Shown piece after piece: positions 1 through 64,000 of a stretch of DNA of 64,000 nt (positions are counted from its first letter, which is position 1; each line of letters opens with the position of its first letter). Under the pieces are notes generated by a model. That model saw only the letters and a program-made list of their open reading frames with translations. It was not told the DNA's origin and did no database searches. Made by a program: the position numbers and the translations under genes. Source of the DNA: Patescibacteria group bacterium (GTDB taxonomy: Bacteria > Patescibacteriota > Patescibacteriia > UBA9934); assembly GCA_041660165.1 (NCBI GenBank), contig JBAZWW010000004.1:14839-78838 (forward strand), written 5' to 3'.

Positions 1-1842
1 TGGCGTAACCACCTCGACCTTCATAATTGGCTCGAGCAAAACAGGTTTCGCTTTAGCGATAGCTGCCTGGAAAGCCATGGAGCCAGCCATCTTAAAGGCC
101 GCTTCATTAGAGTCAACGTCATGGTATGAACCATCGTACACCGTAGCTTTGATGTTAATAAGCCTGAAGCCGGCCAGCACACCGCGATCACAAGCTTCAC
201 GAGCACCCTTGCCGATTGGCGTGATGAACTCGCGCGGAATGGCTCCGCCCTTTACTTCATCAACGAAGACAAAGTTCTCGCCTTCAGGATCCACGAATGG
301 TTCTACGCGCAACCAGGCATGGCCGTACTGTCCGCGTCCACCGGATTGCTTCACGTACTTGCCCTCGCCCTCAGCAGATGTACGGATAGTCTCGCGATAC
401 GCTACCTGCGGTTTACCTACTGTTACTTCAACGTTATATTCCCGCTTCATGCGGTCAACCATGATTTCCAAATGCAACTCGCCCATACCGGCAATGATCG
501 TCTGGTTTGAATCAACGTCCGTATGCACATGAAACGTAGGATCCTCTTCCATGAGTTTGCCGAGGGCCATACCCATACGCTCCTGGTCACCCTTGGTCTT
601 TGGCTCAACAGCTTGGGAGATAACCGGATCCGCAAAGGTGATGGATTCGAGAACAATCGGATGATCCGGGTCACAAAGTGTTTGGCCAGTAGCCGTACCC
701 TTCAAACCAACAGCGGCGGCAATCTCACCGGCATACACCTGATCAACTTCTTCGCGCGAGTTCGCGTGCATACGCACGATACGCGAGAGGCGTTCCTTCT
801 CACCCGTGGACGAGTTCAAAATATACGTGCCCGCCTTCACGGTTCCGGAGTACACGCGGAAGAAGGCTAGCTTGCCCACGAATGGATCAGCAGCGATCTT
901 AAAGGCGAGGGCGGCGAATGGCGCGTCATCTTTGGCAGGACACTCGATAAGCTCTTCTGGATTATCAGGATTGAAACCAGAGATGGCCGGGCGATCAAGC
1001 GGAGACGGCAGAAACTCGACTACAGCATCAAGCATCTGCTGAACACCCTTATTCTTGAGCGAGGATCCGCAAATAACCGGAAACACCTTCATGGCAATAA
1101 CACCCTTGCGCAGTGCCGCTTTCAGTTCTGGCACGGAAATTTCTTCGCCGGCAAAAAATCGCTCCATGAGCGTTTCATCATGCTCAACGCAGGCCTCAAC
1201 CAGCTTTGTACGATATTCTTCTACCTTTGTTTTATACTCATCAGGAACATCAATCTCCTCAATCTCTTTGCCAAGATCATCCTTGTACACGTACGCCTTA
1301 CGCGTGAACAAATCAATCAAACCCACAAAATTTGCCTCCGTACCGATTGGCAACTGAATAGGATGCGCGTTCGGAGACAAGCGCGCGTGGATGCTCGCCA
1401 AATCCTTATAAAAGTCTGCACCTGTTCTATCGAGCTTGTTGATATAGCACACGCGCGGTACACCATACTTGTCAGCCTGGTGCCAGACGGTTTCTGATTG
1501 CGGTTCAACGCCAGCTACGCCGTCAAAAACGGTTACTCCGCCATCAAGCACGCGCAAAGAACGCTCAACTTCAACCGTGAAGTCTACGTGTCCTGGGGTA
1601 TCAATAATGTTGATGCGGTGATCTTTCCAGAAACAGGTGGTGGCAGCGGCTGTGATGGTGATCCCGCGCTCCTGTTCCTGTTCCATCCAGTCCATGGTGG
1701 CCTCTCCCTCATGCACTTCACCGATCTTGTGCTTCTTTCCGGTGTAGAAAAGCACGCGCTCCGTGGTGGTGGTCTTACCCGCGTCAATGTGGGCGATAAT
1801 ACCGATATTCCGAACTCGCTCTAAGGGATAATCGCGGTTCAT
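1..1842 (-). CDS. fusA: elongation factor G (EF-G), 3' end runs off window start
   Basis: Reverse-strand translation from ATG at 1842 gives [28 protein letters not shown]...DTPGHVDF..., the GTPase hallmark motifs of EF-G. It lies downstream of rpsL-rpsG (str operon order). It is not in the ORF track because it is open at the window edge. Confidence 0.9.
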
Positions 1843-1870
1843 AAATAGCTTTGGTAATTGACCGTTAGTA

Positions 1871-2338
1871 CTATCTCGCCAAGTGAGCAAACGCGCGGTT
1901 GGCGTCTGCCATGCGCTGAACGTCTGCGCGCTTCTTCACGGCTTCACCTTCATTCTTGGCGGCGAGCATGATTTCTTCAGCTAACTTTTCAGCCATCGGC
2001 TTGCCTTTCTTTCCGCGGGCAGCGATCAAAATCCAGCGATAGGCCAAAGCGAAGCGACGATCACCACGCACCGGCATAGGCACCTGGTAGTTAGCACCGC
2101 CAACACGCTTGCTTTTCACCTCAACAGTTGGGGTGATGTTTTTGAGCGCGTTATCAAACACGACCATGGGGTCTTCCTTTGTCTCAGCAGCAACAATATC
2201 AAAACAATCATACACGACCCGTTCTGCCGTAGACTTCTTTCCATCCTTCATGACGTAATTGACGAGCTTCGTAACCAAAACATTCCCGTACTTAAAGTCG
2301 GGAATGAGTTCGCGTTTAACGGCGCTTTTACCACGCAT
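1871..2338 (-). CDS. rpsG: 30S ribosomal protein S7
   Basis: 155 aa with an S7-typical sequence (…[17 protein letters not shown]…[10 protein letters not shown]…). Position between rpsL and fusA. Confidence 0.95.
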
Positions 2339-2438
2339 ATTATATTAGTGTTTTGGATTTCCGTTGTTCTTCCCGCGTGGGAGCGGTACTCGGAAACGTG
2401 AGTTATGTATAGGCGGGTCTTAGACCCGCCACCTACTG

Positions 2439-2873
2439 TTATTTCTTTGCTTTGGCTGCCTTTGGTTTCTTTGTGCCGTAAATGGAACGGCTGCGGTTTC
2501 GGCCTTCAACGCCGGTGGCGTCATAACGTCCGCGGACAATGTGATAGCGAACACCTGGCAAGTCCTTCACGCGTCCGCCGCGGATCATGACAATGGAGTG
2601 TTCCTGAAGGTTATGTCCTTCGCCCGGAATATAAGCGGTAACTTCTGTCCCGTTTGAAAGACGGACGCGGGCAATCTTACGGAGAGCCGAGTTCGGTTTC
2701 TTTGGCGTCATGGTGGTGACCTTGACGCACACGCCGCGCTTGAAAGGCGCTCCCTTAGGGAGAACCGTGCGCTTGCGGTGCAGGGAGTCGAGCGTGTATT
2801 GCATAGCCGGAGACTTGCTCTTCGACTTGTTGCTCTTTCTACCCTTGCGGATAAGCTGGTTAATGGTTGGCAT
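2439..2873 (-). CDS. rpsL: 30S ribosomal protein S12
   Basis: 144 aa, [12 protein letters not shown]…[10 protein letters not shown]…, canonical S12. Confidence 0.95.
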
Positions 2874-2942
2874 AAAAGTGGCGGAAGGTTAACACGGGGC
2901 GAAAATTAGGTCAAATAGCTTACGAATGGCTTAATCGCCTTT

Positions 2943-3623
2943 TTATAGGCCAATATACGTTCCGAGTAATCCCAAGCAGGAGACTCCCGATAATTGATCA
3001 CAAGCAAAAGTAGCTGGCGCTTGGACAACAACGAACACATTGAGCGGACTTACGAGCGACAGCACAACCAGAACCAAGAGGATACGAGGGCCGTATTGTT
3101 CGAGTAATACGCGCGCCTTGTATGCACCTGCCTGTTCAAGCCCCGCATCAAGCACTTTTGATCCGTCGAGCGGAGGCACAGGGATAAGATTAAAGAAAAG
3201 AAGCAACATGTTCACGAGGACAACGAAGATAAGAAATGCCGGCAAAGCAGACGTGGTGGCGAGCATGCCTGCCTTGCCAAGCTCGCGGAAGGCCACGCCA
3301 GCCAAGACCGCCATCACCATATTTGCAAACGGTCCGGCCATGGCGATCACCGCTCCGTCAAATAACGGATTGGCCAAACGGCGCGGATCAAAGGGCACGG
3401 GCTTGGCCCAGCCAAAACCCACCACGAGCAACATGAGCGTGCCAAAAATATCCAAATGGGCAAGCGGGTTCAAGGTCAGCCGTCCCATGTCTTCCGCGGT
3501 GGTATCCCCGCGCCACTTCCCTACAAGCGCGTGCGAGAACTCGTGGACGGTCAGCGAGACAATCAACGCCACAGCCCAAGCGAGTGCGATGATGGGAGAG
3601 GCAGAGAGGAGTGTAAGAAACAT
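2943..3623 (-). CDS. site-2 protease family (peptidase M50) zinc metalloprotease
   Basis: Polytopic membrane protein with an HEFSH (HExxH) motif in a predicted transmembrane helix and an LDG-like downstream motif, typical of M50/SpoIVFB-like proteases. Confidence 0.7.
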   Translation of the reverse strand: MFLTLLSASPIIALAWAVALIVSLTVHEFSHALVGKWRGDTTAEDMGRLTLNPLAHLDIFGTLMLLVVGFGWAKPVPFDPRRLANPLFDGAVIAMAGPFANMVMAVLAGVAFRELGKAGMLATTSALPAFLIFVVLVNMLLLFFNLIPVPPLDGSKVLDAGLEQAGAYKARVLLEQYGPRILLVLVVLSLVSPLNVFVVVQAPATFACDQLSGVSCLGLLGTYIGL

Positions 3624-3637
3624 AAAGGAAGCGTGTT

Positions 3638-3711
3638 GGGGCCGAGAATGTCCTTGTCAAAATTGTGGTCGGGTTACCTCCCAACAATTTTTCCAAAAAC
3701 ATTCTCGGCCC
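3638..3711. promoter_or_regulatory. long-range inverted repeat (13-bp perfect arms, 47-nt spacer) in the murA/M50-protease intergenic region
   Basis: gggccgagaatgt …47 nt… acattctcggccc, immediately 5' of the M50 protease start (minus strand) and 3' of murA. Confidence 0.45.
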
Positions 3712-3720
3712 TTTAAAAAA

Positions 3721-5019
3721 TCATTCGATGGAAATGTCAGCACCAACGGAACGAAGCTTGCCGAACAGATCTTCATAACCACGCTCAAGATGATCAATGC
3801 CGGTAAGCGTAGACTCGCCCTGTGCAACAAGGGCGGCGATGACGTACGCCAGCCCCGCTCTGATGTCCGGCACCTTGAGTTCTTTTGCCGGCTGTAATGA
3901 GGCAGGACCTTTGATCACCGCGGAATGCTTATAATTCTGATCCTTAAATCTGCACGCTACCTCGCCGAGACAATTATCAAAGAGCGTAATGTCCGCCCCC
4001 ATCTTCACAAGTTCCTCCGTGTACCCAAACCGTTCCTGATAGACCGTCTCATGGATCACGCTCGTCCCCTCAGCCTGCGTCAGGGCAACTACGAACGGCT
4101 GTTGCCAATCCGTCATGAAGCCCGGATGCGTGTCAGTCTCAATCTGCAAACCTTTGTACTTTTTACCGCCGATGAAGCGGATGCCTCCGTCCTCGACAAT
4201 ATATTGCCCGCCCATTCTGCGCACGGCGTTCAGGAATGTGATCATGTCTCGGTGTTCAGCCCCCTCGCAGAAAATCTCGCCTCTCGTAGCCAGCGCCATT
4301 GAGGCATAACTCGCCGCCTCCATGCGGTCCGGAAGGATGCGATGAGTACAGCCATGAAGCTTCTCGACGCCCGTAATCTCAATATGTCTCCCCGCTCCCA
4401 TTTCAATAATCGCTCCCATCTTCTGGAGCATCATAATGAGATCGACAATCTCTGGTTCGATCGCGGCATTCTTGATAACGGTTCTGCCCTTCGCAAGTAC
4501 GCCGGCAAGAATGGCCGTCTCAGTCGCTCCGACTGATGGATACGGAAGATCAATCAACGTCCCCTTCAATCCATCTTTCGCCGTTGCCCGGTATCCTTCC
4601 TTGTCAGCTTCAATAACAGCTCCCATCTTCTCAAGCGCATCAATGTGGAAGTTCACTGGACGAGGACCGATCTTGTCTCCGCCAAGCATTGGCACGTAGC
4701 CCTCCCCCGCCCGGTGAAGCAACGGAGCGAGCGCCAAAATCGCTAACCGATTTTTCCTAGATAATTGCATCGCTGAAGTACTCGCAATCTCCTTCACCCG
4801 GATCTTCAAAGTATGATCGATGAGTTCGGTCTTGGCGCCAAGCATGGTAATAAGCTCGCGCGCAATTTCGCTCTCTTGTTGTAGTGGAACATTTTCCAAA
4901 ATGACCTCATCCGCCGTCAGCAAACAGGCGATCATCATTTTTGAGGCTGCATTTTTTGCTCCGGCAATTCTGACGGAACCTTTGAGCGGTTTACCGCCGG
5001 TCACTTTCAATGTGTTCAT
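3721..5019 (-). CDS. murA: UDP-N-acetylglucosamine 1-carboxyvinyltransferase
   Basis: About 432 aa starting MNTLKVTGGKPLKGSVRIAGAKNAA…; EPSP-synthase fold family with MurA-typical N-terminus. Start set at the internal Met (5019) rather than the ORF-track Met at 5052. Confidence 0.88.
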   Translation of the reverse strand: MNTLKVTGGKPLKGSVRIAGAKNAASKMMIACLLTADEVILENVPLQQESEIARELITMLGAKTELIDHTLKIRVKEIASTSAMQLSRKNRLAILALAPLLHRAGEGYVPMLGGDKIGPRPVNFHIDALEKMGAVIEADKEGYRATAKDGLKGTLIDLPYPSVGATETAILAGVLAKGRTVIKNAAIEPEIVDLIMMLQKMGAIIEMGAGRHIEITGVEKLHGCTHRILPDRMEAASYASMALATRGEIFCEGAEHRDMITFLNAVRRMGGQYIVEDGGIRFIGGKKYKGLQIETDTHPGFMTDWQQPFVVALTQAEGTSVIHETVYQERFGYTEELVKMGADITLFDNCLGEVACRFKDQNYKHSAVIKGPASLQPAKELKVPDIRAGLAYVIAALVAQGESTLTGIDHLERGYEDLFGKLRSVGADISIE

Positions 5020-5191
5020 AATCGAGGGGGGGGCGAGGCAAGCCTCGCCCATACGGCGGGTTCAAAAGAGAACAACGATGTTCATAGTAGTGAAAGGATA
5101 CAGAGGAAGCCCAAAAAGGGAAAGTTTTAAAACACAACGGCCGAGCTCTGCATGCGTGCAAAGCTCGGCCCGTGGTCACTGGAAACGTTGT

Positions 5192-6571
5192 CTACCGCTT
5201 CGGGAGCACGAGGCCCGCGGCCGACATGCGATCACCGAACCAGTCTTTGAGCACGCCGCTGGCCACGTTCCGCTGGCGGTACGCGGCATGGGACATGCCA
5301 TTCCGTCCGTACTTGGTCCGCAAGTGGAGATCCAAGTTGTGGGAAATGTGCTCCACCGTAGGGGCTACCCACCGCTTCCGATCTTGGTATTCCCGATCGC
5401 GATAATCGGGCCTGACGTAGCGCCCCAGGATCTTCAACACCTCCTTCGCATAGCCGGAATTTGAGTCTGCGTTCTCCGCAGTGGGGTCAGGAATCTCAAC
5501 CAGGTCGCCGGTCCAAAAGCGGGCCCGGAGAATCTCCTGGTAGGCCCGCAGATCAGCAGGCGTGGGGGCGCGCACGTGGATGCCGTCGTTCGAAACGCCC
5601 ACGAGAATATGCCTGCTCCCGCGCCGATCAAGAACGGCACGTCCCCGCCCCGCCTTGATGATCAAGGACTTCTTTGGCTTGGGACGAAGCGTGGAAGAAA
5701 TGAAGTACGTTACCCCACCGTCCACCACCACGTGGCAGTCATAGAGCTCAGTCACGATAGATGAACCCTTCGGGGGCTGACCGATGAAACGCTCGCCGAT
5801 GAAAATGGGGTAATCCGGATGAAGGACATCCCCAGTCTTCTCGTCTGGTTCCCCAGTGTGGACAAAGCTTCCCCTCAGGGTGACGGTATCCCCCGAAAAG
5901 TGGCGCTCGTCAAGACGGTCAGCCAACGCCGCCACATCCCATTCCACGTACTGTTGCGGATCGACCGCGTGGAAGCTGAGATACTGATTGCCAACAGCCA
6001 ATCGGCGAAGCGCCTCCTTGCGCTCCACAACAGGACGCCCGGCCCAGCTTTCCGCAAACGGATAGAAGGTCCGAACATCACTCTCCTCACGCGCAATGCG
6101 CACCGAGCGATCACGCCCCGCGTACCGGACAAGACTGAGCGGGTCACTCCTGGCCGCCACGCCGTCCACGGGCTCCGCACACATCTGGAGTTCGGGGATG
6201 TGAACCGCCACCACGTCTTCAATTACCTCTTCCGCGTCACGGAGCGAGGTGCGGTAATCACGGACGAACTGGCGCGCGCCGAGCGCGTGGATGCGTGAAC
6301 CAGTAATTCCCGAATGAAGTTCGCACCAGGCGAGGTGAAGAGCGTCAAGACCGTGAAGGTCCGCAACCCGCTCATGATGAAGCGCGCTTGATTCGAGCTT
6401 CTTCGAAATCTCATACTCAGTAGCATACGGACGGAAGAAATCCGTCAGATCTGGCTTATACGCCTCTTCCACGAGCTCCGCATAATTCGGCTCGATCATG
6501 TGAGAAACCTCCATCGAAAATTGGTTGCCCGCGAAACGGGCAACACCGCAACGTAGCAAATACTCGTCCAT
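5192..6571 (-). CDS. hypothetical protein (high-GC ORFan, 459 aa)
   Basis: Long ORF with protein-like composition and no motif I recognise. Local GC is clearly higher than in neighbouring core genes. The antisense ORFs are R/L-rich junk. Confidence 0.5.
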   Translation of the reverse strand: MDEYLLRCGVARFAGNQFSMEVSHMIEPNYAELVEEAYKPDLTDFFRPYATEYEISKKLESSALHHERVADLHGLDALHLAWCELHSGITGSRIHALGARQFVRDYRTSLRDAEEVIEDVVAVHIPELQMCAEPVDGVAARSDPLSLVRYAGRDRSVRIAREESDVRTFYPFAESWAGRPVVERKEALRRLAVGNQYLSFHAVDPQQYVEWDVAALADRLDERHFSGDTVTLRGSFVHTGEPDEKTGDVLHPDYPIFIGERFIGQPPKGSSIVTELYDCHVVVDGGVTYFISSTLRPKPKKSLIIKAGRGRAVLDRRGSRHILVGVSNDGIHVRAPTPADLRAYQEILRARFWTGDLVEIPDPTAENADSNSGYAKEVLKILGRYVRPDYRDREYQDRKRWVAPTVEHISHNLDLHLRTKYGRNGMSHAAYRQRNVASGVLKDWFGDRMSAAGLVLPKR

Positions 6572-6589
6572 TGTGCAAATACAACAATA

Positions 6590-6620
6590 GGGGTCGAGAC
6601 ATGGCTCGACCCCTACGGCG
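6590..6620. repeat. 31-nt palindromic element, intergenic copy
   Basis: GGGGTCGAGACATGGCTCGACCCCTACGGCG between the 5192-6571 ORF and ndk. Confidence 0.7.
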
Positions 6621-6631
6621 CTCGCGTGCCA

Positions 6632-7099
6632 TTAAATACCCTCGCCGAAATGGAACTTGTCGGTTAACTTTTCGTATGCAAAAATCTCATCATCCTTAAA
6701 GAACCGCTTGATTTCAACTTTAGCGGAGTCTACGGAATCAGATGCGTGGACCATGTTTGAGGGGACGTTCATGGACAGATCTGCGCGGATGGTGCCGGCG
6801 TCAGCCACGCGGGGGTTTGTAGAGCCAACAATAATGCGCACTGTTTCAATGGCATCCAGTCCTTCAAGCACCATGGCGATTATCGGCGTCTGCATCATGA
6901 AGCCAAGCAGGGACGAAAAAAACGACTTGTCCTTCAAATGACCGTAATGCTCAGTCAGCGTGGCTTCATCAAGGTGCGCCATTTTTATGGCCACGATCTT
7001 CAAGCCCTTGCGCTCAAATCTGCCGATCACCTCTCCTGCAAGCTCGCGCTGTAAAGCATCTGGCTTCACGAGCACGAGTGTCTTTTGAATTTCTGCCAT
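6632..7099 (-). CDS. ndk: nucleoside diphosphate kinase
   Basis: 155 aa, …LVLVKPDALQR…NMVHASDS…, NDK signature including the active-site His region. Confidence 0.9.
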   Translation of the reverse strand: MAEIQKTLVLVKPDALQRELAGEVIGRFERKGLKIVAIKMAHLDEATLTEHYGHLKDKSFFSSLLGFMMQTPIIAMVLEGLDAIETVRIIVGSTNPRVADAGTIRADLSMNVPSNMVHASDSVDSAKVEIKRFFKDDEIFAYEKLTDKFHFGEGI

Positions 7100-7197
7100 A
7101 AAATATTGGTTAATTGGCCTAAAAGATACGGGAGGTAGGAGTGTTTGTCAAACAAATATGAAACGGCTAAGGTGTCCGCGCATTGATGGGAGCAGTC

Positions 7198-8037
7198 ATG
7201 ACCCAGATTCTTTCTTGGAATCAAATTCAAACCGGAGCCATTCCGAACAGGGACAGGTTTGCGGAGGCGCAGGCCTTCCTCCGCGAAAGGCTGGTGCTCT
7301 GCCCGCACTTCTACGGAGCGATCATGTGCGGTTCCGTCATCATGGGATCTGCCGAACCGTGGAGCGACTTTGACGTCCTCCTAATGCTCGACATTGACAA
7401 TATCCACAAGCGAAACGACGCCCACCACTTCGTGAAGTCGCTCGTCAAAATCACGGTACGCAGGACGCACATCCCGCTGTCCGTCATCCTAGAGGAGCTG
7501 AAGGTGGCCAAGCGCGGGCGCCACAGTATCACGATCGGCTTCCGCGACCACCTGTCCTGGGCGCGAGAGAACGGCGGATTAGTAGGCAAGGATCCGCTCG
7601 AGTACATTCGCGTCACCCGGCCGAAGAGAAAACTCAGAAAGGAAGCGTGCACGTACATCATCTACTCCATTCAGCGCCTGACCGCGGGCCGAGTAGAATA
7701 CGACAGCCTGTCAGAGGAAGGCCGGAACAGGGTTCTTGGCAAGGCGTTTGACCTGCCGTTCCACGCTACCAGGCGGTACTTGGAACTGCATGGCCGAGAC
7801 TGCTCCCATATGGGGCGCCAAGAAGTGCTGGAGACTGCCCAATCCGCAGGCCTGCCGAAAGACATGCTGGAGTCGCTTCAGCACATCAAAGCACGCCACA
7901 ACGACTACGGTAATCAGGTTCAGGCCAGACTCATGGATCCGAATCGCAAAGAATACGAGCGGTTCATCGAGTCGCTCCAAGAAGTGATGGAGGTGGCCAT
8001 CCACTTTCTCTACGAGCTGGGCGGAATCATCAACTAG
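7198..8037 (+). CDS. nucleotidyltransferase-fold protein (Pol-beta-like NTase domain plus helical C-terminal domain)
   Basis: N-terminal GSVIMGSAEPWSDFDVLLMLD matches the GS…DxD minimal nucleotidyltransferase motif. GGGAG sits 7 nt upstream of the ATG at 7198. The C-terminal 150 aa are helical and may be a KNTase-C/HEPN-like substrate-binding domain. Confidence 0.6.
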   Translation: MTQILSWNQIQTGAIPNRDRFAEAQAFLRERLVLCPHFYGAIMCGSVIMGSAEPWSDFDVLLMLDIDNIHKRNDAHHFVKSLVKITVRRTHIPLSVILEELKVAKRGRHSITIGFRDHLSWARENGGLVGKDPLEYIRVTRPKRKLRKEACTYIIYSIQRLTAGRVEYDSLSEEGRNRVLGKAFDLPFHATRRYLELHGRDCSHMGRQEVLETAQSAGLPKDMLESLQHIKARHNDYGNQVQARLMDPNRKEYERFIESLQEVMEVAIHFLYELGGIIN

Positions 8038-8050
8038 TGCCCCGCTTCTC

Positions 8051-8079
8051 TCGCGTCCGTCCCCCTGGGGCGGACGCGT
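8051..8079. terminator. bidirectional hairpin between convergent genes
   Basis: cgcgtccg-tccccctgggg-cggacgcg: a perfect 8-bp stem between the NTase gene (+) end and the comEC 3' end (-). Confidence 0.5.
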
Positions 8080-8100
8080 TGTCGTTTCAGTGGCCTCCCC

Positions 8101-8949
8101 CTAGAGACCATCGACCGTTGGCTCTCCGCCACTACTCGTTACTCGGACATCTCCATTCGTGTCCGTTCGATAAGTTGTTACGCCAAATTTTGTTAGGCGG
8201 GCAAGAACATCTTCATCCGGCAGTCCGTAGGAATTTCCGACGCCGACAGAAATGATGGCCGTATTCGGCGAGATCATTTTTAATAACTGTTCACTCGATG
8301 AGGTTCGGCTCCCATGATGTCCAACTTTCAAGACATCAACATGCGGAAGAACCCAATCAGCTTCTTGGGCAATGCCGGCATCGCCCGTCAAAAGTATTGT
8401 CGTCTCTCCATATGTCAATAAAACCGCCACTGATCCATCATTCGGGTCATCAAGCTCGGCCTTCTCATACGGCATACTCGGCCAAATAATGTCGAGTCTA
8501 GCGCCATTCCCAAGATCATAGGTATCGCCATCTTTGAAATGAAGGGACTCCGGCGCCAGCTTTTCATACTCGTGAAACTCCGGCGTGGTGTAGCCCTGCC
8601 CGCTATCCGCCGCTTGAGCGACGTGATAATTTTCGAGCACAGGAACGAGTCCCATCAAATGATCGGCATGCGGATGCGTGTTGATAACAAGATCAATTGA
8701 TCTATCCCACGGCAACATCACGCTTTGCAATTTTTGGAGAACCGCCGAGTCCGGCCCGCCATCAATCAATACTTGTTTTTCTGGCCCGTCGATAAATATC
8801 GCATCGCCCTGTCCGATATCAAAAATAAATACCGAAAGCGATTTTGGCTGAAATAGTTTACCTCGAATAATCTCGATTCTCGCTAAAAATAATCCGCAGA
8901 CAAGAACGGGAATCGCGACAAGCAAAGCTGTTCGGCGAGAAATGATCAT
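8101..8949 (-). CDS. comEC: ComEC C-terminal metallo-beta-lactamase domain protein (split comEC, part 2)
   Basis: HxHxDH motif (NTHPHADHLMG) and ComEC/Rec2-type lactamase-B domain, with an N-terminal transmembrane helix. The start overlaps the upstream ORF stop by ATGA (8946-8949). Confidence 0.8.
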   Translation of the reverse strand: MIISRRTALLVAIPVLVCGLFLARIEIIRGKLFQPKSLSVFIFDIGQGDAIFIDGPEKQVLIDGGPDSAVLQKLQSVMLPWDRSIDLVINTHPHADHLMGLVPVLENYHVAQAADSGQGYTTPEFHEYEKLAPESLHFKDGDTYDLGNGARLDIIWPSMPYEKAELDDPNDGSVAVLLTYGETTILLTGDAGIAQEADWVLPHVDVLKVGHHGSRTSSSEQLLKMISPNTAIISVGVGNSYGLPDEDVLARLTKFGVTTYRTDTNGDVRVTSSGGEPTVDGL

Positions 8950-10199
8950 AGGTTGAGAACAGCGAACGGCAAGCTAGCCATGGCGTCGATCACTCGGAGA
9001 ATACATTCGAGGAAGAACCAGCCAGGGAGAGACAGGAGGCCCCCTCCTACTCCCCCATAAATGGGGGAGAGTACGTGGGTGATCACTCCCGTAGTGCCGG
9101 CGGACATGGCGTAAGGGAGAAAAGGTAGGACGAGCAAGTTCGTAAAAGGCCCGATGATCGATAGCCGATGAAAGCCAAAAATAATTACTGGCAAGGTGGC
9201 GAGGGTGGCCGCCAGCGTACACGAAAATGATTCGCGCAAGCCAAATGTTTCGGGTATCCATTTAAGTCTCTCGGCGAGAGGTTTGGCGAATGCCATGAGG
9301 CCCGCCGTGGACAACACCGAAAGTTGGAACCCCGCATCATCCCGTAGAATCCTTGGCGAGAAAAAGAGCATGATAGCAACCGTCAGCAACAGCGCATTCC
9401 AACCCGAACTTTTTCGTCCAAGCTGAGACGCGGTGATGGCGATGGCGCCCATGATGCCCGCGCGCATAACCGCCCCTTCCCCGCCAGCAAGAATGACAAA
9501 TCCGGCAATGGCGCAAAGCACAAAAGGAAACGCATACTGCCGTTTCAAACCCGCATAAATGAGAAATGCCAGCGCAAGCGAGGACACCAGCGCCACGTTA
9601 TACCCGCTCGCCGCCACCACGTGCGAGGTGCCCGTTCGCACAAAGCGCTGTTTCCAATTATCAGGAAACGCGTTGTCGCCGATGAGCAAACCGGCCAACA
9701 ATTGCGCATGCGGTTCGCCATACGTTTTTCTGATCTCGGTTACAACACGCTCGTGAATCTTGCCGAGTACTATCCTTGGTCCCATCTTCACGCCTCGCGC
9801 CAACACAAACGGCTCGCTTCGGGAATAGCACTGCGCAAAAATACCTTTAGCTGCCAGAAATCTGTCATATCGAAAACCATCAAACGGTTCAGGAGACTCT
9901 AGATCGCAATGCACGCCGATCTTATCGCCCAGCTCGCCATGAGAATAGAGTGGAACGAATGCTAACACCTTATCGGCAACCGGCGCGCCATCCACTATCA
10001 GATGTTCAAGGGTCAACTGCTCGCCCTTCTCACCCACTGCCCGTTTCATGATGATGCCCGTGACGCTAGCGTTTTTGCTGAGGTGAAAAGCAACAGAATC
10101 TGGCCGAGGCTGAAACCCCGGATAAAACGAATAGACCGCCACGCCGAAAATAAAAACGACGAGCAAGGCTCTTAAGGCTTTGCTCGGCGTCATCTTCAT
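8946..10199 (-). CDS. comEC: ComEC N-terminal membrane (competence/DUF4131) domain protein (split comEC, part 1)
   Basis: Polytopic membrane protein with a ComEC competence-domain-like sequence. The stop overlaps the start of the MBL-domain ORF. The start codon is uncertain (10193-10199) to avoid overlap with the leuS stop. Confidence 0.75.
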   Translation of the reverse strand: MKMTPSKALRALLVVFIFGVAVYSFYPGFQPRPDSVAFHLSKNASVTGIIMKRAVGEKGEQLTLEHLIVDGAPVADKVLAFVPLYSHGELGDKIGVHCDLESPEPFDGFRYDRFLAAKGIFAQCYSRSEPFVLARGVKMGPRIVLGKIHERVVTEIRKTYGEPHAQLLAGLLIGDNAFPDNWKQRFVRTGTSHVVAASGYNVALVSSLALAFLIYAGLKRQYAFPFVLCAIAGFVILAGGEGAVMRAGIMGAIAITASQLGRKSSGWNALLLTVAIMLFFSPRILRDDAGFQLSVLSTAGLMAFAKPLAERLKWIPETFGLRESFSCTLAATLATLPVIIFGFHRLSIIGPFTNLLVLPFLPYAMSAGTTGVITHVLSPIYGGVGGGLLSLPGWFFLECILRVIDAMASLPFAVLNL

Positions 10200-12799
10200 C
10201 ACACAACGAAATTCACAATCTTGCCCTTCACTTGGATCACTTTTTTCGGCTCGCACGTGAGGAATTTCTGAACGTTAATGTCTGCTCGAGCAAGCTCTAG
10301 GACTGATAAATCTGATAGGGCCGATGGGACTAATAGGGTGGCGCGGAGCTTGCCGTTTACCTGAACAGCAATTGAAACATTCTCATCCACTAAAAGCTTC
10401 TCATCTGCCTCCGGCCATGCTTGTTCCTCAACAAACCCCCTCTCCCCCATCTTCTCCCAAAGCTCATTCGCAAGATGCGGGGCGAACGGGACAAGGATGC
10501 GCAAGAACAGGGCAAAGCTTTCTTTCGAGATGCCCTTCTCCTGCGCCTCATTCACAAATGACATCATGGATGAAACAGCGGTGTTGAATTTGAAATGCTC
10601 GATATCCGCTGTGACTTTGCTGATGGTTTTGTGCAGAGCACGGGCCACCTCGGAGGCCGAGACGGGGTCGAAACGTAGTTCGACCCCTACGGCGAGGGCC
10701 TTCTCGGACAAACGCTCGATCTTATCCAAAAATCGTCGAACACCAATCACTCCGTTGGTGCTCCACGGTACTGGCTCCTCAAAAGGCCCCATGAATAACT
10801 CGTACACACGCAGAGTGTCGGCACCGAACTCCTTCACGATCTCATCCGGATTCACCACGTTGCCCTTTGACTTGCTCATCTTTGTTCCATCTTCAGACAT
10901 GATGAGGCCGTGGGAGTGACGACGAACATACGGTTCGCTCGTCGGCACGAGTCCTTGATCAAATAAAAACTTATTCCAGAAACGCGAGTACAACAAGTGA
11001 AGCGTGGTGTGTTCCATCCCGCCGTTATAAAGGTCAACCGGCATCCAGTACTTAAGTGCTTCTTTCGAAGCGAATGCTTCGTCATTGTGCGGATCCGCGT
11101 ACCGCAAGAAATACCAGCTTGATCCCGCCCAGTTCGGCATCGTATCGGTTTCCCGCCTTGCCGGACCACCACATTGAGGGCACGTTGTGTTTACGAATGA
11201 CTCGATGGATGCGAGCGGTGATTCGCCGGTGTCCGTGGGTTCGTACCGTTCAACCTGAGGGAGTTCGACGGGGAGTTGAGAGTCAGGGACGGCGATCCAG
11301 CCGGCCTGAGACTCCCCATGGCCACCCTGAGACTCCCCCGTAGCCCCCTCTTGGAAAGAGGGGGAGCGCCCATCCTGAGAGACAGAGCGCCCGTTCTGAG
11401 CACAGCGCTCGCAAAAAACGAGTGGAATTGGCTCGCCCCAATAGCGCTGGCGAGAAAAAACCCAGTCGCGGAGTTTGAAGGTAGTTTTCTTTTTGCCTAA
11501 ACCTTTTTCTTCAAGCCACTGGATTATTTCCTTCGTTGCCTCATCAGAAGTCATCCCATCGAACTGACCTGAATTTATAAGCCTGCCACGATGAGAGTAA
11601 ACACTTTCACCCATCTCAACGCTTTTCTTAATAACTTCAAGAATCCCCGCTTCATCTGACGCTTTATACGTCGTCATCCATTCCCTAACTCCATTCCCTA
11701 TAACAGCAGGAAGAACAACTTCCTTGAATTTCAACTCAAATTTCTTCGCGAAGGCAAAGTCGCGCTCATCATGGGCGGGGACGGCCATGATGGCGCCGGT
11801 GCCGTAGTGCGGGAGGACGTAGTCGGCGATCCAAACGGGAATTTGCTCGCCGGTAGCGGGGTTCGTAGCATAGGCACCAGTGAAGACGCCGATTTTTTCC
11901 TTTGAGTCATCGCCACGTTCGATTTCGGTTTTTTTCTGAACCGAGAGCACATATTTTTCTACCGCTTTCTTCTGCCCGCCAGTAGTCAACGTAGCGACGA
12001 GGGGATGCTCTGGCGCGAGGACGAGGTACGTGGCGCCGAAGATCGTGTCGGGGCGGGTCGTGAAGACGGTGATGGGGTCGATACTTGGATCGACCCCTAC
12101 GGCACGGAATTCGATCTCCGCGCCTTCGCTTCGGCCGATCCAATCCTCCTGTTGCTTTTTGATCTTCGGCAAATAATCGACGTCTTTAAGGTCGTCAATC
12201 AACCGATCGGCATATTTTGTGATGGCAATCATCCACTGCTCCTTCTCGCGCCTCTCAACGGCCGTACCGCAACGCTCGCAACAACCGCCGACAACTTCCT
12301 CGTTCGCAAGACCGATCTTGTCCTTTGGGCACCAATTGATGAGCGCCTTGGCTTTGTAGGCCAGCCCCGCTTTGAAAAATTGCAAAAACTGCCACTGCGT
12401 CCAACGATAATATTTTGGATCCGTCGTATTGATCTCCCTTGACCAATCAAAACTGAAACCAATTGATTGGAGTTGCCGTCTAAAATTATCAACATTCTGT
12501 TTGGTCACCACGCTAGGATGAACACCCATCTTAATGGCGTAATTCTCCGTAGGCAAACCGAAGGCATCCCAGCCCATGGGGAACAACACATTTTTTCCCT
12601 CCATTCTTTTCTTGCGCGCAACAACATCAAGCGCCGTATAACTGCGCGGGTGCCCCACGTGCAGGCCCTCGCCCGACGGGTACGGAAACTCGACCAAGAC
12701 ATAATACTTGTCTTTGCCGGAATCCTTGGCCTGAAAAATACCAGACTCTACCCAGCGCTTCTGCCACTTGGGATCAACTGACGAATGGTCGTACGACAT
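10199..12799 (-). CDS. leuS: leucyl-tRNA synthetase
   Basis: About 866 aa with a HIGH-like motif (PYPSGEGLHVGHP), KMSKS (KMSKSKGN) and a LeuS editing-domain sequence. It contains two in-frame copies of a 31-nt palindromic element (see findings). Confidence 0.95.
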   Translation of the reverse strand: MSYDHSSVDPKWQKRWVESGIFQAKDSGKDKYYVLVEFPYPSGEGLHVGHPRSYTALDVVARKKRMEGKNVLFPMGWDAFGLPTENYAIKMGVHPSVVTKQNVDNFRRQLQSIGFSFDWSREINTTDPKYYRWTQWQFLQFFKAGLAYKAKALINWCPKDKIGLANEEVVGGCCERCGTAVERREKEQWMIAITKYADRLIDDLKDVDYLPKIKKQQEDWIGRSEGAEIEFRAVGVDPSIDPITVFTTRPDTIFGATYLVLAPEHPLVATLTTGGQKKAVEKYVLSVQKKTEIERGDDSKEKIGVFTGAYATNPATGEQIPVWIADYVLPHYGTGAIMAVPAHDERDFAFAKKFELKFKEVVLPAVIGNGVREWMTTYKASDEAGILEVIKKSVEMGESVYSHRGRLINSGQFDGMTSDEATKEIIQWLEEKGLGKKKTTFKLRDWVFSRQRYWGEPIPLVFCERCAQNGRSVSQDGRSPSFQEGATGESQGGHGESQAGWIAVPDSQLPVELPQVERYEPTDTGESPLASIESFVNTTCPQCGGPARRETDTMPNWAGSSWYFLRYADPHNDEAFASKEALKYWMPVDLYNGGMEHTTLHLLYSRFWNKFLFDQGLVPTSEPYVRRHSHGLIMSEDGTKMSKSKGNVVNPDEIVKEFGADTLRVYELFMGPFEEPVPWSTNGVIGVRRFLDKIERLSEKALAVGVELRFDPVSASEVARALHKTISKVTADIEHFKFNTAVSSMMSFVNEAQEKGISKESFALFLRILVPFAPHLANELWEKMGERGFVEEQAWPEADEKLLVDENVSIAVQVNGKLRATLLVPSALSDLSVLELARADINVQKFLTCEPKKVIQVKGKIVNFVV
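10665..10695. repeat. 31-nt palindromic element, leuS copy 1 (in-frame)
   Basis: GGGGTCGAAACGTAGTTCGACCCCTACGGCG; read on the minus strand it encodes AVGVELRFDP within LeuS. Confidence 0.7.
12074..12104. repeat. 31-nt palindromic element, leuS copy 2 (in-frame)
   Basis: GGGGTCGATACTTGGATCGACCCCTACGGCA; it encodes AVGVDPSIDP within LeuS, in the same frame as copy 1. Confidence 0.7.
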
Positions 12800-12810
12800 A
12801 CGCAAAAAAG

Positions 12811-13302
12811 TTAGGCAACCTCCCTCTCCTCTTCATCTCTTTCGGCTGACGTAGACCTCTCCGTATTCTTAAACCAGGCAGAGATAGCCGGATTCCCTTC
12901 GGCAATTTCCTCATTCATTTCTCCTTCCGTCATCAGTGGTTTGACCGGCTCGGACTTCTTCTTCTCTACGGGCTTTGGGAGAGGGATTACTTCCGCGTAA
13001 AGCGTTTTGGCATAATCCCTGGCCTTGGTAAGCCAGCTGGCCTTTGTCTCCTTCGGAAACGGAATCACGTTCGTGGGCACAGGTTCGGACGGACGAATAA
13101 TCTTGTCCGTAATTTCATCGGCGTAACTATCCTCATCCCCGATGGGTTCAAGCTCAACCGCCGCTGGCTTTTCCGGGGCATCTGAAATATCAAGCGTACC
13201 AACGTTCAGAAGAGGATCAAAATCCTTATCCGATTCCGAATGTTCTTCGCCCTTCTTAAACCACGCCTCCACATCCCCCGATGCGGAAAATTTCTCTTTC
13301 AT
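12811..13302 (-). CDS. hypothetical acidic protein
   Basis: 163 aa, strongly acidic and low-complexity, no recognised domain. Confidence 0.45.
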   Translation of the reverse strand: MKEKFSASGDVEAWFKKGEEHSESDKDFDPLLNVGTLDISDAPEKPAAVELEPIGDEDSYADEITDKIIRPSEPVPTNVIPFPKETKASWLTKARDYAKTLYAEVIPLPKPVEKKKSEPVKPLMTEGEMNEEIAEGNPAISAWFKNTERSTSAERDEEEREVA

Positions 13303-13303
13303 A

Positions 13304-13642
13304 TTAAGAAGCCTTCCCGCCTTCTACCGCATAGCCAGCTTCCATCCAGCCCATAAGTCCGCCGGTCAACCTGGTCAATTTTGTATAACCCGCTTGTTCA
13401 AGCGCCTCTGTAGCCGTGGATCCTTTACCAAGCTCATCGAATTCTCCGTATACCACGATATCCGCATCCTTGTCTTTGAGCATGGCGGAACACGTATCCC
13501 CGCACTTGTCGCCAACGGGAATGTTCACGGCCCCCGGGATATGACGGTGCTCAAAATTGGCCGGCTCTTGAAGATCAATCAACGTGAGGGCCTCACCCGC
13601 CTCAAGCTTTGTTTTCAATTCTTTCACGGTTAGAATATTCAT
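13304..13642 (-). CDS. rhodanese-like domain protein (catalytic Cys apparently absent)
   Basis: Single rhodanese-fold sequence (…HIPGAVNIP…DIVVYGEFDELGKGS…), but the position of the active-site Cys is Gly/Glu. Confidence 0.65.
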   Translation of the reverse strand: MNILTVKELKTKLEAGEALTLIDLQEPANFEHRHIPGAVNIPVGDKCGDTCSAMLKDKDADIVVYGEFDELGKGSTATEALEQAGYTKLTRLTGGLMGWMEAGYAVEGGKAS

Positions 13643-13647
13643 AGAAA

Positions 13648-14853
13648 TTATTTCTTTGAGGCAAGTAGTCTTTCAAGCGCCACAATGAATGCCCCGCGCC
13701 GAAAATCCGTCCCATATTTTTCCTTGGCCTCCCAAACGGCAAGAGCAGATTTCTCCATGTAGTCTTTTAGCATGGCGTCTACTTTTTCCGCCGTCCACTT
13801 CTCGTCCCTCATGTTCTGCTCCCACTCAAAATAACTGACCGTCACCCCGCCCGAGTTCGCAAGAATATCCGGGATCACCACAATCCCCTTCCCAAGAAGG
13901 ATATCATCTGCTTCAACAGTTGTCGGGCCATTGGCCAGCTCAAAGACGACTTTCGCTTTAATCCGCGCCGCGTTTTCACTGGTAATTTGATTTTCAAGGG
14001 CTGCCGGCACCAGCACTCCACATTCGAGCTCGAGCAACTCGGCGTTCGTAATAGTCTGCGCTCCAGGAAAACCAGACAGCGAACCCATGGACTCTTTATA
14101 GTCCTTCACGGCATTGATATCGAGTCCTGCTTCAGAGTAAATCCCGCTCTTAGAATCCGACACCGCAACTATTTTTACCTCATGCCTGGCACAAATGTCT
14201 GCAAACGTTGCCCCCGCATTTCCAAAGCCCTGAATCGCTACAGTAAACGTCTCCGGATCAAGCAACAGTTTCTCACGCAGGGCAGACAACACATACCAGC
14301 CTCCCATGGCCGTAGCGGTATCACGGCCAAGCGATCCGCCATGCTCAATACTCTTGCCCGTTACCACCGCCAGGTGCCCGAACTCTTCTGCAATGACGTC
14401 CATCTCAGCACTGGTGGTATTCACATCCGGCGCCGGCACATCGCGCTCAGGACCGAGCACGTCGCGAAAGGCACGGGCATACGCACGCGCGACTTCAAGC
14501 TTCTCAGTACTCGACAATTTCTTTGGATCAACAGTTACTCCCCCCTTTCCTCCGCCCATGGGAATATTTGCCACGGCAGTTTTAAACGTCATGAGCGCGG
14601 CGAGCGTTCTCACTTCGTCCTCATCCACGTTCGGGTGAAACCGAATTCCCCCTTTGTACGGCCCTCGCCAATTATTATGCTGAATGCGAAAAGCTGGCAA
14701 TTGAACGACAGATGCGTCATCCTTTTTTACGGACAGCGCCCTCTTTTCAAGATGTTGCGGGGCAACCAAACCGGAGACAATGTCTTTTGAAAGGCCCGCA
14801 GCGACACTGGCCCGTTCAAGCTGAATAAGGAAATTCTGATAGGAGTTTGGCAT
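13648..14853 (-). CDS. Glu/Leu/Phe/Val dehydrogenase family enzyme (glutamate dehydrogenase-like)
   Basis: GGGKGG glycine-rich catalytic motif (…ANIPMGGGKGGVTVDPK…) and a Rossmann NAD(P)-binding region (GFGNAG). Confidence 0.88.
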   Translation of the reverse strand: MPNSYQNFLIQLERASVAAGLSKDIVSGLVAPQHLEKRALSVKKDDASVVQLPAFRIQHNNWRGPYKGGIRFHPNVDEDEVRTLAALMTFKTAVANIPMGGGKGGVTVDPKKLSSTEKLEVARAYARAFRDVLGPERDVPAPDVNTTSAEMDVIAEEFGHLAVVTGKSIEHGGSLGRDTATAMGGWYVLSALREKLLLDPETFTVAIQGFGNAGATFADICARHEVKIVAVSDSKSGIYSEAGLDINAVKDYKESMGSLSGFPGAQTITNAELLELECGVLVPAALENQITSENAARIKAKVVFELANGPTTVEADDILLGKGIVVIPDILANSGGVTVSYFEWEQNMRDEKWTAEKVDAMLKDYMEKSALAVWEAKEKYGTDFRRGAFIVALERLLASKK

Positions 14854-14887
14854 AGAGGTACACTAATGGTATATTTTTTTCATTGAT

Positions 14888-15520
14888 ATGCACAAGACCG
14901 TTCTCACCATGGGGGTAACCCTCTCATTATTACTCTGCCTTGGCGCCGGATATTCCGTCAGTGCGCAAAGCCCGCATCGGGTTATAGAGAGGTATTTTCA
15001 CATAACCGAAACATACGTCTCTGGATACACCGATGAACGCGGAGTTGGCATGATCACAGTTAGCCATGAAAACTCAACGCTTGGAACCCTCACAAGCGTG
15101 CTTGAGGTATCGCCAGCTACTCGCTACCTCCGCCTTCAGGGCGCAAAAATGACGTTTAGTGATCTAAAAAAGGGCGATGACCTCTCCATCACCACACTCC
15201 GAAATTCTGACGGCAAACAGTTGCCAACGGAAATTATTGATAATAATACTTGGTTTCTAGAAAATGCAGTGACAAAGGCGGAAGTTACCACCGTTGGCGC
15301 CACAGCCATCAGTGCCACGGAAACTTTGGGATCGAAAAAGATTTCTGTCCCTTTCACAAAAAATACACTCGTGCTAAAACCTGATGGAAAATCAGGAACA
15401 GTGGAGGACATTGCAGTCGGCCGGCACATTCGAGCCCGCGGGATCATGCGCAAAACGGGTACGACTACCGTCATAGAACAAACGTATGTCATCTGGATTT
15501 TGCCCGAACACGGCGAGTAA
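14888..15520 (+). CDS. secreted hypothetical protein
   Basis: N-terminal signal peptide (…LLLCLGAGYSVSAQSP), 210 aa, no known domain. Confidence 0.5.
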   Translation: MHKTVLTMGVTLSLLLCLGAGYSVSAQSPHRVIERYFHITETYVSGYTDERGVGMITVSHENSTLGTLTSVLEVSPATRYLRLQGAKMTFSDLKKGDDLSITTLRNSDGKQLPTEIIDNNTWFLENAVTKAEVTTVGATAISATETLGSKKISVPFTKNTLVLKPDGKSGTVEDIAVGRHIRARGIMRKTGTTTVIEQTYVIWILPEHGE

Positions 15521-15523
15521 TAC

Positions 15524-16423
15524 ATGAAAGACCCCCTTCCCCCAGCCTTGCGAGAACGCCTCATTAAACAGTTTGGAACCGGAGCCTACAGCCTGCTCTT
15601 ACGGGCTTTTTCAGTTGAACGAAAGCCTACTTTTCGAGTAAACACATTAAAAACAACGGATGAGGAAGTCATGGCCGTCATGCGAGACGAGCAAATCATG
15701 TTTGAGCGAGCGAAAGCCGTCCCGCATGCTTTTCTTATCAAGAATCGGACGGATGATGAATTACTGGAACATCCGCTCGCCAAGGAGGGAAAAATCTATC
15801 TGCAGGGGATCTCATCAATGGTCCCGCCGCTCGTCATGGATTTAGAGGGGTCATTGAAAATTCTCGATCTTTGCGCCGCGCCAGGATCGAAAACCACCGA
15901 GATTGCTTCGATGACACGCAATACCGCAGAAATTATCGCCTGTGAGGACAATGAAGTTCGTTTTCAAAAACTGCTGAACACTATTCGTATTCAAGGGGCC
16001 AAGGTGGACGCTCGAAATGTAGACTCGACAATGTTACAAAAAGAACTCCCCGAATATTTTGACCGAGTGCTCGCTGACGTCCCCTGCTCTGCCGAAGGCC
16101 GAATGAACATTCTTGAAAAACGTTCATTCAGCTACTGGTCAGAAAAGAATATCGTCGAGCACGCCAAGCTCCAACGCAGGCTTCTTCGCGCCGCGGTTGG
16201 TTGTCTCAAACCCGGTGGCATACTTGTCTACTCAACCTGCACGCTGGCACCCGAAGAAAATGAAAAAATGATCGACTGGCTCATTACCGAATTTCCACAA
16301 ATGAAGCCGGTCGAAATCTCGCTCGCCCTCACGAATATCAAGCAAACTGCTCACAAAACAGTCACCATGTTGCCGAGTGAGATGATGGAGGGGTTCTTTG
16401 TAGCAAAGCTGATGAAAGTCTAG
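15524..16423 (+). CDS. rRNA (cytosine-C5)-methyltransferase, RsmB/Nop2/Sun family
   Basis: SAM-binding motif ILDLCAAPGSKT and a catalytic DVPCSAEG motif; 299 aa with no NusB-like N-terminal domain. Confidence 0.8.
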   Translation: MKDPLPPALRERLIKQFGTGAYSLLLRAFSVERKPTFRVNTLKTTDEEVMAVMRDEQIMFERAKAVPHAFLIKNRTDDELLEHPLAKEGKIYLQGISSMVPPLVMDLEGSLKILDLCAAPGSKTTEIASMTRNTAEIIACEDNEVRFQKLLNTIRIQGAKVDARNVDSTMLQKELPEYFDRVLADVPCSAEGRMNILEKRSFSYWSEKNIVEHAKLQRRLLRAAVGCLKPGGILVYSTCTLAPEENEKMIDWLITEFPQMKPVEISLALTNIKQTAHKTVTMLPSEMMEGFFVAKLMKV

Positions 16424-16512
16424 GGGTGAGCGGGCGACACGATCTCGTCGCTCGAAAAGAAAACCGTCCGAGCACGAGCCCGGACGGCCTGTCGTATCCG
16501 ACGACAAACGAA

Positions 16513-17250
16513 CTACTTGAGGAGCCCGGCCTTGACGAGCGCCGTGATCGAGCGACCGTCCGTGGACTGCGCCACGAACTCCGCGGGCGTCATGACGATC
16601 GTGCCCTCCGCGAACTCCATCGTCCGAACGTACACGGCGATGAAGCCTCTGATGCGTTGAGGGTTCGCCTCCATGTAGCCCACGGGCTTCTCCTTGGCAT
16701 CGGCGAGCTCGCCCTTCGTGATAGACGAAGGCTGCAACTCGAGGATCGGACCGTTCAGGCCCTGGTTCTGACGGATCCGAACCTGCCCGATCGCGTTCTT
16801 CTCGATGATGACGTGGCCCACGATCCGACGGTGCTCTTCGTCGAGCTCCACGACCTTCGGTTGCTCGTTCACTGCGGCCATCCAGTGCCCTGCGGGGTGC
16901 TGGAACATGCCGGCTTCGTGAAGCTCTCCGTCACCGCGCCGAATGTTGCCGGTCGTGAGGTCAAATCCCCACACCTGATCTTGCTTGCCCTCGGCGAGCT
17001 TCTTCTGCCACACGTCCGCTGGCTCGAGCACCACGAAGGTATCCGCACCGAGCTCCTGACGAACCACATCCACATGAACGAAACGCTTGTTGCCCATATA
17101 CGACACCAATGCCCCACGCGGAGCACCGATTCCTCCGAACCCCAGATGAACTGCAAGGAACGAGAAACGTGATTGTTGTGGGATCACCCCACCCATCCCG
17201 GAGGAAGACAAACACGGCGCGAGAATAAGGAAAACCCCCGATTCCGTCAA
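16513..17250 (-). CDS. hypothetical protein (high-GC)
   Basis: 245-aa ORF with protein-like composition; the opposite-strand ORF 16426-17172 is R/L/H-rich junk. The start is uncertain. Confidence 0.4.
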   Translation of the reverse strand: MTESGVFLILAPCLSSSGMGGVIPQQSRFSFLAVHLGFGGIGAPRGALVSYMGNKRFVHVDVVRQELGADTFVVLEPADVWQKKLAEGKQDQVWGFDLTTGNIRRGDGELHEAGMFQHPAGHWMAAVNEQPKVVELDEEHRRIVGHVIIEKNAIGQVRIRQNQGLNGPILELQPSSITKGELADAKEKPVGYMEANPQRIRGFIAVYVRTMEFAEGTIVMTPAEFVAQSTDGRSITALVKAGLLK

Positions 17251-17262
17251 GGTTTCGGGGGC

Positions 17263-18180
17263 TCACGTCACACGCCGCAACACGCGGACGTACGTGAAGT
17301 AATAGTTGAGTGCAGCCACGCAGTGAAGTGACCCGATACCCATACGCATGTACTCATCCTCCATGCACCGCAGGGGGATGAAGACCAAACGCTGTTGCGG
17401 TGGTCCGAGCACTCGCCGACCCCACTTCTCGTCCTTGCCGTACAGCGGAAACTTCAGAACGAATTCTGGATCGCCACGAAGGCCGAGATGAAAAATGGGC
17501 GTGACATTTGAGCTGTTCCCCGTGTTCTCCCACGGCAGGCTCAAAAGCGTGAGACGCTCGGGAGTAATGACCGAGCGTGCAAGAAGCGAACCGAGTTCGT
17601 TCTTCACAATGCCGATCGGCAAGTCACACGTGCGAATGACGTTGAGGTCCATGTCGACGGCCACAAAGTCATTCGGGATGGGAAGCCTGCCGAACACAAG
17701 CCCACCTTCCGGCACGTACCCACGAGGAATCTCTATGGTCCAGTCCTGACACGTTGGACCTCTGTGCTGTTCGATGCACACCATCCATTCGTCGTTATAT
17801 GTGGTTATGCAGACAGCGCCCGTCGCCGCAACCGAACCCATTTCCGTCGAAAGCGGGGTGTGCTTCGCGTTCATGAGCACGGCATACGTATGCTCCTTCG
17901 TCTTCTCCTTCCCATCGTGACGGATACAAAGGTACGTCACGATGTAAAAGTATGGATCGGGGTGATCCTCACTCTCACCGTATCCATGCACCCCAAGAAT
18001 CGCCTTAACTTCGTCTTCACCGTCCAGGTGATTCCCGAGCGTGTGAAGAAGCGGGAGGCCGAACTCGGCAAGTCGTTTATTGATTCGCCGCAACCGTCTG
18101 CCCCACATCTCTTTCTGATCATGCCTTTCTTCGTCCCCTGGCACGGGGACCGGAAGGTCCTTTTTCCGTGCTGGTTTCAT
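17263..18180 (-). CDS. hypothetical protein (high-GC)
   Basis: 305 aa, immediately upstream of and co-oriented with 16513-17250; no recognised motif. Confidence 0.45.
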   Translation of the reverse strand: MKPARKKDLPVPVPGDEERHDQKEMWGRRLRRINKRLAEFGLPLLHTLGNHLDGEDEVKAILGVHGYGESEDHPDPYFYIVTYLCIRHDGKEKTKEHTYAVLMNAKHTPLSTEMGSVAATGAVCITTYNDEWMVCIEQHRGPTCQDWTIEIPRGYVPEGGLVFGRLPIPNDFVAVDMDLNVIRTCDLPIGIVKNELGSLLARSVITPERLTLLSLPWENTGNSSNVTPIFHLGLRGDPEFVLKFPLYGKDEKWGRRVLGPPQQRLVFIPLRCMEDEYMRMGIGSLHCVAALNYYFTYVRVLRRVT

Positions 18181-18484
18181 GATTTCCTCTTCGACTTCAA
18201 GCGAAGCCGACTAGCATCTTTACCAGATTATCCTTATAAATGTCAACAACTGCTACCCCATCTGGAATGCCACCGTATGTACGCGCTGTCTCCTTACGAA
18301 CAGAACACCGGATGGAGAAAAAAGTTTCCCCTCTTTCACAAGCTCCGCCACTTCCTTTCGTGAATAGAACGTGATGCCCTGTTTGAACTCTTCGTAACGC
18401 TCAGGCGCTGGGAACAGCGATCCGAGGTCTTCGTATCTGCCGCAAAAAGTGCGCGTCAAGGTTCATAACAGGTAGACCACAATA

Positions 18485-21400
18485 TTATTTAAATAACGCA
18501 GGGATCCGCGAAAGCAAATTCATCGGCGACGCCCAATCAACGAGGTGTTCAAGATACCGCGCAGTAAACCGTAGAAAGTTTGCAATGCGTTCTACAAGAT
18601 CCGTACGTTTCATGAAATGTGAAGCGTCAACAACTGACGAATCATCAAACGGAGCACCGATAACAAGCCGGGTAAACGCCGTTGGATCAAGATCAATGAT
18701 GTAATCAGCCCAATGTACACCGAATAACTTTGTGGCGAGCTCTTCCGTGGGAACCCAGTGAATCACTGAGTTATCAATCGTTGCGTCCGCATCAAAGGCA
18801 TACACCCGGTTTGAGCTCACGATTTTGACAAGGACAGTCCCCGGTTTTGGAGGCATGGGTTTGCCAAGAGGATGACCCTGAAGAATCTCCTCGGATACAA
18901 CCTGCACGGTTGTAAAATCGCTTACATAGGTAAAGAATTCTACGGCAGAGATGAATGAATGCCGTACGCCATCATCACCAATGAAATATACCGTTGATGA
19001 AGTTTCCGTGCGCACAAAGTTCGTATAGCTTGTCTCAGAACCCCCGGGGGCTGGCGGAACCACGGGTTCAACGGGAGGCTCAATGGGTACTACGGGTTCA
19101 ACAGGTGGAATGACAGAACACGCGGCTGAAAGAGTGATCGTATCGGAGACCTCTGAAGACACGCCTCCGGTTGCGGTACGGAACTGCGCATAGACGGTTT
19201 TCTCGCCCTCATCTGGAGAAAGAATCCACGGCAGAGTCATCGTTCTGATAAACGAACCGGAAGCGCTTGGCGTGATGGGAATACTTTCATCCGCAACAAA
19301 CGGGATGTACTCGCTTGAGTCGCCCATGCCAAATGGCTCGTTTGACACGCGGACGCTTGAAGCATTCGCTGCCACAAGATGAAGCGTGGTCTCGGCGGTT
19401 GGGACGCATGTCGCGTCTTCAACGATGGAAACGGAGGCGTTCGTCACACTCTGTGCAACGGAAGAACCCTCGCCCGCTAGGGTAAACGCCACAGAGTCAA
19501 CCGCTGGTTGGCTGGCCAGGCTGTCAGTCTCAAGAGTAACGGCAAGGTCAAGGTTAGCGGTTGCTAAGGAGAAGCCTCCCGCGGTTGCCCAACTGCCGGG
19601 AAGGATTCCGGAGAGAATCGTACTGGTCATTCGATTATTCGTTGCGCCATTTTCTACGGCAAGAGAAATGGCTTCTGCAGAAGTGTTTGTGGGAGCAGGA
19701 GTCCAGACGCTGGCATCGTTTCGATAATACCAATTGCCATTGACCCCGCCGTGATCTGTTGCAAGACTCGATGCAATAGTCCGCCAACCACCGCTATAAG
19801 CTTTGAAGCTCTGGCGAGCATCAAAAGAAAGTGCGTAATAAGCATTCCCGCCATCAAGAGATTCTGAGGCAACCGCAGACGCCATTTTATTCGTTCCAGC
19901 AAAGTCAAGGTTTGAAGATGCAGTCGTAAGCGTGGTGTAGTACTTGCCGACGGGAGATGCGCCAAGAACTAATTTATGAAGTACGTTTCCAACCAGATCA
20001 AACGCCCATAACGTCCCGTTACTTTGGAGAGCTAGATCAAGATCCGGCGCATCCACCGCGTAATCAGCCAAACGGTCGCCGGTGTTCACATCAAATTCAT
20101 AGATGCCCGAAGCGGATCCCCCAGGAGGAGACAAGTACTGCGTGGCATATGTCACGTAAATTTTCCCCGCAGTCTCATCAAGACGCATGCCGTTCGTTCC
20201 GGGACCAGTTACGTATTCTGCTAAAATATTCCCTGTCACCGGATCAATTTTTGTTAAACGATCAATACCGTCTACCTCGTAGTTTGTAAATTGCCACAAC
20301 ACGTTCCTGGTAGCGTCAAGAATGAGCCTATCCGTTCCGTCAGTTGAACCGCCAACGGCGATTGGATACTGGCTTGAGCCAAGAGTGCCGTTTGTATACG
20401 CGCCGGTTGAAGCGGTGATTTTCACTAAATTCGCACCACTCCCGCCTGCATACGCAGAAAACCAAACAACGTGTTGTATCGAATCATAAATAAGAGAGGT
20501 GAGATGTCCACCCGCGGCAATAGTTCCAATGATAGCGCCCGTCACGGGATTTATGCGCTCGACCAAGTCCGAACTTCCGCCTTGTGTTACCCAAATTTCA
20601 TCAATCTCGGGGTTGTAAATAATGCCCCACGAGTTACCAGCCCCAGTAAGAAAAGAGCTTGCTCCAAAAGTTCCAAAAGCATAATCACCAGTGGAAGCAT
20701 CATAGGCCGTCACCCTGCTTGCAGTGCCCCAACTAGCTACCCAGAGCCTATTCCTTGTTGGATCAATGGCCATGCCCTCCGGGCTATCCCCGGTTGTTTT
20801 TCTGCTCATTTCTAGTCCGGTGGTACTCGATACGCCGATCAACTCGTCGGTATTTCCAATGGTGACCCAAATACGTCCATTTACATCGTCAGCAAGGACG
20901 CGGCCAAGAGCCCCAGCCGTGCCAGACAAATCCGGACTCAAAACAGAAAGTTGCGACATGCTTCCACCAAGTTTCACTGCATCTACAGGTTTTACCGTGC
21001 AGGTAATTTTTGTAACTGCCGCATCAACTAACGTAAGATAAATACTGTCTGCCGAGGTTACGCCGTCAGTCAACAATACCTGGCCAGTAACATCCTGGCT
21101 CACGTGGCCAATGAGGTAATCAACGCCCCCAACCGTAGCGCGACAACCGGCCTGGATCTTCATAGCCGAAAGATTCACTGCAGATCCACCGCTTCCCGTT
21201 TTAAAAATTCCCGTTCCCTGATTTACCGCATCAAACCAGGCAACGGTTCCTTTCACGTCTTCTTCAGATAATGTACTCGAACTGTCGAGGTCAATGGTCA
21301 TCAAATTCGTCTCATCATCTTCCGTAAAAATCGAAACGTCCGCAGGATTAAGTCCGCCATAAAGCGCATCCGAACTGGTAGCTGAACCGAGCACAACTGA

Positions 21401-22525
21401 AGACGAGATGCCTCCGTCATCATCAGTATCATCAACGCCCGTTACGGTCACCGTCTGAGGTGTTGCGTAATTGACAGCGGTAAACGCAAGCGAAGAAGGC
21501 GAAACGACCGCCTCCGTTATATCCGACGAAGAAAGGGGAATGGCCACATCTGCCTCTGGTTTTCCACGAAGCGCTACCGTGAATGTAGCGGTTGATCCCG
21601 CTTCCGTGACATTACCGGAAATTTTGGTCGTCGTAACACCAGGCGCACCAAAACGAATATTTGTGTCATTCCCATTATCTATACAATTTGAATAGCAACG
21701 GATTTCACTGACTCCAATGTTAGCTATGTCCTTAAAATGAGCGGCTATCGGTAGAACATTTCCTTGAAAATCTACATTCGCAACAACACCAGATGAATCG
21801 CTAGCAACAGTGATCGCCTTGTCATCATACACACCGGCAATCAAGCGAGCATTTCCTATGATAGTGGTTGTACTCGCGGTTGGAAATGTTACCGCAGTAT
21901 TGATGTTCGTCGTTGGCCGTAAATAAAGATTATTGAATGTCGTGGCACCGGAAATTGCAACAGAAGCACCAGTCATCTGTACTATCCCGCTATTGTGCGT
22001 AAACGTACCCGCCGAATGCGTAAAGTTCCCGCCAAGCAACGTGGTGCCCGATGAAGCGGTGAACGCACCGCCCGTCAATGAAAAGTTTGTTCCGATCGTC
22101 AATGACTGGCTATCCGCAGTGAACACACCGTCAGCCTGGGCGAATGTCGCGCTCGTCGTAAGTGATCTGGCCATGGTGATGGTCCCGGTGTAACCAGCGT
22201 TGATACTGATACTCGTAATCGTTCCCGTGAATCCGGCATCAACCGTTGCATTCTTCGTCGAGGTCGTATCAAACACCACAGCATCGCCGGCACCTGGCAA
22301 AGTATCACCCAACCAGTTCAACGCACATGACCACTTATTCCCGTCCCCCGCTCCGCCTCCACATGTACCATCCGCGCCTTCACCGTCCCAAGTAATCGTG
22401 GCGGCGTATGCTGGATGAAGAAGAAGCGAAGCTGTCAGCGTTGGCACTGTAATCGCAACAAGAATCGGCAAAATAATCCGGTGTAGCCGGTGATTGAGCC
22501 AAAAGCTTATGCGCTTGTGAAGCAT
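18485..22525 (-). CDS. giant secreted surface protein with beta-propeller-like (NHL/YVTN-type) repeats
   Basis: 1346 aa. It has an N-terminal signal/anchor (…ILPILVAITVPTLTASLLLHPAYA) and G/T/S-rich beta-repeats. Internal repeats such as …VTAYDASTGDY…, …IYVTYATQY…, …LWVASWG… are typical of propeller blades. A proline-rich linker (PPVEPVVPIEPPVEPVVPP) precedes the C-terminal domain. Confidence 0.8.
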   Translation of the reverse strand: MLHKRISFWLNHRLHRIILPILVAITVPTLTASLLLHPAYAATITWDGEGADGTCGGGAGDGNKWSCALNWLGDTLPGAGDAVVFDTTSTKNATVDAGFTGTITSISINAGYTGTITMARSLTTSATFAQADGVFTADSQSLTIGTNFSLTGGAFTASSGTTLLGGNFTHSAGTFTHNSGIVQMTGASVAISGATTFNNLYLRPTTNINTAVTFPTASTTTIIGNARLIAGVYDDKAITVASDSSGVVANVDFQGNVLPIAAHFKDIANIGVSEIRCYSNCIDNGNDTNIRFGAPGVTTTKISGNVTEAGSTATFTVALRGKPEADVAIPLSSSDITEAVVSPSSLAFTAVNYATPQTVTVTGVDDTDDDGGISSSVVLGSATSSDALYGGLNPADVSIFTEDDETNLMTIDLDSSSTLSEEDVKGTVAWFDAVNQGTGIFKTGSGGSAVNLSAMKIQAGCRATVGGVDYLIGHVSQDVTGQVLLTDGVTSADSIYLTLVDAAVTKITCTVKPVDAVKLGGSMSQLSVLSPDLSGTAGALGRVLADDVNGRIWVTIGNTDELIGVSSTTGLEMSRKTTGDSPEGMAIDPTRNRLWVASWGTASRVTAYDASTGDYAFGTFGASSFLTGAGNSWGIIYNPEIDEIWVTQGGSSDLVERINPVTGAIIGTIAAGGHLTSLIYDSIQHVVWFSAYAGGSGANLVKITASTGAYTNGTLGSSQYPIAVGGSTDGTDRLILDATRNVLWQFTNYEVDGIDRLTKIDPVTGNILAEYVTGPGTNGMRLDETAGKIYVTYATQYLSPPGGSASGIYEFDVNTGDRLADYAVDAPDLDLALQSNGTLWAFDLVGNVLHKLVLGASPVGKYYTTLTTASSNLDFAGTNKMASAVASESLDGGNAYYALSFDARQSFKAYSGGWRTIASSLATDHGGVNGNWYYRNDASVWTPAPTNTSAEAISLAVENGATNNRMTSTILSGILPGSWATAGGFSLATANLDLAVTLETDSLASQPAVDSVAFTLAGEGSSVAQSVTNASVSIVEDATCVPTAETTLHLVAANASSVRVSNEPFGMGDSSEYIPFVADESIPITPSASGSFIRTMTLPWILSPDEGEKTVYAQFRTATGGVSSEVSDTITLSAACSVIPPVEPVVPIEPPVEPVVPPAPGGSETSYTNFVRTETSSTVYFIGDDGVRHSFISAVEFFTYVSDFTTVQVVSEEILQGHPLGKPMPPKPGTVLVKIVSSNRVYAFDADATIDNSVIHWVPTEELATKLFGVHWADYIIDLDPTAFTRLVIGAPFDDSSVVDASHFMKRTDLVERIANFLRFTARYLEHLVDWASPMNLLSRIPALFK

Positions 22526-22601
22526 ATTTACTTTAGTATAGCAAAACTATTCTAAGAATTTTGTGTTATGCTCAACGTGCTCATCCTTTACGTGATTAAC
22601 T

Positions 22602-23465
22602 ATGAAAAAAGTTCTCGTGGCAATGTCCGCGACCGCGCTTGTCATAAGCGCAGTGATACCGATGCATGCCGTACGTGCCGCCACCGCGGGTGATCTGATC
22701 AAATGCGCGGACTCAAGCGCAATCTACTATCTGGCGAAGGATGGAAAACGCTACGTCTTTCCCAATGAAAGTATTTACTATAGCTGGTACGCGAATTTCA
22801 ATGCTGTAAAAAATATCTCTTGCGGAGACCTGGCAGTGCTTCCCATTGGGGAACGAATCATGTATCAGCCGGGCACGGATCTTGTAAAAATCCCGAGCGA
22901 TCCATCAGTATTTGCCGTAGAGGACGGAAACGTGCTCAGAGAAATCCCCAATGAAAAAACCGCTGTCGATCTTTTCGGCACGGATTGGAACAAACGAGTA
23001 AAGGATGTTTCCGAAGCTTTCTGGCCAAGTTTTACGGTAGGAAAGCCCCTCGCTGACACGGAGATTCCTGAGGGAACGGTTCTTGAAGACAAGGACCATA
23101 ATCTTTTCCGCGTAAAAACAGATGGAACGGCAACAGAGGTTGATACTATCCTTACTGCAGAACAAAAAGCCGTTCTCAGTGAACACGCGCTGTTACTGCA
23201 AGATGTGGAGGATCACCTAGGAAAGACGGTCAGCCTCACCCCAACGGCCTCGGCAACGGCAACAGACCTCTCAACTCTCACCACGCATCTCGAAACAGTT
23301 GACACTGAAGAAGCTGACGAAAAAGACGTCCCAGAAATCACAGAGGTTGATGAAGAGAGCACCGAATCCGGAGACACGCACGCGGATACAAGCAATGGAA
23401 CAGATGCATCCTCGGGAGGTTCACACGAGTCAGGCAGTAATGACAGCGGATCAAGCGATTCCTAA
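22602..23465 (+). CDS. secreted protein with acidic Ser/Asp-rich C-terminal tail
   Basis: Signal peptide (MKKVLVAMSATALVISAVIPMHAVRA); C-terminus …ESGSNDSGSSDS. Confidence 0.55.
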   Translation: MKKVLVAMSATALVISAVIPMHAVRAATAGDLIKCADSSAIYYLAKDGKRYVFPNESIYYSWYANFNAVKNISCGDLAVLPIGERIMYQPGTDLVKIPSDPSVFAVEDGNVLREIPNEKTAVDLFGTDWNKRVKDVSEAFWPSFTVGKPLADTEIPEGTVLEDKDHNLFRVKTDGTATEVDTILTAEQKAVLSEHALLLQDVEDHLGKTVSLTPTASATATDLSTLTTHLETVDTEEADEKDVPEITEVDEESTESGDTHADTSNGTDASSGGSHESGSNDSGSSDS

Positions 23466-23532
23466 TAAGTACAAAACGACCCGCACAGGGTCGTTTTTGT
23501 TTTTACGAACAATTACCGTACAATATTTTTAT

Positions 23533-24813
23533 ATGGACCTCTTTGAGACTCAGCTTAAAACATCCTTGCCAAGTACCCCGCTAGCCGAACGCATGCGGCC
23601 ACGAACACTCGACGAGTTTTTCGGGCAATCAAACATTGTGGGCGAGGGTAAATACTTGCGTACAATGATGATGGGAGACAATTTGCCTTCGCTCATTTTT
23701 TGGGGTCCGCCAGGAGTTGGGAAAACAACCCTGGCGCAAATCATAGCTAAGATGACGAAAGCTCGGTTTCTTCCATTGAGCGCAGTCTCTGGCGGAGTAA
23801 AAGACGTGCGCGACATCATCAAAGACGCTGAAGAACGCCGAAAGTTTTATGGCGAGCGAACGATTCTCTTTGTTGACGAAATTCATCGCTTCAACAAATC
23901 ACAACAAGATGCATTTTTACCGGCTGTTGAAAAGGGCATTGTCACTCTGATCGGTGCCACAACTGAAAATCCATCATTCGAGGTGAACTCGGCGCTTCTT
24001 TCACGCGCTCGTGTAGTAGTGCTCGAACGCTTGGGCGAGGAAGACATTGTAAAAATTCTTCGTCAAGCACTCGCTGACAAAGAACGCGGACTCGGCAAAG
24101 AAAAGATTGAGGTCAGTAACGAGACACTCACGGCCCTTGCCAATATAGGCAATGGAGATGCGAGAAATGCACTGAATACGCTGGAGATTGCAGTGAAAAT
24201 CGCACCACTCTGCCCCTCACCCATGGCGCTCGTGCCCTCACCGAGCCTCTCCCAGGATGGGAGAGGTCCTCAAGGCGCTTCCATCGTGATTACGAATGAC
24301 ATCATCGCTCAGGCACTCCAGCGAACACATTTGGTATACGACCGTGCCGGCGAAGAACACTACAATATTATTTCAGCGTTGCATAAATCAATGCGAGGTA
24401 ACGATGCGAATGCTGCGCTCTATTGGCTTGGCCGAATGCTCGAAGCTGGCGAAGATCCGCTTTATGTGGCCCGCCGTCTCGTTCGGTTCGCTTCCGAGGA
24501 CATAGGACTCGCTGACCCGAACGCGCTCGTGCAAGCGGTGGCTGCGCACCAAGCCTCCCACATGCTTGGCCTGCCCGAATGTAATGTCATCCTTGCCCAA
24601 TGCGTGGCGTATTTATCAAACGCTCCCAAATCAAACGCACTCTACACGGCATACTCGGCCGTTCAACAGGATATTCGCGATCTACCAAATGAACCCGTTC
24701 CGCTCCACATCAGAAACGCCCCGACCAAACTCATGAAAAATCTTGGGTGCGGGGACGCAAAACAAGAATTTCTGCCTGACAAACTGCAAGGAAAAAAGTA
24801 TCTCAGTTCGTAG
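23533..24813 (+). CDS. rarA: replication-associated recombination protein A (AAA+ ATPase, MgsA/WRNIP family)
   Basis: Walker [10 protein letters not shown] and Walker [11 protein letters not shown], with a MgsA C-terminal helical domain. Start chosen at the internal Met (MDLFETQ…). Confidence 0.85.
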
Positions 24814-24830
24814 TATACTTATGGAGGCTC

Positions 24831-27800
24831 ATGCCGACTCCAATGGAAATACGTTTTCGCAACAAGGCATTCAGAATGATCTGGAGCGTTTGTTTACTTA
24901 TCGGACTTTCTTTTTCCGGTCTTTTAGTGGCGCGCGCTACAACTCCAAATCCAGGGCATCCTTGGGCAGGCGTTGGGGACGGTGTCTTTGCCATCACCGG
25001 CCCCTCAATTCTCCGCACCTTCACCTTTCCTGACGCGGACGCAACCGTTCTGACGTCGCTCACAAATGATTTTGACCGCGCCACTGCCGGCGCGCTGACG
25101 TTCGGAAATACAAACGCCACCTCCGTCAGCGTCTGCAACTCCCTGGCTTGTGACACTGTGGATATTGCCACAAATGCAGACGCGGACACCGTCACCATAG
25201 GCGATGCTCTAGACAGCGTTGCGCTTGCTTCAGCAAACTGGAGCATTACCGCGCCGGGAGTTGCCACCTTCTCCTCTCTTGGCCTCACCGGAGATCTTGA
25301 CCTGGCTACGCACATCATTACGAATATTGGCAATACCGGTACGGACTTTGTTGCCACTACCGGAGCACTTAATCTAGCGGGCGTCCTCACTGCAAACGGC
25401 GGAATTATCGTTGCAGCGAACCAAAACTTTACTATCGACGCTGGAACGGGAACGGCGACGTTCACAAGCACGGGCGGCACTTCGTTTGCTCGTAATTTAT
25501 TTTCATCCGGCACAAACGTCATTGCGGCCCAATTTGGAAGCGGATCTACGTCAGGGTTCACTGCTGACCAGTATGGTGGAGCAGTCCGGTTCAATGGCTC
25601 GGGTGTGGCATGGGGTGATATGTCATATTACCCAAATGGTGGAGCCAGCGGAAGCCAAGGAAATTTCAGACTCTCTACAACTGGTGGAGTACTCGCAACG
25701 ACACCAAGCGGTAAACTCGGGATCGGAGAATTATATTCAGTGGGTAACGTCGGCATTGGAACTGCGGCGCCAACTCGCATACTAGATATCGTCGGAGGTA
25801 GTCCCCGATTTTATAACTCCACCACGCCAACCTACAGCAGTTCAGTAAACTTAGGAGTGACCGCCCTTGACCTTGTAAATCGCGCCGCCAACGGCTCTGT
25901 TTCTGGCCTTCATGTTTACATGAGCGGAACAAATTCTGGAACGTTTCTCACGAGTACAGCGAGTTCTACCGGCTTCTGGTCTTCTGGCGCAAGATTTCAC
26001 GGTTCGGGTCTTTATGTTCCTACTGAAACTACCGCAACATCAATCATGGAAAATGCCGGAGCCATTCAATTTCTTTATGGTACTGGTCTAACGCCAGGAA
26101 CCACGACAGCATTAACTGAGTCGATGAGAATTTCAACCACCGGAAACGTAGGAATCGGTACCACGACACCAACAAAGCAATTAACTTTTGGTCAAGTGGC
26201 AGCTGATCCTATTCAAATCCGTCGCGACACAACATCCCAAGGAAATCCGGCGGTGGGCACAGGTATCTCATGGACGTGGAATAACGCAGCGGAGAACGAT
26301 AACACATGGGCAGCCATTAGAGCCATCATGCCTGGTAGCACTAATTCCCATTTAACTTTTTCAACAACCCCCGTCGCGGGTGGTGCGGCGGGTTTACTGG
26401 AAAGAATGAGAATTGAAGATTCAGGAGATGTTGGCATCGGGGATGCTACCCCGGCCTCAATGTTCACCGTGGGCAATGGTGATCTCTTTCAAGTAAACTC
26501 AAGCGGTGCTATTGCGGCCGCAACGGGAATCATCACGAGCGGGGCATATGTCCAAACGTACACTGGGACAGGAAATGCGGCCTCCATCACATCTACCTCA
26601 ACCACAAATGGCTCAAAAGGCCTCATTATTCAAAACACCGGTGCTGTCACCGGAACTGGCTACGGTGGCATGTTCATAAAATCTGGGGTATCTACAACCA
26701 ATGTGGGTCTCTACGCTTCCGCCTCCGGTGGAACAAATAATTACGCGGCCATTTTTGATGCGGGATACGTAGGAATCGGAACCGCGAGTCCGATAGCAAA
26801 ATTAAATATACAGGGCAGTTGGGCTCAAACCCTACTAGATGGCGACAACGTTGTCATAAGAAAACCAAACTACGCCGGAGGCGGGTGGGCCAGAACTTTG
26901 ATGAATTTCCAAGAATATGACGGAACGACAATCACTAGCTTAGGAGCACTCGGCACTAACAATACCTTCGTTTACGGATTCATTGGAGCCGCCTACAACG
27001 ACGCCGCAATCCAGTGGTACCCCGATAAAACCGTTACCCTCGGTGGCAACGTCACCACCGTAGGTAGCGTTGGTATTGGGGATACCACTCCGGCCTCCAT
27101 GCTCACCGTGGGTAACGGCGACCTCTTCCAAGTAAACTCAAGCGGTGCTATTGCGGCGGCAACGGGGATTATCACAAGCGGGCAATACGCGCAAACTTTC
27201 GCCGGCACAACAACCGCGGGAGCTACAATCACCGCGAACTCGCTTACAACCGGTACGGCACTCATTATTCCTCACACGACATCAGTCATCGCATCCGGTG
27301 GCTCGCTCATTCGAGCATCCTCATCATCCGTTGATACTTCAACAACGACAGGAACGCTCCTTGACCTTGCGTCAACCGGTTCAACCGCAGGAACGATTGC
27401 TTTGATCACGAATAACACCGCTCTTTTTACCGGCATTAGCGAATCAATTTCAAACACGGGTCTGACCACGGGTACAGGACTCGCCATTACCGGCGGGAGC
27501 ACAATTACCACAAATGGTGAACTCGTTAATCTCGACATAAGCACCTCCACCGCAGGACAGGCACTCAACATCCAAGGAACAGGCAACTATGCCGGTACCG
27601 GACTTGTATCCATCGTAGAAAATAATTCGTCAATGACGAGCGGTATCGGGCTCCTTCTCAGTAACGTAGTGACCGGCGGAAATACAAACTCCCCACTTAT
27701 CTCCCTTCAGGGAAACGGCTACACCGCAATTGGCCCTACGAACATTACCGGTGCGTTTACGCTTCAAACCATTCCGTCCAATGGCTCAGCGGGCAAACTC

Positions 27801-29282
27801 ATGATCGCTCAGACTGGCTGGGGCGTGGCAGCGGCCAATGATCTTTCCATTTCTGAAACCGGTGCCGTTGTGACAAGAGGCGGTGTCACTACCGGTGCCG
27901 GTACCCCTGACATTGCGGAAAACGTACCCGTGTCTGACCTCACGCTAGAAAAGGGCGATGTCATGGCTCTTGATACCTCCGCAACCGGCGACGGATCACT
28001 TTACAACAACTTCAAAGCAAAAAAAAGCCAGTCCGCATATGATAGCCAGCTCCTTGGTGTCGTTTCAACGTCTCCAGGTCTCATCCTCAACGGGCCGGAC
28101 AATGTTGCGGATGAGAACATGAGCAAACCGAACGAACGGCTTCTTGCACTTGCCGGCCGTGTTCCGGTAAAAGTCTCTGATCAAAATGGACCGGTAAAAC
28201 AAGGCGATTATCTTACATCCTCTTCAACTCCCGGCGTCGCAATGAAAGCAACGCATGCTGGTGCTGTCATTGGACAGGCACTTGAAAATTGGGACACAAC
28301 GTCTGGCAAGACCCAGGTACTTATCAGCGTAAAACCGGGATATTACAACGGAGAAAGTTTGAACGAAGTGGCAGGAACATCAGACCAAATCCTTGCGAAG
28401 CTTCTTGCGGATCAAACAAGCGGAGGAGCACTGACCGCATCAGCCGAGCTACTCACCGGACGCATCGCGGCAGGACTCGAGATCATCACACCGAGCATCA
28501 CCTCAAAGGGATTGAGGATCGACAACATCACTGCGCTCAATGACATCATCTCATTCCAGTCTGACATCGCATTTATTGGCCGGCCGTTCTTTAACAAAGA
28601 CACCGGTGGATTCGCCGTTATTCATACTGGCGACACTTCAGTACACGTCGCGTTTGAAAAACCATATATCGCAACACCTGTTGTTCAAGCGTCAGTGACA
28701 TTCGACGAACTCGCAGATCCCATCGCCCAAGCGCAAGCCGAAACAGATTACTTTGCGAGCGGAACACAGCTCATCATCACCAGAAAATCTCTAGCGGGAT
28801 TCACCATCATGCTGAACGTGCCCACAACAAAAGATCTGAAGATCAACTGGCTAGCACTCGCTATCACGGACGCTCGAACAGATGAGTCCGTTCCCACGTC
28901 AACCGCACCTGTTACTGCCTCAATTAATCCGGTGACAACGATTGATCCAGCGCCCTCTGCCCCTACTACTACAATAGATCCTGCACTCACCACATCAACC
29001 ACGACGACCGTTGTTGATCCAACAGCTTCAACTTCAACCACCACCACGGTTACAGACCCTACCGCAGTAGTCACAGATCCAGCAGTAACCGCAATTGATC
29101 CAGCACTCACAACTACAACAGCCACCGTTGTGGATCCCACGGCAACAACCGTCGATCCTACACTCACAACTACATCAACTACCGTCGATCCGACAGTCAC
29201 CACCGTTGACCCCGCACCTGCTCCAGCCCCTGCTCCCGATCCGGCTCCGGCTCCCGCACCCGATCCTGCACCGGTTATTTAA
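24831..29282 (+). CDS. giant secreted protein with tail-fibre/hemagglutinin-like Gly-rich repeats and a C-terminal Thr/Pro-rich tandem-repeat tail
   Basis: 1483 aa with an N-terminal signal/anchor. It carries repeated modules …GIGTTTPTKQLTF…, …GIGDATPASMFTVGNGDLFQVNSSGAIAAATGIITSG… (twice) and …GIGTASPIAKLNIQG…. The C-terminus is [TVDP/TTT] repeats followed by PAPAPAPDPAPAP. Confidence 0.8.
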   Translation: MPTPMEIRFRNKAFRMIWSVCLLIGLSFSGLLVARATTPNPGHPWAGVGDGVFAITGPSILRTFTFPDADATVLTSLTNDFDRATAGALTFGNTNATSVSVCNSLACDTVDIATNADADTVTIGDALDSVALASANWSITAPGVATFSSLGLTGDLDLATHIITNIGNTGTDFVATTGALNLAGVLTANGGIIVAANQNFTIDAGTGTATFTSTGGTSFARNLFSSGTNVIAAQFGSGSTSGFTADQYGGAVRFNGSGVAWGDMSYYPNGGASGSQGNFRLSTTGGVLATTPSGKLGIGELYSVGNVGIGTAAPTRILDIVGGSPRFYNSTTPTYSSSVNLGVTALDLVNRAANGSVSGLHVYMSGTNSGTFLTSTASSTGFWSSGARFHGSGLYVPTETTATSIMENAGAIQFLYGTGLTPGTTTALTESMRISTTGNVGIGTTTPTKQLTFGQVAADPIQIRRDTTSQGNPAVGTGISWTWNNAAENDNTWAAIRAIMPGSTNSHLTFSTTPVAGGAAGLLERMRIEDSGDVGIGDATPASMFTVGNGDLFQVNSSGAIAAATGIITSGAYVQTYTGTGNAASITSTSTTNGSKGLIIQNTGAVTGTGYGGMFIKSGVSTTNVGLYASASGGTNNYAAIFDAGYVGIGTASPIAKLNIQGSWAQTLLDGDNVVIRKPNYAGGGWARTLMNFQEYDGTTITSLGALGTNNTFVYGFIGAAYNDAAIQWYPDKTVTLGGNVTTVGSVGIGDTTPASMLTVGNGDLFQVNSSGAIAAATGIITSGQYAQTFAGTTTAGATITANSLTTGTALIIPHTTSVIASGGSLIRASSSSVDTSTTTGTLLDLASTGSTAGTIALITNNTALFTGISESISNTGLTTGTGLAITGGSTITTNGELVNLDISTSTAGQALNIQGTGNYAGTGLVSIVENNSSMTSGIGLLLSNVVTGGNTNSPLISLQGNGYTAIGPTNITGAFTLQTIPSNGSAGKLMIAQTGWGVAAANDLSISETGAVVTRGGVTTGAGTPDIAENVPVSDLTLEKGDVMALDTSATGDGSLYNNFKAKKSQSAYDSQLLGVVSTSPGLILNGPDNVADENMSKPNERLLALAGRVPVKVSDQNGPVKQGDYLTSSSTPGVAMKATHAGAVIGQALENWDTTSGKTQVLISVKPGYYNGESLNEVAGTSDQILAKLLADQTSGGALTASAELLTGRIAAGLEIITPSITSKGLRIDNITALNDIISFQSDIAFIGRPFFNKDTGGFAVIHTGDTSVHVAFEKPYIATPVVQASVTFDELADPIAQAQAETDYFASGTQLIITRKSLAGFTIMLNVPTTKDLKINWLALAITDARTDESVPTSTAPVTASINPVTTIDPAPSAPTTTIDPALTTSTTTTVVDPTASTSTTTTVTDPTAVVTDPAVTAIDPALTTTTATVVDPTATTVDPTLTTTSTTVDPTVTTVDPAPAPAPAPDPAPAPAPDPAPVI
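28900..29280 (+). repeat. imperfect tandem repeats (about 27-33 nt units) encoding a Thr/Pro-rich low-complexity tail
   Basis: Reiterated gatcc(a/t)gca…acaac(t/c)ac… units, translated as TIDPALTTSTTTTVVDPTASTSTTTTVTDPTAVVTDPAV…. Confidence 0.7.
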
Positions 29283-29345
29283 GCTGTCGCTCAAAAAAAG
29301 TGTCCGTGGTAGTATAGAAGCACTCATAAACGAGGAGGTTTTGCT

Positions 29346-29771
29346 ATGAAAAAAATCGCCCTTGCCGTACTCACTGCTATCGCCATAGTCTCAATCGCCG
29401 GGAATTTTTACCTTGGCCATAAACTCACCGCCCTCGCAAAAAATGTTGCCCCTGTTGATGATTCCGCAAAAATCATTACCCAAGTAGGAAAACTTATTGA
29501 ACTCCCTGACGGGGAAACGCCGACAATCGCCAAAGTAGATGACCCTGAACAACTCAAAAAACAGGGACTTTTCCAAAAAGCACAAAAAGGCGATACCGTC
29601 CTTATTTACCCCACAGAAAAAAAAGCTATCCTCTATCGTTCTTCGGAAAATAAAATCATTGAAGTCACCAGCGTGAACGTTACTGAAACACTGCCCACAA
29701 AAACTCCCGCGCCTGCCCCAGCACCCGTTCCCGCTCCGGCCGTAGCACCAACCGTACCACCCACTCCGTAA
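29346..29771 (+). CDS. small membrane-anchored protein with a PA-rich C-terminus
   Basis: N-terminal transmembrane helix and a …TPAPAPAPVPAPAVAPTVPPTP tail; an RBS-like GAGGAGG lies upstream. Confidence 0.5.
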   Translation: MKKIALAVLTAIAIVSIAGNFYLGHKLTALAKNVAPVDDSAKIITQVGKLIELPDGETPTIAKVDDPEQLKKQGLFQKAQKGDTVLIYPTEKKAILYRSSENKIIEVTSVNVTETLPTKTPAPAPAPVPAPAVAPTVPPTP

Positions 29772-29799
29772 ATGAAGAAGTCGGGTCACACCAGGATGT

Positions 29800-30771
29800 A
29801 TGACGCGTGCCCTCCGCTCCATTTTTCTTACGCTATCCTTTATAGGGATTCTTCTTGGTGCACCCGTAGCAAATGCAGGCACTCTTTCATGTACCGTTGC
29901 CACAACATGTCCAACGGGCACCGTGGTTTATCGGCTCTATGACCCAAACGGTAACCACGCAGAGATGCCAAGCCAATCGCTCTATACTTATCTAGCGTGC
30001 TGTACAGGCGTGCCTGGTCTGGGAAATAGCTGTATCACCGGTACAAATGCGGTAGTAGTAAAACTTTCCGGAACAAGCAATGCGCACATAGAACAAAACG
30101 CCCAAGCAAACTACGCTAATGACGCCTGCTTGTCAGTTGATACAGGCGGAACGGTTATTGTTGGCTACCAACTAGTGAACTGTAGCGGTTTTGATACCAC
30201 CATCGGCTCTATGACCGCCGTTACCAATAGCCACGCTGGTGACGGAAGCGCCTATGCCATTAAAATTTGTGCCACCGCGCTCGCCCCGCAAACCTTAACC
30301 TTTGACGTTTCAGATGCCACCATTGGATTCGGAACCCTGTCCTCCGGAGCCGCTCGATATGCCACGGGAAACCTGGCCGGATCTGCGTCTGAGGTAGAAG
30401 CGCACACGCTCAGCGTCAGTTCAACGGCATCAAGCGGATACACGCTCACTGTAAGAGGAGACACGCTGGCGAATGGCGCAAAAACAATTACGGCAATTGG
30501 CGGAACAAACACCGGATCAAGCCCTGGCTCGGAACAATTCGGCTTACGATTTGTTCCCTCCGGCGGAAGCGGAACGGTGACAGCTCCATACGCAGCTGCG
30601 GGATTTGCCTTCAACGCCACCGGAACATCCACCGTTCAAATAGCCTCAACAACCGCTCCTGACACTACGCCAACCGTATTTTCCGCACGCTATCTTGCAA
30701 ATATTACCGCCGTAACAGAAGCGAGCGACTACTCCACAACACTTACCTACATAGCCACCGGAACGTTCTAA
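29800..30771 (+). CDS. secreted surface protein, paralog A (Cys-rich N-terminal region plus a shared 190-aa C-terminal beta-rich domain)
   Basis: Signal peptide. The C-terminal domain …LTFDVSDATIGFGTLSSG…AHTLSVSSTASSGYTLTV…TITAIGG…SEQFGLRF…TAPYAAAGFAF…YLANIT…YSTTLTYIATGTF is clearly homologous to the next gene's C-terminus. Confidence 0.6.
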   Translation: MTRALRSIFLTLSFIGILLGAPVANAGTLSCTVATTCPTGTVVYRLYDPNGNHAEMPSQSLYTYLACCTGVPGLGNSCITGTNAVVVKLSGTSNAHIEQNAQANYANDACLSVDTGGTVIVGYQLVNCSGFDTTIGSMTAVTNSHAGDGSAYAIKICATALAPQTLTFDVSDATIGFGTLSSGAARYATGNLAGSASEVEAHTLSVSSTASSGYTLTVRGDTLANGAKTITAIGGTNTGSSPGSEQFGLRFVPSGGSGTVTAPYAAAGFAFNATGTSTVQIASTTAPDTTPTVFSARYLANITAVTEASDYSTTLTYIATGTF

Positions 30772-30813
30772 TTTTTTGGTGGTATACTTGCACGCAGATA
30801 ATACTGTTTTGCT

Positions 30814-31935
30814 ATGGCAAGTACCCACAAACATTTTGTCCGTAAACTTTCACGATCGGCATTGAGCTTATTTTTTGGCGTTACCGCAATGATTGTTGGT
30901 CCGCTTCTACAGATCGGGGTTTTGACGCAATACGCCCACGCTGCAGGAATCTCTGTCGCGTCTGACACAATGACTAACCAGGCAACAAGCGCAACCTCAA
31001 CTCACACCCTTGTCTGGACAAGCAGTGGATCAAACGTTGCGAATGACACCATTGCCGTCGGCTTTGTCGTAGCTGATTTTACGTTCAATTTGGCGGGAGC
31101 GTGGCAAACAACTGATTTCACCCTTTCTGACGGATCACACGCAATACCAACCGCGCCATTAGCCGTTGGCGCAGCACCAGCCTGTACGGCCACAGATAAC
31201 TATACTGTTACTGTTGCCCCAGTCTCAAGCACGCTGACTATCACCTTCTGTTCTGGCTGGGTGAGCGGTACATCACCCACCACTTTCACCGTTTATGGTA
31301 CGGCGACCACTGGCGCAGGAACAGTCACGAACAACGCAAGTAACGTAGAATCGTCGATTATTTCCATTACATACGCATCAACTAACACCACGAGTGGTAA
31401 TGTGGCCGTTGCCATTGAACCAAACGCAGACGTGGTTATCACCGCTACCGTGAACTCCACACTCACCTTCAATGTGAGTGACAACACCATCGGATTCGGC
31501 GTGCTGAGTTCTACCGCCGCCGCGTACGCAAACGGAGCAGGAACCGGATCGGCTACACCGGTCACCGCGCATACGTTTGACGTTGCAACAAACGCCGGGA
31601 GCGGGTTCACTGTTACTATCAGCGGTCCAACACTAACATCCGGAGCAAATACCATCACCGCAATTGGTGGCTCAAACACCGCCTCGGCAACAGGCACTGA
31701 ACAATTCGGTGTTCGCTACACAGAAGCCGGCGGAACGGGTGCAACGGTAACCGCGCCATACGCAGCGGCCGGCTACGCGTATGACGGCATTGCCGCTCCT
31801 TCTCAGGTTGCGTCATCAACGGGCGCAACTGCCACAGCAACCTACGACGCCATTTACCTCGCAAACATTGCAGGAGCTACTGAGGCAGGCGCCTATTCAA
31901 CCACTATTAACTACGTTGCCACGGGGCACTTTTAG
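30814..31935 (+). CDS. secreted surface protein, paralog B (shares the C-terminal domain with 29800-30771)
   Basis: Signal peptide; …LTFNVSDNTIGFGVLSSTAAAYANG…AHTFDVATNAGSGFTVTI…TITAIGG…TEQFGVRY…TAPYAAAGYAY…YLANIA…YSTTINYVATGHF. Confidence 0.6.
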   Translation: MASTHKHFVRKLSRSALSLFFGVTAMIVGPLLQIGVLTQYAHAAGISVASDTMTNQATSATSTHTLVWTSSGSNVANDTIAVGFVVADFTFNLAGAWQTTDFTLSDGSHAIPTAPLAVGAAPACTATDNYTVTVAPVSSTLTITFCSGWVSGTSPTTFTVYGTATTGAGTVTNNASNVESSIISITYASTNTTSGNVAVAIEPNADVVITATVNSTLTFNVSDNTIGFGVLSSTAAAYANGAGTGSATPVTAHTFDVATNAGSGFTVTISGPTLTSGANTITAIGGSNTASATGTEQFGVRYTEAGGTGATVTAPYAAAGYAYDGIAAPSQVASSTGATATATYDAIYLANIAGATEAGAYSTTINYVATGHF

Positions 31936-31987
31936 AAAAAGGTCTATCGCACGGTTCCCCTAGACAGTCTGGGCGGTACTTGAGAAC

Positions 31988-32989
31988 ATGTACCCAGCTA
32001 TGAAGTACTCGTTTTTTAGTCTTCTTTTTGTGCTTTGCGGGGTCTTTTTTTGGACGAACCACGCTTCTGCACTTACCGTTTCTCCCGTCAAAATGGAGAT
32101 TGGCGGTGATCCTGGCCAAATTCTCACCGGAGATACGTATCTCGTGAATGAAGAAAATCACGAGATGACGTATTATTCTTCATTTGAAAAATTCGACGCT
32201 CAGGGAGAATCAGGCAATCCCGTCTTCTCACCCACCACGGAAGGACTCGCCACCTGGATGAGCATTCGGCCAAGCATCACTATCCAGCCCCACGCCCGCC
32301 TCACCGTCCCCTATCGCATCACCATTCCAAAAAACGCCCCGCCAGGCGGAAATTTTGCGGCCATTTTTTGGAATACGGTTCCGCCAAGCAATCTTGATTC
32401 CACCCAAGTAGCAATTGGGGCAAAAGTCGGCATCCTTGTTCTTCTTAGGGTATCCGGAGACATCACAGAAGGAGGAACGCTTTTATCGTTCGGTATTGAA
32501 AACGGCCAAACTTTTTTCACTACTCCGCCCGTTGGCCTCTGGTATCGTTTCAATAATAACGGGGAAGACCGCGTCAAACCTTCGGGAACCATAACCATCA
32601 AGAATACGTTCGGCATGAAGTCTGCTCAATTCAACGCGAATCCCACAGATGGCAACGTGCTCCCCGGGAGTATTCGCCGGCTAACCACGGCTTGGAATGA
32701 TAAAGACGCTTGGGGGAATGATATACAACCGCCGGAACAAAAAAACTTTGGGACGCTTGCCCTCTATGAGCTCAAACATTTCCATCTTGGCCGATTTTCC
32801 GCCAGTCTTCATCTTGAATACGGCACTGCAGGAAAAACAGTGGACGCCAAAGTCTCATTCTTCATGATTCCCTGGCACGCCCTCGTCATCATTATCCCGG
32901 CTCTCATCATCCTCATGATCCTTGGTATAATCTCTATCAAACGGTACAACCGTTGGATTATCGCAAGGGCCAATGCGTCGCGGTCATAA
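31988..32989 (+). CDS. cell-surface protein with N-terminal signal and C-terminal TM anchor (DUF916/DUF3324-like architecture, tentative)
   Basis: 333 aa with signal peptide …WTNHASALTVSPVKMEI…, a beta-rich ectodomain and a C-terminal hydrophobic helix followed by basic residues (…IIIPALIILMILGIISIKRYNRW). Confidence 0.5.
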   Translation: MYPAMKYSFFSLLFVLCGVFFWTNHASALTVSPVKMEIGGDPGQILTGDTYLVNEENHEMTYYSSFEKFDAQGESGNPVFSPTTEGLATWMSIRPSITIQPHARLTVPYRITIPKNAPPGGNFAAIFWNTVPPSNLDSTQVAIGAKVGILVLLRVSGDITEGGTLLSFGIENGQTFFTTPPVGLWYRFNNNGEDRVKPSGTITIKNTFGMKSAQFNANPTDGNVLPGSIRRLTTAWNDKDAWGNDIQPPEQKNFGTLALYELKHFHLGRFSASLHLEYGTAGKTVDAKVSFFMIPWHALVIIIPALIILMILGIISIKRYNRWIIARANASRS

Positions 32990-34031
32990 AAATCATGGAG
33001 CATTTTTCGTTCTCTCTCTTGGCGCGCTTCTCCTGGCGGCGGGTGTTTGGCATTTTGTCGAGCTCTCCCGCGCATCAATTTCCAACACGGTAACAATCAC
33101 CGCCACCGTTCTTGGCTGTGGAGATGGCATTATTCAACCAGGCGAAGCTTGCGACGGCGCAAACATGAACAGCCGGACGTGCATTACTGAGGGATTTACT
33201 GGCGGAACGATAAGTTGCCAGGCTAACTGCACGCTACAAACGTCTGCCTGCACCGGCGGAACGCCAAGAAGTGGAAATGTTGGTGCAATCGGCTCTGTTT
33301 CTTCGTCAAGCGAAACCTTCCTGGGGCTCGCCTATCCCAACAGCTCAGTCGCTATCCTCAAAGACGGCCAGCTGGTGGCGACCGTTGAAACGGATGCGAG
33401 CGGAGGCTTTAGCTCAAAAATCACAAACCTTTCTATCGGTACTTTTGCGTTCGGTTTTGTAGCCACGGATACGCTCGGCAATCACTCAGCGCTTACAACC
33501 GTTGAGATTACCGCCAGCGGGAGCTCAACCACTACCCGTGACATTTTCCTTTCGCCAACCATCGCTCCCATCGGTTTTTTTGTCTCATCAAGTGCCGTCG
33601 TAGCAGTCACGGGGTCAAGCGCACCTGACGCAGACGTCAGGCTTTCAATTACATCAGTCTCCGGCGATGTTATCCTCACGCGCCATGCCCAAGCCGATGC
33701 GAATGGCGAATATTCCATACAGCTCGCTCCGAACGCCCTTCCTGCGGGGTCATATACCGTCACCGCGACTGCCACACTCGGCGGACTCACAAGCACGCGC
33801 AGTTTGCCGGCCTCTTTCGCCATCGGCGCCCCCAACGCACCCCTCTCATATCTAAAAGGCGACTATAACGAAGATGGCCAGGTAAACCTGGTGGACTTCT
33901 CTATCGCGCTTTACTGGTACAAACAACCGCTCAGCCCGGCTTTCAAGGTACTTGAACTACACCATGGCAACGGCGATGGAATACTCGACCTGGTTGATAT
34001 CAGCATTCTTGCGTATTTCTGGACCGGCTAA
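32973..34031 (+). CDS. membrane-anchored protein with Cys-rich module, Ig-like repeats and a C-terminal dockerin-like pair of Ca-binding repeats
   Basis: The C-terminus GDYNEDGQVNLVDFSIALYW…GNGDGILDLVDISILAYFW matches the duplicated dockerin EF-hand-like segment (DxNxDGxxxxxD). The N-terminus has a transmembrane helix and a CGDGIIQPGEACDG Cys-rich motif. Confidence 0.6.
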   Translation: MRRGHKNHGAFFVLSLGALLLAAGVWHFVELSRASISNTVTITATVLGCGDGIIQPGEACDGANMNSRTCITEGFTGGTISCQANCTLQTSACTGGTPRSGNVGAIGSVSSSSETFLGLAYPNSSVAILKDGQLVATVETDASGGFSSKITNLSIGTFAFGFVATDTLGNHSALTTVEITASGSSTTTRDIFLSPTIAPIGFFVSSSAVVAVTGSSAPDADVRLSITSVSGDVILTRHAQADANGEYSIQLAPNALPAGSYTVTATATLGGLTSTRSLPASFAIGAPNAPLSYLKGDYNEDGQVNLVDFSIALYWYKQPLSPAFKVLELHHGNGDGILDLVDISILAYFWTG

Positions 34032-34034
34032 TCT

Positions 34035-34925
34035 ATGTTCATCCTTGCCAAAAGAATGTCCGTCCTTATTCTCTCCTTCCTCATGCTTATTCCGCGAGCA
34101 CTTTTTGCGGCGCAAGTGACCGTTCTCCCCCAACAAACCGCGGTTATTCAAACCGCCGAATTCCAGACAAACATCACCGTGGACACCGGGGGCGAATCCA
34201 TCAACACCTTCGCCGGAACGATTACGTATCCGGAAAATATCATCGCCCTCAAAGAAATTCACAGTGGCAACTCAATCGTCAACTATTGGGTCGAGGCGCC
34301 AAAAAATGCCAACAACAAGATCACCTTTTCAGGCATCACGCCCGGCGGATATGTTGGCAATCATGGGTTTCTTTTCTCGCTTGTCTTTACAGCCGTCAAA
34401 CAAGGCAACGGATCTATCGCGATCAGCAATCCGCTCTTCCTCAAAAATGACGGGCTGGGAACTTCGGCTAGAATCGCTATCTCGAACTCGAGCATCAGCG
34501 TGCTACCGCCGGATCAACGGCGAAACATTGTCATCCCTCCGCTTCAAGACGCCACCCCACCGGAACCGTTCCGGCCGGAAATCTCGAAAACGCCGGTCCT
34601 GTTTAATGATTCATGGACTCTCTTCTTTGGAGCGGAAGATAAGGGATCTGGTATTGATCATTACGAGGTCCAAGAATACTCGCCGGGAATTTTCAGTTTC
34701 TTCTCGCCGTGGATTCGCACAACGAGTCCATATCTCATCAGAGATCAATCACTTGAGAAAGCCGCGGCCGTCAGAGCGGTTGATAAAGCGGGGAACATTC
34801 GTACGGCCCATGTCCTTCCGCGCAACGCGCCCGCCTGGTATGCCAATCTCACGAACTGGTTCCTCTTGGCGAGCGGACTGGCAATCCTCGCGGTGCTTAA
34901 AACCTTTCTATGGCGAAAACGATAA
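34035..34925 (+). CDS. cohesin-like domain surface protein with C-terminal TM anchor
   Basis: Signal peptide and a beta-sandwich segment …QVTVLPQQTAVIQTAEFQTNITVDTGGESINTFAGTITYPENIIALKEI…NGSIAISNPLFL… resembling a type-I cohesin; C-terminal transmembrane helix. Confidence 0.5.
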   Translation: MFILAKRMSVLILSFLMLIPRALFAAQVTVLPQQTAVIQTAEFQTNITVDTGGESINTFAGTITYPENIIALKEIHSGNSIVNYWVEAPKNANNKITFSGITPGGYVGNHGFLFSLVFTAVKQGNGSIAISNPLFLKNDGLGTSARIAISNSSISVLPPDQRRNIVIPPLQDATPPEPFRPEISKTPVLFNDSWTLFFGAEDKGSGIDHYEVQEYSPGIFSFFSPWIRTTSPYLIRDQSLEKAAAVRAVDKAGNIRTAHVLPRNAPAWYANLTNWFLLASGLAILAVLKTFLWRKR

Positions 34926-35857
34926 AACACCTGGCATTCAGCCTCACCGCAGTATTCTTTTTTGCAGTCGGCGCTCTGCCGAACGTGAGCCAGGCGGCCA
35001 GCCTTTCTTTCTCCCCCGCCTCCGCCGTAACCACAGTTGGTACGCCGTTCACCGTAACCGTTCTGCTCTCAACTGAGGGTGTGGTGGCAAATGCTGTTGA
35101 CACAGTGCTCTCATTCCCCACAGATAAACTCACCGTCAGCAAAATCTCCCCAGAAAATTCCATTCTCTCTTTGTGGGTGCAAGAACCAAGCTACTCAAAT
35201 ACCGCCGGCACCATCACCTTCACAGGCGGAACGCCAAGGCCCGGTTTTAACGGCGCGTCCCTAGTACTCGCCACCATCACTTTCGTTCCAAAAATGACCG
35301 GAACATCCATCATAACCATCACAAATGGCTCTGTCCTCTCTGGGGATGGATTGGGGACGGAATTACTAAAAAGCTTCAACGGAACGTCTGCCACGTTCAC
35401 CACGAACCCGACTCCCCCATCGGCGCCTGCTCCCGCTCCAACGCCGGCAGGTACGTCGCCAAACCCCTCCGTCGTGCCCACAGCCACTTCTGGCGTGCCC
35501 GCAATACCCGCACCAGCCACTCCAGAATCACCCCCGTCCGCTAATTCACCCAGCACGCCTCCGGAAATCCCCACCAGGCCAGCCGTCTCTCCGGCACCTG
35601 TCACCCCCCAAACGGTCAGCAAAGAACAGCCAGCCCTGCGATGTCCTACCGTCCCCGCTCAAACGCTCCCTGTTCGTCTTCTCAGAACCTGGCCGATTGA
35701 TCTCCTCATCTTCCTCACCGGCATCATTATTGGGTTTCTTATGCGAGAAATCATTCTCCTGGCGAAACGGCCAAAGACTCCGCCAAACAAACCTAGCGCG
35801 AAGACCCGTAGTACCCCCGTTCCTCCACCGGTAACATCCCCGCAATCTTTGCCATAA
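34910..35857 (+). CDS. cohesin-like domain surface protein with Pro/Thr/Ser-rich linker and C-terminal TM anchor
   Basis: Signal peptide; …SLSFSPASAVTTVGTPFTVTVLLSTEGVVANAVDTVLSFPTDKLTVSKISPEN…ATITFVPKMTGTSIITITNGSVL… cohesin-like fold signature; PS/PT-rich linker; transmembrane helix. Confidence 0.5.
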   Translation: MAKTIKHLAFSLTAVFFFAVGALPNVSQAASLSFSPASAVTTVGTPFTVTVLLSTEGVVANAVDTVLSFPTDKLTVSKISPENSILSLWVQEPSYSNTAGTITFTGGTPRPGFNGASLVLATITFVPKMTGTSIITITNGSVLSGDGLGTELLKSFNGTSATFTTNPTPPSAPAPAPTPAGTSPNPSVVPTATSGVPAIPAPATPESPPSANSPSTPPEIPTRPAVSPAPVTPQTVSKEQPALRCPTVPAQTLPVRLLRTWPIDLLIFLTGIIIGFLMREIILLAKRPKTPPNKPSAKTRSTPVPPPVTSPQSLP

Positions 35858-36773
35858 CGGTGTGGACTGAATCGCCTTGGCCGAGCGTTAAAGACTCGCC
35901 GATTTGTACACGTTTGTCAGAAATCGCGATTGGCACAATGGGCGCGTCCTCACCAGTGAGACGCCTGTATTCATTGTTCACTATTTCAATCCCCGGATAC
36001 GCTTTGCGTAAAACTGGCCCCTCATACGTCCACAAACCCTCGGGGAACATAGCAACAGCATCTCCGCGGGCCAGCAAGGCCGCGCTCTCCCTAGCAAATT
36101 TTCGGACAGAACCCAGATCAACAGGGCGATCAATGACCGTCTGATAATACTTGGCCACGTGCTTCGGTTTTTTTGGTACTCGGGTCATGAGCTCAGCCTG
36201 TTCTTCAGCAGTCAGATTGCCGAGCGAGCTTTTGACCTCAAATACACCAATCTTTTTCAAAAACCAAGTTATAGCCGGGTTAATCTGAAAATGCATATCA
36301 GCAGCGGCAAAATCAAGCGGACGCCTGGCCACAGCAGCCAGCGTAAACTGATCGCTATCGCGCGTGTGGTTTGACACGAGGAGACATGGGCCGTGGCGCG
36401 GAATATTCTCCCGCCCCTCCACCTTGCGCCCCTCAATCATAAATAACGCCTCGCCCACTAACGCCATAACTGGCGTGGCCAACGCTCGAACATTATTCGC
36501 CCGGCGCAAATGTACGGGCAGATTCCTCTCAAGATATTCGTACACCTTATTCGGCCTAACAGCTACCGAGAATTCGCCCTCAATGCTTTTGGCTATCTGC
36601 TCAGTTTGCTTGCGCTTTTCTTTAGCCGAATCTTCCGCCTCAACGGGTGCACCCGTCTCAATGACCGCTGGTTCGATCATATCTCGTTCAACCGAGTGAA
36701 CAGGCAACACTTCCCGCTCGGCTGGCCGAGTGAATTCCGGGCGTGAATCAATCGGCTTGCCCGGCTTATCCAT
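35793..36773 (-). CDS. plsC: 1-acyl-sn-glycerol-3-phosphate acyltransferase family protein
   Basis: HX4D acyltransferase motif (VSNHTRDSD) and a …FPEG… motif. The start is placed at the internal Met to avoid a long N-terminal extension. The 3' end overlaps the convergent gene by about 65 nt. Confidence 0.75.
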   Translation of the reverse strand: MDKPGKPIDSRPEFTRPAEREVLPVHSVERDMIEPAVIETGAPVEAEDSAKEKRKQTEQIAKSIEGEFSVAVRPNKVYEYLERNLPVHLRRANNVRALATPVMALVGEALFMIEGRKVEGRENIPRHGPCLLVSNHTRDSDQFTLAAVARRPLDFAAADMHFQINPAITWFLKKIGVFEVKSSLGNLTAEEQAELMTRVPKKPKHVAKYYQTVIDRPVDLGSVRKFARESAALLARGDAVAMFPEGLWTYEGPVLRKAYPGIEIVNNEYRRLTGEDAPIVPIAISDKRVQIGESLTLGQGDSVHTVMAKIAGMLPVEERGYYGSSR

Positions 36774-36777
36774 AAGT

Positions 36778-37704
36778 TTAATGCCCCGCCAGATATCTCT
36801 CCGCCTCAAGCGCCGACATACAGCCAGTCCCCGCCGCCGTAATCGCTTGACGGAAGTACGGATCCATCACGTCCCCGCAGGCAAATACGCCAGGAATATT
36901 TGTTTTCGTGCTTTTGCCTTCGGTAACAATGTAGCCCTTTTGGTCGAGTGTTACCGAACCCGCAAATAACTCAGTATTCGGCTTGTGACCGATAGCGACA
37001 AACAAGCCTTGCGTCAAAAACTCGCTCGTCTCCCCCGTCTTCGTGTTCTTGAGTTTTAGCGCTCGAATACTTGTCTCACCGAGCACCTCTTCAACCGCCG
37101 TGTCCATGAGGAAGCTAATTTTCGGGTTGCTCTTGGCGCGATCAAGCATGATTTTAGAAGCTCGAAAGGCATCGCTCCGGTGGATCACTGTTACTTTCGA
37201 AGCAAACCTCGTCAGGAACGTCGCCTCTTCCATGGCACTGTCTCCCCCGCCAACCACCACGATCTCTTTCCCTCGAAAAAAGAATCCATCACACGTGGCA
37301 CAAGCGGAAACACCTTTGCCCTGTAGTTCCTTCTCGCCAGGGCATCCAATCCACTTGGCACTGGCACCTGTTGAAATAATAATCGCATCCGCCGTCAGCT
37401 CTTTACCGTTCTCACTCATCACCCGGTACGGCTTCTGCGAGAAATCAACCTTCGTCACCACGTCTTGCAACACCTCAGTACCGAATCGCTCGGCCTGCTT
37501 CTTCAGCTTCTCCATGAGCTCAGGACCGAGTACGCCGGTAGGTTCGCCGGGCCAGTTTTCGACGTCGCTTGTCAGCATGAGCTGGCCTCCTGGCTCTCGC
37601 CCCGCAAACAACACCGGCTTGAGCATCGCTCTGGCTGCGTAAATGGCGGCCGTGTAACCAGCCGGTCCGGAACCAATGATGACGAGGTTGTAATGTGTGG
37701 ACAT
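36778..37704 (-). CDS. trxB: thioredoxin reductase
   Basis: FAD motif GSGPAGYTAA, redox-active CATCDG, NADPH motif GGGDSA; 308 aa. Confidence 0.9.
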   Translation of the reverse strand: MSTHYNLVIIGSGPAGYTAAIYAARAMLKPVLFAGREPGGQLMLTSDVENWPGEPTGVLGPELMEKLKKQAERFGTEVLQDVVTKVDFSQKPYRVMSENGKELTADAIIISTGASAKWIGCPGEKELQGKGVSACATCDGFFFRGKEIVVVGGGDSAMEEATFLTRFASKVTVIHRSDAFRASKIMLDRAKSNPKISFLMDTAVEEVLGETSIRALKLKNTKTGETSEFLTQGLFVAIGHKPNTELFAGSVTLDQKGYIVTEGKSTKTNIPGVFACGDVMDPYFRQAITAAGTGCMSALEAERYLAGH

Positions 37705-37764
37705 ATATATGTTGACAAGTACTAGAAATATGTTACTCTATCAGCAGATCACCAATGGAAAAGA

Positions 37765-38292
37765 TCACCCTTCAAGGTTCCGTCCTTGCGGGGCCTTTTC
37801 TTTTTTATGGGCCAATTTACTCTCAAGGTCATTCATAAAACGCAAATACGGTTTAATTTCAGGATACTTTAACAAACCGGAAAACTTCCACCGGTTAGGG
37901 ACCATCATAGCAGCCAATTTCTTTTTTCCAATAAAATAGTTCGCTAAGCAGTAAAAATCACCGTCACCGGAGACAATAATGGCTTGATCATAATTTTCGT
38001 ATTCGATCATTGCCTGTAAAACCAATTCGGCATCACAATTCCCCTTAGTCGTGCCATCCTTATACGTTAAAGTTGGTTTAAAAATACAAATAAAACCTGC
38101 CTGTTGTAACGAATTATAAAGTTTCGTATTCCCCGGTAAATAGCCTAAAAATACATAGGCCTCTTTGACAGCATATTTCTCGGCCAAATATACTCGAAAT
38201 TTCCGAAAACTTAAAAACCATCCCAACGAACGGATCGCGAGGTTCAAATTCTGACTATCTATAAGCGCGTAATTCTTCTGCGGGGCAATCAT
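37765..38292 (-). CDS. NYN (LabA-like) ribonuclease-domain protein
   Basis: …YALIDSQNLN…DAELVLQAM…IVSGDGDF… NYN/PIN-like signature. The gene lies in a markedly AT-rich patch between trxB and trxA. Confidence 0.7.
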   Translation of the reverse strand: MIAPQKNYALIDSQNLNLAIRSLGWFLSFRKFRVYLAEKYAVKEAYVFLGYLPGNTKLYNSLQQAGFICIFKPTLTYKDGTTKGNCDAELVLQAMIEYENYDQAIIVSGDGDFYCLANYFIGKKKLAAMMVPNRWKFSGLLKYPEIKPYLRFMNDLESKLAHKKEKAPQGRNLEG

Positions 38293-38315
38293 ATTTCTAT
38301 CCGTCGAAGTCTAGC

Positions 38316-38345
38316 ACGGGACCATAAAACAAAAAATCCCCTTCC
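38316..38345 (-). terminator. intrinsic terminator after trxA
   Basis: On the minus strand, a gtccccggaaggggat hairpin is followed by TTTTTGTTTTA. Confidence 0.55.
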
Positions 38346-38360
38346 GGGGACTTCTTGTGG

Positions 38361-38672
38361 TTAACCCGTAATCTGTTTCACCCTCTCCTTAAACGTCTCT
38401 TTGCTCATGGCGCCGGAGAACCTGCCTACCTCGCTCCCGCCTTTCATGACTACAAATGTGGGAATCGAGAGAACGTTGAATCTCATCGCCAGCTCGGAAT
38501 TGTCATCGACGTTCACCTTGGCGAATGACACGTCAGACATCTCGTTTCCGAGTTCCTCAATCAAAGGCCCCATCACCTTGCACGGTCCGCACCACACGGC
38601 CCAGAAGTCTACCACCACGGGGGTAGTTGACTGGGTGATTTGAGAGTCAAAGTTTGCTGTTGTTAAATCCAT
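38361..38672 (-). CDS. trxA: thioredoxin
   Basis: WCGPC active site (…DFWAVWCGPCKVMGP…); start at the internal Met (MDLTTANFD…). Confidence 0.85.
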   Translation of the reverse strand: MDLTTANFDSQITQSTTPVVVDFWAVWCGPCKVMGPLIEELGNEMSDVSFAKVNVDDNSELAMRFNVLSIPTFVVMKGGSEVGRFSGAMSKETFKERVKQITG

Positions 38673-38682
38673 AATAAATTCT

Positions 38683-40722
38683 TTACACTGCCAAGGTTCT
38701 CGCCTGGAGTTCCTCAGAGTAGACCTCCAGTGTATCACCTACCTCAATCTTGGTCTTGCCCTGGAAAGACAGTCCGCAGTCTTGGCCGGCGAGTACATCT
38801 TTGACGCTCGACTTGCCACTCTGCAAGGCTTCGATCCTGCCCTCGCCCATAATACTGCCATTGCGGAACACGCGGATAACCGCGCCCGGAATAAACTTGC
38901 CCTTCTTCACCTTGGCGCCAATGATGTGGCCCTTCTCCGTCTTCTTAAAGACGGCTAGAACTTCACCCGAACCAAGATCCGTATAAATCTTCTCGGAAGG
39001 AATGAGCTTCTTGAGACGCTCGACCACATTTTCAAAGATGCGATAGATAACCGTGTGGCCTTCAAGATCAACATTTTTTGTTCTAGCGAGGTCAGCCGCA
39101 GTCTGCATCGGTTTAACGTTGAAGCCGTAGATGACGGCTTGTCCCGCCTCGGCCCTCAGCACATCAGCCTCCGTAATATTGCCGAGTCCTTTGCCAACAA
39201 TCTTCACACCAACGTGCGGGTTTTCAATCTTCTCGATCATGCCGATCAACGCTTCGAGTGAACCGAGTACGTCAGCCTTCACCATCACGTTTAAGTACAG
39301 CTTGCCCTCGCTCCCCTCTTTTTCTTCCTTGGGCTTGGCCACCTTGGTACCAAGATCCTCGGCGCTCGTCTTCCGCTTCATGTCCTCACGCACGTCTTCA
39401 AGCTCGTCCGGATTTTCGGGTACTTCGAGAATGTCTCCTACGGCTGGAGCGATTTTGAAACCAAGAATCTTCACCGGCGTAGATGGCGGGGCTTCTTTGA
39501 TGAGCTTGCCGTCATAAGCGGTGAGTGCTCGAACTTTTCCATACAGATATCCGCCAACAGACAAGATGTCGCCTGCATGCAACGTTCCGGTTTGGACGAT
39601 GATAGTTGCAACAGGTCCTTGGCCCTTGTCTACGCGGGATTCAATGATCGTACCGAGCGCTTTGCGGGTCGGGTTCGCTACAATGTTGTCCTTTTCCATG
39701 TCAGCCACAAGCAACAGAACGTCAAGCAACTGATCAATATGCAAATTCTTTTTGGCCGAGATAGGAACACAGATCGTCTTCCCGCCCCAATCTTCTGGCA
39801 CGAGTCCAGCCTCTGACAGCTGACTCTTCACGAGTTCAAGGTTGGCATTCTCTTTGTCGATTTTGTTAATCGCAACCACGAATGGCAAGTGCGAAGCCTT
39901 GATGATGTCAATCGCTTCCTTGGTCTGCGGTTGTACACCATCGTCTGCAGCTACGACGAGAATGGCGATGTCGGCAACTTTCGCACCGCGGGAACGCATG
40001 ACCGTAAACGCTTCGTGACCTGGAGTGTCGATAAATGTAAGCAAACGATCATTACGCACCACCTGGTACGCGCCAATATGCTGAGTGATACCGCCAGCTT
40101 CGCCTGCTACCACGTTCGCCTTTCTGATAACGTCGAGCAACGAGGTTTTGCCGTGGTCAACATGGCCCATGATAACGATGACTGGTGGGCGAGCAACAAT
40201 GTTCGGATCCGTTACCCCGCTCGCATCAGGTCCGCCATGTTCAGAGCCCTTCGCCTGGGCGAGTCTATCCTCACCGGCGCCCAAAATAACTTCTGTTCTT
40301 GCTTCTGCTGGTTCGGCAATGAATCCAAGATCCTCAGCAATAATTGAAGCGGACTCATAATCAATCGGTTCATTGAGCGAGGCCAAAATACCGGCGCGCA
40401 TCAGTTCCTGCATTACTTTCTGAACTGGCAGGTTGAGTAGAGTCGAAAATTCTCGAACAGTAATTTTGCTCGGCACTTTTACATGCTCTGCAGTACCAGA
40501 AGCCACCTGAGATTTTCTCTCAGCGCGGGCTTTCTGATCTTCCATTTTCTTCTGGAGGAACTGGCGCTTTTTCAAATCCTGCCAGGCGTTCAAAATTTTC
40601 CCAACATCACGGTCAGGAATTTTAATAGCCTTTCCGCCAATGTCAAAACCAAGCTCCGGCAGCTTGGAGCGCAATTCCTCTGTAGATACCCGCAACCGGC
40701 GGGCTAGCTCTGAAATGTTCAT
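38683..40722 (-). CDS. infB: translation initiation factor IF-2
   Basis: GTP-binding domain (VIVIMGHVDHGKTSLLD…DTPGHEAF…NKID); 679 aa. Confidence 0.95.
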   Translation of the reverse strand: MNISELARRLRVSTEELRSKLPELGFDIGGKAIKIPDRDVGKILNAWQDLKKRQFLQKKMEDQKARAERKSQVASGTAEHVKVPSKITVREFSTLLNLPVQKVMQELMRAGILASLNEPIDYESASIIAEDLGFIAEPAEARTEVILGAGEDRLAQAKGSEHGGPDASGVTDPNIVARPPVIVIMGHVDHGKTSLLDVIRKANVVAGEAGGITQHIGAYQVVRNDRLLTFIDTPGHEAFTVMRSRGAKVADIAILVVAADDGVQPQTKEAIDIIKASHLPFVVAINKIDKENANLELVKSQLSEAGLVPEDWGGKTICVPISAKKNLHIDQLLDVLLLVADMEKDNIVANPTRKALGTIIESRVDKGQGPVATIIVQTGTLHAGDILSVGGYLYGKVRALTAYDGKLIKEAPPSTPVKILGFKIAPAVGDILEVPENPDELEDVREDMKRKTSAEDLGTKVAKPKEEKEGSEGKLYLNVMVKADVLGSLEALIGMIEKIENPHVGVKIVGKGLGNITEADVLRAEAGQAVIYGFNVKPMQTAADLARTKNVDLEGHTVIYRIFENVVERLKKLIPSEKIYTDLGSGEVLAVFKKTEKGHIIGAKVKKGKFIPGAVIRVFRNGSIMGEGRIEALQSGKSSVKDVLAGQDCGLSFQGKTKIEVGDTLEVYSEELQARTLAV

Positions 40723-40802
40723 GGCAAGAGGATACGGGAAAGTGCCTGTTAAGTCAAAGAACTGGTGTATTTTACCATCCCAACATTGATCCCCATCCTG
40801 AG

Positions 40803-41495
40803 CTAGGCGAAGGATCCGCCTTTCCCGGCAGCAATGGGCCGTATTGGCAATTGAAACTTCCTCAAATCACTCCCAACCAATACTCGTTGCACATCTGTTC
40901 GGCTAATCAATGACTGGGTTGGCCGTACGTCGTTACCGCTCCCGGGAATGCCTGGAATTGAGAACCCGACGTACTCGATCCTTTTCTTCAACCGAAATCG
41001 TACCCAATCAACCATCGGTACAAGGTCTGTGTCCGAACTCACTAGAATAGCCGTATCGTATTTATTATCGACTGCGCCAGCCACTAAATCAACTGCAATC
41101 TTAACATCGATTCCTTTCTCACGGAACGTATGCAAAGTAATCTCATTGATACCTTTACTCAAAATCTGTTGATGATTCTCTACCCGAGAGTCAATCAACA
41201 CCTTTTCCGTCCGCTCCCGAAGCTTACTTGTTTTGATCTGCCAAGCTGTCTGTTTCAAGCGGTTGAATAACTGCACCTGTTTAGCCATGGCTCGCCTACT
41301 TCGTTCGTCACCTTCCCGTTCTCGCACCGTTCCAATGTAGTATCTCTTCCCCTGCTCAGTAACCACCCTACTATCTGCGAGGAAATGAGCGAAGGCGTCA
41401 AAATCAAACCCCGCCGCCTGAATAGCCAATGGTTTGTGAGCGAGATGGTAAAAATTACCGCCATCAATAAAAATCTGTACTCGCTCCGCGTTCAT
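40803..41495 (-). CDS. NYN (LabA-like) ribonuclease-domain protein
   Basis: …VQIFIDGGNFYH…SSDTDLVPMV… NYN signature. Start at the internal Met (MNAERVQIF…). A 38-bp repeat copy (41528-41565) lies just upstream. Confidence 0.7.
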   Translation of the reverse strand: MNAERVQIFIDGGNFYHLAHKPLAIQAAGFDFDAFAHFLADSRVVTEQGKRYYIGTVREREGDERSRRAMAKQVQLFNRLKQTAWQIKTSKLRERTEKVLIDSRVENHQQILSKGINEITLHTFREKGIDVKIAVDLVAGAVDNKYDTAILVSSDTDLVPMVDWVRFRLKKRIEYVGFSIPGIPGSGNDVRPTQSLISRTDVQRVLVGSDLRKFQLPIRPIAAGKGGSFA

Positions 41496-41527
41496 AATGA
41501 GCAAAAAGTACCATAAAAATAAAGTCC

Positions 41528-41565
41528 TGCACACTCCCCGTGAGGGCAGGCGCAGGAGACTTTAT
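41528..41565. repeat. 38-bp repeat copy A flanking the DGR cassette
   Basis: cctgcacactccccgtgagggcaggcgcaggagactt; about 90% identical to 44338-44373 in the same orientation. Confidence 0.6.
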
Positions 41566-41606
41566 GCTCAGAATATACCTCTCTTTTTGACGTTCGTCAA
41601 TGATCG

Positions 41607-42599
41607 TCAACAAGCTAAATTATGAACCGCCTCGGCCAAACCAAACGTATTGCCATGTCCAAGAAGACCCAGATATGAGGCAACTACGCCTTCTTCCGGC
41701 TCAGCTCCGAGCCTCCTCATCATTCTGCGTTTTGTCGAACCCCTTAAGACCCGATGATCCGAAAATTGTACCCACCCTAAGAAATCCACCCCCGAAGCCA
41801 TTGTTCGGAGCTCGATCTTTTGTGGGTGAAGTGTTAACTTCAGTTGGTCGAACAAAAACTGATGAACAAGTGGGAGAACAGATTCGAGATACCCTCGATG
41901 ACGCGACAAAAATACAAAGTCATCCGCGTATCTCACATAATGTCTGATATGCAACTGATGCTTCACGTATTGGTCGAGTTCATTCATGTATACGTTGGCG
42001 AGTATCTGACTGGTCAAATTTCCTAGTGGCAATCCCACTCCTGGCACTCCCGACGGGAAGCTCTCGATAATCTGTTGAATACACCACATGATGCGCCAAT
42101 CGGCTATTCGCCGATCCAATATGAGAAGAAGTGTACGTTGGTCTATAGACGCAAAAAACTTTCTCACATCACACTTCAACACCCAAACGGTTTTTCGATG
42201 ATTCATCGATACTTCTTGTGCCATCCGAGTGAATCGATTATTCGCTCGATGAGTGCCTTTGGCGATCCTGCATGAAAAAGAATCAGCAATAAACGTCCGG
42301 TCAAAAAATGGATACAACTTTCGATACAATGCCCGATGGAAAATACGATCTCGAACAGACGCTTTATGAATCTGCCTTTTCTTTGGATCGTTAATAACAA
42401 AAGCTCTATATGGCTCATGACGATATGACATGTCCACAAGTGAGGCGTGCAAAGCCAGCAGATTGCTCATAAGGTTCCGGGCAAATTCTTGGACGTCCGG
42501 TTTAGAGCGCTTCCCGGGCAAAAATTCTCTCCATGCCACGAGCAAATTCTCGACGGAAATTATGTCTTCGTATTTTTCTTCAAAAATAATTCTGCCCAT
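41607..42599 (-). CDS. diversity-generating retroelement reverse transcriptase
   Basis: 330 aa with RT motifs: YADDFVF (motif C) and, in motif-4 position, LPLGNLTSQ. That is the DGR-specific [ILV]GxxxSQ signature, which replaces the QGxxxSP of group II introns. A DSFSCRIAKGTH block typical of DGR RTs is also present. There is no maturase/endonuclease extension. A TR/VR pair is adjacent. Confidence 0.85.
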   Translation of the reverse strand: MGRIIFEEKYEDIISVENLLVAWREFLPGKRSKPDVQEFARNLMSNLLALHASLVDMSYRHEPYRAFVINDPKKRQIHKASVRDRIFHRALYRKLYPFFDRTFIADSFSCRIAKGTHRANNRFTRMAQEVSMNHRKTVWVLKCDVRKFFASIDQRTLLLILDRRIADWRIMWCIQQIIESFPSGVPGVGLPLGNLTSQILANVYMNELDQYVKHQLHIRHYVRYADDFVFLSRHRGYLESVLPLVHQFLFDQLKLTLHPQKIELRTMASGVDFLGWVQFSDHRVLRGSTKRRMMRRLGAEPEEGVVASYLGLLGHGNTFGLAEAVHNLAC

Positions 42600-43000
42600 A
42601 TGAGATCATTTAACGTCCCCCCCCCCCGAAACTGCTCCCACTACTTGAAGACTTAAAATCTGCATATCTTGTTTGGTTTTTATACTACCAGACCATCCCC
42701 AAAACACACAGGTACACTCTCGGCGGTCGTATCGATGATTTGCTGGTAGACATGATCGAAGCGACTGCCACAGCGGGCTTTCTAGCTAAAGCAGAGAAGC
42801 TTCCGTATGTCCGAGTCTCAATCCGAAAACTAGATACCATAAAAGTGCTTCTCATGGTGCTGTGGGAAACGAAATCACTTAACGACAAGCAATACATCAC
42901 CCTTTCAGAAAAGTTTGAAGCGATTGGCAAAATGCTCGGTGGCTGGCATGGACAGCTCACCAAACAAACAACCCCAGGAAATATCCCGGGGCAGAAATGA
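42600..43000 (+). pseudogene. avd: avd (DGR accessory variability determinant, four-helix-bundle family), interrupted by an 11-C homopolymer
   Basis: The frame ending at TGA 43000 encodes …IPKTHRYTLGGRIDDLLVDMIEATATAG…LSEKFEAIGKMLGGWHGQ. This resembles Avd/23S-rRNA-IVS four-helix-bundle proteins (…SIPRKHG…, …EVGRILGSW…). The only upstream ATG (42600) is out of frame by 1 nt across the C run at 42617-42627. 12 Cs would fuse MRSFNV-PPPP-KLLPLLEDLKSAYL… into a roughly 133-aa Avd. Confidence 0.6.
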
Positions 43001-43004
43001 AACC

Positions 43005-43135
43005 TCTGGCGGAGACCGCAGCCGGGTTGTTGCCGTTCCACTGGTTGCTGAGCCAGTTGTAGTTCACGTACCAGTTCTGGCCATTCCAGTTGAGGTAGTA
43101 GACGTACACCTTGTCGTTCACCGGGTTGCGGAATC
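43005..43135 (-). repeat. DGR template repeat (TR)
   Basis: 131-bp repeat matching 43482-43612. All 23 mismatches fall at plus-strand T, which is minus-strand A, in this copy. This copy is therefore the invariant template. Confidence 0.85.
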
Positions 43136-43372
43136 ACGTGAAGTGCCATCCATAACACCATCCTTTGACTACTCTGAGGATTGAATCGAATTCGTGATAA
43201 TAATCACCTAGCACTCCACGCCAAGTTTTTTCATGTCAAAATCCGGAAAAGCCACGCTATTCCAAGCCGTAACCAGAAATATTCTGGACAAATTCGAATC
43301 AGGTTTGGTAGCCAGAAGTCTTAACCGCCGGCATATTCACCTTACCCGGACAAAGTATAACTCCAAATTGAA

Positions 43373-43405
43373 GAGGAGCTCCACGCAACGTTGCGCAGAG
43401 CTCCT
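43373..43405. promoter_or_regulatory. near-perfect 33-nt palindrome (cruciform-capable hairpin) 3' of the VR
   Basis: gaggagctc-cacgcaacgttgcgcag-gagctcctc, lying about 60-90 nt downstream of the target-gene stop on the coding (minus) strand. Confidence 0.6.
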
Positions 43406-43463
43406 CACGCGAATCCGAAAGTGCAAAGGACTGAGGATCTAAGGGCTAACGTGCCTAAGGATC

Positions 43464-44144
43464 TCAGGTCACAGTGCTGGGACTTGCGGAGACCGCAGCC
43501 GGGTAGCTGCCGTCCCACCGGCCGCTGAGCCAGCCGTAGTACACGCACCAGTGCCGGCCACTCCAGTCGAGGTAGCAGACGCACACCCCGGCGCTCACCG
43601 GGCTGCGGAAGCCCTCGCCCCAGAAGAAGATGGCGCCCGCTGTCTTCCAGCCCTCCGGAATGAAGTCCAGATTCGCCTTGAGCGCATCCAGCTCATTCTT
43701 GGAGGAATGGCCGGGCACGGCCTTCAGCTTCTCGTCCCAGAGGACTTGGCCGTTGATGCCACCATCGGCCAACTGGGCAGGGTCCACGTGGAACGTCATC
43801 GGCACGCCGTTACGGAGCAGAATCCGGTCCTTACCCGTCCCCTGCCAAGTGAAGATCACCGTGCTGGGCTTGACCACGTTCCATGCCCGCTCGGCCGTAT
43901 CGAACGGAAGCTGGGAAGGGACGTCGTTGTAGACCTCGAGCGTGTGCTCGTCGATCCGCTTGAAGCGGAGCGGGGCCGGGGCGGGCTCGGGCGCGTTCGC
44001 CCCCTTGAAGGCGTCAACGCGACGCTTGAGCGCGTCCTTGTCCGCGAGACATTCCTCCGCCTCTTCCATGGACATGCCCGCTTGCGCGAACTTACCCACG
44101 AGAGCAAGGAGCTGGCCAGCCGGGAGCTTCAGAAGGTTCGTCAT
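43464..44144 (-). CDS. DGR target protein (small protein with C-terminal VR in a C-type-lectin-like segment)
   Basis: 226 aa from MTNLLKL… with AAGGATGGG as RBS. The C-terminal W/G/Y-rich segment coincides with the VR. No signal peptide is evident. Confidence 0.75.
   Translation of the reverse strand: MTNLLKLPAGQLLALVGKFAQAGMSMEEAEECLADKDALKRRVDAFKGANAPEPAPAPLRFKRIDEHTLEVYNDVPSQLPFDTAERAWNVVKPSTVIFTWQGTGKDRILLRNGVPMTFHVDPAQLADGGINGQVLWDEKLKAVPGHSSKNELDALKANLDFIPEGWKTAGAIFFWGEGFRSPVSAGVCVCYLDWSGRHWCVYYGWLSGRWDGSYPAAVSASPSTVT
43482..43612 (-). repeat. DGR variable repeat (VR) at the 3' end of the target gene
   Basis: Matches the TR with 23 substitutions, exclusively at TR adenines (minus-strand sense). 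It encodes the C-terminal 45 aa of the target protein (…FFWGEGFRSPVSAGVCVCYLDWSGRHWCVYYGWLSGRWDGSYPAAVSAS). Confidence 0.85.
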
Positions 44145-44337
44145 GTGACTACCCATCCTTTCATAATGCCGTCGGTACACCCTGTATGCGATCTATTCGC
44201 CTACAAGATTTCCCTGTGTTAAAAACGGCTGTTCTTGGCTAATGTTTGGCCAGAAACAGCTATTTTCAACCTAGTCATTATAACAAAAAAATGCACTTTT
44301 GTCAATGTTATAGGGCCATAATACAAAGAGCTCCTAC

Positions 44338-44373
44338 ACACTCCCCGTGTGGGCAGGCGCAGGGGACTTAAAT
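44338..44373. repeat. 38-bp repeat copy B flanking the DGR cassette
   Basis: cctacacactccccgtgtgggcaggcgcaggggactt. Confidence 0.6.
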
Positions 44374-44874
44374 CTATGGATTCGCAAATGTTTTAAGGGA
44401 AACGGTACCTGTATCTGCCCCGCAGGAACCAACCTCGATCATTTCGCCAGAAACGCTCAGGTAATAGCCGGTGCCAAAGAGGCCAAAGAGGGAATGTTTG
44501 GGATCACTCGGCGCGTCTTCGGGTTTATTGAAAATTTCTTCGGGCGGGAGGCAGTCATCCGGAACGGCGTCGTCTGAACAAAACCTGCCCCAAGCGCCGG
44601 CACAGGAAGAGCCGGTGCCGAGGAGAAATTTCGAGCCCGATCTATCGGACAGACGCTTCAATAGCGCGTCATACTTGTCCGGATGCGTGGTAGAAAGCGT
44701 CAGCACTGTCGTCATGATCTTCCGCACATCATCGCTCCGACGCTCATCACGCCGAAGGGCGAGCATCCTGGCCGGGTTTACCGCAAAGGCAATGATGCAC
44801 ACCGCCAGGCCGAGCAAGCCAAAGACAATGACATGATCAAGCCTGGTACCGCGCATGTATTGCCCATGTGGCAT
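44374..44874 (-). CDS. hypothetical membrane-anchored protein
   Basis: One transmembrane helix (…VIVFGLLGLAVCIIAF…). The start is set at the internal Met to avoid overlap with fpg. Confidence 0.4.
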   Translation of the reverse strand: MPHGQYMRGTRLDHVIVFGLLGLAVCIIAFAVNPARMLALRRDERRSDDVRKIMTTVLTLSTTHPDKYDALLKRLSDRSGSKFLLGTGSSCAGAWGRFCSDDAVPDDCLPPEEIFNKPEDAPSDPKHSLFGLFGTGYYLSVSGEMIEVGSCGADTGTVSLKTFANP

Positions 44875-44893
44875 ATGGCACGAATCATACCAT

Positions 44894-45709
44894 TTACCGT
44901 TGGCACGTTGGACAATAATGGGTTCCTCGGCCAACCAGAACAATTTTCTTAATTGGGGTTTTGCATTTCAGGCAGGGCAAATTAGCTCGACCGTAGACCT
45001 TCAACAGAACCGAGAATCCACCTTGAGTACCATTTGTATCCACATAATCGTTTGAAGTAGTGCCGTTTAAGTCAATGGATTTCTGTAAAATCTTTTTCAC
45101 TTCTTTTATGACCTCGGTGCGATTTTTTGCCGTTAAGCTCGAGAGCCTTCTAGTTGGTCGAATCCCTGCCCGATGACAAGCTTCATCCGCATAGATATTT
45201 CCCACGCCCGCAATGCATTCCTGATTTAACAGCGCGGCCTTGATGGTCCTCGACGACGGTGTGCAAAGTCTATCAGCGAGTAGCTCGACGGATGTTTCGA
45301 GTGGCTCAGGTCCGTATTTGCATAAGGCTTCATCGAGGCCCTCGACGGACACGCACTTCAGATAGCCGAAGGTACGGATGTCGGACCAGACGAGGTGCTC
45401 CGCTCCCCCGCTGAATACAAAAAGTATTCGATCATGCTTCTGCCGGACATAATTTTTCGGCACGAACAAAAATTTGCCGGTCATCTTCAAGTGGCCAACA
45501 ATCGCCGTCCCATCGTCAAACTGGAAGACAAGGATTTTCGCTCGCCGGCTCACCTCCTCGATGCGCTTGCCGAGGATGGACTCGATAAACTTCTTCCCCA
45601 TTGGCGTCTCCCTCCCAGATTTCCAGATTTCGACAGCCGAAATAACGCGCCCCTTGAGGCGCTCATTTAACTGGCGCTTGATTGTTTCTACTTCGGGGAG
45701 TTCGGGCAT
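44894..45709 (-). CDS. fpg: formamidopyrimidine-DNA glycosylase
   Basis: N-terminal MPELPEVE catalytic Pro2/Glu3, H2TH region and C-terminal CxxC…CxxC zinc finger (CLKCKTPI…YCPTCQ). Confidence 0.85.
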   Translation of the reverse strand: MPELPEVETIKRQLNERLKGRVISAVEIWKSGRETPMGKKFIESILGKRIEEVSRRAKILVFQFDDGTAIVGHLKMTGKFLFVPKNYVRQKHDRILFVFSGGAEHLVWSDIRTFGYLKCVSVEGLDEALCKYGPEPLETSVELLADRLCTPSSRTIKAALLNQECIAGVGNIYADEACHRAGIRPTRRLSSLTAKNRTEVIKEVKKILQKSIDLNGTTSNDYVDTNGTQGGFSVLLKVYGRANLPCLKCKTPIKKIVLVGRGTHYCPTCQR

Positions 45710-45711
45710 AG

Positions 45712-46260
45712 CTATTTCAGGTGCTCGATCAATATTTTTGTAACCTCTTCTGTCGGTGCCGAACTATCAATCTCTATAAACTTGGCCGTCGAGTACTCTC
45801 GAGCATACTCAGCTGCGGCTTTTTCAGTCTCGTAATAGCGTTTAATCCGATTTTCGATCACCTCGGGGACATCATCGGCTCGCCCGCGCTCGATTAGTCG
45901 TTTCCGAGCGAGTTCATCGGGAATGACCAAATGAATGAAGTGAGTGGGCTGATCGAATTCAAAATAGGTTTTCAAGGACTCAACGGATCTAGGGTAGCCA
46001 TTCACAATATATCCACTGTTCTGAATTTCTGGGGACAGCAGTTTCTCTTTGTAGATGTTCGTCGCCACGCCTTTCGGAATCATTGTTCCAGACTCAACAT
46101 ACGGTTTAACCAGGAGGCCGAGCTCACTGCCTTTAGCGATCTCATCACGCAAAATCTGCCCCGTAGAAAAATGCGGAATGCCCAAAATCCTGGCAAGTGC
46201 TTCACACTGCGTGTCCTTGCCTGCGCCGGGGAGGCCGTAGACGATGATTTTGTAAGGCAT
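45712..46260 (-). CDS. adk: adenylate kinase-like nucleoside monophosphate kinase (short form)
   Basis: P-loop GLPGAGKDTQ and …GYIVNGYPRS… with a short LID. Start at the internal Met (MPYKIIVYG). Confidence 0.75.
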   Translation of the reverse strand: MPYKIIVYGLPGAGKDTQCEALARILGIPHFSTGQILRDEIAKGSELGLLVKPYVESGTMIPKGVATNIYKEKLLSPEIQNSGYIVNGYPRSVESLKTYFEFDQPTHFIHLVIPDELARKRLIERGRADDVPEVIENRIKRYYETEKAAAEYAREYSTAKFIEIDSSAPTEEVTKILIEHLK

Positions 46261-46360
46261 ATGATCGTTTTGTACTGTACGACAATAGTAGACTATGATC
46301 CAATGCGCCACCTCTAGACCCTTCCTAACGTCAGGGTCTAATCCTCACGTCGGGGTGGGA

Positions 46361-46410
46361 CGGCCAATCAGATCCCTCGGCCGTCGGACGGCCTCGGGAT
46401 GACAATGCCA
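46361..46410. repeat. intergenic structured repeat (ccaatcagatccc / ggccgtcggacggcc / tcgggatgaca), copy 1, upstream of truB
   Basis: Shares three blocks with 48700-48790; contains the palindrome GGCCGTCGGACGGCC. Confidence 0.55.
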
Positions 46411-46412
46411 AT

Positions 46413-47078
46413 ATGCCTTTCCTATTGATCGACAAACCCGCGGGGATCACGTCACATGATGTGGTCGACAAAGTTCGCAAAATTACCGGCGAGAGAACTG
46501 TGGGCCATGCTGGGACGCTTGACCCGTTTGCCACGGGGTTGCTTATTGTTGGGGTGGGACGGGACTCAACCAAACAATTATCAACGTACTTGGGGATGGA
46601 TAAGGAGTATGAGGCCACGTTTGTGATCGGAGCAACCACCGAGACGTTGGATCCGGAAGCGCCCGTCGTGGTCGCGCCAAGGGTCGATACATGGATCGAC
46701 CCCTACGGCGAGATTCGTTCCGCCATGAAAAAATTGACCGGTGAAATCTCCCAAATCCCCCCGATGCATTCGGCCATTAAGGTTGGCGGGAAGAAATTGT
46801 ACGAACTCGCCAGAAAAGGCCAAACAATCGAAGTTGCCCCAAGAAATCTCACCGTTCACTCATTCGAATTACTCGAAAATCCGGATTTCTCTACCTGGCC
46901 AATCACCTTGAAGGTCAGAATCGCCTGCTCCTCCGGCACGTACATTCGAGCGCTTGCTAGAGACCTTGGCGTTCTTTTGGGCACAACGGGCTACGTTTCC
47001 AGTCTACGCCGGACCAAAATCGGCGAATATTCCGTAGCTTCTGCAAAAACCCTTGAAACCCTTTCTAACCCTTTATAA
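46413..47078 (+). CDS. truB: tRNA pseudouridine(55) synthase
   Basis: …GHAGTLDPFATGLL… catalytic Asp motif; 221 aa; contains a copy of the 31-nt palindromic element (46681-46711). Confidence 0.9.
   Translation: MPFLLIDKPAGITSHDVVDKVRKITGERTVGHAGTLDPFATGLLIVGVGRDSTKQLSTYLGMDKEYEATFVIGATTETLDPEAPVVVAPRVDTWIDPYGEIRSAMKKLTGEISQIPPMHSAIKVGGKKLYELARKGQTIEVAPRNLTVHSFELLENPDFSTWPITLKVRIACSSGTYIRALARDLGVLLGTTGYVSSLRRTKIGEYSVASAKTLETLSNPL
46681..46711. repeat. 31-nt palindromic element, truB copy (in-frame, opposite orientation relative to the gene)
   Basis: aGGGTCGATACATGGATCGACCCCTACGGCG; it encodes RVDTWIDPYGE within TruB. Confidence 0.7.
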
Positions 47079-47148
47079 CCCCCTCTAACCCTTCCCCTCT
47101 CAAGCATCTCATGCTACCCTCGTTCGGTAACAACTGGTAGAAATAATT

Positions 47149-48675
47149 ATGCTTATCCCCCTCATTTTAGCTCTCGGGGGGTTGGTACTTGGCAGCGCTG
47201 TAGGATATTTTGTCCGCGCCACAATCGTCAAAAACCAAACAAACTCCGCCGAGGCACGTGCCGTAAGAATCTTAGAAGAAGCGAAAGATAAGGAACAAAA
47301 GATCATCATTGAAGGTAAGGAAAAGGCCATTGGGTTCATTGAAGAAGGCAAGAAAGAACTTCAGGAAAAGGAGAAGGACATCCGCGCTACTCAGGAACGC
47401 CTCACAGAACGTGAGCGCCTTTTTGATAAAACGCTGTTGGATTTCGAGACCAGAAAAGCTCAACTTGACGATTACAAGTCAAAGCTTGAAACCGCCAAAG
47501 CCAAAATTGATGAGGTCAGAGCTGCGGCCGATACGAAACTCGAAGAGGTGGCCGGTATGGGCAAAGAAGCCGCCCTCCAAGTAATCATGGACCGCGTGGA
47601 GGTGGAGCAACAGGACTCGCTCATGAGTTTGATCCGCAAGTATGACCAGCATTCTGAAGAAGAACTTGAAAATCATGCCCGCAAGATCCTGTCCCTCGTC
47701 ATCCAGCGTTTTGCGTCGAGCCAGGTTGTTGACGCAGCTACCACCTTCGTTCAATTAACGAGTGAGGACATGAAGGGCCGAATCATCGGCAAAGAAGGCC
47801 GTAATATTAAAGCTATCGAGCATCTAACCGGCTGTGAATTGATCGTGGATGACACGCCGGGCATGATCACCATCTCCGGCTTCTCCCCCGTCAGACGCCA
47901 GGTGGCTAAGCGAGCGCTTGAAATCCTGATGAAAGACGGCCGTATCCAACCGGCCAAGATTGAGGACGCCGTGAAAGAATCGAAGAATGACCTCGCCAAG
48001 GAGATGCGCAAGGCCGGTGAGGACGCACTGTATGAACTCGGCATTCCGGTTTCATCTATTGATCCGAAGCTGGTCTCGATTCTCGGCCGTTTGAAATACA
48101 GAACAAGCTACGGTCAGAACGTGTTGCAACATTCTATTGAGGTGGCCCGCATCTCCGGCATGATTGGCGAAGAGCTGGGCATGGATCCATTCCCCCTGAA
48201 GAAAGGCGGACTTTTCCATGACATTGGCAAGGCCGTAGACCATGACATGCAGGGCGCGCACCCGCAGATTGGCTACAACATCATGAAAAAGTTTGGCTTC
48301 CCGGAAGAGATGGCCTACCAGTCCATTGCTCACCATGAGGACAGGCCGAGGACGATCGAAGGAGTCGTGGTCAAGGCGGCTGACGCCATTTCTGGCGCTC
48401 GCCCTGGTGCTCGCCGAAACTCTGTTGAGGAATACTTGCAACGTCTCCAAAATCTTGAAATGACCGCTGCCGGTTTCCCAGGCGTGGAAAAGGCCTATGC
48501 CATCCAGGCTGGCCGAGAAGTCCGCGTCTTTGTTGAACCAACTGAAATCGATGACTTCAAGGCCTATGAGCTGGCCCGCGACATTGCCAAAAAAATTGAG
48601 GCTGAACTGACCTATCCTGGCGAGGTGAAGGTGACGGTTATTCGGGAGACCAGGGTGATCGAGTTTGCACGATAG
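47149..48675 (+). CDS. rny: ribonuclease Y
   Basis: N-terminal transmembrane helix, coiled-coil, KH domain (…GRIIGKEGRNIKAIE…) and an HD domain (…HSIEVA…GLFHDIGKA…). Confidence 0.9.
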   Translation: MLIPLILALGGLVLGSAVGYFVRATIVKNQTNSAEARAVRILEEAKDKEQKIIIEGKEKAIGFIEEGKKELQEKEKDIRATQERLTERERLFDKTLLDFETRKAQLDDYKSKLETAKAKIDEVRAAADTKLEEVAGMGKEAALQVIMDRVEVEQQDSLMSLIRKYDQHSEEELENHARKILSLVIQRFASSQVVDAATTFVQLTSEDMKGRIIGKEGRNIKAIEHLTGCELIVDDTPGMITISGFSPVRRQVAKRALEILMKDGRIQPAKIEDAVKESKNDLAKEMRKAGEDALYELGIPVSSIDPKLVSILGRLKYRTSYGQNVLQHSIEVARISGMIGEELGMDPFPLKKGGLFHDIGKAVDHDMQGAHPQIGYNIMKKFGFPEEMAYQSIAHHEDRPRTIEGVVVKAADAISGARPGARRNSVEEYLQRLQNLEMTAAGFPGVEKAYAIQAGREVRVFVEPTEIDDFKAYELARDIAKKIEAELTYPGEVKVTVIRETRVIEFAR

Positions 48676-48699
48676 CGCCGTCGTCATACCGAGTACCGT

Positions 48700-48790
48700 T
48701 GTCATCTCGAGGCCGTCCGACGGCCGAGAGATCTGAATTGGTCGGCGCCAATCAGATCCCTCCTATCGTCGGGATGACACAAACCAATCA
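48700..48790. repeat. intergenic structured repeat, copy 2 (between rny and hup)
   Basis: ggccgtccgacggcc … gccaatcagatccctc … tcgggatgaca blocks plus an internal hairpin gatctgaattgg/ccaatcagatc. Confidence 0.55.
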
Positions 48791-48843
48791 GATTCTGGCT
48801 AAGACTTGCACGATTTCGGTCATTGGGCTAACATAAGCCCATT

Positions 48844-49155
48844 ATGAACAAAGCAGAACTTGCGCTCAAACTTTCTGAGCGCCTTGATATCCCAAAAAAG
48901 TTAGCGGAAGACATGTTGGAAAACTTTGAAAACCTCGTGGTTTCGGCCCTTGTAGCCGGCGATGAGGTAACGATTGCCGGCTTCGGCACGTTCTCCGCAC
49001 GCATCCGCACCGCCCGCATGGGTGTGAACCCGCGCAACCCGTCAGAGAAGATTAAGGTGCCAGAAGTCCGCGTGCCAAAGTTCAAAGCAGGCAAGGGCCT
49101 CAAGGACGCGCTCAAGAAGTCTACAAAGACCGCCGAGCCCGTTCCCACCGTGTAA
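48844..49155 (+). CDS. hup: DNA-binding protein HU
   Basis: MNKAELALKLSE…GFGTFSARIR…RNPSEKIKVP: HU/IHF family signature, with a Lys-rich C-terminal extension. Confidence 0.9.
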   Translation: MNKAELALKLSERLDIPKKLAEDMLENFENLVVSALVAGDEVTIAGFGTFSARIRTARMGVNPRNPSEKIKVPEVRVPKFKAGKGLKDALKKSTKTAEPVPTV

Positions 49156-49250
49156 GGTAGGGTTTAAAACCCTACCTTACATGCAAGAAGATCCGCGTTC
49201 CCCAGGGGACGCGGATCTTTCGTTCTGCGAGTCGCCGAGCGGACCTCGGC

Positions 49251-49718
49251 TTACGCGTTCGTGGCGGATTCGGCGGTCAGCTGGCGGAGCATCGGCTGAG
49301 CGCATTCCTGAACATCATGCCAGGCGTGGAACAACTCATGGAAATCGCCAGCCAACACTGGCCGAGGAAGGCCGAGATATTCCTCAAGTGCTCCGGGAGA
49401 CGAGTACTTCAGCGCCGCTTCGTACTTTCTCTTGAACTCGACGAGTATCTCGCTTACACCGAGACCGTCTGTCATGAGGATGATGCCGGCCCGGTACCAG
49501 CGAAGTCTGTCCGCGCCGTACTCGATCACACCCTCCGCCTCCAGAATGTCAGCGCTGTCAGCGGTCATAGGATCGCCCTCCATGCGCGTCTTCTCCGCCT
49601 TGATCACGCGAACCATGCGGTCGAATTCCTCCACCTTTCCCGCGAACGCCGTCTCGTCATACTCGCACATCTCCAGCACCAACCACAATGGCAGGCGCCC
49701 CTGTTCCTCAGTCTTCAT
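49251..49718 (-). CDS. hypothetical protein (high-GC)
   Basis: 155 aa; its start overlaps the stop of the upstream co-oriented ORF by ATGA. Confidence 0.4.
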   Translation of the reverse strand: MKTEEQGRLPLWLVLEMCEYDETAFAGKVEEFDRMVRVIKAEKTRMEGDPMTADSADILEAEGVIEYGADRLRWYRAGIILMTDGLGVSEILVEFKRKYEAALKYSSPGALEEYLGLPRPVLAGDFHELFHAWHDVQECAQPMLRQLTAESATNA

Positions 49719-50089
49719 GAAGCCTCCCTTGTTAGCTCTTTGCTCATCTTCAAAATGTCAGCCCACACGTCGCGGATGGGCGCATGCGAATCATCCGCCG
49801 GAGGCTTCTGAGCCAGGATGTCCTTCGTCTGCTTCGGGGTCTTCCCCGCCGAACGAATCATCACCCTGAGCTCGGCCACTAGACTCATGAATTCGTCAGA
49901 TGACCGAAGCGCCAGGTCTCGCTCCAAGCGCGAAACGTGATCCCTGTGGCCCTGAACGAACTGATCGCGATTCTGCACAGCCTTCTCGAGTTCGATCCGA
50001 GCGAAACCAAGATGACGCTGAAGCGCAATCTCAGTCATCCCCGGAAACTCAAACGAAAGTACGACATCCACTGAAAGCGGACTAGACAT
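49715..50089 (-). CDS. hypothetical protein (high-GC; start uncertain)
   Basis: It is translationally coupled to 49251-49718. The ORF-track start at 50185 would overlap proS by 67 nt, so an internal Met is preferred. Confidence 0.35.
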   Translation of the reverse strand: MSSPLSVDVVLSFEFPGMTEIALQRHLGFARIELEKAVQNRDQFVQGHRDHVSRLERDLALRSSDEFMSLVAELRVMIRSAGKTPKQTKDILAQKPPADDSHAPIRDVWADILKMSKELTREAS

Positions 50090-50118
50090 GAGCCCTCCAA
50101 AACGAACCGGAGGCCACT

Positions 50119-51375
50119 CTACAGCTTTGGCAGAATCTCGCCAAGCGGGACAATAGAAGCCTCTGAACTGGCCCGATCCTTCCATTCCACACCCCCGGCG
50201 GCTAATGATTTCTCAGAAATGACTAATCTGACCGGTACGCCAATGAGATCAGCATCCGCAAACTTCTCGCCTGCTCTCATATCTTTGCGATCATCAAATA
50301 AAACTTCCATCCCAGCTGACTGGATACTCGCATAAAGCTCATTGGCCGTTTCCCAAATCTTGGCCGTTGCCTCCTCAGTCTTGGCTGATAAAGCAACCAG
50401 GTGAATACCAAAAGGCGCCACGGACTTGGGCCAAAGGATCCCACGCTCGTCATTAAATTTCTCAACGATCACGCCCATCACTCGAGAAATACCAATGCCG
50501 TAGCAACCCATAATCGGATATTGCTCCTGGTCATTCTCGTCTTTATAGGCAAGTTTGAAATCTTTCCCGTATTTATCGCCCAAATCAAACACGTTGCCTA
50601 CTTCAGAAGCTCGGGCTTGGGCGAGTGTTCCCTTCGAGCATTTAGGGCAAGTGTCCCCCGCTTTCACTTTGGCAATCTCCGTATTCACGCAAAACTCGCA
50701 CACGTCACAATAAAGAATATCGTCCTCTCCGGCATCTGTCAGCACCATGAACTCATAGGAAATCTTGGTACTAAACGCTCCCCCGCTCGCTTCCGTCACC
50801 TTTGCCGTTAGGCCAAGCCGGGAATAAATCTTGAGGTACGCCTCTTTGGCACGTTCGTAAAATTTGTCGAAGTCTGCCTGATCGCGGTGAAAGCTATACA
50901 TGTCTTTCATAAAAAACTCACGTCCGCGCATGAGGCCGGACTTGGCTCGCAACTCATCACGAAATTTCCAGTGAATTTGGTAAACGGCCACGGGGAAATC
51001 CTTATACGAGGTCGCCCTCGAGAGCACGAGCGGGGTCACAATCTCTTCTTCGCTCTGGCCAAGCGCGTATTCCTTTTCTGTTCTACTCGCAATCTTAAAA
51101 AGCACGTCAATGTTGTCCCAGCCTCCCGTGACTTCCCAGTTCGCCTTTGGATGAAGCATGGGCATCAGCACTTCCTGCCCGCCAATAGCGTCCATCTCCT
51201 CTCGCGCTATATTCTCGATCTTTCTCAGTACTCGCAAACCCATTGGTAAATAGCTATACACGCCAGCCATCAACTGATCCACAAAACCCGCTTGAGTTAA
51301 CAAGCGAGCGTTGATCGTTTCCGCATCAGCCGGGGCATTCCTCACCGTTTTCGTGAAAAGTTGGGAGTACTTCAT
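50119..51375 (-). CDS. proS: prolyl-tRNA synthetase (short, insertion-domain-less type)
   Basis: Class II motifs (…FRDELRAKSGLMRGREF… motif 2; …GCYGIGISR… motif 3); 418 aa. Confidence 0.9.
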   Translation of the reverse strand: MKYSQLFTKTVRNAPADAETINARLLTQAGFVDQLMAGVYSYLPMGLRVLRKIENIAREEMDAIGGQEVLMPMLHPKANWEVTGGWDNIDVLFKIASRTEKEYALGQSEEEIVTPLVLSRATSYKDFPVAVYQIHWKFRDELRAKSGLMRGREFFMKDMYSFHRDQADFDKFYERAKEAYLKIYSRLGLTAKVTEASGGAFSTKISYEFMVLTDAGEDDILYCDVCEFCVNTEIAKVKAGDTCPKCSKGTLAQARASEVGNVFDLGDKYGKDFKLAYKDENDQEQYPIMGCYGIGISRVMGVIVEKFNDERGILWPKSVAPFGIHLVALSAKTEEATAKIWETANELYASIQSAGMEVLFDDRKDMRAGEKFADADLIGVPVRLVISEKSLAAGGVEWKDRASSEASIVPLGEILPKL

Positions 51376-51468
51376 ATTGCGAATAAGTCTAACGGAAAGA
51401 AGAAATAAAACAAGGGTTAGAAAAGGTTATCAGAAGCCCTTTCTCACCCTCTATAACCCTCTCTTTCA

Positions 51469-51690
51469 CTACGGGGTCACTTGAATAACACTCCCCGCGA
51501 TATGCGCAATAATCAGCACCACGCCAATTCCCATGATCACAAGCGCAATCTGGAAAACCATCTTTGCATCTTTGTCATCCGTCACAAAACCGATAAAAAT
51601 GTACGCGGCGAAGCCGAGAATAAGGGCGAGCGGAACACCCGCTAAAACGATACCGGCGAGTAATAAGAGAGACATAGGATTTATTCCCAT
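51469..51690 (-). CDS. small membrane protein
   Basis: 73 aa with two transmembrane helices. Confidence 0.35.
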   Translation of the reverse strand: MGINPMSLLLLAGIVLAGVPLALILGFAAYIFIGFVTDDKDAKMVFQIALVIMGIGVVLIIAHIAGSVIQVTP

Positions 51691-51978
51691 CCCGACCCTG
51701 AGTTTGACGAAGGGGAGGGATAGTATTGGATGTTATTGGAACGTTTGTCTCACAGTATATCAGAAAACCCTCCGCGCTTGGCACGGAAGGTTTATTCAAG
51801 GGCACGCGGGCCCTCTACACAGTCCAAACATTCGGGCGTCTCTTCTGCGCCGAACGCTTGTACCGCCGGTACGTTTCCAAACCCTTCATCAGCAAGTACT
51901 GCTGACGTTCGATCAAGATCCCCACGAGACGACCAATGACAAACGCCGGACTCGTACGCATGGGACACCTCCTAGTCG

Positions 51979-52425
51979 TTAACTCGGCCTACGTCTCACC
52001 TGCGCAGACAAACGGATGAAGTCCTCAAGCGCGCCTATAAAAAGAGGCTCGACCTTACGCCATTCCTCCTCCGAAATCACAATCATCTCGGAAGGAGGGT
52101 CAGTCCACATGAGGATCCGTGGTTCAGTTGTACCGAGCGTCAACTTCAGAGGCGCCCTCCCCACCCCTCCCCCTCCGTCCGGAGGCGGACCATCGAACAG
52201 CGCCTCACGCAGACGAATGAGGGTATGTTGCAATGCGACAATGGTGATGAGGATCGTGGTAACCGGGACAATATGCGCATCGTCCGGGTAGTAGCGCTCG
52301 AAGAGAACGGCGAGCAGGAAAAAGAAGATCCCCTGGCCCGCAATCAACAGCGACCCAATAAACCGCCGCCGAACATTAGCATTGCTCTTAAGACCACGAA
52401 TCAAAGCCCGAACGGACTGGCGCAT
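51979..52425 (-). CDS. hypothetical membrane protein
   Basis: 148 aa, N-terminal transmembrane helices, high GC. Confidence 0.4.
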   Translation of the reverse strand: MRQSVRALIRGLKSNANVRRRFIGSLLIAGQGIFFFLLAVLFERYYPDDAHIVPVTTILITIVALQHTLIRLREALFDGPPPDGGGGVGRAPLKLTLGTTEPRILMWTDPPSEMIVISEEEWRKVEPLFIGALEDFIRLSAQVRRRPS

Positions 52426-52464
52426 GGAACCCCCTGAGAATAGTTTAGCAGAAAATCAGAAGCC

Positions 52465-52497
52465 CCGATCGAACAGCGGTTCGCGGGGCTCGGACGG
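52465..52497 (-). terminator. intrinsic terminator (repeat family copy 1)
   Basis: On the minus strand, a gccccgcgaaccgctgttcgatcggggc hairpin is followed by TTCTGATTTTCT. It is about 90% identical to 52838-52877. Confidence 0.55.
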
Positions 52498-52524
52498 AAA
52501 CATGAAACTCGGTCTCGACAAACG

Positions 52525-52779
52525 CTAGACACCGTTAGTCGGATAGCGCAACCGACGAAGCATGGTGAGAACGCGGATCTGCATGCCCACAAGGGGAATC
52601 CCCGCTACACCGGCACCCACCATTGGAAGACCCAAGAGCCAGCCAGCGTGGTACATAATTGATCCACCAATCACCAAGAACAACCAATACGTGATGGCCA
52701 TTCCGAGCAAGGCGTAAAGGATCAAGAAGTAACGCCGAAGAATCTTCTCTTTCGTTACCGGAGTGGATGATTGAGACAT
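52525..52779 (-). CDS. small membrane protein
   Basis: 84 aa with two transmembrane helices; followed by a hairpin terminator. Confidence 0.35.
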   Translation of the reverse strand: MSQSSTPVTKEKILRRYFLILYALLGMAITYWLFLVIGGSIMYHAGWLLGLPMVGAGVAGIPLVGMQIRVLTMLRRLRYPTNGV

Positions 52780-52837
52780 GCAACCTCCTATGGTCGAGGA
52801 TACTCAGACACGGCTATCCCGTCAAAAACCACGAGCC

Positions 52838-52877
52838 CCGGACGAACAGCGGTTCGCGGGGCTCGGACGGGAGGCTG
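52838..52877 (-). terminator. intrinsic terminator (repeat family copy 2)
   Basis: gccccgcgaaccgctgttcgtccggggc hairpin followed by TCGTGGTTTTTGA on the minus strand. Confidence 0.55.
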
Positions 52878-52885
52878 ATGAATGA

Positions 52886-53149
52886 CTAGTCGTCGAACTC
52901 GGGTTCGTCCCGGTCGGGGAGCACGTCATTCAGGTGAATGGCCAGGCGGATGGACGGGATCAAGAGCAGGACCCCACCGCCAAGCGCCGTCATGATTATG
53001 CCAGTAGCTGAGCCAACCATGATGATGGCCTGGCCCAGGCTGAGCAGGCCAAGCGCCAGGAGGCCAAACAACCAGACCACTGTACAGTCAACCCAGCGGT
53101 CAAGACGATAGTGCTCATCCGCTGACAGCGATTCCCAGAGTTGGTACAT
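52886..53149 (-). CDS. small membrane protein
   Basis: 87 aa with two transmembrane helices and an acidic C-terminus. Confidence 0.35.
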   Translation of the reverse strand: MYQLWESLSADEHYRLDRWVDCTVVWLFGLLALGLLSLGQAIIMVGSATGIIMTALGGGVLLLIPSIRLAIHLNDVLPDRDEPEFDD

Positions 53150-53483
53150 GGCTACTCCAGCGCTTTCTTAGCCCGCGCCCGGCGAGCCAGGGTTTCAGCA
53201 AAGAGCGCCAGCTCCTCGAAATCCTTTGGATCCTCGAAGGAACTCATGGCTGCGGAGACACGCTCCTCCGTTGTAACGTGGAGGGGCGCGATCCTTGCAA
53301 TCGTCACGCCCCGCGCAATCAGCACAGGACACTCCCCTCGGCCAGCAATCACCACAAACGGCACCCGACCCTCATCCATGAAACACCCCCGAAAAAAAAT
53401 GGAACCGCCAAGGCTCGGCGGATAGTAGAGAAAAAATGATGTTTCGTCAAAAAACAAAACACCCGCTTTCACGGATGTGTTGT

Positions 53484-53559
53484 TGGTGCACCGGGCGGGA
53501 CTCGAACCCGCGACCAATAGATTAAGAGTCTACTGCTCTACCAGCTGAGCTACCGATGC
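53484..53559 (-). tRNA. tRNA-Lys (anticodon CTT)
   Basis: The reverse complement folds as a cloverleaf: acceptor gcatcgg/ccggtgc, D-arm agctcagctggtagagc, anticodon loop cuCTTaa, T-arm ggttcgagtcc, and an encoded CCA. Confidence 0.8.
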
Positions 53560-53627
53560 ATGCTCGGCGGAAAGTATGCCAAATGCTTTGACGCTGGTCA
53601 AGATTTTTGCTAGTATTCAGGGGTTAT

Positions 53628-53704
53628 GCGGTGTTAGCTTAGCTGGATAGAGCATCTGCCTTCGAAGCAGAGGGTCGGGGGTTCGAATCCCTCACACCGC
53701 ACCA
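53628..53704 (+). tRNA. tRNA-Arg (anticodon TCG)
   Basis: Acceptor gcggtgt/acaccgc, D-arm tagcttagctggatagagc, anticodon stem tctgc/gcaga with loop cuTCGaa, T-arm ggttcgaatcc, and an encoded CCA. Confidence 0.8.
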
Positions 53705-53738
53705 AAAATGCCCATGCGTTACGCAGGGGCATTTTTTG
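53703..53738. terminator. bidirectional intrinsic terminator
   Basis: aaaaatgccc-atgcgttacgcag-gggcatttttt: a hairpin flanked by an A-tract and a T-tract. Confidence 0.6.
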
Positions 53739-53789
53739 TATTATCAGATGCGCTTCCCCCTCCTCGCAGAGGAGGGGGCTAGGGGGAGG

Positions 53790-54482
53790 CTACCACCCCT
53801 TCGCTTTTATCCCCGCCTCAGCTGCCGCTACTTGAGCTTCTTGTTTACTTGACCCTTCAGCTTGCGCCACGAGATCCTTACCGAGGTACACGCCGATGAC
53901 AAAAATCTTGGCATGATCCGGGCCGGTCTCACTCAGCACTTTATAGTTTGGCGTGATGCCGAGTTTTGACTGAGAGGCTTCTTGGAAAACACTCTTGGGG
54001 TCAGCGTAGAGCCGCTTCTCGATAATATTCGGCAATTGCGACAAAACATTCTTCGTGATGAAAACCCGAGATTCCTCCCAACCGAAATCTAGATAGATCG
54101 CACCAATGATCGCCTCCATGGCGTTGGCCAAAATATACCGGCGAGCTTTGGAGTTCACATCGCGCTCCTCACCCCTCGACAAATACATGTACGGCTCGAC
54201 CCCGAGGTTCTTGCAAATCTCGGCAAGCGAATCACCGTTCACGAGAGCGGAACGCCAGGTGGTCAAATCTCCTTCCGGGTTCTCGTAGTTGTTGTAGAGG
54301 TACTCGGTGACGACGAGTTCTAAAACGGCGTCCCCGAGAAACTCCAAACGTTCATTGTGGGCGAGCGGAAAATCCGGATGCTCGTTCAGATATGATCGAT
54401 GCACTACGGCTTGCTCCAGGTGTCCGTCTGCCTTGAATGGAACAAGAATCTTCTCGGCCAACTCTTTGATATTCTTCTCCAT
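53790..54482 (-). CDS. rnc: ribonuclease III
   Basis: RNase III signature ERLEFLGDAVLELVV and a C-terminal dsRBD. Confidence 0.9.
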   Translation of the reverse strand: MEKNIKELAEKILVPFKADGHLEQAVVHRSYLNEHPDFPLAHNERLEFLGDAVLELVVTEYLYNNYENPEGDLTTWRSALVNGDSLAEICKNLGVEPYMYLSRGEERDVNSKARRYILANAMEAIIGAIYLDFGWEESRVFITKNVLSQLPNIIEKRLYADPKSVFQEASQSKLGITPNYKVLSETGPDHAKIFVIGVYLGKDLVAQAEGSSKQEAQVAAAEAGIKAKGW

Positions 54483-54484
54483 AA

Positions 54485-54967
54485 TTATTTAACGATTACC
54501 TCCTCGGACTTCTTCTTCTCCATCTCAACGTCAATCGGTTTCACAAAGCCGCTCTCAACAATGTCCTTATACACCGCGCCAAGGACGCCATTCACAAACT
54601 TACCAGACGCATCTCCGCCAAACGTCTTGCCGAGTTCGATTGCTTCATTGATAGCAACTTTTGACGGAATAGTTTCGTCGAGTTTCAACTCGTACACGCC
54701 TAACCTGAGCACGTTTCGATCAATCAACGTCATGGTATCAACGGTCCAATTTGGCGCAAACTTGTTCAGAATCTCATCTACCTCGCCCAACCGGCCAATA
54801 ATCGCCCTCACTTGGCGTTCTACGTAACCATCATCTTCAAAGTCCGGAGCGAACTCCACATGGACGAATCTAAAGATTTCGGGCAGTCGAGCATCTTCTC
54901 TGCCCCTAAAATCCCACTCGTAAAGGGCCTGCATGGCCATGGTTCTAGCTAAATGACGGTTTGACAT
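54485..54967 (-). CDS. nusB: transcription antitermination factor NusB
   Basis: …ARTMAMQALYEWDF… NusB fold signature; 160 aa; directly upstream of rnc. Confidence 0.85.
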   Translation of the reverse strand: MSNRHLARTMAMQALYEWDFRGREDARLPEIFRFVHVEFAPDFEDDGYVERQVRAIIGRLGEVDEILNKFAPNWTVDTMTLIDRNVLRLGVYELKLDETIPSKVAINEAIELGKTFGGDASGKFVNGVLGAVYKDIVESGFVKPIDVEMEKKKSEEVIVK

Positions 54968-55009
54968 ACGGGACTATCCTATCAAACTTTCGGCAAAATC
55001 TAAAACCGC

Positions 55010-55294
55010 CTACTTGGCGGTTTCAGTTTTTTCGTCAGTTATCTTCTTGGCCTTGGCTGTCTTAGGAGCCTTGACTGGCTTTTTGGCGGTCTTAGCCAAA
55101 ACTTTCTTCACCTCTTCCATGCCAGTCTTCTTGACCGAGCGATCTCCATACTTACCGCACTTCTTGCAAGCGCGGTGGCCAAGACCAATCGTGCCACAGG
55201 CTGGGCACGTCATGGTAGTGACGGCCTTAAGCGCATGGTGGGAACGACGACGGCGAACTTTTGAACGGGAGCTTCTAAATGACGGCAATGGCAT
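55010..55294 (-). CDS. rpmF: 50S ribosomal protein L32 with Lys-rich C-terminal extension
   Basis: MPLPSFRSSRSKVRRRRSHHALKA…CPACG…CKKCGKY resembles L32 (MAVPKRKTSKSRRDMRRSHDAL…C…C…C) plus a 40-aa K/A-rich tail. Start at the internal Met (55294). Confidence 0.7.
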   Translation of the reverse strand: MPLPSFRSSRSKVRRRRSHHALKAVTTMTCPACGTIGLGHRACKKCGKYGDRSVKKTGMEEVKKVLAKTAKKPVKAPKTAKAKKITDEKTETAK

Positions 55295-55299
55295 AAAAA

Positions 55300-55410
55300 G
55301 TAGATTTACACAGATTGAGATGACGCGACAGATGGAACACAGATCAGAATACTCGTAAATCTGTGTGAAATCTGTCCCGCTTTGGGATCTGTGTTCATTT
55401 GTGTTCAGCG
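55300..55410. promoter_or_regulatory. divergent promoter region with iterated cacagat / atctgtg half-sites
   Basis: There are at least 6 copies of ACAGAT or its complement ATCTGT(G) in direct and inverted orientation (cacagattgag, cgacagatgg, acacagatc, aatctgtgtg, aatctgtc, gatctgtgttc). They lie between rpmF (-) and 55477-56805 (+). Confidence 0.5.
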
Positions 55411-55476
55411 GAATAGTACAAAGATTGACCAAAACCGTCAAGAAGATTAGGCTAGAGGCCCGTTTTCCAAGGAGAA

Positions 55477-56805
55477 GTGACCATGTACGCCGAGACCGAG
55501 ACCGTTGATACCCGCTCCAGGTTGGCTGACACCTGTCTGCCAATCGTGAATTCTGTCCTGGCCTTTGCCATGGACCCAACCAAACATGAATGGTCGCCGG
55601 AAAACTGTGCGATCATGCCCGGAAACACTTACCGGGTGGTGACCGGCGGAATCCTCATCGTGGACTCCTGTCCGTCCGGCGTGCTTCCTACGGGGGCGCT
55701 CATCCTGGAGGACCGGCTTCGTTCCAACGAGTGGAGTGCCTACTGTCTGGAGCACAACCTGCCCGGCAAAGGCGCCGGCTTCGGGAACGTCCACCGGCAG
55801 GGTTTGCTGTCGCTTGGACGGGCGCTCCAGCACATCGGTGAAAAGGGACTCGATCGCTTGGCCCACAACGTGCAGGTGGCCGAGCGCTTGATGAATACTT
55901 TTCTCATGGAATCGTACACGCTCGACACGACCTCGCGAGAAGGAGTGTCGGACTTTGAAGCCAACCTGCTGAAGGTGGCCGATCTGTTCGAAACGCGGGG
56001 CAACGTGCTCAAACAGCGCATCCGCGAATACATCCAGAGGATGATCATCCGGGACATTCTCGATCGAACGAACGTGGAACGTCTTCCGCTCATGTTCATG
56101 AAAGCCACCCGCTTCATCCAGGAGCTCAAGCATATGCTAGCGCACTGGGAATCGGAGGTGGACGAACGCCGGGATGCCGTGGCGGACCTGAATGACGCAC
56201 TCCTCATGCGAGCGCGAGACTACCGCATCATCGCCTGTCAGGCCAGGAACTCTCACGCGCTCCTTGTGGACGAGGGGCAAGTGGCCAACAAGGACAACGC
56301 CGTGCTTGCCTGGCCCCACTACCGTGACGCACTGAATGATACGCTCGCAGAACCCTACGCAGGCTGGTTTCACCGCATGGGCAAGCACTACGGCCTGGCC
56401 ATTGAAGCGCTCAGTCTGCACGACATGTCCGGACTGCCCGCCACGCGCCACATGCTGGAAGTAGTGGACGCTTCAGGACGCGTCCCTGACGTCATGAACA
56501 TGATTGATGCCGTCACGCTTGAGGCGTCTCGCGCCCGAGATTCCAACGAGCCGTTCAGCATCCCCGCCCGTACGGCGCTGGCCCACGCGTTGGGAGAGGC
56601 ACGACACACGCTCGGAAGCGTGGAGGACGTCCTCAAGACGTACGACGCGTCCTTCGACAGGACAAAGCTGTGGGAAGTCACGTCTTCCGTGTCGGAAGCC
56701 CAAAAGATCTTGAACCCGCTCAATGACGTCGCGCCAAGCGAAAACAACGTCAATACGGCGTACGAGTATCTGATCCACGCCAACAACTGCCTCCGCACCT
56801 GCTAG
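55477..56805 (+). CDS. hypothetical protein (high-GC, 442 aa)
   Basis: Long ORF with protein-like composition and no recognised domain; followed by a strong terminator. Confidence 0.5.
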   Translation: MTMYAETETVDTRSRLADTCLPIVNSVLAFAMDPTKHEWSPENCAIMPGNTYRVVTGGILIVDSCPSGVLPTGALILEDRLRSNEWSAYCLEHNLPGKGAGFGNVHRQGLLSLGRALQHIGEKGLDRLAHNVQVAERLMNTFLMESYTLDTTSREGVSDFEANLLKVADLFETRGNVLKQRIREYIQRMIIRDILDRTNVERLPLMFMKATRFIQELKHMLAHWESEVDERRDAVADLNDALLMRARDYRIIACQARNSHALLVDEGQVANKDNAVLAWPHYRDALNDTLAEPYAGWFHRMGKHYGLAIEALSLHDMSGLPATRHMLEVVDASGRVPDVMNMIDAVTLEASRARDSNEPFSIPARTALAHALGEARHTLGSVEDVLKTYDASFDRTKLWEVTSSVSEAQKILNPLNDVAPSENNVNTAYEYLIHANNCLRTC

Positions 56806-56825
56806 ACCAGGCGCCGGGCGCATAG

Positions 56826-56866
56826 CCGAAGAGCCGACCCATTGGGCCGGCTCTTTTTCATATCAG
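56826..56866. terminator. bidirectional intrinsic terminator
   Basis: gaagagccgacccattgggccggctctttttc (stem gagccg…ggctc plus T-run), between convergent 55477-56805 (+) and gyrA (-). Confidence 0.6.
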
Positions 56867-56882
56867 GTGCGAATTCCTCTCC

Positions 56883-59369
56883 CTACTCGTCCTTCTCCCC
56901 CTCCACAATCGTCGCCGTGGCTACCTTGTCAGCCGGCGTCTTGAATCTCATCACCTTCACGCCCTGTGTCGGTCTACCGAGGATCGAAACACTGTTCACC
57001 GGCGTACGGATAATCTGTCCGCCGACTGACACAACGAGCAGATCTCTATCATCTTTTTCTTTTACTAAGTGAGCAGCTACAAGCTTGCCCGTTTTCGGCG
57101 TAATCTGGGCGGTCTTGATGCCCATGCCTCCACGGCCCTGGAGCGTGTATTCCTCAACGTCTGTTCTCTTGCCGTAACCGTTCTCCATGATGTTCAAGAG
57201 CAATCGGCCTTCCTTCAGCTGATCAGGCGAAATCACATCCATGCCAATCACTTCGTCCGTTCCCTTGAGCTTGATTCCTCGGACACCGGCCGCTAAGCGT
57301 CCCATTGATCGGACATCATCTTCGTCGAATCTGATGGACATGCCATTGTTTGTAACGAGCATGATCTGATCCTTGCCCATGGATGTTTTCACCCACTGCA
57401 AGCTATCGCCGTCATTCAATTTGATAGCGATCAAACCGGACCGGCGGACGTTTTCAAAATCGTCAATCGAGGTCTTCTTGATCGTCCCCTTAGTCGTCAC
57501 CATCACGATGTATTTCTTTTTGTCTTTCTTGAGATCGCCGGTCAGTACTGCTGTCGTCTTCTCGCCAGGACCAAGCTCAAGGAAATTGACGATCGCTTGT
57601 CCCTTGGCCGTCCTCGACGCTTCAGGAATATCGTAAGCCTTCAAACGGAAGACCCGGCCTCTCGACGTGAAGAACATCATGTCTTCATGAGTGCTGGTCG
57701 AAAATAGCGACTCGACTGAATCTTCCTCTTTCGTCGTTAAGCCGATCACGCCCTTACCTCCGCGTCCCTGTTGAGTGAAAGCGTCTGGTGAAACGCGCTT
57801 GATGTAGCCGTCCTTCGTCATCAAGACGACAGTCTGAACGTCAGGGATCAAGTCCTCCATCGAAAACTCTTTAACACCCGACTTGATGATCTTGGTCCGG
57901 CGCTTATCACCGTATTTCTTGGACAGCTCGACAATTTCATCTTTAATAACCGTCATCATCTTTTTGTCAGAGGCCAAAATCGCTTCCAGCTCCTCCATGA
58001 TCTTAGTCTTCTCCTTGTGCTCTTCCTCAATGCGAATTCTTTCGAGGTTCGCGAGGGACTGCAAACGCATTTCGAGAATCGCGATAGCTTGTCTCTCCGT
58101 CATCTTAAAGCGCTTCATCAAGTTCACCCTAGCCTCGTCCTTGTCAGCCGACTTCTTGATCGTCTTAATCACCTCGTCGATATTTTCGAGCGCAATAATC
58201 AAACCGTCCAAAATATGGAGGCGGTCCTTGATTTTGTCGAGTTCAAACTGCGTCCGGCGCTTCACCACTACCCGGCGGTGCTTGATGTGTTCTTCGAGTA
58301 TTTGCTTGAGGTTCAAAATCCTCGGCTGAAGTCCATCAATCAACGCCAGCATGTTGTAGTGGAACGAAGTCTGAAGGGACGTCATCTGATACAGCTGGTT
58401 CAGGACTTTTCGAGGATATGAGTCCTTCTTGAGCTCGATCACAATCCGCACGCCTTCCTTGTTCGATTCGTCGCGCAGGTCGCGAATGCCCTCAATCTTC
58501 TTCTCGCGCACGAGGTCCGCCATCTTTTCAATCAGCGTAGACTTGTTCACCATGTACGGAATCTCCGTCACGACAATCATGCTGGAGTCCTTCTTGCCCT
58601 CAACAATTTCAGCCACGGCCCTACAAACCACGCCTCCTTTACCCGTCGAGTAAGCCGCTTTCAAATCATTCGCCCCGTACACAATTCCACCCGTTGGAAA
58701 ATCAGGACCAGGAATGTACTCGAGTAATTCTTCAACCGTCAGATCGGGCTTCTCAATGAGGGCGAGCACGCCATCGCACACCTCCTTCACGTTATGTGGA
58801 GGAAGGTTTGTAGCCATACCAACAGCAATGCCAAGCATGCCGTTAACGAGGAGGTTCGGCAGTTTGGTTGGCAAAACAGCCGGCTCTTCATGTGAGCCAT
58901 CGTAGTTTGGGCGGAAATCAACCGTGTCCTTTTCAATGTCCGTTAATAGCTCCTCGGAAATACTCGACAATTTTGCTTCCGTATAACGCATGGCGGCCGC
59001 GCTGTCACCGTCCATGGAGCCAAAGTTTCCTTGGCCGTGGACGAGCGGATAACGATAGGAAAAATCCTGCGCCATGCGCACCATGGATTCATAAATGGCG
59101 CTATCGCCGTGCGGGTGATACTTGGCCATCACTTCTCCAACCACGTTGGCAGACTTGCGGAAACGCGCCGTTGGGCGCAAGCCAATAGACCACATGGCGT
59201 AGAGAATACGGCGATGAACGGGCTTCAAACCATCACGCACGTCAGGCAAAGCGCGCGAAACAATGACGCTCATGGCGTAATCCAGGTAGCACCGGCGCAT
59301 CTCTTCCGTGATGTTCTGGTTAATGATGGTGCCAATCGGCATCAGGCTCTTTTCTTCTTCTTTGGGCAT
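56883..59369 (-). CDS. gyrA: DNA gyrase subunit A
   Basis: …[32 protein letters not shown]… with the catalytic Tyr region and a C-terminal beta-pinwheel. The start is ambiguous (59369 or 59342). Confidence 0.93.
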
Positions 59370-59456
59370 ACGTGATTTCCTGGCAAAGTATTCTGACCCT
59401 GACGATAGGAAGGGTCTAGATGTGAGATATTGAACCAATACGCTCAGGATCAACCA

Positions 59457-59753
59457 CTACGGTTTTACAGAGGCATCCTGAATCAATTTCTTCAATTTAT
59501 CAACTGACGTATCCGCAGGAGTCTGAGTGGCCACTCCACCCACCTGGGGGGAGGCTAAAAGGGGGGAATCGAACTGCGTGCGCATATTCGTCAGATCACT
59601 CTTCACTGACACAAGCGCTCTGGCAGACAGCGTAGTCTTCAGCTGGCCGAGCATGATCAGCCCCGTGATGGCCAGTCCGCCAACGAACACGGCCACCAGC
59701 CGTTCCCGTCCCCGCGGTATCTTACGTTTGATAATGAGTCTGTGTCCCTCCAT
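59457..59753 (-). CDS. hypothetical membrane-anchored protein
   Basis: 98 aa with one transmembrane helix; stop 4 nt from the gyrA start. Confidence 0.35.
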   Translation of the reverse strand: MEGHRLIIKRKIPRGRERLVAVFVGGLAITGLIMLGQLKTTLSARALVSVKSDLTNMRTQFDSPLLASPQVGGVATQTPADTSVDKLKKLIQDASVKP

Positions 59754-59762
59754 ATGGCTCGA

Positions 59763-60401
59763 TTATTTTGTAAATGTTACGAGCTTCATATCTTCCTCCG
59801 GCAAGCCCGCCTTCACTATCTTGAACTTGCTCACTTCCTCTGTCGGGCCAGACAGCTCGCGCTTAATAGCGTCAGCAGTGCCATAGCCATCCTCGCCATT
59901 CGCATACGACGGGATGACAATCCTCGGCTCAATCTGCGAAACAATCTCCGTGGCCTGTGAGGCGGTCAGTACGCCATTACCGCCAGCGGGAAGAATCAAG
60001 ACATCAATCGGTCCAAGGGCATCAATTTCCTTCTCTGTCAGACCCCGATCGAGAGCACCGAGGTATCCGATATGAATCCCCTCGCAATCAAAGCGGTAGA
60101 TAGCATGGGGTGTGCCATCTTTCTTTGGCGCATCAATGCCCGTCACAAAAACCCCGCGTACTTCATACTCCCCCGCATGAGACACCGGGAACACTTGCTG
60201 ACCCTCATCCGGGTGCTCTGGCGAAATATCCTTAAAGTTATTCGCGTCTTTCCCGTCATGGCTAGAAACCACAAGCGAAGCCGCCACGGACTTGAATTTT
60301 ACACTCGGCGAAACAAAAGGATTAGTCACGAGCGTTACATCCGCCTGCGCCGGTTTGAACGTAAACGTAAAACTTCCGAATCCATTATAAGCAATCTGCA
60401 T
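59763..60401 (-). CDS. metallo-beta-lactamase-fold hydrolase (tentative)
   Basis: 212 aa with …LVVSSHDGKDAN… and …DVLILPAGG… segments reminiscent of MBL-fold/UlaG-like hydrolases; the canonical HxHxDH motif is not intact. Confidence 0.45.
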   Translation of the reverse strand: MQIAYNGFGSFTFTFKPAQADVTLVTNPFVSPSVKFKSVAASLVVSSHDGKDANNFKDISPEHPDEGQQVFPVSHAGEYEVRGVFVTGIDAPKKDGTPHAIYRFDCEGIHIGYLGALDRGLTEKEIDALGPIDVLILPAGGNGVLTASQATEIVSQIEPRIVIPSYANGEDGYGTADAIKRELSGPTEEVSKFKIVKAGLPEEDMKLVTFTK

Positions 60402-60512
60402 AGAGGAGAATTCGGGTATAGATTAACACGAATCCCCCGCCACGCAAAGCGCAGACGGGGGATGATTCGATCGAACGAATTTACGGTGCGTCGGTGATAT
60501 AATTTATACAAT

Positions 60513-60818
60513 ATGGAAAATATACTTGTTGCTCTTTTGCTCTTCGCGTACGGATTCGTACTCCTTATGCCCGTATATGCATTAAGTGACTACTTAAAAC
60601 GACGGGCAGAAAAAACGCTAGGATTTAAATTAAAGACGTTTGGCAGAAGCTACCTGGTCTGGGCTCCTGAAAGTTACAAAGTAAACGCAAGCCAGCGTCA
60701 CGCGGCGTGGAAACTGAATCTGAAATATCTCGCCATAACAGTTCCAGCACTATTTGTCTGGCTTGTTATTTCGCTATATGGCTTTTCTTGGGTCATCTTC
60801 AAAATATTCGGACCATAA
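60513..60818 (+). CDS. small membrane protein
   Basis: 101 aa with two transmembrane helices. Confidence 0.35.
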   Translation: MENILVALLLFAYGFVLLMPVYALSDYLKRRAEKTLGFKLKTFGRSYLVWAPESYKVNASQRHAAWKLNLKYLAITVPALFVWLVISLYGFSWVIFKIFGP

Positions 60819-61221
60819 ATAAATTATAACAGTCGGTGTGGATAAATATTGACCAAACTGCCAGTATTCTGGTATTTTAATGAAGGAATTGCCCCGTATC
60901 CAAACTGTGGCGTTTATCGCCGCTTTCCCGAAAGGGATAGGATGCGAGGTTGCGGAAATCAGAAAATATGCTATACTCTAGCTACATTCGGGATTTTCCC
61001 GCGGCCCCGTCCTCGCAAGAGGGCGGGGAACATGTTTTTAAAGGGAATAGAGCTTTCTAAAACCCTCCTTAACCTTTTGGAAATCGCTGTCATCAAGTGA
61101 CCCCATTTTTGAAGAAAGCCTCCTGTAATCAATGGTTCGTAACTGGTGGAGACAAACGTTCGTCATAATTCCCTTTGCTTTTGCATAGCCTCCATCTCTA
61201 AACACTTCCTCACGTCATGGC

Positions 61222-61944
61222 CTAAATGCCATCTTCTGTAGCAACTTCCCCCTCCGGGTGCTCTTCAAACACGCCGGTCCAGTTTGCGATCTCTTGCTTG
61301 ACCTCTTCTTCAGATGGATCTCTTTCCACAATTGACCAGCCTTCTTCAAATTCATCCGCCTTGCCGATAATTTCTGAGCGCCACTTTTCATCACGGTCAG
61401 CCATGGAACGAAGCTGGTCGATCAATCCCTGAATGCGTTCTTCATCCTTTCTGTGAATGGCCACAAGGTCATCAAATTTTTGCTGACGCTCATGGGCGCG
61501 CTCATCGCACTGCTTACCAACCACATCATGTGCGTCAAGGATCGCAGTTTCTACCCGATAGCGTTCCTCCCCCGTCAGATCCTTCTCGAACAACTTGCTC
61601 TTAGCGTAGTCAGTAATATGAACACCGTTCTGGAGAGCCGGTTTAATTTTGTCGAGTAATGGAGCGTCGAGTTTAGTGATCACGGCTTCGTTCAGGCGCT
61701 TCTCCTCATCACTAGCGCACAATTCCTCATACGCCTTCCGGTACGGATATTCCTTTCGGCCAATGTAAATAAGCGCCTGGATGATTTGGCGTTCCGTAGC
61801 GCTTTCATTCGCTAGGAGCTCGTCATAAAGCTTCTTAGCCTCATCAATCACCTCATTTGGAGTTAACGGAACAAGTTTTTCAATAGAAAGCTTGTATTCC
61901 TGCAATAAATACTCGTGCGGATGGGCCATAAACACAATTGACAT
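61222..61944 (-). CDS. hypothetical acidic/coiled-coil protein
   Basis: 240 aa, E/K-rich, no recognised domain. Confidence 0.45.
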   Translation of the reverse strand: MSIVFMAHPHEYLLQEYKLSIEKLVPLTPNEVIDEAKKLYDELLANESATERQIIQALIYIGRKEYPYRKAYEELCASDEEKRLNEAVITKLDAPLLDKIKPALQNGVHITDYAKSKLFEKDLTGEERYRVETAILDAHDVVGKQCDERAHERQQKFDDLVAIHRKDEERIQGLIDQLRSMADRDEKWRSEIIGKADEFEEGWSIVERDPSEEEVKQEIANWTGVFEEHPEGEVATEDGI

Positions 61945-62015
61945 GAAGTTAGAAAAAGTATAACCTTCCGAAGCTTCTTAATCTTAGCACCTGGAGAGCG
62001 AAAGGGCTCAGGCTC

Positions 62016-63197
62016 TTGTCCCCCGCCAGGAATATCACTATGTCAACGGAATCTTTGCAGAAACTTTTAGATGAGGGCGGGTATTTTTCCATCCCGAAGA
62101 AGGGAGATTTAGTTAAAGGCAAGGTTCTATCTACCAAGAGCCGTCAGATTCGCTTGGACTTGAACGGCCTCATGGTAGGCGTGGTCCGCGGACGCGAGCT
62201 GTACTCTGAAGCCGATTTTTACAAGAACTTGAAAGTGGGTGATGAAGTGGAATCTACCGTAGTTGATCTTGAAAATGAAAACGGTGAGGTAGAGCTCTCC
62301 TTCCGCCACGCTGGCCAGAAGCGTGCTTGGGCTGATCTTTCAGACATGAGCAAGAAAGGTGATGCGATTGCCGTTCGCGTACTTGACGCTAACAAGGGCG
62401 GTTTGATTGTAAAGGTTGGCCACGTGCAGGGCTTCTTGCCAGTTTCTCAGCTGGCCCCAGAACATTATCCGCGCGTCATGGGCGGAGATAAGATCAAAAT
62501 CCTGGAAAAACTCAAGAGCTACGTTGGTCTGGATTTCCGCGTCAAAGTGCTTGACGTTGAGGAAGGTGATGACAAGCTCATCGTTTCTGAAAAGGCCGTT
62601 TGGGAGGATGAACAGAAGAACATTATTGCCCAGTGCAAAATTGGCGATGTGATTGCCGGAGACGTTTCTGCCGTGGCTGACTTTGGTGCCTTCGTAAAGT
62701 TCTTCCCAACCGGTACCAACGTTCCGCTTGAAGGACTTGTCCATATTTCTGAAATCGCTTGGCAGAGAATTGATCACCCGCGCGATGTCCTCAAGATTGC
62801 GGATCATGTTCGGGCAGAAATCATCGGCATTGAGGGCAGTAAGATTTTCCTCTCCATGAAAAAGCTCACAGAGGATCCGTGGAAGGATGTTGCTCGCCGT
62901 TACAAGATTGGCGATTGGGTGGAAGGCAAGATTGTGAAGGTTAATCCGTTCGGCTTCTTCGTTGAACTCGATCAGGATATCCAAGGCCTGGCCCACGTAT
63001 CCGAGCTGTCTGATAAGGCCGTTGAGGATCCGTCTACGCTCGCCAAAATTGGCGACACCATGAAGTTCCGCGTAGTCTCCATTGAACCAAACGAACATCG
63101 CCTTGGCCTGTCGCTCCGCAAGGAAGACGCCAAACCCAAGGAAGAGAAAGTCGTCGAAAAAATAGAAGAAAAGACCGAGGAAACTAAAGCCGAGTAA
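62016..63197 (+). CDS. rpsA: 30S ribosomal protein S1 (four S1 domains)
   Basis: Repeated S1 OB-fold modules (…[10 protein letters not shown]…, …[10 protein letters not shown]…, …[18 protein letters not shown]…, …[18 protein letters not shown]…). Confidence 0.85.
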
Positions 63198-63246
63198 CCA
63201 AAAAAGAACGGGTCCGAAAGGGTCCGTTCTTTGGCAATATCTCCCT

Positions 63247-64000
63247 ATGAAGCCTCTCTCAAAAAACATCATTTTCTTTCTCATCGTCATGCTGTTGATC
63301 GGCGTTGTTTTTTCGAGCATCAAAACCACCAAGGTCCCAGCGCCCGAAGAAATTGGCGTCTCAACGTTTGTGGAAAAAGTGAAAACCGGCGAGATCTCAA
63401 AACTCGAAATCACGGAGAATACGCTGACCGGCTTTCATGAAGATAAGCCCGTCTTCACCGCTAAGAAAGAAGGAAGCGAATCTGTTTCCACACTCCTCAC
63501 ACAGTACGGCCTCTCACCAGACGAGCTCAGCAAGCTGAACATCAGCGTGAAATCCCCGTCCGCCGGCGTTACGTTTGTACGGAGCATGTTGCCCACACTC
63601 TTGTTCGTAGTTGGCTTATCCATCGCGCTCTGGTTCTTCATGCGCCAGATGCAAGGCTCAAACAACAAGGCGCTCATGTTTGGCCAATCGAACGCGCGCG
63701 AAGTTGATAACAAGAAAAACAAGGTTACTTTTGGTGATGTAGCTGGCAACACGGAAGCCAAAGAAGAGCTATCAGAAATTGTCGAGTTCCTAAAAACCCC
63801 CAAGAAGTTCGTGGACCTTGGAGCCAAGATTCCCAAAGGCGTTTTGCTCATGGGTCCGCCAGGAACAGGTAAAACGCTCATTGCCCGCGCCGTTGCGGGC
63901 GAGGCCAATGCCCCGTTCTTTCACATCAGCGGTTCCGAGTTCGTTGAGATGTTTGTCGGTGTAGGTGCGTCGAGGGTTCGCGATCTTTTCGCCAAGGCCA
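63247..64000 (+). CDS. ftsH: ATP-dependent zinc metalloprotease FtsH (N-terminal part; continues beyond window)
   Basis: Two transmembrane helices, then AAA+ Walker [24 protein letters not shown]; open at the window end. Confidence 0.9.

Follow-up and report, generated by a model that had tools for sequence, protein, structure and literature searches.

GTAG REPs are short stem-loops with the tetranucleotide GTAG at one foot (Di Nocera, De Gregorio and Rocco 2013, BMC Genomics 14:522, PMC3733652). They include the REPs of E. coli and Pseudomonas, their stems measure 6 to 13 bp, and their sub-families differ by complementary changes in the stem. The same study described in-frame intragenic REPs, with hosts including truB of S. 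maltophilia, E. litoralis and S. alaskensis as well as several aminoacyl-tRNA synthetase genes, and noted that truB of R. conorii carries RPE-1. Its survey found GTAG REPs in Proteobacteria, Cyanobacteria, Chloroflexi and the PVC group; neither Patescibacteria nor Bacillota appear among the hosts reported for this type. The biology of RayT transposases and REPINs has been described elsewhere (Nunvar 2010; Bertels and Rainey 2011; Ton-Hoang 2012; Bertels 2017).

The repeat described here comes from a 64-kb stretch of Patescibacteria DNA, called the window below. It shares with GTAG REPs a short GC-rich hairpin, an unpaired GTAG foot, sub-families with compensatory stem changes and in-frame copies, a likeness drawn from layout and not from stem sequence as set against the 24 published family consensuses. 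Its loop has 6 nt, compared with 2 to 3 nt in many described GTAG families. Whereas GTAG REPs are classically mostly extragenic and present in more than 100 copies, three of the four copies in the window are intragenic, and all are singletons at low density. As in REPIN-RayT systems, dispersed repeats go together with a Y1/HUH RayT that is apparently low-copy, and the pairing recurs in RayTs that share 25% identity. REPINs, the inverted dimers presumed to be the mobile unit of those systems, were absent from the window. Classical REPs and REPINs flank the RayT gene, whereas here an inverted REP pair lies inside the RayT open reading frame, in frame.

Rickettsia palindromic elements (Ogata et al. 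2000, 2002) resemble the repeat in being in-frame palindromes that add surface peptides to the products of conserved genes in a reduced genome. However, RPE-1 is about 100 to 150 bp long and has neither a GTAG tag nor a RayT, and RPE-4 and RPE-6 are of the CGTC type (PMC3733652), whereas the present element has 31 nt and is of the GTAG type. An analogy may also be made with the ends of IS200/IS605 elements and their miniature derivatives, in which a sub-terminal hairpin is recognized as single-stranded DNA by a Y1 HUH enzyme, and for which strand-specific behavior would likewise be expected. Unlike IS200/IS605, the dispersed copies carry neither a transposase gene nor TnpB, and they lack separate left and right ends.

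Results

A GTAG-tagged hairpin repeated in the window

Four copies of the element were found in the window, all on the + strand, with the consensus (G)GGGTCGAn-ACnTnG-nTCGACCCC-TACGGCG. Exact matches to the pattern GGGTCGA-N8-TCGACCCCTACGG are at 6591, 10665, 12075 and 46681, and a fifth match listed for the pattern is the palindrome of the 6591 copy itself, seen on the opposite strand. The same pattern was never found in 100 shuffled sequences (mean 0.00, maximum 0). A preliminary description of this DNA had reported a palindromic element in truB at 46681-46711 and an intergenic copy at 6590, besides copies in leuS; we recovered all of these, with two copies in leuS. The conserved block spans about 31 nt, and the DNA flanking the four copies is unrelated.

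Each copy consists of a 9-bp GC-rich stem (8 bp in truB) closed by a 6-nt loop, followed by CTACGGCG. Read on the - strand, all four copies give CGCC or TGCC, then GTAG, then GGGTCGA, such that GTAG lies immediately 5' of the stem. The ninth stem pair varies yet stays complementary across the copies (G:C, A:T, T:A and T:A). Folded as single-stranded DNA, the hairpins had predicted energies between -9.0 and -12.4 kcal/mol and z-scores between -1.9 and -4.1. Of the six possible frames across the element, five are free of stop codons. The copies differ in frame and orientation and yield unrelated peptides, and one copy is noncoding. All four are co-oriented on the chromosome, and the GC skew is uniformly negative across the window. 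Rfam contains no family that covers the element, whether searched with the window or with 14 loci of other genomes.

A hairpin at 5031..5058 (+ strand, GGGCGAGGC-AA-GCCTCGCCC-ATACGGCG), upstream of murA, is a possible degenerate member of the family on sequence grounds. Its tag is GTAT rather than GTAG, and it shares with the main copies their orientation and the tail ACGGCG. The element also carries CCGTAGGGG, a sequence presumably present in helix 45 of 16S rRNA; we dropped a tie between the two as a probable coincidence.

The intergenic copy (6590..6621, + strand, GGGGTCGAGACATGGCTCGACCCCTACGGCG) lies between ndk (6632-7099, - strand) and the open reading frame 5192-6571 (- strand), 10 nt beyond the stop codon of ndk and some 19 nt ahead of the start of the next gene. 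The element is thus not inherently coding, as had been proposed. The transcribed - strand reads GTAG, the hairpin and then TATTGTTGTATTT, and the repeat plus TATTGTTGTATTT scored as terminator-like on that strand. In two relatives (L122 and L123, see below) ndk is followed by an ordinary GC hairpin and T-run terminator with no REP. The intergenic REP, which stands in place of the ndk terminator hairpin, probably acts as a terminator, judging from its sequence. The open reading frame 5192-6571, located between two hairpins, was considered as a transposase and rejected: it has no Pfam match, and it is syntenic and conserved in relatives devoid of the REP.

Copies within truB and leuS

The window was compared with relatives represented by L119 and L122 (one 897-kb contig), L120 and L123 (one 164-kb contig) and L121, and the gene order was the same in all of them. 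The host gene truB (46413..47078, + strand) codes for 221 amino acids and is 100% identical to P0001, which is annotated as TruB (PF01509 and PF16198); its best match among solved structures was 1sgv (E = 1.1e-52). The copy at 46680..46711 (+ strand) is in frame and has the structure AGGGTCGAT-ACATGG-ATCGACCC-CTACGGCG, its full sequence from 46680/46681 to 46711 being (A)GGGTCGATACATGGATCGACCCCTACGGCG. It reads CGCC-GTAG-GGGTCGAT...ATCGACCC on the - strand. It encodes R90-VDTWIDPYG-E100, in agreement with the translation RVDTWIDPYGE given previously. In the truB mRNA the hairpin comes first and is followed by CUACGG, whereas in the leuS mRNA GUAG precedes the hairpin for both the 10664 and the 12074 copies. 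The earlier statement that the truB copy has the opposite orientation therefore holds relative to the genes; on the chromosome it does not, all copies pointing the same way.

The truB element is identical in L121, whose TruB shares 86% identity with that of the window. In L120 the site reads GGGTCGAC-GCACGG-GTCGACCCC-AACGCCG, with a compensatory change from T:A to C:G that keeps the stem and with a mutated tail. The hairpin is absent from L119, in which only GTCTCT-ATCGACC is found. As the preliminary description had held for the region, the TruB segment is variable among orthologues, in which its length differs. The net gain in TruB is only 3 residues, relative both to relatives without the hairpin and to M. 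tuberculosis TruB, and the event was thus an insertion with replacement rather than a clean 31-nt insertion. A second TruB loop harbors another such hairpin in L121 and two more relatives, giving the peptide GGSETLPC/Y.

The leuS gene (10199..12805, - strand; annotated start, ATG at 12799) is 100% identical to P0121, annotated as leucine--tRNA ligase, and contains three REP-derived in-frame segments. P0121 and the TruB protein P0001 come from a Patescibacteria MAG, in which they are encoded on a contig of 120,792 nt. LeuS is about 110 amino acids longer than its shortest relatives (756 amino acids). A ComEC homologue is encoded at 8946-10256, adjoining leuS.

The copy at leuS site 2 (10664..10695, + strand, the gene being on the - strand) encodes A-VGVELRFDP-V, corresponding to LeuS residues 702-713. 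In both L122 and L123 the site reads GTAG-GGGTCGAC-loop-GTCGACCC, one stem pair having changed by compensation. The three genomes share the form GTAG-GGGTCGA(A/C)-loop-(T/G)TCGACCC, with tag and stem kept even at synonymous positions. The background third-position identity at identical residues of leuS is 0.48 to 0.57. Since the truB and leuS site 2 copies are common to relatives at 70 to 86% protein identity, they are old.

The site 1 copy (12074..12104, + strand, gene on the - strand) encodes RA-VGVDPSIDP-I, LeuS residues 232-243. Nothing is inserted at this site in L122. In L123 it is occupied by another hairpin, GGGCCGAC-TTCGAT-GTCGGCCC-CCTCCGG, which points the other way. The sequences indicate that the hairpins of the window and of L123 are independent insertions into the same LeuS loop.

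A third in-frame insert, at leuS site 3 (11324..11365, - strand), belongs to a second family of GTAG-tagged hairpins with the pattern CCCCCTCTT-nnn-AAGAGGGGG-CTACGG. Its sequence is CCCCCTCTT-TCC-AAGAGGGGG-CTACGGGGGAGTCTCAGGG, it yields the peptide SPSFQEGATGESQG, and it is oriented opposite to the four main copies. The 42-nt block is identical in L123 leuS, where it is the longest identical run of the gene, and absent in L122; a further copy of the second family was found in L123 comEC. We rejected the 42-nt identity as strong evidence of recent transfer, given that a run of 41 nt also occurs in ordinary conserved coding sequence.

Structure predictions bore out the expectation that the copies are located in loops away from the catalytic motifs. 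In the TruB AlphaFold model (mean pLDDT, 88.9), residues 88-96 form a loop and residues 97-107 a helix, so that the insert is predicted to comprise a loop and the opening turn of the helix, well away from the catalytic Asp37 and the GTLDP motif. The LeuS model was poor overall (pLDDT, 63.7) and was used for local secondary structure only. It places residues 232-243 in a beta-hairpin turn at the entry of the editing domain, residues 702-713 in an inter-helix loop and residues 479-492 in a disordered loop. All three LeuS inserts are distant from HVGH (47-50) and KMSKS (640-644) in the model.

Distribution in other genomes

The copies recur in independent assemblies as well as in relatives, and the exact core was present in at least 118 stretches of the genome collection. 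Among the matches listed, the hosts were mostly Oscillospiraceae and other Clostridia, with Anaerolineae, Thermomicrobiales, Dehalococcoidia, a Patescibacteria MAG (L109) and a few other groups. A narrower pattern gave 44 metagenome loci, several of them on contigs with 31 to 40% GC; one (L137) is the truB copy of an L121-type relative. In other phyla, about 24 of 134 copies among the matches listed fell within long open frames and about 110 outside. Inverted pairs were present in the RayT gene described below and in some loci of other phyla (e.g., L065). Clustering of the neighbors, using all open reading frames of the 118 genome loci, yielded common families only.

The GTAG tag was found in 195 of 195 copies collected from other genomes, the search pattern itself having required the tail. 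At stem position 8, Watson-Crick pairing was seen in 45 of 50 distinct copies and in all four types (T:A, C:G, A:T and G:C). None of 2000 shuffles reached this level, and G:T pairs are rare at this position. Because the stem covaries, it is the structure of the element that is conserved, not its sequence.

A candidate cognate RayT

No RayT gene was detected in the 64-kb window by a Pfam scan of ten open reading frames and a tblastn search of the whole window. A reverse transcriptase gene at 41607-42599 was considered as the mobilizer and set aside, as nothing links it to the repeats. RayT genes were found by searching for the motif HUH...Y..NP. In a Clostridia MAG (L073), an open reading frame for a Y1_Tnp protein (PF01797) abuts a tandem array of four copies of the element. 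RayT-like genes are present in 7 of the 44 metagenome loci with the element, and six of the seven hold it in frame inside the RayT open reading frame (L127, L130, L134, L148, L150 and L158).

The closest homologue of the L130 RayT is P0242 (87% identity), from a Patescibacteria MAG. This Y1/HUH protein is named 'REP element-mobilizing transposase RayT' by JGI and scored 37.2 bits against Pfam Y1_Tnp (cut-off, 23). Its best NCBIfam match was REP_Tyr_transpos, with 50.1 bits, under the equivalog cut-off of 80. The HUH (NHIHG) and tyrosine (AYIRRNP) motifs are intact. A sequence search of the PDB with RayT retrieved no solved relative.

P0242 has the accessions MFA5945679 and MFA6590905 in two assemblies, LeuS of the window MFA5945909 and MFA6591165, and TruB MFA5945941 and MFA6591197. 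In both assemblies P0242 is separated from LeuS and TruB by 230 to 292 accession numbers. The LeuS-TruB gap of 32 equals the number of genes between leuS and truB in the window. As the accessions are close and this gap matches the gene count, P0242 and the window very probably belong to one genome, on separate contigs. The GC contents of the P0242 locus (52.3%) and the window (51.8%) and the identical REP also point to a single genome. Taken together, these contigs contain about six copies in 85 kb, four in the 64-kb window and two in the 20.6-kb P0242 locus (L168), i.e., about one per 14 to 16 kb. Extrapolation from these ~85 kb suggests tens of copies in the genome, not hundreds.

The two L168 copies are inverted and in frame within the P0242 gene, at 10116-10150 and 10321-10356, flanking the HUH motif. 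Copy 1 reads GCGCC-GTAG-GGGTCGATCCATGTATCGACCCC-GTCTCG, its stem and loop being identical to those of the truB copy; copy 2, inverted, reads GGGGTCGATACACGGATCGACCCCTACGGCG. P0242 and a Clostridia RayT share 25% identity, and both REP positions are conserved in their alignment. The Clostridia gene has the same REP core at the second position. At the first, its peptide VVGDAHVVP looks like the product of a different hairpin family, as read from the protein only. REP-like peptides abound in the loop that follows the HUH motif in about 120 homologues.

Discussion

We conclude that the element is a GTAG-tagged REP, most likely mobilized by the RayT P0242 encoded elsewhere in the same Patescibacteria genome, a reading to which we assign a probability of roughly 0.8. 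The proposal that it is a mobile mini-palindrome tolerated in essential genes gains support from its presence or absence among relatives, its GTAG-hairpin layout, its probable cognate RayT, the variable length of the TruB segment and the predicted location of the truB and leuS copies in loops. Mobilization by RayT does not sit easily with the occurrence of the window copies as singletons, their location within genes in three cases of four, their modest density, the age of the truB and leuS site 2 copies, the lack of a RayT gene in the window, the NCBIfam score of P0242 under the equivalog cut-off and a possible host function. That last point could form an explanation of its own, in which hairpins acting in cis as terminators or in mRNA stability or translation pausing were selected by the host and spread independently of RayT. 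The intergenic copy occupies the position of the relatives' ndk terminator and scores accordingly, and the stem and tag of leuS site 2 have been kept at synonymous sites in three genomes, with a compensatory change. Nevertheless, we consider this explanation unlikely. The truB and leuS copies lie in both orientations relative to transcription, at loop-coding positions and with no obvious regulatory logic, and the same sequence recurs across phyla, in contexts unrelated to one another, and has a strong link to RayT genes. Moreover, G:T pairs would be expected under selection at the RNA level, yet they are rare at the covarying position. Such a host function is in part compatible with the REP reading, because REPs are often co-opted.

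It is even less probable that the repeat is another kind of small element that does without RayT, be it a MITE- or RPE-like element dependent on a DDE transposase or a sequence propagated through gene conversion among its copies. The insertion boundaries are indeed unclean, with net gains of +3, +9 and about +3+3 codons, the GTC...ATCGACC retained at the L119 truB site could mean microhomology or conversion, and the Rickettsia RPEs set a precedent for in-frame palindromic inserts (PMC3733652). Against this, the element measures only 31 nt, lacks a target-site duplication and, apart from its hairpin, terminal inverted repeats, and bears the GTAG tag that is a hallmark of RayT-type REPs; RayT genes are also enriched beside and around the copies. 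The vicinity of the ComEC homologue and leuS might evoke a DNA-uptake signal sequence for natural competence, since uptake signals are likewise tolerated in coding regions. In Neisseria and Haemophilus such signals are found within genes, and terminators contain them as inverted pairs. We regard this as very improbable: the density of the element is far under the ~1 per kb of known uptake sequences, it forms a full hairpin with a covarying stem, and its core is shared with distant phyla and linked to RayT genes. The few copies in the window, had there been nothing else, might have been put down to chance similarity, a convergent peptide motif or an assembly artifact. This is the least credible explanation of all, as none was expected from the shuffles, the same copies are found in independent assemblies and relatives, and the peptides are unrelated across frames and orientations, one copy being noncoding.

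In the model that we favor, mobilization by RayT, the transposase would recognize the folded single-stranded hairpin and its GTAG tag, by analogy with E. coli TnpA-REP and IS200/IS605. The E. coli enzyme reportedly binds and cleaves REP as single-stranded DNA. The RayT would cleave and religate single-stranded DNA, probably at replication forks, and new sites would thereby acquire copies. Where intergenic space is scarce, as in a compact genome, many insertions would fall inside genes, and those that survive would be the ones that keep the frame and lie in structurally permissive loops. This would account for the copies in TruB and LeuS, as survivors keep the frame and fall in loops and most frames through the element are open. 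The catalysis of movement by RayT, the single-stranded-DNA route and any present-day activity are inferred from these analogous systems.

GTAG REPs, in-frame copies, and truB and tRNA synthetase genes as hosts were known already. New here is the phylum Patescibacteria, for which a limited literature search retrieved no earlier report of REP or RayT. The in-frame REP pair inside the RayT gene is a less expected by-product of this work. The analysis of Bertels 2017 was confined to the extragenic flanks of RayT genes, internal REP copies go unmentioned in Quentin 2018, and we found no mention of REPs inside RayT open reading frames in a limited literature search. We tentatively propose, as a possibility about which we are rather doubtful, that one RayT clade, spanning Patescibacteria, Chloroflexota and Bacillota, has a REP pair built inverted and in frame into its gene around the HUH motif, kept at 25% protein identity with an identical 20-nt core. 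This might reflect functional coupling or a REPIN-like HUH cassette, along with a source of new loops in CPR proteins. If so, the targets recognized by RayT might include hairpins of its own gene or mRNA, which would serve autoregulation or keep enzyme and repeat linked; alternatively, the HUH-coding core itself might be a REPIN-like cassette. Essential proteins of compact CPR genomes, such as TruB and LeuS, would then receive a recurrent supply of new loop sequence.

For annotation, the element explains lineage-specific inserts in conserved Patescibacteria proteins (RVDTWIDPYG, VGVDxxxDP, GSxxGSTPT and GGSETLPY) and provides a simple DNA signature for them. The recurrence of TruB and aminoacyl-tRNA synthetases as hosts in Proteobacteria, Rickettsia and here can now be tested. 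A REP core that is identical in Bacillota, Chloroflexota and Patescibacteria, together with the pair inside RayT, makes the system tractable for studying the long-term matching of transposase and repeat. The finding extends GTAG-REP/RayT systems to the Candidate Phyla Radiation, in which scarce intergenic space pushes repeats into genes.

Coding-sequence hairpins in leuS and truB

LeuS carries a third in-frame insert, which is a hairpin of a second GTAG-tagged family (CCCCCTCTT-TCC-AAGAGGGGG-CTACGGGGGAGTCTCAGGG; window 11324-11365, - strand). This 42-nt block is identical in the relative L123, the comEC gene of which holds a further copy of the family, and it is absent from a second relative, L122. 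Approximately 60 LeuS residues kept in the window (residues ~360-430; ~11510-11720, - strand) are missing from both of these loci, its two closest relatives. Across the clade, LeuS varies in length from 756 aa to over 860 aa and has several hypervariable loops.

In some relatives, a further loop of TruB, flanked by the ELLE and WPIT segments, bears another tagged hairpin (GGGAGGGTC-CGA-GACCCTCCC-CTGCGCG). It is present in the truB gene of the relative locus L121 (1243-1929) and in the TruB relatives P0010 and P0011, and the resulting peptides read GGSETLPC, GGSETRPY and GGSETLPY. Recurrent insertion thus affects at least two spots in TruB.

Intergenic hairpins

The intergenic REP (window 6587-6616, - strand), with a T-rich tract after it, lies at the exact site of the intrinsic terminator of ndk in relatives. 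The terminator hairpin of ndk seems to have been replaced by the REP. Two other tagged hairpins were detected, one upstream of murA (5031-5058; GGGCGAGGC-AA-GCCTCGCCC-ATACGGCG, with the tag GTAT) and one between rpsL and rpsG (2412-2436; GTAGG-TGGCGGGTC-taa-GACCCGCC), the latter at the same spot as the GGGTCGAC REP of L123. Both may represent degenerate or separate REP families.

Other features of the window

A reverse transcriptase ORF (41607-42599, - strand; RVT_1, E = 1.7e-19) adjoins NYN-domain proteins and ORFs without a family (40803-41534 and 37765-38292, both - strand; 42685-43161; 43464-44180), and this locus may be a diversity-generating retroelement or retron-like. A DUF3800-IX RNA was matched in Rfam at 60891-60954 (+ strand; 45.5 bits against a gathering score of 36.8).

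REP core and RayT genes in other genomes

Among the matches listed (L001-L118), those from Oscillospiraceae and other Clostridia have the REP core within longer conserved repeat units and within tandem arrays that repeat every 115 nt or 245 nt (for example at L005, L012, L021, L059, L083, L110, L073 4668-5040 and L014 1899-2416), and hairpins of a GTAG-GGGCGG...CCGCCC family are common beside it. The GC-rich REP is also present on metagenome contigs of only 31-40% GC (L127, L129, L133, L136, L138, L139, L145, L147, L154, L163 and L165), where copies often have the 3′ flank TTCAATATGTTTTA in common.

In RayT genes of this clade, the HUH motif is bracketed by an inverted pair of REPs lying in frame within the ORF, as in L168, the locus with the P0242 RayT gene (gene, 10001-10618; REP copies, 10116-10150 and 10321-10356). 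A cognate REP is likewise in frame inside the RayT ORF of the metagenome loci L127, L130, L134, L148, L150 and L158 and of the Clostridia locus L073 (5059-5553). REP-like peptides (VGADPCVRP, GQARGPAPT and GRDVACNVST) are abundant in the loop following the HUH motif across ~120 homologues. Both internal REP positions are kept between Patescibacteria and Clostridia RayTs, despite only 25% identity.
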